A DNA stretch of 24,831 bases from NCBI GenBank assembly GCA_044222065.1, contig JBGAOA010000063.1, forward strand, positions 1 to 24,831. Reading direction: 5' to 3'. The notes under the pieces are model-generated. The model was not told the DNA's origin and did not search any database. It saw only the letters and a program-made list of their open reading frames with translations. The position numbers and the translations under genes were made by a program. The stretch is from Candidatus Eiseniibacteriota bacterium (GTDB taxonomy: Bacteria > Eisenbacteria > RBG-16-71-46). The first letter of the stretch is position 1, and every line of letters begins with the position of its first letter. This document shows positions 1 through 24,831 of this stretch, piece after piece.

Positions 1-1
1 C

Positions 2-955
2 GAGCCGGGCCGCGACGCGGCGCGGGACCGGCGCCTCGGCCGCATCGCGCGCTACGCCGCCGGCGAGGACTACCACGCCGTGATGAAGGACCGGCTCGGC
101 GCCCGGCAGCGGGCGGTCGGGGACGACCTCGCGCCGGGTGCGACCGCGCTGTGGTACGCCGACACGGGCGCGATCCTCGAGCGCGGCTGGGCCGAGCGCG
201 CGGGCCTCGGCTGGACGGGAAAGCACTCGGGACTGATCACCGCCGATCGCGGCTCGTGGTTCCTGCTCGGAGAGCTGCTCGTGGACCGCGACCTCGAACC
301 CGACGCGCCGCTCGAACGCGAGCATTGCGGCACGTGCGCGCGCTGCCTCGATGCGTGTCCGACGCGCGCGATCGTCGCGCCCTACCGCGTGGACGCGCGC
401 CGCTGCCTGTCGTACCTCACGATCGAGCATCGGGGCGCGATCCCGCACGAGTTCCGGCGCGCGCTCGGCGACTGGGTGTTCGGCTGCGACGTGTGTCAGG
501 AGGTGTGTCCGTGGAACCGCTTCGCCGCTCCGGCGCGCGAGGCGCGGCTCCACGCCCGCTCGCTCGAAGGCTGGACGCTCGAACGCCTGCTCGCGCTCGA
601 CGACGCCGGCTTCGCGGAGCGGTTCGCCGCGAGCCCGATCCGGCGCGCGGGACGCGAGGGGTTCGCGCGCAACGTGTGCGTGGCGCTCGGGAACCTCGGG
701 CGCGAAACGCCGGCCTCGCGCGCGCCTTCGGCCGCGGGAGCGCTCGTGCGCGCGCTCGCCGCGGATCCGTCGTCGCTCGTGCGCGCGCACGCGGCGTGGG
801 CGCTCGGCGAGATCGCGGGCGCACCCGGCGCGCCGGACGCGGCGCGAGCCGCCGCGCGCGACGCGCTCCGCACGGCGCTCGCGTACGACGCCGACGCCGG
901 CGTGCGCGCGGAGGCGCGCGCGGCGCTCGGCGGATCGACCGAGGCCGCCTCGTGA
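2..955 (+). CDS. queG: Epoxyqueuosine reductase QueG, 5'-truncated at the window edge
   Basis: Frame is open from base 2 (GRIARYAAGEDYH..MKDRL). Motifs LERGWAERAGLGWTGK, GSWFLLGE, ferredoxin-like CGTCARCLDACPT, RCLSYLTIE and FGCDVCQEVCPWN, plus a C-terminal HEAT-like segment. Confidence 0.95.
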   Translation, partial: EPGRDAARDRRLGRIARYAAGEDYHAVMKDRLGARQRAVGDDLAPGATALWYADTGAILERGWAERAGLGWTGKHSGLITADRGSWFLLGELLVDRDLEPDAPLEREHCGTCARCLDACPTRAIVAPYRVDARRCLSYLTIEHRGAIPHEFRRALGDWVFGCDVCQEVCPWNRFAAPAREARLHARSLEGWTLERLLALDDAGFAERFAASPIRRAGREGFARNVCVALGNLGRETPASRAPSAAGALVRALAADPSSLVRAHAAWALGEIAGAPGAPDAARAAARDALRTALAYDADAGVRAEARAALGGSTEAAS

Positions 956-2215
956 AGGCGCGTCGCGTCGCGCGCTTCGGCCTCGCGCTCGCGGCGCTGC
1001 TCGCCGTGGCGGGCGTCACCGCTTCGGTCGCCGCCACGACCTCACGCACCTCGCTCACGGCGGCCGCCTCCGCCCGGGCGGTGCGCAACGCACCCCACCC
1101 AGACCGCGCTCGGCTCGTCGCGGGCGCCGACGTCTCGGACCTCGAACGCATCGCGCAACGCGCCCCACGCGGGCCGCGCTCCGCTCGTCGCGGGCGCCGA
1201 CGTCTCGGACCTCGAGCGCATCGAGGCCGCGGGCGCGCGCTTCGGCGACGACGCCGGACGGAGCGACGCGCTCGAGATCTTGAAGGCGCACGGCGTCGGC
1301 GCGCTGCGCGTGCGCGTGTGGCATTCCCCGCAAGACGGCGCCTGCGACCTCGCGAGCGCGCTCCGGCTCGCGGCACGCGCGAGGGGGCTCGGGCTCGACG
1401 TGTTGCTCGACCTGCACTACTCGGACACGTGGGCGGATCCCGCGCACCAGACCGCGCCCGCCGCGTGGGCGGGCGTGCGCGGCACGGCGCTCGAAGACAG
1501 CGTGCGCCGCTACACGCGCGACGTCGTCGCCGCGTTCGCGCGCGCCGGCCTCGCGCCGCGCTGGGTTCAGCTCGGCAACGAAGTGAGCAGCGGGCTGCTG
1601 TGGCCCGAAGGCCGCGTCGCCGCGCCCGTCGACTCGGCTCGCTGGACGCGCTTCGCGGCGCTGCTGCGCTCCGCCGCGCGCGGCGTGCGCGAGGGGGCGC
1701 GCGGTGCGAGGCGGCCGGCGATCGTCGTGCACTTCGACCGCGGCGGCGACGCCGACGGCGCGGCGGCGTTCTTCGCGCGGCTCGAGCGGACCGGCCTCGG
1801 CTTTGACGCCGCGGGCGTGTCGTACTACCCGTGGTGGCACGGTGACACGCTCGCTCTCGATCGCACGATCGAGCGGCTCGCGCGTGCGACGCGCCGCGAC
1901 GTGTTCGTGCTCGAGACCGGCTATCCGTGGACGACGTCGTGGTTCGACACGACGCGCAACGTGATCGGCGAGTACTCGGACCTCGGCGAATTCGGACGCG
2001 CCTCGCGCGAGACGCAGGCGGAGTTCGTCGCCGCCGTGCGGCGCGCCGTCGAGCGCTGCGCGCGCGGCGCCGCGCTCTTCTACTGGGGCGCGGTCGAGAC
2101 GCCGGCGCCGCGCCGCGGCTCCGCGTGGGAGAACTGCGCGCTGTTCGATGCGCGCGGGCTCGCGCTCCCGGCGCTCGACGCGCTCGGGCGCGGCGGCGCG
2201 CCTGTCACTCCTTGA
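952..2215 (+). pseudogene. GH53 endo-1,4-beta-galactanase with signal peptide, frameshifted by a 70-bp tandem duplication (real or assembly artefact)
   Basis: GTG at 952 overlaps the queG stop and encodes a signal-like N-terminus plus GADVS. The catalytic domain (LRVRVW, LLDLHYSDTWADP, VQLGNE, GVSYYPWWHG, VLETGYPW, FYW, WENCALFD) is in the next frame. Removing 70 nt gives one 397-aa ORF. Confidence 0.88.
1083..1222. repeat. Imperfect tandem duplication, 2 x 70 bp
   Basis: 1083-1152 and 1153-1222 align without gaps, with 6 mismatches. Confidence 0.95.
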
Positions 2216-2627
2216 GCGTCGAGCCTTCCACCCACCGCTCGCCGCCCTCGGCGTAGCGCTCCTTCTTCCAGATCGTGGCCGAACGCTTGAGTTCGTCCAT
2301 CGCCCAGCGGCACGCGTCGAACGCCGCCGCGCGGTGCGCCGCGGCGACGACGACGGCGACGCTCGCTTCGGCGGGCGGCACGACGCCGAGCCGGTGCACG
2401 ATCGCGCACGAGGCGACGGCGAAGCGCGCGCACGCGTCGCGCTCGATCGTCGCGAGCGCCGGGACCGCCATGCGCTCGTACGCCTCGTAGGCGAGTTCGA
2501 CGACGCGCCGGCCGTCGTGGTGGTCGCGCGTCGTGCCGAGGAACAGCGCGAGCGCGCCGCAGTCGGGACGCGCGGCGGCCGCGAGCAGTGCGCCGACGTC
2601 GATCGGGCCGTGCGTCAGCGCCGCCAC
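2205..2627 (-). CDS. moaE: Molybdopterin synthase catalytic subunit MoaE
   Basis: Motifs GALALFLGTTR, LAYEAYERMA, HRLG, AAHR..AF and LKRSATIWKKE. GTG at 2627 with GAGG upstream; 140 aa. Confidence 0.93.
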   Translation of the reverse strand: MAALTHGPIDVGALLAAAARPDCGALALFLGTTRDHHDGRRVVELAYEAYERMAVPALATIERDACARFAVASCAIVHRLGVVPPAEASVAVVVAAAHRAAAFDACRWAMDELKRSATIWKKERYAEGGERWVEGSTLKE

Positions 2628-2634
2628 GTCGGCC

Positions 2635-3249
2635 TCACTTGCTGCGCGCCGCGCGCACGGCGCGCCGCACGATCGGCCGCGTCGGCGAGCGCCGCTCGAC
2701 TTCGCGGAAGCCCGCGGCCTCGAAAGTCTCGACCGTGCCGTGGAACGCGAACGCGGCCGGGTAGCGCTCGCCCTTCGTGTCCACGGGATAGCCCTCGACG
2801 ACGCGCGCGCCGCGCTTCGCCGCCCACGCGCACGCGGCCTCGAGAAGCGCGACGGTGAGCCCGATGCCGCGCGCGTCGCGGTGCACGAAGAAGCACGGCA
2901 CCGACCACACGGGCTTGTCGTCCACGGGCGCGAGCACGCGCGAACGCTCGAAGCGCCGGTACTCGGCGCGCGGCGCGATCGCGACCCACCCGATCGGAAC
3001 ACCCGCTCGATACGCGAGCAGCCCGGGCGGCGGGCCCTGGCGGACGACCTTCCGGAACGCGCGCCGGTTCGGCTCGCCCGACGTCTTGCCCTCGGTGCTC
3101 GTGAGCCGCGGATACATGCACCAGCAGCCCGCGCACGCGCCCTTCGCGCCGAACAGCGACTCGAGATCGTCCCAGCGCGCCGGCGTGAGCGGCCGGAACG
3201 CGATCGCCGCGGCGCGCGGCGCGCGCTTCGGTCCGGGCGTGCGCGCCAC
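2635..3249 (-). CDS. GNAT family N-acetyltransferase
   Basis: Motifs CAGCWC, PGLLAY, GWVAIAPR, VWSVPCFFV, acetyl-CoA loop RGIGLT..LL, VEGYPVD and FEAAGF. Confidence 0.85.
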   Translation of the reverse strand: MARTPGPKRAPRAAAIAFRPLTPARWDDLESLFGAKGACAGCWCMYPRLTSTEGKTSGEPNRRAFRKVVRQGPPPGLLAYRAGVPIGWVAIAPRAEYRRFERSRVLAPVDDKPVWSVPCFFVHRDARGIGLTVALLEAACAWAAKRGARVVEGYPVDTKGERYPAAFAFHGTVETFEAAGFREVERRSPTRPIVRRAVRAARSK

Positions 3250-3251
3250 GG

Positions 3252-3497
3252 TCAGCCTCCGCTCACGGGCGGGAGCAGCGCGAGTTCGCCGCCCGCGCGC
3301 AGCGGCGCGTCCGCGCGCACGAGCGCGCCGTCGAGCGCGACCGCGAGATGCGGCGCGAGCGGCGCGAGCGCCGGGTGCTCGCGCATCACGGCGGCGAGCG
3401 CGTCGGAGACGCGGCTTCCTTCCGGAAGCTCGAGCGTCAGCATCGGGCGGCCCGCCTGCTCGCGGGCCTGTGCGAACAACAGCACGGTGAGCGTCAT
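3252..3497 (-). CDS. moaD: Molybdopterin synthase sulfur carrier MoaD (MoaD/ThiS family)
   Basis: 81 aa from the ATG at 3497. VLLFAQARE N-terminus and LALLPPVSGG C-terminal diglycine; lies near moaE. Confidence 0.93.
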   Translation of the reverse strand: MTLTVLLFAQAREQAGRPMLTLELPEGSRVSDALAAVMREHPALAPLAPHLAVALDGALVRADAPLRAGGELALLPPVSGG

Positions 3498-3547
3498 GAA
3501 GGGTTCGAACGCTGGCGGGTGCGCGAGCGGGCGTCTATGCTCGCCCG

Positions 3548-4705
3548 ATGCACGATCGGAATCAAGACGAGCGAGGGGATTCCGAGCCCGAAGGGCCTCG
3601 CGATCCGGCACTCGACGCCCCCGCCAACGCGCCCGCGGGCGAAACCTCGCCGGTCTCCGATGCGGCATCTGCTGCGACCGCGCGCACGCCGGACCTGCGC
3701 GACCTCACGATTTGGCTCATCGCGATCGTCGTGCTCGGCGGCGCCGGCCTCGTCTTCCAGCAAGCCGAATTGGCCGCGCTCGTCGCGCTCGCCGGGCTCT
3801 ACGTGACAGCGCAGGCGGCTGATCTCGACGGACGCTGGACGCCGCTCTACTACTCGCTCTCGTGGGTCGTGCCCGCGGGCGCGGTCGTGACGTTCTCGAG
3901 CCTCGTCGTGCTGCTCGCGCAGCGCCACGAAACGACGCCGATCGCGCTCGTGATGGGCGGGCTCGCGCTGTTCGGCGCGGTCGCCTCGGGGCTGCTCGTG
4001 CTGCGGCCGGTGTCGAATCCGCTGTGCCGGCTCGTGTTCGCGAACGAAGAGCCGACGCACGCGCTGCGGCTCACGCTGCGGCTCTTCGTCGGCGGCATCG
4101 TGCTCGCGCTGCCGGCGTGGTACACGGTGCGCGACCTGATCTCGGACGTGCTCGTGCGCGATTCGGCGGCGTTCGAGCGCAGCCTGTGGGGGCCGAGCAT
4201 CGTCGGCATGGTCGTGCTCGCGCTCGCGTCCGTGGGCTTCCGGCTGCGGCGCGACTTCCCGGCCACGCTCGAGCGCCTCGGGCTCGCGCCGCTGCGCGCG
4301 AGCGACCTGTTGTGGATCGCGGGCGGGCTCGCCGGGCTCGTCGCGCTCAACGGCGGACTCGACGCCGTTCAGCAGCGCTTCTTCCCCGCGCTCGCGGCCA
4401 GCGACACGGCGATCACGAAGGCGATCGTCGCGCACTTCGGGCCCGCGCAGATGCTCATGCTCGGCCTGAGCGCCGGCGTCGGCGAGGAGCTGACGATGCG
4501 CGGCGCGCTCCAGCCGCGGCTCGGCATCGGGCTCACGTCGCTGCTGTTCGCGAGCCTGCACGTGCAGTACTCGTGGTTCGGCATGGGCACGATCCTGCTG
4601 CTCGGCATCCTGCTCGGCCTGCTTCGGCAGCGCACGAGCACGACCGTCGCGATCGCCGTGCACGCGATCTACGACGTGATCAGCGCGTTCGCCGCTTCGA
4701 AGTAG
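3548..4705 (+). CDS. CPBP (CAAX protease/Abi) family intramembrane metalloprotease
   Basis: Many hydrophobic segments. Motifs GVGEELTMRG (EExxxR), LFASLH and AIAVHAIYD. Confidence 0.9.
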   Translation: MHDRNQDERGDSEPEGPRDPALDAPANAPAGETSPVSDAASAATARTPDLRDLTIWLIAIVVLGGAGLVFQQAELAALVALAGLYVTAQAADLDGRWTPLYYSLSWVVPAGAVVTFSSLVVLLAQRHETTPIALVMGGLALFGAVASGLLVLRPVSNPLCRLVFANEEPTHALRLTLRLFVGGIVLALPAWYTVRDLISDVLVRDSAAFERSLWGPSIVGMVVLALASVGFRLRRDFPATLERLGLAPLRASDLLWIAGGLAGLVALNGGLDAVQQRFFPALAASDTAITKAIVAHFGPAQMLMLGLSAGVGEELTMRGALQPRLGIGLTSLLFASLHVQYSWFGMGTILLLGILLGLLRQRTSTTVAIAVHAIYDVISAFAASK

Positions 4706-5270
4706 CGCGCGGCTTCGTCCGCGCCGCGGACTTCGCGCGCGGCGCCGCCCGCTTCGCGCCGCGGCGTGCCGCCTCAGCCGCCTTCGGACGCGCCTTCGCC
4801 GCCTTCGACCGCGCGCCCGACTTCGTCTTCGCGCGCGCCGCCTCGTAGTACTCGAGGTACTTCTCGAGCGGCACGGCCGCCACGACGTCGCCGATCGTTT
4901 CGAGCGGAATGTCCTCGAGCGTCTTGAAGCGGATGCACGACTTCCCCATGTCCGGCCGCTTGCCGATCGCGGCGAAGCCGTCGGTGAGTCGTTTCGTGAG
5001 CGCGGCGTTCATGTAGGCGCACATGAGGTACAGCGAGAAGTTGTTCTTCTGCGCCGCGAGCCCGGCGTAGCAGAGAGGATGGCCGTTGTACGTGTCGGGG
5101 TAGCGTTCGAGCGGAATGACGTAGCAGATCATTCCCGACGACATCGTCTCGACGTAGCCCTTCGGCAGGCGCTTCTGGATCAGGCCGCGGAGCTTCGAGA
5201 GCACGAAGCGGCGGTCGGCGGGCTGCTCGTCGAGGTAGGCCTGAACCGTCGAGGCCTTGCTCATCACCAT
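4680..5270 (-). CDS. DUF1801-like protein with a Lys/Arg/Ala-rich C-terminal tail
   Basis: TVQAYL..P, LPKGYVE.M..GMI.Y.IPL.RYP.TYN, LAAQKN..SLY and DMGKSCIRFK resemble DUF1801 proteins. AAGGAG SD upstream. Confidence 0.8.
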   Translation of the reverse strand: MVMSKASTVQAYLDEQPADRRFVLSKLRGLIQKRLPKGYVETMSSGMICYVIPLERYPDTYNGHPLCYAGLAAQKNNFSLYLMCAYMNAALTKRLTDGFAAIGKRPDMGKSCIRFKTLEDIPLETIGDVVAAVPLEKYLEYYEAARAKTKSGARSKAAKARPKAAEAARRGAKRAAPRAKSAARTKPRATSKRRTR

Positions 5271-5334
5271 GGCGCACGGCTCCTTTCGCGGAGAGGGGTT
5301 GCGACGCTAGCACGGCCCGCACGGCGACCCGAAC

Positions 5335-5362
5335 TCAAGTTTGGGGAACTCGCCTCCGAGAC
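5335..5362 (+). promoter_or_regulatory. Putative sigma28 (FliA)-type promoter of the chemoreceptor gene
   Basis: TCAAGTTT-N12-TCCGAGAC versus the FliA consensus TAAAGTTT-N11-GCCGATAA. A similar motif recurs at 11729-11755. Confidence 0.5.
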
Positions 5363-5436
5363 TGCGTGTTGCCACCTTTGCCCAGCGGACACTTCGGCAC
5401 GGGAGCCCCCCCGCAGCCACATCTCCGGGAGACCGA

Positions 5437-7035
5437 ATGTCGCAGCCTCGAACCACCTCGATCCGGAACAGACTCATGCTGATCAACGCGATCTTCGGCG
5501 CCGGCTTCGTGGCGCTGATCGCCCTCAGCTTCTTCGGCCTCGCGCGGCTGAACCAGGCCCGCAACGTCATCGCCGGCGCGAAGGACCTGATCGCCGACAC
5601 GGTCCCGCCGGACGCGAATCTGAGCGAGTCGTGGATGCTCGTGCTCCACCTCGCCACCGAATCGGATCCCGCGGAGCGCCGGATGCATCGCCAGCGTCTC
5701 GAGGCGAAGAAGGCCGTGTTCTTCGAACTGCTGGACACCTGGAGGACGCGGCTCGCGGACGACCCCGAGCTGCGCGCGCAAGTCGAGCGGTTCGAGTCCG
5801 ACGGGAAGAACTTCTTCGATGCGGTGGATCGCGACTTCATGCCCGTCGCGATGGCCGGCGACCACGAAGCGGCTGCACGCGCCGTACACGGCCCGCTGCA
5901 GGACGTCTACGACCCGTACGCGGCTCGCATGGGCGAGTTCCTCGAGCTCGTGAAGCGCAAGCACGACAGCGCGGCCGCGGCCTACCGTTCGACGCTGGCG
6001 GCCATGAAGTGGCTGTCGCTGATCATCGGCGTGTTCGTGACCCTCGTCTGCGGCTGGATCGGCCTGCGCATGTCGAACGACATCGCGCATCGGCTGGCCG
6101 ACGTGCGAAGCGTGCTCGGCGAAATCGCCGGGGGCGATCTCACGCAAGAGGTGCGCGTGCGCGGCTCGGACGAGATCGCGCGCATGGCCGAGTCCGTGAA
6201 CGAGGTCGTGCGGTCGACACGGACCGCGCTGATCGCGGTGACGGAAGCGTCCTCGGGGGTGCGTTCGTCGTCGCAAGAGCTGTCGAGCGAGGTCGCACGC
6301 ATCTCGCACGACACGCAGGAACAGGCGTCCAGCCTCGAAGAGACGAGCGCCTCGATGGAGGAGCTGACCGCGACCGTGCGTCAGAACTCGGACAGCGCGA
6401 ACGAGGCGAACCAGCTCGCCGCAGGCGCGCGAGAAGTGGCCGAGCGGGGCGGCCGCGTCGTCGGCGAGGCCGTCGCGGCGATGTCGCAAATTACCGAGCG
6501 CAGCAAGGCGATCGCCCAGATCGTCACCGCGATCGACGAAATCGCGTTTCAGACGAACCTGCTCGCCCTGAACGCCGCCGTCGAGGCCGCCCGCGCCGGA
6601 GAACAGGGCCGGGGCTTCGCGGTCGTGGCGACCGAGGTGCGAAATCTCGCCCAGCGCTCGGCCCAGTCCGCGAAGGAGATCGGCGAGCTGATCCAGAGTT
6701 CGGTGCGTCAGATCGAGGACGGCACGCGGCTCGTCAACGACTCGGGTGCGACGCTCGAGGAGATCGTGACGTCGGTGAAGCGCCTCACCGACATCGTGGC
6801 CGAGATCGCGGCCGCGAGCCGCGAGCAGGCGAACGGCATCACGCAGGTGAATTCGGCCGTCGCGCAGATGGACCGGCTGACGCAGTCGAACGCGAGCAAG
6901 TCCGACCATCTCGCCTCGACGTCGGTGGCGCTCGCAACCGAGGCCGGGCGGCTGCAATCGCTCGTCGAGCAGTTCCGGCTCGGCGAAGCCCTGCGTGACG
7001 CCCGCGACGCGGAGGCGTTCGCGCAGGCGGCGTGA
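5437..7035 (+). CDS. Methyl-accepting chemotaxis protein (2 TM, helical sensor domain, HAMP, signalling domain)
   Basis: ATG at 5437 after a GGGAGA SD. Two TM segments, HAMP-like IAGGDLT..DEIARM and the signature IAFQTNLLALNAAVEAARAGEQGRGFAVVA. Confidence 0.95.
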   Translation: MSQPRTTSIRNRLMLINAIFGAGFVALIALSFFGLARLNQARNVIAGAKDLIADTVPPDANLSESWMLVLHLATESDPAERRMHRQRLEAKKAVFFELLDTWRTRLADDPELRAQVERFESDGKNFFDAVDRDFMPVAMAGDHEAAARAVHGPLQDVYDPYAARMGEFLELVKRKHDSAAAAYRSTLAAMKWLSLIIGVFVTLVCGWIGLRMSNDIAHRLADVRSVLGEIAGGDLTQEVRVRGSDEIARMAESVNEVVRSTRTALIAVTEASSGVRSSSQELSSEVARISHDTQEQASSLEETSASMEELTATVRQNSDSANEANQLAAGAREVAERGGRVVGEAVAAMSQITERSKAIAQIVTAIDEIAFQTNLLALNAAVEAARAGEQGRGFAVVATEVRNLAQRSAQSAKEIGELIQSSVRQIEDGTRLVNDSGATLEEIVTSVKRLTDIVAEIAAASREQANGITQVNSAVAQMDRLTQSNASKSDHLASTSVALATEAGRLQSLVEQFRLGEALRDARDAEAFAQAA

Positions 7036-7071
7036 GCCGGGCGGGTGCGCGGCGCGAATGGCGCCGCGCGC

Positions 7072-7791
7072 TCAGCTCAGCGTCTCGCCCGGCTTGAGCG
7101 CGACGACCTCGGCCTTCACCGCGAGCTTCGCGAGTTCCTCGCGCAGCGCCTCGGCCGTGCCGGTCAGCGCCGGGAACGTGCCGTAGTGCGCGGGCACGAT
7201 GTACTTCGGCTTGAGCAGGCGGGCGGCGTACGCCGCCTCGCGCGGGCCCATCGTATAGAGGTCGCCGATCGGGAGCAGCGCGATCTCGGGCGCGTAGATC
7301 TCGCCGATCAGCGCCATGTCGGCGTGCACCGCGGTGTCGCCCGCGTGGTAGATCTTCGTGCCGTCCTCGAGCGTGACGACGTAGCCGCACGGCTCTCCGC
7401 CGTACACGACGCCGCCGCCCTCCTCGATCCCGCTCGAGTGCGTCGCGTGCACCATCGTGAACTTGAGCCCGGCCGCTTCCTGCGTGCCGCCCTTGTTCAT
7501 CGGCGACGTTCCGGTGACGCCCTTCTTGCTCAGGTACAGGTGGATCTCGTAGTTCGAAATCACGACCGGCTTGAACTTCTTCGCGAGCGTGACCGCGTCG
7601 GACATGTGATCGCCGTGCCCGTGCGAGATCGTCACGACGTCCAACTTGTCGAACGCCTTCAGCTCCTTCGGGCAGGCGGGATTGCCCTCGACCCACGGAT
7701 CGAGCAGCACCGTCTTCGATCCGCGCGTGACGAGCTTGAAGGAGTTGTGGCCGAGCCAGGTGAGCGCGAAACCTCGATTGAGGGAGGCCAT
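7072..7791 (-). CDS. Metal-dependent hydrolase, metallo-beta-lactamase fold (UPF0173-like)
   Basis: Motifs TWLGH, LLDPW, SHGHGDH (HxHxDH), HSS, YHAGDT, LPIGD.YTMGP and HYGTFP. Confidence 0.9.
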   Translation of the reverse strand: MASLNRGFALTWLGHNSFKLVTRGSKTVLLDPWVEGNPACPKELKAFDKLDVVTISHGHGDHMSDAVTLAKKFKPVVISNYEIHLYLSKKGVTGTSPMNKGGTQEAAGLKFTMVHATHSSGIEEGGGVVYGGEPCGYVVTLEDGTKIYHAGDTAVHADMALIGEIYAPEIALLPIGDLYTMGPREAAYAARLLKPKYIVPAHYGTFPALTGTAEALREELAKLAVKAEVVALKPGETLS

Positions 7792-7840
7792 CGCCGGATC
7801 CTCTGCGCGCGACGCGCCGCGAGCGGCGGCCGCGCTCGAA

Positions 7841-9238
7841 CTATCGGGTGGTCGCCGCCGTCTCGGGCTGGATCTCTTCGAGGCGCGCCGTGAAGTGCCG
7901 CAGCACCGGCGCCTCGTGGACGATCTTGAGCCCCTTGAGCCGGTCCGACTCGCGCTCGAGCTGGATCACCGACTCGGCGACGTAACGCATGTGTTCGGTC
8001 GTGTAGACGCGGCGCGGAATCGCGAGCCGCACGAGTTCGAGCTTCGGCCACACCATCTCGCCCGTGCGCGGGTCCTTGTGCCCGAACATCAGGCTGCCGA
8101 CCTCGACCGCGCGGATGCCGAACTCGCGGTAGAGCGCCACGACGAGCGCCTGCCCCGGATACTGCGCCTGGGGGATGTGCGGCAGCATGCGCTTCGCGTC
8201 GATGTACACCGCGTGCCCGCCGACCGGCTTCACGATCGGCACGCCCGCGCGATCGAGCAGGTCGCCGAGGTACGCGACCTGGCCGATGCGGTACGACAGG
8301 TAGTCCTCGTTCAGCACCTCGACGAGACCGCGCGCGATCGCCTCGAGGTCGCGGCCCGCGAGACCGCCGTAGGTCGGGAAGCCCTCGACGAGGATCAGCA
8401 GGTTCGTGATGCGCTCGGCCCACTCGGCATTGTCGAGCGCGAGGAAGCCGCCGATGTTCACGAGCCCGTCCTTCTTCGCGCTCATCGTGCAGCCGTGTCC
8501 GTACGAGAACAGCTCGCGCGCGATCTCGCGGATGGACTTGCCGTCGTAGCCCGGCTCGCGCTGCTGGATGAACCAGCAGTTCTCGGCGAAGCGGCAGGCG
8601 TCGAAGATCAGCGGCACGCCGTGGCGGTCGCACACCTCGCGCACCGCGCGCACGTTCGCGATCGACACCGGCTGCCCGCCGCCCGAGTTGTTCGTGACGG
8701 TGATCATCACGAACGGGATCTTCGAGCCGTGCTCCTGGAACGCGCGTTCGAGCTTCGCCGGATCGAGGTTGCCCTTGAACGGGTGGAGCGCCTGCGGGTC
8801 GAGGCCCTCGTCCACGACGAGATCGAGCGCGGTCGCGCTCTGCTGCTCGACGTTCGCGCGCGTCGTGTCGAAGTGGATGTTGTTCGGCACGACGTCGCCG
8901 GGCTTCAGCAGCGTCGAGAACAGCAGATTTTCGGCCATCCGGCCCTGATGCGTCGGGATCACGTTCCGGAAGCCGAAGATGTCGCGGATCGTCTCCTGGA
9001 AATGGAAGAAGTTCTTCGAGCCCGCATAGGACTCGTCGCCTTCCATGAGCCCGGCCCACTGGTGGTCCGACATCGCGGACGTGCCCGAGTCGGTGAGCAG
9101 GTCCACGTAGATGCTGTCGGCGGGCACGGCGAAGATGTTCAGGCCGGCGGCGCGGATCAGACGCTCGCGTTCTTCGCGCGTCACGCGTCGCAGCGGCTCG
9201 ACGACCTTGATTCGGAACGGCTCCGCAGGAAATCGCAT
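7841..9238 (-). CDS. tnaA: Tryptophanase (beta-eliminating lyase)
   Basis: ATG at 9238; 465 aa. Motifs EPFRIKVVE, DLLTDSGT, GDESYAGS, THQGR and EGFPTYGGL. PLP-Lys motif SAKKD and C-terminal LRHFTAR favour tryptophanase over tyrosine phenol-lyase (SGKKD, LRFFTAR). Confidence 0.88.
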   Translation of the reverse strand: MRFPAEPFRIKVVEPLRRVTREERERLIRAAGLNIFAVPADSIYVDLLTDSGTSAMSDHQWAGLMEGDESYAGSKNFFHFQETIRDIFGFRNVIPTHQGRMAENLLFSTLLKPGDVVPNNIHFDTTRANVEQQSATALDLVVDEGLDPQALHPFKGNLDPAKLERAFQEHGSKIPFVMITVTNNSGGGQPVSIANVRAVREVCDRHGVPLIFDACRFAENCWFIQQREPGYDGKSIREIARELFSYGHGCTMSAKKDGLVNIGGFLALDNAEWAERITNLLILVEGFPTYGGLAGRDLEAIARGLVEVLNEDYLSYRIGQVAYLGDLLDRAGVPIVKPVGGHAVYIDAKRMLPHIPQAQYPGQALVVALYREFGIRAVEVGSLMFGHKDPRTGEMVWPKLELVRLAIPRRVYTTEHMRYVAESVIQLERESDRLKGLKIVHEAPVLRHFTARLEEIQPETAATTR

Positions 9239-9246
9239 ACGGCGGC

Positions 9247-9276
9247 AGCATAGGCGCACGCCTCGGCGTGCGACAA
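9247..9276 (-). promoter_or_regulatory. Putative sigma70 promoter of tnaA with a palindromic spacer
   Basis: TTGTCG-N18-TATGCT ending 8 nt before the ATG. Perfect inverted repeat CGCACGCC-N2-GGCGTGCG at 9255-9272. Confidence 0.6.
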
Positions 9277-9331
9277 GCCGACGAGCATCGAGATCGTCGA
9301 GCATCGCAATCCGTCCACGCGCAGATTTTCG

Positions 9332-9360
9332 TTGCGCGTGCCCGAGGCGCCTCCTACCAT
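9332..9360 (+). promoter_or_regulatory. Putative sigma70 promoter with no downstream plus-strand CDS
   Basis: TTGCGC-N17-TACCAT. Predicted +1 near 9367-9368 coincides with the 5' end of the structured region. Confidence 0.55.
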
Positions 9361-9367
9361 TCCGCAC

Positions 9368-9554
9368 GTCCCTCCCGCTGTATCCCCTCCGCAAAGTACG
9401 ACGGTCCGCCGCACGGCCGCCCCGGTGGCGTGCGAACCGCGTGTTTGCGGCACGATCCACGACACTCTGCCGCCAAACCGCTCGCGGGCCGTCTCGAAAG
9501 ATGACGGCTCTGGTTGCGCTGTGGATCGTGAGGACGGTGTTGAGATCGGGGGAC
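9368..9554 (+). ncRNA. Candidate ~187-nt structured RNA (three-way junction), family unknown
   Basis: Manual pairing gives a closing stem 9368-9385/9532-9554, arm A 9389-9450 and arm B 9451-9530 capped by a GAAA tetraloop. Many G-U pairs favour the + strand. Confidence 0.5.
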
Positions 9555-9580
9555 TCACCGCCGCTTCTTCGTCTCCCGCC

Positions 9581-10237
9581 TCAGTTGTGGTCGCCGCCCG
9601 CGGGATCCGGACGCGAGCGCTCGCGCATCCGGCGCTCCATCGCCTCGCGCACCGCCGCGGCCCGCTCGAGCACGCTGTCCATCGCGAGCAGCCCGAGCTT
9701 CGACTCCGCCTCGCAGTCGAGCAGCGTGCAGAGCAGGTTCGTGAGCCCCTCGAGGCTCATCCCCGAGAGCCACTCGCGCGGCAGCGACTCGGGCACGCCG
9801 AGAGCGCGCGCGAAGCGCACGTGCGCCTCGCGCAGCGCCTGCTTCTCGACCGCGACGAGCGGGTCGTCCTCGGGCACCGGGTGCTGCGGCAGACGGGTCG
9901 CGCGCACCGCGCGGTACGGGAATTCGCGCACGACACGGCCGAACTTCACGCGCGTGAGTCCCGAGAGCTTCAGGTCGTAGCAATCGTTCGGGAGCCACTC
10001 GACCTCCTCGATGCGGCCGAGGCAGCCGAGCGCGTGGAACTCCGGGCTCCCGTGGTAGTCGCGCTCCCAGCCGGGCTTGAGCAGGGCCATCGCGATCTCG
10101 CGCCGGCTCGAGAGTGCGTCGCGCACCATCGTGCGGTAGCGCAGCTCGAAGACGTGCAGCGGCAGGACGGCGTGCGGGAACAGCACGACGTTCGGCAGCG
10201 GGAAGACGGGCACGGGCTCGGACAGCTCTTCGAACAT
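9581..10237 (-). CDS. Stand-alone LON peptidase substrate-binding (N-terminal) domain protein
   Basis: ATG at 10237 with a GGAG SD. PVFPLPNVVLFP...LPLHVFE.RYR.MV and LGCLGRI; 218 aa with no AAA+ or protease domain. Confidence 0.88.
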   Translation of the reverse strand: MFEELSEPVPVFPLPNVVLFPHAVLPLHVFELRYRTMVRDALSSRREIAMALLKPGWERDYHGSPEFHALGCLGRIEEVEWLPNDCYDLKLSGLTRVKFGRVVREFPYRAVRATRLPQHPVPEDDPLVAVEKQALREAHVRFARALGVPESLPREWLSGMSLEGLTNLLCTLLDCEAESKLGLLAMDSVLERAAAVREAMERRMRERSRPDPAGGDHN

Positions 10238-10307
10238 GGCGGCCTCGCTCCTCGGGAGCGGCGGGTGCCCGCGCAGTGTAGCCCCGCACGGCGGCGGCCG
10301 CGGGGGC

Positions 10308-10347
10308 AAAAAACGTCGCGGCGGCCCGGGAGTTCGGGGCCGCCGCG
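10308..10347 (-). terminator. Intrinsic terminator after sod-bcp
   Basis: 11-bp GC stem (10317-10327/10337-10347) followed on the minus strand by ACGTTTTTT. Confidence 0.75.
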
Positions 10348-10359
10348 GGTCGTGCGGGC

Positions 10360-10839
10360 TCAGTCCTCGCGCACGAACTCGAGCAGGTCGTCGATGTGAC
10401 CCTCGACCTTCACGCGCGGGTAGATCTGCGCGATGCGGCCGGTGCGATCGATGACGAACGTCGTCCGTTCGATCCCCATGGACTTCTTGCCGTACAGGTT
10501 CTTCTGCTTGTACACGCCGTACAGCTTCGAGACCGTCGTGTCCTCGTCCGAGAGCAGCGTGAACGGCAGGTTGTGGCGGTGGCGGAACGAGAGGTGCGAG
10601 TCCATCGGGTCGTTCGAGACGCCGAGCACGACGACGTTCTGCTTGTCGAACTCCTCGAACGCGTCGCGGAACGCGCACGCTTCCTTCGTGCAGCCGGGCG
10701 TCTCGTCCTTCGGGTAGAAGTACAGGATGACGGTCTTCTTGCCCTTGAACTGACGCAGGGTGATGTTCTCCCCCGTCGTGGACGGAAGCGTGAAGTCGGG
10801 CGCGGGTCGCCCGATCACGGGTAGCAGACTGGTCGCCAT
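10360..10839 (-). CDS. bcp: Thioredoxin-dependent thiol peroxidase Bcp/PrxQ
   Basis: Motifs APDFTL, LYFYPKD.TPGCTKEAC.FRD, LPFTLLSD and GIERTTFVID. Confidence 0.93.
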   Translation of the reverse strand: MATSLLPVIGRPAPDFTLPSTTGENITLRQFKGKKTVILYFYPKDETPGCTKEACAFRDAFEEFDKQNVVVLGVSNDPMDSHLSFRHRHNLPFTLLSDEDTTVSKLYGVYKQKNLYGKKSMGIERTTFVIDRTGRIAQIYPRVKVEGHIDDLLEFVRED

Positions 10840-10921
10840 GGGTTCTCCCGGAGAAGCGCGTCGGGCTCCCCGTGGGAGCCCGGCCGCGACGGCGGCGAAG
10901 CCGCCGCTCCTGCGGTTTCGG

Positions 10922-11536
10922 TTATCGGGTCGCCGGCGACATGGCGAGCGCGCTTTCCAGATTGCGGTTCACCACGTCCCAGTCGAGGTTGTTGAAGAAC
11001 GCTTCGATGTACTTCGCGCGCAGCCGGCCGTAATCGAGCCAGTACGCATGCTCGTAGACGTCGAGCGCCAGGATCGGCGTCGCGTTCCAGAGCGGGAACG
11101 TGTTCTGCGCGTCGCCCACCACGGTCGTGAGCGTGTTCCAGTCGTGGTCGTAGGCGAGCCACACCCAGCCGCGCGCCGCGAGTCCCGAGGCCTTGAAGTC
11201 GGCGAGCCACGCGTCCACGGACGGGAAGTCGCGCGCGATCAGTTCGGCGACCTTGCCCGTCGGCGCGCCACCCTTGCCGCCGAGGTGGGCGAAGTAGATC
11301 TCGTGGTTCTTCACGCCGCCGGTCGCGAACGACAGGTCCACGCGCAGCGAGCGCAGGTCGCTGAAGATCTGGTTCGCGCTCGCGCGGTCCACGTTCGCGA
11401 GCTTGTCCTGGATCTCGTTCGTCTTCGCGACGTAGCCCTTGTAGAGCTCGTAGTGCTCTTCCATCGTGCGCTGCGAGATGCCGTTCAACTCGCGGATGCT
11501 GGCGAACGTCCGGGCGGTGAGCTTGGGAAAGGGCAT
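10922..11536 (-). CDS. Fe/Mn-family superoxide dismutase
   Basis: Metal ligands in EEHYELYKGY, GGVKNHEIYF and LDVYEHAY; also GWVWL and GGAGG SD. Confidence 0.9.
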   Translation of the reverse strand: MPFPKLTARTFASIRELNGISQRTMEEHYELYKGYVAKTNEIQDKLANVDRASANQIFSDLRSLRVDLSFATGGVKNHEIYFAHLGGKGGAPTGKVAELIARDFPSVDAWLADFKASGLAARGWVWLAYDHDWNTLTTVVGDAQNTFPLWNATPILALDVYEHAYWLDYGRLRAKYIEAFFNNLDWDVVNRNLESALAMSPATR

Positions 11537-11601
11537 CGGGAACCTCCTCGAAAGGCGGCGGGCGCGTGCGCCCGCGAAGCGTCGGTCGGGTGTCGCGAGG
11601 G

Positions 11602-11631
11602 AAGCTAGTCGTGGCTCCCGACAAGTGTCAA
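11602..11631 (-). promoter_or_regulatory. Putative sigma70 promoter of sod-bcp
   Basis: TTGACA-N18-TAGCTT on the minus strand. Confidence 0.65.
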
Positions 11632-11728
11632 ACCCGCGCCGGATGCGGTCGCGAGCGCTGCCGGCTCCTCCGATGACGGCGTCGCGCCGGTGGATTCGGC
11701 GCTCGATCCGGCGAGGCGCGCACGCCCC

Positions 11729-11755
11729 TCAATTCCCGCTCGCCGCCGCCGAGAC
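11729..11755 (+). promoter_or_regulatory. Putative sigma28 (FliA)-type promoter of the TPR gene
   Basis: TCAA-N15-GCCGAGAC with canonical FliA spacing, ending 6 nt before the in-frame GTG at 11762. Confidence 0.55.
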
Positions 11756-11761
11756 TCCCCG

Positions 11762-13000
11762 GTGACCACCTCGTCGTCCTCCCTCCTCGCCGGAGTCCGC
11801 GTGTCGCAATTCCTCACGAACGCCGTGTCGCTGGATGGCGCGTTCTCGGTCTCGGCCGCGCGCGTCAACTCGCGCGGCTCGCTCGCCACGGCGGCGATCA
11901 GCCGCGGCGCGACGAAGATGTCCGACGGTGATTACTCCGGCGCCGTGCGGGAGTTCCAGCTCGCCACGTCGTACGACCCGCAGTCGGTGACGGCGTTCCG
12001 CTACATGGGCCACGCGTACGCGTCGCTCGGCGACGCGTCGCACATGATCGCGTCGTACGAGAAGGCGGTCGGGGTGGACCCGACCGACGCGACGGCGCGC
12101 GCCGAACTCGCGATGAGCTACCTCTCCGTCGGCCGCGAGAACGACGCCGAGCGCGAATACCTGCGGCTCGCGCGGCAGTCGCCGAGCGACACGGGTCCGA
12201 TCAGCTCGCTCGGCTACCTGTACGTGAAGCAGGGGCGCTTCGCCGAGGCCGACACGCAGTTCCGCAAGCTCCAGCAGCTCGCGCCGACCTCGGCCTCGAC
12301 GTTCCAGGCGCTCGGCGCGCTCGCGGGCGCGCAGGAGCGTTTCGACGACGCGGCGAGCTGGTACGAACGCGCGGTGTCCATCGCGCCGTCGAACGCGCAG
12401 GCGGTCGCGGACCTCGGCTTCGCCTACCTGTCGCTCGGCGACACGGAGCGGGCGACCGCCCAGTCCGAGCGGCTGCGCGATCTCAACACCGCGACGAGCG
12501 TGAGCCTCGCGATCGACCTCGAGGTCGCGATGTTCACGCCCGAGATCGCGTTCATCGACCCGGGCCGCAGCACCTTCCTGTCGTCGCTCGGTCCGAAGAC
12601 GCCGCTCACGACGCTCGACCCGACGCTCGACCAGCCGAACGAGTCGCACACGTTCCGGATGGCGTTCGTCTTCAATCAGGCGATGGACGCGGCGTCGGTG
12701 CAGAGCCCGTACAACTGGTCCATCACGCCGGCCGCGGGCGGCGATGCGGGCTTCTACAACTTCGGACTCGGCGCCGCCCCCGGCACCGAGGCGCGCATCC
12801 TGCCCGTGCCGCTGCGCGTGAGCTACGACCCCGAGACGCGCGAGGCGATCGTGTACTTCGACGTCCGCCAGAACGCCACGGGCGACGCCGTGATCGATCC
12901 ATCGCACTGGGTGTTCCAGTTCCGCGGCACCGATGCGGCCGGCAATCGCGTCGATCCGCGCGGCGATCAGTACTCGGGCAGCGCCCGCACGATCTTCTGA
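11762..13000 (+). CDS. Tetratricopeptide repeat protein with an uncharacterised beta-rich C-terminal domain; start uncertain (11690 or 11762)
   Basis: About 6 TPR-like units (e.g. AFRYMGHAYASLGD, SLGYLYVKQGRFAEA, ADLGFAYLSLGD), then FVFNQAMD..SVQ..NWSI...IDPSHWVFQF. Codon usage is typical of the window. Confidence 0.82.
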   Translation: MTTSSSSLLAGVRVSQFLTNAVSLDGAFSVSAARVNSRGSLATAAISRGATKMSDGDYSGAVREFQLATSYDPQSVTAFRYMGHAYASLGDASHMIASYEKAVGVDPTDATARAELAMSYLSVGRENDAEREYLRLARQSPSDTGPISSLGYLYVKQGRFAEADTQFRKLQQLAPTSASTFQALGALAGAQERFDDAASWYERAVSIAPSNAQAVADLGFAYLSLGDTERATAQSERLRDLNTATSVSLAIDLEVAMFTPEIAFIDPGRSTFLSSLGPKTPLTTLDPTLDQPNESHTFRMAFVFNQAMDAASVQSPYNWSITPAAGGDAGFYNFGLGAAPGTEARILPVPLRVSYDPETREAIVYFDVRQNATGDAVIDPSHWVFQFRGTDAAGNRVDPRGDQYSGSARTIF

Positions 13001-13016
13001 CGCGGCCGCGCGGCGG

Positions 13017-13045
13017 TTGACCCGCGCGAAGGCCGCTCCTATCGT
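13017..13045 (+). promoter_or_regulatory. Putative sigma70 promoter
   Basis: TTGACC-N17-TATCGT upstream of the GTG at 13087. Confidence 0.65.
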
Positions 13046-13086
13046 CCGCGCCTCGTTTCCGCACGCGCTCCCCGCGAGGCTGCCCC

Positions 13087-13659
13087 GTGAGCTGGATCCG
13101 ACTCGTCGAACCCGAAGCCGCACCGCCCGAAGTCGCCGCGCTCTACGCGCGCGTGCGCGCCGCGTCATCGCGCGGCGAAGTCGCGCACCTGTGGCGCGCG
13201 CTCGGCGGCGACGCCGCGTTGCTCGACGCCGCGCACGCGCTCTACCGCGCCGCGATGGCGAATCCCGCGCCGCTCACGCCCGCGCAGGCCGAGATGATCG
13301 CGGTCGTCGTGTCGGCGACGAACGGCTGCGGCTACTGCGTGTCCCACCACGGCCCGAAGCTCGCGGCCGCGCTCGGCAGCGAGCCGCTCGCTCGCGCCGT
13401 CGCCGCGGACTACCGCGAAGCCGACCTCGCCGCGCGCGACCGCGTGCTGCTGGACGCCGCCGTCGCGCTGACCTGCGAGCCCGACGAGCGCAAGCGCGAG
13501 GACGTCGAGCGGCTGAGCGAGTACGGCTTCGACGACGCGGGCATCGCGAAGGCCACGGCGATCGCGGCGTACTACAATTTCTCGAACCGCCTCGTGCTCG
13601 CGCTCGGGATCGAACTCGAAGCGGGCCGCGAGGCGTGGAGCTTCGGCGCGCAGGTGTAG
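13087..13659 (+). CDS. AhpD/CMD-family peroxidase-related enzyme
   Basis: EMIAVVVSATNGCGYCVSHH (CxxC) and AYYNFSNR..ALG. Confidence 0.88.
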   Translation: MSWIRLVEPEAAPPEVAALYARVRAASSRGEVAHLWRALGGDAALLDAAHALYRAAMANPAPLTPAQAEMIAVVVSATNGCGYCVSHHGPKLAAALGSEPLARAVAADYREADLAARDRVLLDAAVALTCEPDERKREDVERLSEYGFDDAGIAKATAIAAYYNFSNRLVLALGIELEAGREAWSFGAQV

Positions 13660-13676
13660 CGGGTCGGAGGCACGAC

Positions 13677-13714
13677 CGGCGCGGCGCTCTCTCGGAGCGC
13701 CGCGCCGTTTCGTT
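13677..13714 (+). terminator. Hairpin terminator between convergent genes
   Basis: 13-bp perfect stem (13677-13689/13695-13707) followed by TTTCGTT. Confidence 0.7.
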
Positions 13715-13742
13715 CGGGGCCGTCCCGCGGCCCGCGGTCGCG

Positions 13743-14333
13743 CTACTTCTTCTCGGCCGCCGCCTTCTTCGCCGCGGCTTCCTCTCGCGCGGTCCACGGC
13801 GGCGTGATCTTGTTCATGCGCGCGTACGCGATCGCCTGCCCCAGGTGCTCGTGCGTGTGGCTCACGATCAGCAGGAACGCGGCGCGCTTCGTCATCTTCA
13901 TGCCGAACAGGTTCACTTCGGTGTCGAGATCCGAGTCCGGCGTGTCCGAGATGATCTTGTGGATGTGCGCGTACGAGTCCTTGAGCAGCGTCTGCACCTT
14001 CGCCTTGTCGGACGTGCTCTTCTCCCAGTCCTGGAAGTGCGCCATGTCGATTCCGGCGCTCGGCGGCGGCATCACGCCGAAGAACGCGGGAATGCCGTAG
14101 TTCGCGCCCGCCACGTGCATGAACACCTCGGCCGTGCTGCGCACGCCCTTCATCGGCCGCCAGGCGAACTTGCCCTGCGGCATCGCGCCGGCCAGTTCCT
14201 GCAGCTTGCCGCCCGCGTCGTCGAGGCTCGCGAGGTACTCCTTGCGGATGCCGGTGGGCTCGTCCGCGAACGCGGGCACGGCGAACGCCACGGCGAGCGC
14301 GGCGGCGGCGACGAACAGCTTCGAGCGATGCAT
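13743..14333 (-). CDS. Secreted DinB-family protein
   Basis: ATG at 14333 with a GGAGGA SD. Signal peptide ending AFA-DE, WRP.KGVRS.AEV.MH and HTHEHLGQ.IAY.R (His triad). Confidence 0.88.
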   Translation of the reverse strand: MHRSKLFVAAAALAVAFAVPAFADEPTGIRKEYLASLDDAGGKLQELAGAMPQGKFAWRPMKGVRSTAEVFMHVAGANYGIPAFFGVMPPPSAGIDMAHFQDWEKSTSDKAKVQTLLKDSYAHIHKIISDTPDSDLDTEVNLFGMKMTKRAAFLLIVSHTHEHLGQAIAYARMNKITPPWTAREEAAAKKAAAEKK

Positions 14334-14389
14334 TCGAATCCTCCGAAGGGCGGGTAGAAGGTGCAGCGGGGGAGCGAGCGGCAGGGAGG

Positions 14390-15082
14390 CTACCACCCCG
14401 ACGCGATCAGGTCGCGGGTTTCTTCGACCGCCGACGTCCACAGCCGCAGCACGTCGTCGTCGGAGCGGAAGTAGCGGCCGGCGTAGTTCCCGTCGCCGAG
14501 CGCCGCCCGCACGTCCGCCGGACCGCCGGCCTTCGGCAGTTCGACCGGCGGCTTCTGCGCGTCGGGCATCGTGACGCCCGCGAGGCGCGTCCACGGGAAG
14601 TTCTCCATCCACGAGGCGTGCGAGGCGACCGGGTCGATCTCCTGCACGGTCTTCCACACGCGCGGCGCGTTCCACCAGTTGTGGAAGCGCACGCGTGCGT
14701 CGCGGTGCTCGCCGAGCCACTCGCGCACGAGCGACTCGGCGGGCGCGTTTCCGCCGTGGCCGTTCACGATCAGCACGCGCCGGAAGCCCTGCGCGTGGAG
14801 CGCGTCGAGCGCGTCGCGCACGACGGCGAGGAACGTCGCGACGCGCAGCGTCACGGTGCCGGGATAGGCGGTGAAGCTCGGCGTGATGCCGTAGGCGACG
14901 ACCGGGAACACCGGCACGCCGAGCGGCTCGGCGGCCTCGGCCGCGACGCGCTCGGCGAGGATGCTGTCGGTCGCGAGGCTCAGGTACGCGTGCTGCTCGG
15001 TGCAGCCGAGCGGCAGCACGCAGCGATCGTCGGTCCGGAGATACGCCTCGATCTGCATCCAGTTCGACTCGGCGACGCGCAT
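14390..15082 (-). CDS. Creatininase-family amidohydrolase
   Basis: ATG at 15082. Motifs LPLGCTEQH, ATD, YPGTVTL, IVNGHGGN and HASWME. Confidence 0.9.
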   Translation of the reverse strand: MRVAESNWMQIEAYLRTDDRCVLPLGCTEQHAYLSLATDSILAERVAAEAAEPLGVPVFPVVAYGITPSFTAYPGTVTLRVATFLAVVRDALDALHAQGFRRVLIVNGHGGNAPAESLVREWLGEHRDARVRFHNWWNAPRVWKTVQEIDPVASHASWMENFPWTRLAGVTMPDAQKPPVELPKAGGPADVRAALGDGNYAGRYFRSDDDVLRLWTSAVEETRDLIASGW

Positions 15083-15108
15083 GCGCTTCTCCCCTTTCGC
15101 CGCGGCGC

Positions 15109-16347
15109 TCAGCGCGCGGCGATCGCCTCGCGGTAGATCGCGAGCAGTCCTTCGACGTGGCGCCTCGGATCGGCGCTCGCGCGCACGCGCCGCCGGCCCT
15201 CCTCGCCCCACGTCGCCGCCTCGGGCGCCGCGAGCGCGCGCCGAACCGCGGTCGTCCACACGCCCGCGTCCCCGGGCGGCGCGAGCAGCCCGGTGCGCTC
15301 GTGCTCGACGAGTTCCGGGATCGCCCCGATCGCGGAGCCGACGACCGCGCGCCCGAAGTATTGCGCTTCGGCCGCGGCGTAGCAGTAGGTCTCGTAGAAG
15401 AGCGACGGCACGACGACGACGGCGGCGCGCGCGAGCAGCGGCACGAGCCGCGTCGTGTCGAGCGCTCCGACGAGCGCGAGATTCGGCGCCGTCGTGCGCG
15501 CCGCCTCGAGCGCGCCTCGCAGCGGCCCCTCGCCCGCGACGACGAGCGGCGTGTCGCCGATCGCGCGCGCGATCGCGGGCAGCAGCGTCACGCCCTTCTC
15601 GGCCGAGAGCCGCCCGGCGTAGAGCGCGAACGGGCGCTCGGGCGCCTCGCGCGATGGCGCGGCCGCGAGCGCGTCGGCGTCCGCGGCGATCTCGACGCCG
15701 TGGCCGAGTACGCGCACGCGCTCCTTCGGCGCGCCGAGCGACACGGCCTTGTCGCCCGCGAAGCGCGAAGGCGCGATCCAGCGGCGCACCGCCCGATAGG
15801 CGCCGCGCCGGTCGTGCGCGTACGCCTCCCACGCGCCGACGGCGCCCTTCGCGTGCGAGTCGTGGATGCAGCCGGTCGCGGCCGCGTGCCAGTGCGCGCC
15901 GCCGCGGCAGCGCTCGCACGGCGCGCCGCGCGCGAACAGCACGCGGTTCGCGCACCACGGCTTGAAGTCGTGGAGCGTCATCACGACCGGCACCCCCGCG
16001 CGCTCGAGTGATGCGAGCGGCGAGGGCGTGAGGTAGCGGCTCGGCGCGTGGACGTGCGCGATCTCGGGGCGCCACGCCTCGACGAGCCGCGTCATCGCGT
16101 CCTCGGCGGGCCGCGACCAGATCGCGCGCGGGAGCTGCGCGAGCTGGCGCGCGAGCGGACCGCCCTCGGAGTAGTCGGCCGCGGGCGCGAAGAACTCGGC
16201 CGTCGGGCTCGGCGCGTTGCGTTCGTCGCGGATCGCGAAGTGGCCGACCGAGTGGCCGCCGGCCTCGAGCCAGCGCGTCTCGTCGAACATCGCGCGCTCC
16301 ACGCCGCCCTTCAGCCAGTGGAAGGCGTTGACGTGGAGCACGCGCAC
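15109..16347 (-). CDS. Glycosyltransferase family 4 (GT-B)
   Basis: Motifs MRVLHVN..GG.E, TLHD, YAGRLSAEKG, PS..YE.......EA and GAIPELV. Confidence 0.9.
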   Translation of the reverse strand: MRVLHVNAFHWLKGGVERAMFDETRWLEAGGHSVGHFAIRDERNAPSPTAEFFAPAADYSEGGPLARQLAQLPRAIWSRPAEDAMTRLVEAWRPEIAHVHAPSRYLTPSPLASLERAGVPVVMTLHDFKPWCANRVLFARGAPCERCRGGAHWHAAATGCIHDSHAKGAVGAWEAYAHDRRGAYRAVRRWIAPSRFAGDKAVSLGAPKERVRVLGHGVEIAADADALAAAPSREAPERPFALYAGRLSAEKGVTLLPAIARAIGDTPLVVAGEGPLRGALEAARTTAPNLALVGALDTTRLVPLLARAAVVVVPSLFYETYCYAAAEAQYFGRAVVGSAIGAIPELVEHERTGLLAPPGDAGVWTTAVRRALAAPEAATWGEEGRRRVRASADPRRHVEGLLAIYREAIAAR

Positions 16348-16357
16348 GGCGGCGATC

Positions 16358-17155
16358 CTAGTGTTCCGCGGTCCGGGGCAGCGGGAAGCCCGCGAGCGCG
16401 GAACCGATGCCGGGCGCGTTCTCGTAGGCGAGCAGTTCGCCCGGCACGTCCTTGCCGAGGAAGCCGCGCAGCACCTCGAGGTGCATCCACGACGCCTCCG
16501 GCATCGCGCGTTCCGCGAGCGCGCCGTGCACGGTCGCGAGCCCGTTCCATTCGCCGCGCTGCAGCGCGCCGAGCGCGAACTCGTCCACCTCGAGCGACTC
16601 GGCCTGCTCGCGCTTCAGGTTGAAGGCGTGCTGGTTGAACGTGAGCGTGCCGCCGACGACGAACGCGACGCGGAATTCCCACGCCTCGAGCGTCGCGCGA
16701 ATCGCGGCACCCCAGCGGCGGTGCTCGTCGCGCGTGGCGCCATCGCGCAGCGACAGCGGCACGACGGGGAACCGGCGCGCGTTCGAGAGGAAGTGGAGCG
16801 GGATCGCGACGCCCGTGTCGGCGCCGCGGCTCGCCGTCCCGGCCCGCAGCCCCGCGCGCTGCGCCCGCTCGACGATCGCGCGAGCGAGCGCCGGATCGCC
16901 GGCGCAGTCGTAGCGCGGCTCGACGCCCCAGCCGGGCAGGTCGATGAGCGTGCGAATGCGGCGGGAGTCGTCGGCGAGGAACGGCCCTTCGCTCTTCCAG
17001 CGCGCGCTCACGCACACGATCGCCTGCGGATCCTCGGCGAGCAGAGCCTCGCCGGCCGCCTGGAGCGCGGTGATCATTTCGGTGACGTGACCGCGCTGCT
17101 GCTCGATGAGCAGCGTCGGGACGCTCGGGGCCAGCAGGGCGCGTGAGGTGAGCAT
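16358..17155 (-). CDS. LigB/class III extradiol dioxygenase-fold protein with a degenerate metal site
   Basis: Overall pattern (PQAIVCVSARW, Y...GDPALA, D.GVAIPL.FL, VVPLS, WGAAIR, RVAFVVGG) fits LigB/DODA-like proteins, but the conserved His positions are substituted. Confidence 0.75.
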   Translation of the reverse strand: MLTSRALLAPSVPTLLIEQQRGHVTEMITALQAAGEALLAEDPQAIVCVSARWKSEGPFLADDSRRIRTLIDLPGWGVEPRYDCAGDPALARAIVERAQRAGLRAGTASRGADTGVAIPLHFLSNARRFPVVPLSLRDGATRDEHRRWGAAIRATLEAWEFRVAFVVGGTLTFNQHAFNLKREQAESLEVDEFALGALQRGEWNGLATVHGALAERAMPEASWMHLEVLRGFLGKDVPGELLAYENAPGIGSALAGFPLPRTAEH

Positions 17156-17202
17156 GGCCGGAGGAAGCTAACGGAGCCGCCGCACCGCGTCCAAACGGCG
17201 CC

Positions 17203-18228
17203 TCAGTGCTTCGAGATCCGGAACTCCGCGTCCGCCGCCGCGCGCTCGGCCGCGCGCTCGTTGCCCGGGCGGAACGCCACGCCGCGCTGCTGCGCAACGG
17301 CGAGCAGCTCGCCCGGCAGCGGGAACATGATGCGCTCCTCGACGAGCGTGAACTCATCGACGCGGTAGTCGCCGAGCGCCTGCACGCGGTGCACGCACGC
17401 CTGCACGACGTGCTCGGGCGTGGACGCCCCGGCCGTCAGCCCGATGTCGCCGCGCACCCACTCCGGGTGGATGTCCTCGGCGGATTCGATCAGGTGCGAT
17501 TCGATCCCGAGCGAACGCGCGACCTCGACGAGCCGGTTCGCGTTGCTGCTCGTCGGAGCGCCCACGACGAGCACGGTCGAGCAGCGGCGCGCCAGCTCCT
17601 TCACCGCGTCCTGGCGGTTCTGCGTCGCGTAGCAGATGTCGGCCTTCGCGGGCTCGTGCATCTGCGGGAAGCGGCGCTTCAGCACCTCGACGATCGCACG
17701 CACGTCGTCCACCGAGAGCGTCGTCTGCGACAGGTACGCGACGCGCGCGGGGTCGGGCACGCGGACGTGTTCGGCATCGTCCACGGTCTCGATCAGGATC
17801 GTCGCCTCGGGCGCCTCGCCCATCGTGCCTTCGACCTCGACGTGGTTGCGGTGCCCGATGAGCAGGATCGTGTACCCCGACTTCGCGTACTTGAGCGCTT
17901 CGAGGTGCACCTTCGTCACGAGCGGACAGGTCGCATCGAGCGCCTTCAAGCCGCGCTCCTTCGCCTGCGCGCGCACCGCGGGCGAGATGCCGTGCGCCGA
18001 GAAGATCACGACCGCGCCGTGCGGCACGTCTTCCAAGTCGTCGGTGAACACGGCGCCCTTCTCGCGCAGCGCGTCCACGACGTGACGGTTGTGCACGATC
18101 TCGTGCCGCACCCAGATCGGCGCGCCGTAGACCTGCAGCGCCATCTCGACGATGTCGATCGCGCGGTCCACGCCCGCGCAGAATCCGCGCGGCGCGGCGA
18201 GGTACAGCGTGTTCGGCGTGACGGTCAT
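17203..18228 (-). CDS. ispH: 4-hydroxy-3-methylbut-2-enyl diphosphate reductase
   Basis: ATG at 18228. Motifs PRGFCAGVDRAI, IVHN, FSAHG, DATCPLVTKVH, SQTT, DICYATQNRQ, SSN and TAGASTP. Confidence 0.97.
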   Translation of the reverse strand: MTVTPNTLYLAAPRGFCAGVDRAIDIVEMALQVYGAPIWVRHEIVHNRHVVDALREKGAVFTDDLEDVPHGAVVIFSAHGISPAVRAQAKERGLKALDATCPLVTKVHLEALKYAKSGYTILLIGHRNHVEVEGTMGEAPEATILIETVDDAEHVRVPDPARVAYLSQTTLSVDDVRAIVEVLKRRFPQMHEPAKADICYATQNRQDAVKELARRCSTVLVVGAPTSSNANRLVEVARSLGIESHLIESAEDIHPEWVRGDIGLTAGASTPEHVVQACVHRVQALGDYRVDEFTLVEERIMFPLPGELLAVAQQRGVAFRPGNERAAERAAADAEFRISKH

Positions 18229-18307
18229 CGGGGCTCGGACTCCGAGGAGGGAACGTGGGCGGGGACAGTAGCGAACGCGCGGGCACGCGGCAACGGCGCC
18301 GCCCGCG

Positions 18308-19600
18308 TCAGCGCCGCCCGCCGCGCGGCTCCGGCGCCGCGCGCTTCTCGCGCGCCGCGGCCTCGCGCTGCGCCTCGTCGCGCACCGCCCGCACGCTGTC
18401 CTCGGCGAACAGCGCACGCAGCGAGTCGGGCGCCGAGGCGCGCAGCGAGGCGACGAGCGACTCGATGCGGCCGCGCTTCCCGGCGTCGGGCTCCACGGAT
18501 TGCGCGGAGCGCATCTCGGTGAGCGCCCCGCGGCGATCGCCGGTCGCGGCGAGCGCGAGCCCGTACATGAGCCGCACGTCGGGCGAGCGGTCGTCCGTGC
18601 GCACGGCGTCGCGCGCGATCTCGAGCGCCGCGTCCGCGCGGCCCTCGGCGATGAAGTGCTCGAACACCTCGAGGCGTCCGGCGAGGTCCGCGGGATCGCG
18701 CTCGAGCCAGCGGCGGTAGGCGGCGCCAGCCTCGCGCGTGCGGCCGAGGTCCACGAGCGCCTGCGCCTGCGCGCGCCGCGCGAGCGCGAGCGACGAGTCG
18801 CACGCCTCGGCCTTGCGGTACGCGGCGAGCGCCGCGTCGAGCTTGCCCGCGCGGCGTTCGAGATTTCCCAGGTTGAGCCAGTTGCCCGCGTCCTTCGGCG
18901 CGAGCTGGATCGCGCGGTTCATCTGCGTGCGCGCCTCCGCGTGGCGCCCGAGCGACGACAGCAGCGCGCCGAGGTCGCGGCGCTCGCTCGCGCGCTCGCG
19001 GCCGAGCGCGAGCGCGCGCCGGAACGCGTGCTCGGCCTTCGCCAGGCTGTCGGCGCCGACGCAGGCGAAGCCGAGCGCGCGCCACAGGTCTTCCTCGGCC
19101 GGAGCGCGCCTCGTGAGCAGCTCGAGTTCCTGGATCGCCGCCGCGCTCTGCCCCGAGCGCGCGAGCGCGAGGCCGAGGTTACGGCCGGCGTCGAGGTTGC
19201 CCGGGTCGCGCGAGACTTCGATCGCGTACGCGCGCGACGCCGCGTCGTGATCTCCGAGCTTCGTGTAGATGTCGCCGAGCCGAATCGCGATGCCCTTGAG
19301 CTCGTGATCGGCCGCGATCGCGTTGCGGTACGCCGCCGCCGCAGGAAGCAGCGCGCCGGACGCCTCCATCGCGGCGCCGCGCGCGGCCCAGTCGGCGGCG
19401 CGCTGTTGCGGCGTCGCGGGCGCCTCGGGACCGGGCGAGCGGCCGGGGATGATCAGCGGCGCGGGCTCGGACTCCGGCGCGCCCGACGAGTCCGCGCGCG
19501 GCGGCACGAACAGCACGGGGCGCGGCGGCGGATCGGCCGCGGGCGGCGGCGCGGGCTCGGCGAGCGACAGCAGCGAAACCAGCAGGACGAATCGGATCAA
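18308..19600 (-). CDS. Exported tetratricopeptide repeat protein
   Basis: TTG start with a GGAG SD, hydrophobic signal-like N-terminus, Pro-rich linker and multiple TPR units (e.g. NLGLALARSG, WLNLGNLERRAGK..AA..AY.KA). Confidence 0.82.
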   Translation of the reverse strand: MIRFVLLVSLLSLAEPAPPPAADPPPRPVLFVPPRADSSGAPESEPAPLIIPGRSPGPEAPATPQQRAADWAARGAAMEASGALLPAAAAYRNAIAADHELKGIAIRLGDIYTKLGDHDAASRAYAIEVSRDPGNLDAGRNLGLALARSGQSAAAIQELELLTRRAPAEEDLWRALGFACVGADSLAKAEHAFRRALALGRERASERRDLGALLSSLGRHAEARTQMNRAIQLAPKDAGNWLNLGNLERRAGKLDAALAAYRKAEACDSSLALARRAQAQALVDLGRTREAGAAYRRWLERDPADLAGRLEVFEHFIAEGRADAALEIARDAVRTDDRSPDVRLMYGLALAATGDRRGALTEMRSAQSVEPDAGKRGRIESLVASLRASAPDSLRALFAEDSVRAVRDEAQREAAAREKRAAPEPRGGRR

Positions 19601-19657
19601 TCGGGCTCCGGGCGGCGCGAGCCGCGGGTGTCGGGGAGGTGCGCCGCGGCCGCGCGA

Positions 19658-19685
19658 AGTATAGGTTCGCCCCCCGCGCGGTCAA
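19658..19685 (-). promoter_or_regulatory. Putative sigma70 promoter of the TPR gene
   Basis: TTGACC-N16-TATACT on the minus strand. Confidence 0.65.
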
Positions 19686-19715
19686 CCGTGGATCGCGCCT
19701 TCCCAGGGAGGCCTC

Positions 19716-20537
19716 GTGGAGCGTGACGCCGTGGTCGAACTCGAGCGGATCGAGATCGAAGCGCGCATCGAGATGTTCTCCACCGCGCCCGCCGACGTGC
19801 GCGAGTCGCTCGGCCTCGTCATGGAGCGCTTCCCGACCGCCATCGCGTTCGGCCGCGCGCGCGACACGAACCTGATGTTCCAGCGCGTGCTCGGCCTCGG
19901 TCTCGAGGCGCCGGCGACGCGCGACGAAGTCCGCGCGATCAAGTCCTGCTACGCGTCGCGAGGCATCGCGGAGTTCGGCATCGGGATCGCTCCGGACGCG
20001 GAGCCGGACGCCCTCGAAAGCTGGCTGCGCGACGAGGGCTTCGGCTGCTACTTCCACACGGTGAAGTGGACGCGCGACGTGTCGCCCGCGAGGCGGGCCG
20101 ACTGCGGGCTCGCGATCGAGACCGCGGGCGCCGCGGACGCCGACGCGTTCGGCCGCGTGCTCGTCGAGTCGTTCCACGACCGGCCCGAGAACGCACGCGG
20201 ACTCCACGGCGTGATCGGTCGCGGGGGGTGGACGCACTACGTCGCGCGCGACGGCGGCGACGTGGTCGGGATCGCGGCGCTCTTCCGCCGCGGCGCGACG
20301 GCGTGGTTCGGCCTCGGCGCGACGCTCGCCTCGCACCGCGGGCGCGGTGCGCAGAGCGCGCTCATCGCGCGGCGCATCGAGGACGCGCGCGCCGCCGGCT
20401 GCACGACGCTCGTCGTCGAGACGGGCCCGAGCCCGCCCGAGAAACCGAATCCGTCGTACCACAACGTCGAGCGCGCGGGCTTCCGCGTCGCGTACCTGCG
20501 CCGGAGCTGGGTGTTCCCCGATCCGGGGGCGAAGTGA
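19716..20537 (+). CDS. GNAT family N-acetyltransferase (two-domain type)
   Basis: GTG with a GGGAGG SD. Motifs ATL.SHRGRGAQSALI.RRI and NPSYHNVERAGF. Confidence 0.88.
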   Translation: MERDAVVELERIEIEARIEMFSTAPADVRESLGLVMERFPTAIAFGRARDTNLMFQRVLGLGLEAPATRDEVRAIKSCYASRGIAEFGIGIAPDAEPDALESWLRDEGFGCYFHTVKWTRDVSPARRADCGLAIETAGAADADAFGRVLVESFHDRPENARGLHGVIGRGGWTHYVARDGGDVVGIAALFRRGATAWFGLGATLASHRGRGAQSALIARRIEDARAAGCTTLVVETGPSPPEKPNPSYHNVERAGFRVAYLRRSWVFPDPGAK

Positions 20538-21375
20538 TCGGCGAGCTCGCGCACGAGGACGCGCTCGCGATCGAGCGCATCGAGGCGCTCGCGAAGTGCG
20601 ACCAGCGCGACGGCGCACCGGCGCGCGTCCGCGAGGCGCTCGGACTCGCTCGCGAGTGGATCGGCGGCGCGCTCGCCGTCCGCGCGCCGCGCGGCAACCG
20701 CGCGCGCTGGAACCGCGTGATCGGCCTCGGCGTCTCGCGTCGCCCGCCGACGACGAGGCGCTCGACCGCTACGCCGCGTTCTTCGCGAGGAACGGCGGAC
20801 GCTACGAGACGGACCTCGCGCCGTTCGCGACGCCCGCGGACGTGCGCGCGCGTCTCGCCGCGCGCGGGCTGCGCCACGTCGCGGACGAACTCAAGTGGTG
20901 GCGCGACGCCTCACCCGCGGACGCGGCGCGCACGTCGCTGCGCATCGTCCCGGCGGAGACCGCGCACACCGCGGCCATCGACCGCGTGATGCGCGAGGGG
21001 TTCGGTTCGAATCCGGCCGCCGAAGGCTGGCTGCCCGGGCTGATCGGCCGCGCCGGCTGGCACGTGCACGTCGCGCTCGACGGCGCCGACGTCGTCGCCG
21101 CGGCGGCGTGCCACGTGCGCGACGGGCTCGCGTGGCTCGGCATCATGACGACGCGGCCCGACCGGCGGCGGCTCGGGGCGCAGGCGGCGCTGCTCGCCTC
21201 GCGCATCGAGGCGGCGCGCACGGTGGGCGCGAAGCTCCTCACGCTCGAGACGCTCGACGACACCGCCGAGCATCCGAACCCGTCGCCGCGCAACGTCGCG
21301 CGGGCGGGATTCCGGCTCGCCTACCGCCGCGAGATCTGGTCGTCGCAGCCGGACGACGGCGACTCGAACGCCTGA
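20534..21375 (+). pseudogene. Paralogous GNAT acetyltransferase frameshifted by an extra TC at ~20735-20736
   Basis: GTG overlaps the previous stop. The N-half (NRVIGLGV) and C-half (ASPADD...RRLGAQAALLASRI...NPSPRNVARAGF) are in different frames. Removing 2 nt gives 279 aa collinear with the upstream paralog. Confidence 0.85.
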
Positions 21376-21412
21376 AACGCCGCGGCCCCCCGGCGTGCGC
21401 CGGAGGGCCGCG
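21375..21412 (-). terminator. Hairpin terminator after the crotonase gene (possibly bidirectional)
   Basis: Stem 21381-21412 whose single + strand mismatch (C21389/A21404) is a U-G pair on the minus strand, followed by GCGTTT. Confidence 0.6.
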
Positions 21413-21433
21413 TCTCGTCGCGTGGGAACGCGA

Positions 21434-22240
21434 CTACTTGCCGCTGAAGTTCGGCTTGCGCTTCTCGACGTAGGCGGCGAGTCCTTCCTTCGCGTCGTCG
21501 CTCTGGAACAGCTGCTGCTGCAGTTCGCGCTCCACGGCGAGCGAGACCTCGAACGGGATCTCGGCGCCGGTCTGCACCGAGCGCTTGATGCGGCCGACGG
21601 CCTTCGCGGCCTTGTTCGGCGGGCAGAACTGCTCGGCGTACTTCTGCACCTTCTCGATGAACTCGTCGTTCGTCGCCGTCTCCCAGATCTGGTTGACGAT
21701 CCCGAGCGACTGCGCGCGCTCGAAGTCGAACGTCTCGCCCGTCACCATCAGCTCGATCGCGGTGCTCTTGTTGATGAGCCGCGCGAGGCGCTGCGTGCCG
21801 CCCGTGCCGGGGAGCACGCCGAGCGCGACCTCGGGCAGGCCGATCTTGCCCGCGCCCTTGCGCGCGATGCGCAGGTCGGCCGCCATCGCGATCTCGAGGC
21901 CGCCGCCCACCGTGTGCCCGTTCATCGCGGAGATCACGAGCTTCGGCGTCTGCTCGAGGCGGTTCAGCGTCTCGTTCGCGTGCAGGCAGAAGTAGTACTT
22001 GAACGTCGGATTGACGGTCTTGAGCATGTTGATGTTCGCGCCCGCGCAGAAGAACTTTTCCCCGGCGCCGCGCAGCACGATCACGTGCACGTTCTCGTCG
22101 AAGCGCGCCTGCAGGATGGCCTCGTCGAGGTCGCGCATCATCTCGTAGGTGTAGGTGTTGGCCGGCGGATCGGTCAGTTCGATCCACGCCACGCCGTTCT
22201 TGACCGTGTAGTTCACGAGCTTGGTCTTGGTGGCTTCCAT
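21434..22240 (-). CDS. Enoyl-CoA hydratase/isomerase (crotonase) family protein
   Basis: ATG at 22240 with a GGAGA SD. Motifs FFCAGANI, NGH.VGGGLEIAMAADLR, GLPEVALGVLPGTGGTQRL and EKRKPNF. Confidence 0.93.
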   Translation of the reverse strand: MEATKTKLVNYTVKNGVAWIELTDPPANTYTYEMMRDLDEAILQARFDENVHVIVLRGAGEKFFCAGANINMLKTVNPTFKYYFCLHANETLNRLEQTPKLVISAMNGHTVGGGLEIAMAADLRIARKGAGKIGLPEVALGVLPGTGGTQRLARLINKSTAIELMVTGETFDFERAQSLGIVNQIWETATNDEFIEKVQKYAEQFCPPNKAAKAVGRIKRSVQTGAEIPFEVSLAVERELQQQLFQSDDAKEGLAAYVEKRKPNFSGK

Positions 22241-22331
22241 CGCGGTTCTCCGAGTCGGGGTGAGCGTTGCGGCCCCAGGCCGGAGTGCGTCCGGCGAGCC
22301 GTGAGCATGCGGGTGGGTTGGAGCGCCGGGC

Positions 22332-22360
22332 AGTATAGGAAGGCGGCGCGACGGGTTCAA
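22332..22360 (-). promoter_or_regulatory. Putative sigma70 promoter of the crotonase gene
   Basis: TTGAAC-N17-TATACT on the minus strand. Confidence 0.72.
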
Positions 22361-22409
22361 CGGCCGTCCCCCGCGGTTGCGGCGCACGCTCGATGGCGGC
22401 GCGGGGGCC

Positions 22410-22449
22410 AAAAAGCATCGCGGCGCCGGTCCTCACACGGCGCCGCGAT
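22410..22449 (-). terminator. Intrinsic terminator closing the sigma54 unit
   Basis: 12-bp perfect stem (22417-22428/22438-22449) with a 9-nt loop, followed on the minus strand by GCTTTTT. Confidence 0.8.
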
Positions 22450-22507
22450 CTCTACTGGAGACCCGGGATCGAAGTACGGCCTCCGCGCGAGTTGCGCGGG
22501 GCCCCGG

Positions 22508-22666
22508 CTAGGCCGGGGGACCTCTCTCCCTGATGCCTCGGAAGCGCGGACCCTGACCGCTTCCGTCCGAATCGTGACGTCCACTTCCCTCTCGAAGGCC
22601 GGGAGCCGTCGCACGAGGGACCCGCACGCGCGTGCGGGGTGAGTGGAACATCCGATCAGGTTTCAT
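22508..22666 (-). CDS. Possible 52-aa small protein ending RGPPA
   Basis: Strong SD (AAGGAGAGG) before the ATG at 22666. However, 20 of 52 codons end in A/T, which is atypical for this window. Confidence 0.35.
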   Translation of the reverse strand: MKPDRMFHSPRTRVRVPRATAPGLREGSGRHDSDGSGQGPRFRGIRERGPPA

Positions 22667-22751
22667 GAGGACCTCTCCTTCGAGCGCGACGAGCGCTCTC
22701 CGCACCTCGGTGTGTCGGACCGCGAGCGGTGAGATGTGAGAGTCCTGAGCG

Positions 22752-22852
22752 GGGTCGAGCCACGGGCCGGCGCTTCCGCCGCGCGGGCAGCCTTCCCAGC
22801 TTCGTCGGGTCGAGCCACGGGCCGGCGCTTCCGCCGCGCAGGCAGCCTTCCC
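22752..22852. repeat. Direct repeat, 2 x 46 bp (period 55)
   Basis: 22752-22797 and 22807-22852 differ at one base (G22785/A22840). Confidence 0.95.
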
Positions 22853-22893
22853 GACCTTCTCGGCGGTGCGTCCACCGCCACGCCCTCAGCGAC

Positions 22894-22909
22894 TGCAAGA
22901 GCGGTGCCC
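22894..22909 (-). promoter_or_regulatory. Sigma54 (RpoN) -24/-12 promoter
   Basis: Minus strand reads GGGCAC-CGCTC-TTGCA versus consensus TGGCAC-N5-TTGCW, with exact GG-N10-GC spacing. Predicted +1 near 22883. Confidence 0.72.
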
Positions 22910-23079
22910 TGCGAGGGTTCGACGCGCCGGAGGCACGGGACCCGCGAAATCCGCGGTTCCGGCGCGCGCGTGCGAAACGCAGTCCGCCGGGTCCGCTGGC
23001 AGATTGCGCGTCCTGCGACACGCAGATCGCGACAACGCGAGCCGTGGGAGAAAGACCTTGAAACCCGGGGCGTGATCAT

Positions 23080-23101
23080 TTAATCGTATTTCTACGATCA
23101 A
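23080..23101. promoter_or_regulatory. Putative ArsR operator
   Basis: AT-rich palindrome TT-A-ATCGTA-N4-TACGAT-C-AA just upstream of arsR, downstream of a TTGAAA (23058-23063). Confidence 0.65.
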
Positions 23102-23147
23102 CGATCAAAGCCGCCGTGTGCGGCCTCGAACCACCCGGGGAGCACCG

Positions 23148-23456
23148 ATGCCTCCAGCCACGACGAAGCGCGCCGCGTTCCACCCGGGCGCGACCGACCG
23201 CGAGACCGCGACGATGGCTCGCGCTCTCGGCCACCCCGTGCGCGTCGCGATCCTCCGCATGCTCATCGCCCGTGGCGAGTGCGTGTGCGGAACGATCGTC
23301 GAGGCGATGCCGCTCGCCCAGTCCACGATTTCGCAGCACCTGAAGGTGCTGAAGGCGGCCGGCCTCGTGCAGGGCGACATCGACGGGCCCCGCGTCTGCT
23401 ACTGCGTTCAACCGAAGGCCGTGCAACGACTGAAGGAACTGATCGGCGCGCTCTAG
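23148..23456 (+). CDS. arsR: ArsR/SmtB family transcriptional repressor
   Basis: ATG at 23148 after GGGGAG. Motifs ALGHPVR..IL, ECVCG and LAQSTISQHLKVLK.AGLV; adjacent to arsM. Confidence 0.9.
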   Translation: MPPATTKRAAFHPGATDRETATMARALGHPVRVAILRMLIARGECVCGTIVEAMPLAQSTISQHLKVLKAAGLVQGDIDGPRVCYCVQPKAVQRLKELIGAL

Positions 23457-23474
23457 CGCCGGGAGGAAGGTGCG

Positions 23475-24344
23475 ATGGAATCGAAGACGATCGTGGTGAC
23501 CGAGACGAGCGGCTGTTGCGGCTCCACTCCCGAGAACCCGTGCTGCGGACCCGCGGCCCAGACGATCGCGCCCGGCGAGGACGCGCGCGTCGTGGTGCGC
23601 GAGAAGTACGGCGCGATCGCCGCGGGACGGCACTCGAGCGTGGGCTGCTGCGGCGCGCCCGATGATGCGAACGCGGTGCTCGAGCAGCTCGGCTACACGG
23701 CCGAGCAGGCGGCCGCGCTGCCCGAGGGCGCGAACCTCGGCCTCGGCTGCGGCAATCCGATCGCGCACGCGGCGCTCCGCCCCGGCGAGGTCGTGCTCGA
23801 CCTCGGCTCGGGCGCGGGCATCGACTGCTTCCTCGCCGCGCGCGAAGTCGGCCCCACCGGCCGCGCGATCGGCGTGGACATGACGCCCTCGATGATCGAG
23901 AAGGCGCGCGCGAACGCGAAGAAGTCGAACGTCGCGAACGTCGAATTCCGGCTCGGCGAAATCGAGCACCTGCCGGTCGCCGACGCCACCGTTGACGTCG
24001 TGATCTCGAACTGCGTCGTGAACCTGTCACCCGAAAAGCCGCAGGTGTTCCGCGAGACGCTGCGCGCGCTCAAGCCCGGCGGCCGGCTCGTCGTGAGCGA
24101 CCTCGTGCTGAAGCGCGAAATCGGCCCCGACGCGCGGGCCGACGCCGAGCTGTACTGCGGCTGCGTCGCCGGCGCTTCGATCCGCGAGGAGTACCTGCAG
24201 CTGATGCGCGACGCCGGCTTCCGCGACGTGCAGGTGCTGGAGGAGCGCGCCTACACCGTCGGCACCGAAGGCCTCGCCGAAGGCAGCCTCCAGCGCAACG
24301 CCTTCGACGCCGTCGTCTCGATCAAGGTGAGAGCCGTGAAGTAG
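23475..24344 (+). CDS. arsM: Arsenite S-adenosylmethionine methyltransferase
   Basis: Motifs VREKYG.IA, LGLGCGNP, VLDLGSGAGIDCF, GVDMT, GEIEHLP, ISNCVVNL and GCVAGA. GGAGG SD; downstream of arsR. Confidence 0.93.
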   Translation: MESKTIVVTETSGCCGSTPENPCCGPAAQTIAPGEDARVVVREKYGAIAAGRHSSVGCCGAPDDANAVLEQLGYTAEQAAALPEGANLGLGCGNPIAHAALRPGEVVLDLGSGAGIDCFLAAREVGPTGRAIGVDMTPSMIEKARANAKKSNVANVEFRLGEIEHLPVADATVDVVISNCVVNLSPEKPQVFRETLRALKPGGRLVVSDLVLKREIGPDARADAELYCGCVAGASIREEYLQLMRDAGFRDVQVLEERAYTVGTEGLAEGSLQRNAFDAVVSIKVRAVK

Positions 24345-24382
24345 GGCTCCACGCGACGAACTCCGACCACCGACGGAGCCCA

Positions 24383-24831
24383 GCGGAAGGCGACCCGACA
24401 GTCCACACGTTCACGGGGCGAATCAGCGATCCACGCGTTCATGCGGCGCAGCGGAAAGCGAGTCGGAAGTCCACGCGTTCACGAGGCGCAGCGGAAGGCG
24501 AGTCGGAAGTCCCTCTCGGGCGCCACGCGAACTCCCGCGATCAGTTACACGCGGAAGGCGAGTCGGAAGTCCCCCTCGGGCCCGCTCGCCTCCGCATCCT
24601 GCTCCGGCTCGCTACTCGGCTCCTGTCTCCGCCACTCCATGGCTCCGACACTCGCCGACGTGCCCGAGGGGGACTTCCGACTCGCCTTCCGCTGCGCCTC
24701 GTGAATGCGTGGACTTCCGACTCGCCTTCCGCGTGTAACTGATCGCGGGAGTTCGCGTGGCGCCCGAGAGGGACTTCCGACTCGCCTTCCGCTGCGCCTC
24801 GTGAACGCGTGGACTTCCGACTCGCTTTCCG
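24383..24831. repeat. Nested inverted-repeat array of the 22-bp unit GCGGAAGGCGAGTCGGAAGTCC (REP/BIME- or MITE-like), running to the window end
   Basis: Forward units at 24383 (degenerate), 24451, 24491 and 24551; inverted units at 24671, 24711, 24771 and 24811. 24452-24572 is the reverse complement of 24711-24831. Confidence 0.92.

What the first reader, a model, noticed from the sequence alone, without database searches (positions are those of the whole stretch)
22410..23040. Self-contained sigma54 transcription unit with no conventional gene: candidate novel regulatory RNA system
Seen: between the crotonase and arsR the minus strand carries, in order, GCG-Nn-CGC palindromes (23040-22942), a near-consensus -24/-12 promoter (22909-22894), a 5' hairpin, two copies of a 46-nt motif, a strong SD plus a 52-codon ORF, and a 12-bp stem/U5 terminator (22449-22410). 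The crotonase has its own sigma70 promoter beyond the terminator. Known: sigma54 needs an enhancer-binding activator, and sigma54-driven sRNAs exist (CrcZ, GlmY, Pxr). Inference: this is an activator-controlled ~475-nt RNA that I cannot match to any family I know.
Basis: partly seen in the sequence, partly recalled or inferred. Interest (0 to 1): 0.8.

Follow-up and report, generated by a model that had tools for sequence, protein, structure and literature searches.

The report
Orphan sigma-54-driven RNA of Eisenbacteria
An uncultured sludge bacterium has a gene-free stretch with a sigma-54-type promoter and a terminator-like hairpin that likely makes a separate RNA of about 470 bases, predicted to fold; it turns up in RNA libraries from four studies, matches no catalogued RNA family we searched, and likely acts as a decoy for an RNA-binding regulator, possibly CsrA, though it lacks the textbook CsrA-sponge layout.

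Summary
The unit is real. The minus strand carries a near-perfect -24/-12 promoter (22909-22894), a 5' hairpin, two 46-nt copies (45/46 identical), a strong SD with a 52-codon ORF and a 12-bp stem plus U5. rpoN and about 21 full-length activator domains are present. In RNA libraries of four studies, exact-match contigs cover about 22452-22836 and mostly not the flanks; strand and ends are not shown and no DNA run was laid. No Rfam match. No homologue in 205 other phylum genomes, so covariation could not be tested. The ORF has no homologue and a non-coding codon score, but its SD beats chance. Best guess (0.3): a decoy for CsrA. The family keeps csrA (83/89) without fliW (0/89); Hfq, ProQ and RapZ were not found in this genome; GGA[ACU]G is enriched (10; 0 of 1052 intergenic windows). 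Against: only 6 of 16 GGAs are A(N)GGA and 4-6 are predicted exposed (CsrB control 19 and 17 of 22), so it is not a CsrB member. The 'GCG-Nn-CGC' enhancer is chance-level. The scan had not noted this sequence on other DNA but has reported other sigma-54 RNAs in Eisenbacteria.

The parts
22943..23034 (-). Putative upstream activator region: imperfect palindromes at 23034-23018, 23020-23004, 22981-22971 and 22955-22943
   Evidence: Sequence; positions. The GCG-N-CGC pattern is chance-level; the activator is unidentified; inferred.
22894..22909 (-). sigma54-type -24/-12 promoter GGGCAC-N5-TTGCA; +1 inferred near 22883
   Evidence: One of 5 perfect cores in the genome; rpoN present. Start site not mapped.
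22410..22883 (-). Predicted RNA of about 474 nt
   Evidence: Exact-match RNA-library contigs 22452/22461/22467 to 22821/22836 in 4 of 4 runs laid; fold z -3.2; ends and strand inferred from promoter and terminator.
22861..22880 (-). 5' hairpin, 8 bp, GACG loop
   Evidence: z -2.8
22807..22852 (-). Repeat copy 1: predicted long stem-loop with two GGAAG (one at an internal loop, one at the apical loop)
   Evidence: the fold of the unit alone is not better than shuffles (z -0.9)
22752..22797 (-). Repeat copy 2 (45/46 identical to copy 1)
22668..22746 (-). Domain 1: predicted multi-branch fold whose closing helix hides the SD
   Evidence: unpaired probability of most SD bases <=0.33; domain z only -0.75
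22672..22681 (-). Strong Shine-Dalgarno GAAGGAGAGG, overlapping an A(N)GGA site
22508..22666 (-). 52-codon ORF (P0001), Arg/Gly/Pro-rich; translation unknown
   Evidence: Codon score -0.53 per codon and GC3 0.61, below all 11 real-looking small genes compared (-0.19 to +0.60); no homologue
22567..22660 (-). Domain 2: predicted three-way junction
   Evidence: z -3.6
22539..22565 (-). Hairpin whose 3' arm can alternatively pair with either repeat copy (three CGGAAGCG, one complement)
   Evidence: (I6, I7)
22465..22530 (-). Domain 3: predicted three-way junction, opened by a second SD-like purine run without an AUG
   Evidence: (z -5.4 with the terminator)
22410..22449 (-). Intrinsic-terminator-like 12-bp stem plus U5
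   Evidence: RNA contigs of 2 studies stop at 22452, at its foot; not called by the consensus scan
22332..22360 (-). sigma70-type promoter of the crotonase gene (neighbour, not part of the unit)
   Evidence: similar boxes are visible upstream of crotonase orthologues that lack the RNA
21434..22240 (-). Enoyl-CoA hydratase (crotonase) gene, downstream neighbour
   Evidence: Pfam ECH_1 E 1.7e-53
23148..23456 (+). arsR, divergent neighbour, followed by arsM (23475-24344)

Best explanation
The gap likely encodes a separate RNA of about 474 bases, likely switched on by a sigma-54 activator encoded elsewhere, that is predicted to fold into repeated stem-loops and junction domains and likely works as a low-affinity decoy for the translational repressor CsrA. 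Shown: promoter match, repeat, SD, ORF, terminator stem, presence in RNA libraries, csrA without fliW in the family, GGA[ACU]G enrichment. Inferred: that sigma54 drives it, its ends and strand, its fold, that a protein binds it, and that this protein is CsrA. In this model a signal fires one of about 21 activators, the RNA accumulates, its GGA sites (four doubled by the tandem duplication, one on the SD of the embedded ORF) soak up CsrA, and CsrA targets are released. The short ORF would be a CsrA-gated passenger rather than a conserved protein. I put a real, separate transcript at about 0.9 and the CsrA role at about 0.3.
For: Separate unit: RNA contigs with 0 mismatches cover the body in 4 of 4 runs laid, from 4 studies; depth is 0 in bin 22311-22411 in all four, and 0 over 22917-23522 in X18 and X20. 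None of 29 crotonase-orthologue upstream regions holds the element; in 6 of the 12 relatives with the arsR operator upstream it lies 129-257 nt from the crotonase start, vs 842 here. Partner: csrA in 83 of 89 family genomes, core nearly invariant in the 30 copies read; fliW in 0 of 89; flagellin-family matches in only 30 of 89; Hfq, ProQ and RapZ not found in this 94%-complete genome. CsrA genomes mostly use either FliW or BarA-UvrY-driven sRNAs (PMC4682653 passages). Motif: the CsrB repeat is CAGGA(U/A/C)G (PMC7652899 passage); GGA[ACU]G occurs 10 times vs 2.2+-1.6 genome-wide, p 0.001 against shuffles even with one repeat copy removed, 0 of 1052 intergenic windows reach 10, and the antisense strand has 1. 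Precedents: CrcZ is a sigma54-driven protein sponge (PMC8871633 passages); flaA mRNA both codes and titrates CsrA (PMC4894983 passages).
Against: High-affinity sites are A(N)GGAX in loops, and buried GGAs bind with mM affinity (PMC4005645 passages). Here 6 of 16 GGAs are A(N)GGA and 4-6 are predicted exposed, no more than the RNA's average base (0.28 vs 0.29); E. coli CsrB under the same computation gives 19 and 17 of 22 (0.80 vs 0.44). The repeat's own GGAs lack the upstream A. The plain GGA count is not above shuffles (16 vs 12.4, p 0.11) and 29 of 1052 intergenic windows reach 16. The most enriched 5-mers are GAGAG, GGTCC and AGAGG, with GGAAG seventh. csrA is family-wide but this RNA is not, and none of the relatives' sigma54-pattern loci read (48 loci; 30 of 50 matches) showed a non-coding GGA-rich counterpart. 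The flagellin leader shows only one GGA near the start, in its SD. An earlier unchecked note proposes protein partners for this CsrA (e1-4390481). Eisenbacteria CsrAs are mostly predicted not to repress B. subtilis hag (PMC13443453 passages), which leaves their specificity open. In run X16 a contig also covers 22899-23135, across the promoter, so DNA or read-through is present there; no DNA run was laid as control and the runs were picked for holding this stretch.
Confidence: 0.3

Rival explanations
1. It is a small mRNA or ribosome-docking RNA: a 217-nt structured leader hides a very strong SD, an unknown cue opens it, and what matters is translation itself or a young 52-residue basic peptide.
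For: SD among the strongest 4% of called starts; 0.3% of shuffles give such an SD with an ORF of 30 or more codons closing inside. The SD is predicted paired and the AUG open, a typical gated layout. sigma54-type promoters precede other small ORFs in this genome. The top enriched words are SD-like.
Against: Codon score in the lowest 0.3% of true-gene slices and below 11 of 11 small genes compared; no homologue among 1.84 billion representatives, in the 90% clusters of 28-91 residues, Pfam, NCBIfam or the ESM Atlas; the ORF lies on the best-folding domains.
Confidence: 0.22
2. It is a structured regulatory or scaffold RNA like the lineage's other sigma54 RNAs, binding a protein other than CsrA or pairing with an mRNA or another RNA.
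For: The genome holds at least four other sigma54-type promoters followed by gene-free stretches (C3, C7, C64, C106) with similar folding energy per base where computed (C3, C7, C64). Domains 2 and 3 fold better than shuffles (z -3.6, -5.4). Three CGGAAGCG words compete for one complement. A 24-nt stretch is 83% complementary to the C64 RNA (E 0.51, not significant).
Against: No sequence likeness to those RNAs. Longest perfect complementarity to 3271 start regions is 15 nt, the same as in shuffled controls (14-16). Few long accessible seeds. Hfq and ProQ not found.
Confidence: 0.25
3. It is a young or decaying transcription unit with no selected function: a strong promoter and terminator around repeat-expanded GC-rich DNA in a variable insertion site.
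For: No homologue in 205 other phylum genomes by blastn or in 88-101 genomes by three covariance models. The region upstream of the crotonase varies widely among relatives. The fold is unremarkable against genomic windows.
Against: Promoter, hairpin, SD and terminator are all intact and in order; 15 runs hold half or more of the sampled words (one may be the source sample); it is seen in RNA of four studies with no differences. No congeneric genome is held, and fast-evolving RNAs escape these searches.
Confidence: 0.17
4. It is not a separate RNA but a long 5' leader or attenuator of the crotonase gene, or the RNA-library signal is DNA carry-over.
For: Same strand as the crotonase; the U-tract is only 5 long; X16 shows cover across the promoter.
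Against: The crotonase has its own sigma70-type promoter beyond the hairpin, and orthologues lack the element. Depth is 0 between hairpin and crotonase promoter in all four runs, and arsR is uncovered in X18 and X20.
Confidence: 0.06

Closest known systems
CsrB/CsrC, RsmX/Y/Z (CsrA/RsmA sponges of Gammaproteobacteria; PMC7652899, PMC4005645, PMC4682653, passages read)
   Same: Stand-alone RNA with terminator; repeated GGA(U/A/C)G words; host has CsrA and no FliW.
   Different: sigma54-type promoter instead of BarA-UvrY control; 6 of 16 GGAs in A(N)GGA and most predicted paired (CsrB 19 of 22, 17 exposed); long helices and junctions instead of many short hairpins; embedded SD and ORF; no Rfam match.
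CrcZ/CrcY of Pseudomonas (PMC8871633, passages read)
   Same: sigma54-dependent, activator-controlled RNA acting as a protein decoy; a length of a few hundred bases is recalled, not from a call.
   Different: crcZ lies directly behind cbrB; no activator is adjacent here. Hfq not found. No A-rich AANAANAA motifs (motif recalled; sequence).
GlmY (PMC7073468, PMC4152352: search listing and start of abstract only) and Pxr (PMC5684412: listing and start of abstract only)
   Different: RapZ not found; no Rfam match; both are much shorter (recalled).
Campylobacter jejuni flaA mRNA as dual-function CsrA sponge (PMC4894983, passages read)
   Same: An RNA with GGA sites in a leader and on an SD that could both be translated and titrate CsrA.
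   Different: flaA has two GGA hexaloops, codes a conserved protein and works with FliW; none of this holds here.
Uncatalogued sigma54 RNAs of Eisenbacteria noted earlier in this scan (e1-3678191, e1-7892784, e1-9518007, e1-6588673, e1-7797751; AI notes, unchecked)
   Same: Same lineage, promoter type, size range and folded multi-domain look.
   Different: Those are reported as conserved and some sit behind a TPR activator. This one is single-genome, sits between arsR and a crotonase, carries a tandem repeat and an ORF, and shows no sequence likeness to the copies I located in this genome. The 435-nt family could not be compared: I do not have its sequence.

Membership tests
CsrB/RsmY/RsmZ-type CsrA sponges | Host encodes CsrA | tested here: met
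   PF02599 91.7 bits; 83 of 89 family genomes
CsrB/RsmY/RsmZ-type CsrA sponges | Host lacks FliW | tested here: met
   0 of 89 genomes, 0 of 44 of high quality
CsrB/RsmY/RsmZ-type CsrA sponges | Many GGA repeats beyond base composition | tested here: inconclusive
   GGA 16 vs 12.4 in shuffles, p 0.11; GGA[ACU]G 10 vs 2.9, none of 2000 shuffles; 0 of 1052 intergenic windows
CsrB/RsmY/RsmZ-type CsrA sponges | GGA mostly in A(N)GGA context | tested here: not met
   6 of 16 vs 19 of 22 in CsrB; 6 vs 2.0 background, p about 0.03
CsrB/RsmY/RsmZ-type CsrA sponges | GGA in loops or single strands | tested here: not met
   Predicted: 4-6 of 16 exposed vs 17 of 22 in CsrB; prediction only
CsrB/RsmY/RsmZ-type CsrA sponges | Transcription by BarA-UvrY/GacS-GacA | not tested
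   No search for these genes was run; the promoter seen is of sigma54 type and the sigma70 scan found none for this unit
CsrB/RsmY/RsmZ-type CsrA sponges | Match to an Rfam model | tested here: not met
CsrB/RsmY/RsmZ-type CsrA sponges | Binds and titrates CsrA | not testable with these tools
   needs EMSA or co-IP
CrcZ/CrcY | sigma54 promoter and rpoN | tested here: met
   (sequence match; activity not shown)
CrcZ/CrcY | Lies behind its activator gene (cbrB) | tested here: not met
   Neighbours are arsR and a crotonase; no activator match on contig C110
CrcZ/CrcY | Hfq/Crc partner and A-rich motifs | tested here: not met
   Hfq not found in a 94%-complete genome; no AANAANAA in the sequence (motif recalled); Crc not searched
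GlmY | RapZ partner and Rfam match | tested here: not met
Eisenbacteria peptide-TPR-activator cassette RNA (earlier scan notes) | Lies downstream of a TPR sigma54 activator and resembles the cassette RNA | tested here: not met
   Cassettes are on C7, C9 and C64; best blastn E 0.51
Small-protein mRNA | SD and start codon | tested here: met
Small-protein mRNA | Coding signature or conserved product | tested here: not met
tmRNA, other housekeeping RNAs and catalogued riboswitches | Rfam or ARAGORN match | tested here: not met
   the genome's tmRNA is on C98 and ARAGORN calls nothing on C110

The most novel reading that the evidence does not exclude
This is a CsrA-titrating RNA outside the Gammaproteobacteria, wired to sigma54 and an enhancer-binding activator instead of BarA-UvrY, in a lineage that keeps a nearly invariant CsrA without FliW and mostly without flagella; it presents GGA sites in a non-canonical, switchable fold and gates its own short ORF, a third way of controlling CsrA.
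Probability: 0.25. Interest if true: 0.75.

Novelty: new member of a known kind. Interest (0 to 1): 0.45.

Why it matters
How CsrA is controlled in bacteria that have neither FliW nor known Csr sRNAs is open (PMC4682653 says little is known outside the species shown to make such sRNAs). This family is a clean case: csrA in 83 of 89 genomes, fliW in 0 of 89, flagellin-family genes in 30 of 89. The RNA gives a cheap test: one 79-residue protein, one transcript, one gel shift. If binding fails, the RNA is still an uncatalogued, probably expressed sigma54 RNA, one of several per genome in this phylum, which points to a sizeable unexplored layer of RNA regulation. Its weight is limited by being found in one species so far. 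My three searches on this point (Eisenbacteria plus non-coding RNA; CsrA sponge terms) listed no paper describing it; most subscription journals are not in the library.

Tried and rejected
Homologue searches, all negative: blastn in 60 relatives (15 of the listed hits inspected, chance matches) and 205 phylum genomes at E<=1e-4 (one 40-nt hit to the terminator hairpin); covariance models built from this single sequence or its duplicate, R1 and R2 in 88 family genomes, R1 in 5 genomes with laxer filters, R3 in 101 order genomes (14 best loci read, none a promoter-plus-RNA homologue); promoter-plus-GGA pattern in 89 genomes (51 matches, 48 loci read); repeat pattern in metagenomes (42 chance loci); promoter-plus-hairpin pattern in GTDB contigs (93 stretches, 80 scanned with R3, best 23.8 bits on loci chosen for the pattern) and viral contigs (0); plasmids and phages. 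Exact patterns and one-sequence models are insensitive, so absence is not shown. Peptide; longer or shorter forms were not searched in the 90% clusters. Synteny through crotonase orthologues gave no copy. A tRNA/tmRNA-like 3' end near 22473 is two bases short, lacks a T-stem and matches no tRNA of the genome. Cobalamin-riboswitch, SRP and kink-turn readings of the repeat were considered by eye from recalled motifs and dropped; Rfam gave nothing. mRNA targets: not above control. Activator assignment: the template came from this sequence, so the scan is circular and found no co-regulated promoter; no IHF consensus. The search with L153 used coordinates that covered only the 3' half of that RNA plus coding DNA, so it says little. 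The higher depth of the 85-nt repeat contig could mean more repeat copies in other strains or 5' bias; contig depth cannot decide this. The short length of cover upstream of 22836 fits a 5' end near 22883 if the assembler clips short tips (my recall of the pipeline, not a result). No structure or complex prediction was run. Supplements: only that of PMC13443453 was searched (two taxon-list mentions).

Full report
Setting. The window is contig C110 of a 4.2-Mb, 72% GC, 94%-complete genome in 131 contigs, the only one of its genus among those held. The name Eisenbacteria comes from earlier scan notes on the same genome, not from a taxonomy call of mine; the phylum search covered 206 genomes, the number those notes use. 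Public runs holding the stretch are labelled sludge, bioreactor or wastewater where labelled. The gap lies between a crotonase (22240-21434, minus) and divergent arsR-arsM (23148-24344, plus).

Observation. Everything listed is present. The -24/-12 core is one of 5 in the genome, rpoN is present and about 21 of 28 activator-domain matches are full length. The same kind of pattern is not above its reversed control genome-wide in five relatives (50 vs 54), so position and expression carry the weight. The repeat has a 55-nt period and 45 of 46 identical core bases. The terminator stem is 12 perfect pairs with U5, missed by the consensus scan. The upstream GCG-Nn-CGC palindromes are chance-level (5 vs 4.1+-3.2). 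Rfam gave nothing at gathering score and seven weak matches far below gathering at E<=10.

Expression. Of 24 runs listed, 20 hold the stretch and 6 of these are RNA. I laid 4 of the 6, one per study. Contigs with no mismatches cover 22461-22836 (X18), 22452-22836 (X19, X20) and 22467-22821 with a 12-nt gap (X16). Depth is 0 in bin 22311-22411 in all four and 0 over 22917-23522 in X18 and X20; X19 has low depth upstream; X16 has a contig over 22899-23135 that crosses the promoter and suggests DNA or read-through in that library. Two studies stop at the same base, at the foot of the terminator. These are assembled contigs: strand, ends and level are not shown, the piece table was cut (109 not shown), the runs were chosen for holding this stretch, and no DNA run was laid. 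I read this as good but not final evidence of a separate transcript.

Conservation. None found. The element is absent upstream of 29 crotonase orthologues; in 6 of 12 relatives with the arsR operator upstream the distance to the crotonase is 129-257 nt against 842 here, so the unit looks inserted at a variable site. blastn over 205 other genomes gave one terminator-only hit. Three one-sequence covariance models gave no credible hit in 88, 88 and 101 genomes. Pattern scans of relatives, metagenomes, GTDB and viruses gave chance hits or nothing, and plasmids and phages nothing. Covariation could therefore not be tested and the fold rests on energy prediction: z -3.2 against shuffles, best in domains 2 and 3, but within about 1 SD of 40 genomic windows.

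The ORF. Its SD is among the strongest 4% of 1648 called starts and arises in 1.5% of 600 shuffles, yet it is predicted paired with 22746-22738. The frame scores in the lowest 0.3% of true-gene slices and below all 11 comparison small genes (a twelfth, mis-located 7-codon frame was dropped). No homologue exists in any protein resource tried. Ribosome binding is plausible; a conserved protein is not.

Partner. Hfq, ProQ, RapZ and FliW were not found in this genome; CsrA was. Across the family csrA is in 83 of 89 genomes, fliW in 0 of 89 and flagellin-family genes in 30 of 89; the CsrA core is nearly invariant in 30 copies. Published work finds FliW and sRNA-type control anti-correlated (PMC4682653, passages) and gives the CsrB repeat as CAGGA(U/A/C)G (PMC7652899, passages). 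The RNA has 16 GGA (genome 7.0+-3.0; shuffles 12.4, p 0.11) and 10 GGA[ACU]G (genome 2.2+-1.6; p 0.001 with one repeat removed), a count none of 1052 intergenic windows reaches. Against this, strong binding needs A(N)GGA in a loop (PMC4005645, passages), and the E. coli CsrB control has 19 such contexts and 17 exposed sites of 22, where this RNA has 6 and 4-6 of 16. The most enriched words are SD-like, GAGAG and GGTCC. It fails two defining features of the CsrB family and I do not file it there; it may still work like one at low affinity, as a coding RNA can (flaA, PMC4894983, passages), and this lineage's CsrA may read RNA differently (PMC13443453, abstract, introduction part 1 and passages).

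Other readings. No mRNA start region pairs better than shuffled controls. The RNA is not one of the peptide-TPR-activator cassette RNAs noted earlier, whose loci I placed on C7, C9 and C64, nor the C106 RNA shared with L137. It is one of about five orphan sigma54-type RNA candidates in this genome and, among the non-coding ones, the richest in GGA[ACU]G. Searches of earlier findings by this sequence returned nothing relevant.

Verdict. A probably real, uncatalogued, sigma54-type RNA gene (about 0.9), known from one species. Mechanism: CsrA decoy 0.3, other protein- or RNA-binding regulator 0.25, gated small ORF 0.22, unselected young unit 0.17, leader or artefact 0.06. It is a new member of a known kind (activator-controlled sigma54 RNAs such as CrcZ; PMC8871633, passages). 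Interest 0.45, rising to about 0.75 if CsrA binding is shown.

Noticed in passing
G000:C121:9068-9390; L102-L130: csrA is preceded by a conserved sigma28-type promoter (T(C/T)AAG-N15-GCCGATA visible in most of the 30 leaders printed) and lies in a cluster with a FlgM-like ORF, a sensor kinase, a sigma54 response regulator and a FliA-like sigma factor (names by eye from translations); family: csrA 83/89, fliW 0/89, flagellin-family 30/89.
   Followed up: partly
G000:C3:86533 (+), about 245 nt: Second orphan sigma54-type unit, purine-rich (7 GGA, 5 GGA[ACU]G), ending in a strong hairpin, convergent with the 3' end of a sigma54 activator gene; shares the word AGAGAGGTC with the RNA studied. Conservation not searched.
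   Followed up: partly
G000:C64:50545 (+) and C7:44720 (+): sigma54-type RNAs behind peptide-TPR-activator cassettes; the C64 RNA's first bases have a 10-nt perfect complement in the C64 cassette leader (seen by eye). The C64 activator appears split by a frameshift or stop. The C9 cassette has no room for such an RNA downstream.
   Followed up: partly
G000:C106:99410 (+); L137 (G177): A sigma54-type RNA of about 270-290 nt shared between this genome and G177; no Rfam match for L137.
   Followed up: partly
L153 (G185:C93) and L154 (G186:C269): A pair of about 335-nt, 85%-identical, strongly folding sigma54-type RNAs with U-rich terminators; no Rfam match; unrelated to the RNA studied.
   Followed up: partly
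G000:C126:75438 (+) and C37:5618 (+): sigma54-type promoters directly behind activator genes, driving a long structured leader with a small membrane-like ORF (C126) and a 21-residue Lys/Ala-rich peptide (C37).
   Followed up: no
window 23077-23105: Palindromic AT-rich site before arsR, conserved in 12 of 29 crotonase-upstream regions of relatives; likely the ArsR operator.
   Followed up: partly
window 24440-24831: Several direct and inverted copies of a GGAAGGCGAGTCGGAAGTCC-like unit at the contig end, downstream of arsM; looks like a REP/MITE-type repeat that broke the assembly.
   Followed up: no
window 22752-22836: The 85-nt contig spanning one repeat period is 1.3-3.1 times deeper than the RNA body in three RNA runs; other strains may carry more copies, or 5' fragments accumulate.
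   Followed up: no
G000:C84:2125-2655 (-): Gene-free stretch with 11 GGA[ACU]G in 531 nt, partly the 5' region of a gene; no promoter examined.
   Followed up: no

Follow-up and report, generated by a model that had tools for sequence, protein, structure and literature searches.

The tandem repeat of a 46-nt unit at 22748–22855 of the analyzed window (the whole stretch of 24,831 nt) is probably a recent and incidental doubling of a 55-base hairpin. Under the explanation that we prefer, with our confidence evenly balanced, it is a duplication that has been tolerated within an orphan non-coding RNA of about 475 nt, transcribed from a sigma-54 promoter and acting in trans as a decoy for a protein. 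That such a transcription unit exists is reasonably supported, and decoy action is what we infer for it. The host is an uncultured sludge bacterium of Candidatus Eisenbacteria with a 4.2-Mb genome (72% GC, 94% complete); a protein at least 90% identical to the neighboring enoyl-CoA hydratase carries the Candidatus Eisenbacteria label. The repeat is located in the 900 nt of DNA that separate arsR-arsM (plus strand) from the hydratase gene (21434–22240, minus strand; Pfam ECH_1). Along the minus strand, two palindromes come first, then a sigma-54 motif, a hairpin and the two rods; three more predicted domains and a terminator-like hairpin follow. The features are as follows.

23014–23024, no strand assigned: distal palindrome TGCG-N3-CGCA, a candidate sigma-54 activator site that starts 116 nt upstream of the sigma-54 motif
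22971–22981, no strand assigned: proximal palindrome TGCG-N3-CGCA, likewise a candidate activator site; the spacing to the distal palindrome is 43 nt, or about four helical turns
22894–22909, minus strand: sigma-54 (-24/-12) promoter that matches the consensus at 10 of 11 positions, with transcription predicted to start near 22883
22410–22883, minus strand: putative whole transcript, about 475 nt (folding z -3.22, 0 of 100 shuffles as good)
22862–22879, minus strand: predicted 5' hairpin of 7 bp with a GACG loop
22804–22855, minus strand: repeat copy 1, a rod with a 6-bp closing stem, an AA/GA internal loop and a GAAG apical loop
22748–22801, minus strand: repeat copy 2, predicted to form the same rod when folded alone
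22668–22746, minus strand: predicted multi-branch domain, the closing helix of which buries the Shine-Dalgarno (SD)-like sequence 22680–22672 (z -1.0, not significant alone)
22560–22660, minus strand: predicted three-way-junction domain, the best-folding internal part (z -3.39, 0 of 200 shuffles)
22508–22666, minus strand: open reading frame (ORF) of 52 codons preceded by the SD-like sequence; unlikely to be a real gene
22410–22449, minus strand: terminator-like hairpin followed by UUUUU (z -4.54)
22332–22360, minus strand: sigma-70-type promoter of the enoyl-CoA hydratase gene, from a promoter scan; a similar one is visible in most family-level orthologs

The two minus-strand cores (22852–22807 and 22797–22752) form a head-to-tail tandem with a period of 55 and differ by a single base (U at 22840, C at 22785), in agreement with an earlier, sequence-only reading of this DNA. 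That reading also held that the two units are closed by different flanks that nevertheless pair. Both stems do appear in the minimum free energy (MFE) structure, but the flanks are not independent sequences: the linker is alignable to the sequence that precedes copy 1 (54 of 58 columns), so that the differing flanks are diverged parts of one unit. Three of the four differences fall in the linker, i.e., there is one change per 46-nt core versus three per 12-nt linker. The repeat is confined to a single locus (the next-best match in a whole-genome scan has 14 mismatches, and no third copy is present in the genome) and has no match in plasmid and phage collections, which argues against a REP, MITE or other mobile repeat. 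Tandem Repeats Finder did not call it.

Given that the genome is metagenome-assembled (131 contigs), one copy could have been written twice by the assembler, but the probability of such an artefact is practically nil. The copies are non-identical, and an 85-nt error-free contig from the independent RNA run X19 (22752–22836) spans the copy junction; thus, both copies exist outside the present assembly, and an assembly error is excluded. In addition, contigs of other runs break at points expected of a repeat, and at least half of the words of the 901-nt stretch are present in 16 runs.

A duplication of this kind is not rare in the host, contrary to the suggestion that it is unlikely to be neutral: the genome contains 37 tandem duplications with a period of 30–150 and identity of at least 37/40, 10 of which are mainly intergenic, and the set includes another one from this window. 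With short tandem duplications so common here, the repeat by itself is of minor importance. The 98% identity of the copies fits a recent duplication, which would have been tolerated because the extra module is self-contained and sits close to the 5' end of a larger RNA. Elsewhere in the window, an intergenic two-copy tandem duplication unique in the genome (1083–1222, period 70, 91% identical) is found, and the contig ends in a cluster of palindromic REP/BIME-like units (24358–24831, periods 40 and 100, 121-nt perfect inverted arms), related copies of which are present only at the end of contig C60.

Each copy is predicted to fold into one rod ending with CGGCG-GAAG-CGCCG (apical stem CGGCG/CGCCG, loop GAAG). 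The multi-stem module proposed from sequence alone is therefore wrong: the pair probability of its CUGCC/GGCGG hairpin is about 0, forcing this hairpin yields -21.0 versus -30.5 kcal/mol (at least 9.5 worse), and the U/C difference, previously assigned to the hairpin loop, sits in a 2x2 internal loop of the rod. The closing stems GUCGGG/CCCGAC and AGCUGGG/CCCCGCU (with one U-C mismatch) are both part of the MFE structure of the 108-nt piece, but their pairing is not clearly above that of random flanks, which equal it in 8% and 33% of 3000 trials (P 0.08 and 0.33). Compared with shuffled sequences, the 108-nt piece has no folding advantage (z -1.04; 31 of 200 shuffles do as well); folded singly, copy 1 has a z of -2.2 and copy 2 of -0.4. 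Within the full RNA, the copy 1 rod is predicted with pair probabilities of 0.97–0.98, and the copy 2 rod is populated only about 5%.

These results bear on the alternative that the repeat is a selected tandem module in which the two rods, each binding a ligand or a protein, would either control the SD-burying helix ahead of the 52-codon ORF or serve in trans as the binding site of a dimeric protein. The better preservation of the core compared to the linker, together with the advantage of each copy's own flanks (-32.1 and -28.7 kcal/mol) over swapped flanks (-26.6 and -25.4; a gain of 2–7 kcal/mol), hints at some selection on the repeat, a case that is weak but above zero. Moreover, the SD-like sequence is buried in the MFE structure, GAGAAGGUC just before copy 1 resembles it and could compete for the anti-SD strand, and the ORF ATG lies 228 nt behind the promoter, inside the 25–250 nt spanned by sigma-54 leaders of relatives. 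This alternative nevertheless appears rather unlikely: homologs are not found, no Rfam riboswitch matches at E up to 10, flank pairing is not significant, the copy 2 rod is sparsely populated in its context and the ORF looks non-coding. A role at the RNA level, which the earlier reading had also assumed, is plausible because the repeat is part of a transcribed, structured unit on the strand named there and because each copy gains stability from its own rather than swapped flanks. The data do not establish selection for a tandem aptamer, given the lack of homologs, the wrong multi-stem fold and the non-significant stem pairing, and a tolerated duplication accounts for them equally well.

The repeat begins about 30 nt downstream of the sigma-54 promoter, which was recognized by the -24/-12 consensus. 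Of the 29 sites that score at least 10 of 11, 27 are intergenic, versus 5 of 110 for the reversed control, as judged from codon-score gene calls; the strict pattern is not over-represented genome-wide (6 observed versus 5.8 by chance). In ten relatives, strict sites are mostly intergenic and located ahead of a same-strand gene (loci of 60 of the 93 sites examined). The host genome encodes rpoN and more than 20 activator domains. The two TGCG-N3-CGCA sites make up one of only 2 close pairs among the 129 such palindromes in the genome, but across 89 genomes the pair pattern shows no enrichment over the reversed control. In 4 of 88 family genomes (2 for the reversed control), this palindrome precedes the sigma-54 promoter of a real gene; read by eye, such genes include those for a lipoprotein and a flagellar-rod-like protein. 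A 17/19 direct repeat (22951–22969 and 22371–22389, 580 nt apart) brackets the promoter, the RNA and the terminator; none of 100 shuffles contains a match this good, but 13 of 70 comparable intergenic regions do. Farther upstream, an ArsR-operator-like palindrome (23083–23098) precedes arsR and the gene for an arsM-like methyltransferase, and is kept near the hydratase gene in many relatives.

The predicted RNA is bounded on the 3' side by the terminator-like hairpin, which a scan for the terminator consensus did not call. The whole-unit z of the RNA owes part of its size to the terminator and the repeat and weakens to -2.33 when both are left out. The three-way-junction domain was picked post hoc from 4 pieces, and 5 of 120 intergenic windows drawn at random also reach a z of -3.4. 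Parts of the stretch are present in six RNA runs, with an identical share of 0.39 in three of these. Contig coverage, for 32 of 474 pieces, comes from three RNA runs and one DNA run among 24, in the form of contigs that carry no strand, start or level and could include DNA carry-over. Two RNA runs from two studies (X18 and X19) each yield an error-free contig, 22452–22781, that ends at the foot of the terminator hairpin, and the contig of DNA run X3 continues through this hairpin. RNA run X16 covers 22467–22656 and 22669–22821 but also 22899–23135, upstream of the predicted start. Among the pieces listed, X19 has zero depth in the bins 22254–22367 and 22938–23735; uncovered bins in RNA runs prove nothing alone, and contig depth was not used to rank expression. 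The agreement of the RNA contigs with the promoter-terminator anatomy is a weak hint of a bounded RNA.

No Rfam family matches this RNA: there are 0 matches at the gathering score, and the 7 weak matches at E up to 10 are all far below the cut-off. The 6S, RNase P and tmRNA genes are all located elsewhere in the genome, so that this is not a missing housekeeping copy. A search for antisense targets gave a longest match to gene start regions of 15 nt, compared to 13–16 nt in shuffles. Cobalamin and c-di-GMP riboswitches, a kink-turn, a hammerhead, a type III antitoxin RNA and attC were considered and dropped because their defining motifs are missing.

The hydratase gene has its own promoter behind the terminator, which uncouples the repeat from that gene. 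The 52-codon ORF has a codon score of -23 on the codon model of the genome and a GC3 of 0.62. Searches for homologs of its product produced only 3 weak low-complexity matches in 88 genomes and no usable match in the Atlas, and the exact sequence is absent from the protein collection. Thus, a role in cis for the repeat lacks a credible gene, and the RNA is unlikely to be the leader of a neighboring gene.

The same ORF is the starting point of another alternative, namely that the locus is a decaying cassette: a small protein gene would have been lost, its sigma-54 promoter, leader, SD and terminator would have stayed behind, and the still transcribed remainder would now gather neutral changes, the duplication included. 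The layout of promoter, leader, SD with ATG and terminator is that of the family's normal sigma-54 genes, there is no conservation anywhere, and the gap holds different genes in different relatives. Against this, no frame, even when read through stops (as X) to allow for a frameshifted small gene, matches any protein of the genome or of the orthologous loci, the best-folding domain lies inside the ORF, and the promoter, the palindromes and the terminator look intact. On balance, decay is unlikely. In 6 of the 29 orthologous loci, as inspected by eye, arsR is directly back-to-back with the hydratase promoter, and others hold unrelated genes at this place, so that the segment of about 650 nt is lineage-specific.

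The preferred reading, a duplication within a trans-acting RNA, also has to accommodate the outcome of homolog searches, in which BLAST, covariance models and patterns all failed to detect the repeat elsewhere, the very result that the earlier reading had named as refuting its proposal. These searches covered genomes without a second member of the host genus, and in each genome a subset of the candidates was scored. When the repeat region was compared by BLAST with 40 relatives, only short chance-level matches appeared, the best of which lies inside a long coding-like run, and the 3' part of the RNA has two 30-nt matches among 40 genomes; the whole cassette is found in 0 of 200 class genomes (2 candidates scored per genome). 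One unpublished genome (G026) enters only the tallies of the 40-relative BLAST and of the orthologous loci. The three covariance models rest on one or two sequences, R2 and R3 on a single one each. R1 yields 15 weak matches in 14 of 88 genomes, all in long open frames without an upstream sigma-54 site, and matches in 2 of 150 class genomes, both within protein genes; R2 and R3 match in 0 and 1 of 88 genomes, respectively, the lone match being inside a gene. Pattern scans are equally negative: 105 metagenome loci at chance level, the best of 80 scored with R1 reaching 24.8 bits versus 82–85 for the true copies; 24 GTDB loci, 1 of them with an apical stem of at least 4 pairs and the best model match in a coding frame; and at least 120 viral loci, 76 scored with R1, with chance-level matches only.

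As a positive control, a sigma-54 RNA candidate on contig C64 of the same genome was recovered in 5 of 5 relatives, which indicates that the method sees conserved RNAs at such distances; a second control, on contig C3, was found in 1 of 5. With no detectable relative of either the hairpin or the RNA, a conserved tandem ligand-sensing module is unsupported, and, since no part has a homolog, conservation gives function no backing.

Several other sigma-54 RNA candidates are apparent in the host. The C64 candidate (about 430 nt, from 50544, plus strand; no Rfam match) is located downstream of an activator-domain gene in which the domain match shows one internal TGA. Three further candidates of 230–280 nt with terminator-like 3' hairpins (C3 86532, plus strand; C59 48123, minus strand; C35 27566, minus strand) have no Rfam matches either. 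In ten hand-picked host candidates, GAGAG occurs 19 times versus 3.1 expected and AGGTC 12 times versus 2.9; since these candidates were chosen by eye, the excess is only a lead. Alignment of the 475-nt RNA to 9 other sigma-54 candidates of its own genome detects nothing significant, and the best likeness to leaders behind sigma-54 sites of relatives has a z of 2.9 among about 66 loci, which is not significant. On host contig C37 (from 5617, plus strand), a sigma-54 promoter precedes a 21-codon Lys/Ala-rich ORF with a good SD that resembles a minimal histone-like peptide. In relative G002 (contig C17, minus strand), a sigma-54 promoter and a terminator-like hairpin downstream of it, with about 105 nt between them and no same-strand gene, make up a short sRNA candidate; an apparent likeness of our RNA to a short RNA in this relative did not hold up.

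Under the preferred explanation, an enhancer-binding activator would bind both TGCG-N3-CGCA palindromes, and sigma-54 polymerase would start near 22883, the motif being visible and the start predicted. The folded RNA would end at the hairpin and U-tract near 22410, a boundary that the RNA contigs, which carry no strand, fit. This non-coding RNA would then act in trans, most likely as a protein-binding decoy or scaffold. Among the known sRNA partners that were looked for, such as Hfq, only CsrA turned up, and it is a doubtful candidate for the partner. The csrA gene is present in 83 of 89 family genomes and, in the host, sits outside a flagellar cluster; FliW and Hfq were not found in the 94%-complete host genome, in which there are only two weaker Flagellin_N matches. 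More speculatively, and improbably on present evidence, the RNA could belong to a new, fast-evolving class of sigma-54 decoy RNAs in Ca. Eisenbacteria that grows by duplication of rod modules with re-paired stems and titrates an RNA-binding protein, possibly a FliW-less CsrA whose binding preference would be non-canonical, for sites that are purine-rich and partly paired. What deserves attention is the surrounding unit, an orphan sigma-54-transcribed structured RNA in an uncultured phylum in which almost all genomes retain CsrA; if it is a protein decoy, it would show CsrA-type control wiring in this phylum and module duplication in progress. In the literature searched, no paper on sigma-54-driven structured RNAs in Eisenbacteria was found.

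Among known systems, tandem riboswitches such as glycine, glnA and NAD-I come to mind, since here, too, a pair of structured units, almost identical to each other, lies in the 5' portion of the transcript, ahead of a buried SD-like sequence. In contrast to these, the present RNA has no Rfam match, no homolog and no credible regulated gene (the hydratase gene has its own promoter, and the ORF looks non-coding), and its copies are nearly identical.

The comparison with CsrB/CsrC and RsmY/RsmZ (PMC4005645, PMC7652899) is invited by the presence of csrA without detected FliW or Hfq. Our RNA shares with them many hairpins and a repeated unit carrying GGA. A sponge of this type, titrating CsrA under sigma-54 control and gaining two GGA sites by the duplication, is favored by the wide presence of csrA and by the GGA count (16 in 474 nt versus 7 expected from the genome rate). 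However, GGA density is ordinary for intergenic DNA (about 9 expected; the best 250-nt window, with 10 GGA, ranks about 160 of 1138 strand-regions), and in this heavily paired RNA of 72% GC the GGA sites are predicted to be as paired as the rest (mean unpaired 0.28 versus 0.29 overall). None has all three bases unpaired, and an A at -1 or -2 accompanies only about 6 of the 16, so that a sponge of the known kind seems distinctly improbable. According to PMC13443453, Eisenbacteria CsrAs are rarely predicted to be functional on the B. subtilis hag leader, with the caution that such CsrAs may have other targets; to that extent, there is room for a non-canonical sponge.

The other relevant system is CrcZ/CrcY of Pseudomonadaceae (PMC5113210, PMC6292655). 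CrcZ and CrcY depend on RpoN and CbrB, are a few hundred nt long and carry A-rich AANAANAA motifs. The RNA described here differs from them in having no A-rich AANAANAA motifs, no Rfam match and no adjoining activator gene, and in that the Hfq partner was not found in the host genome. Membership in CrcZ, CsrB or any Rfam family thus fails, and the likeness to CrcZ-type RNAs is confined to promoter architecture, with the sigma-54 promoter and the activator sites present at the motif level only. Within these bounds, CrcZ/CrcY provides the parallel to the preferred reading: a stand-alone RNA of a few hundred nt, transcribed from a sigma-54 promoter with upstream activator sites and proposed to act as a protein decoy.
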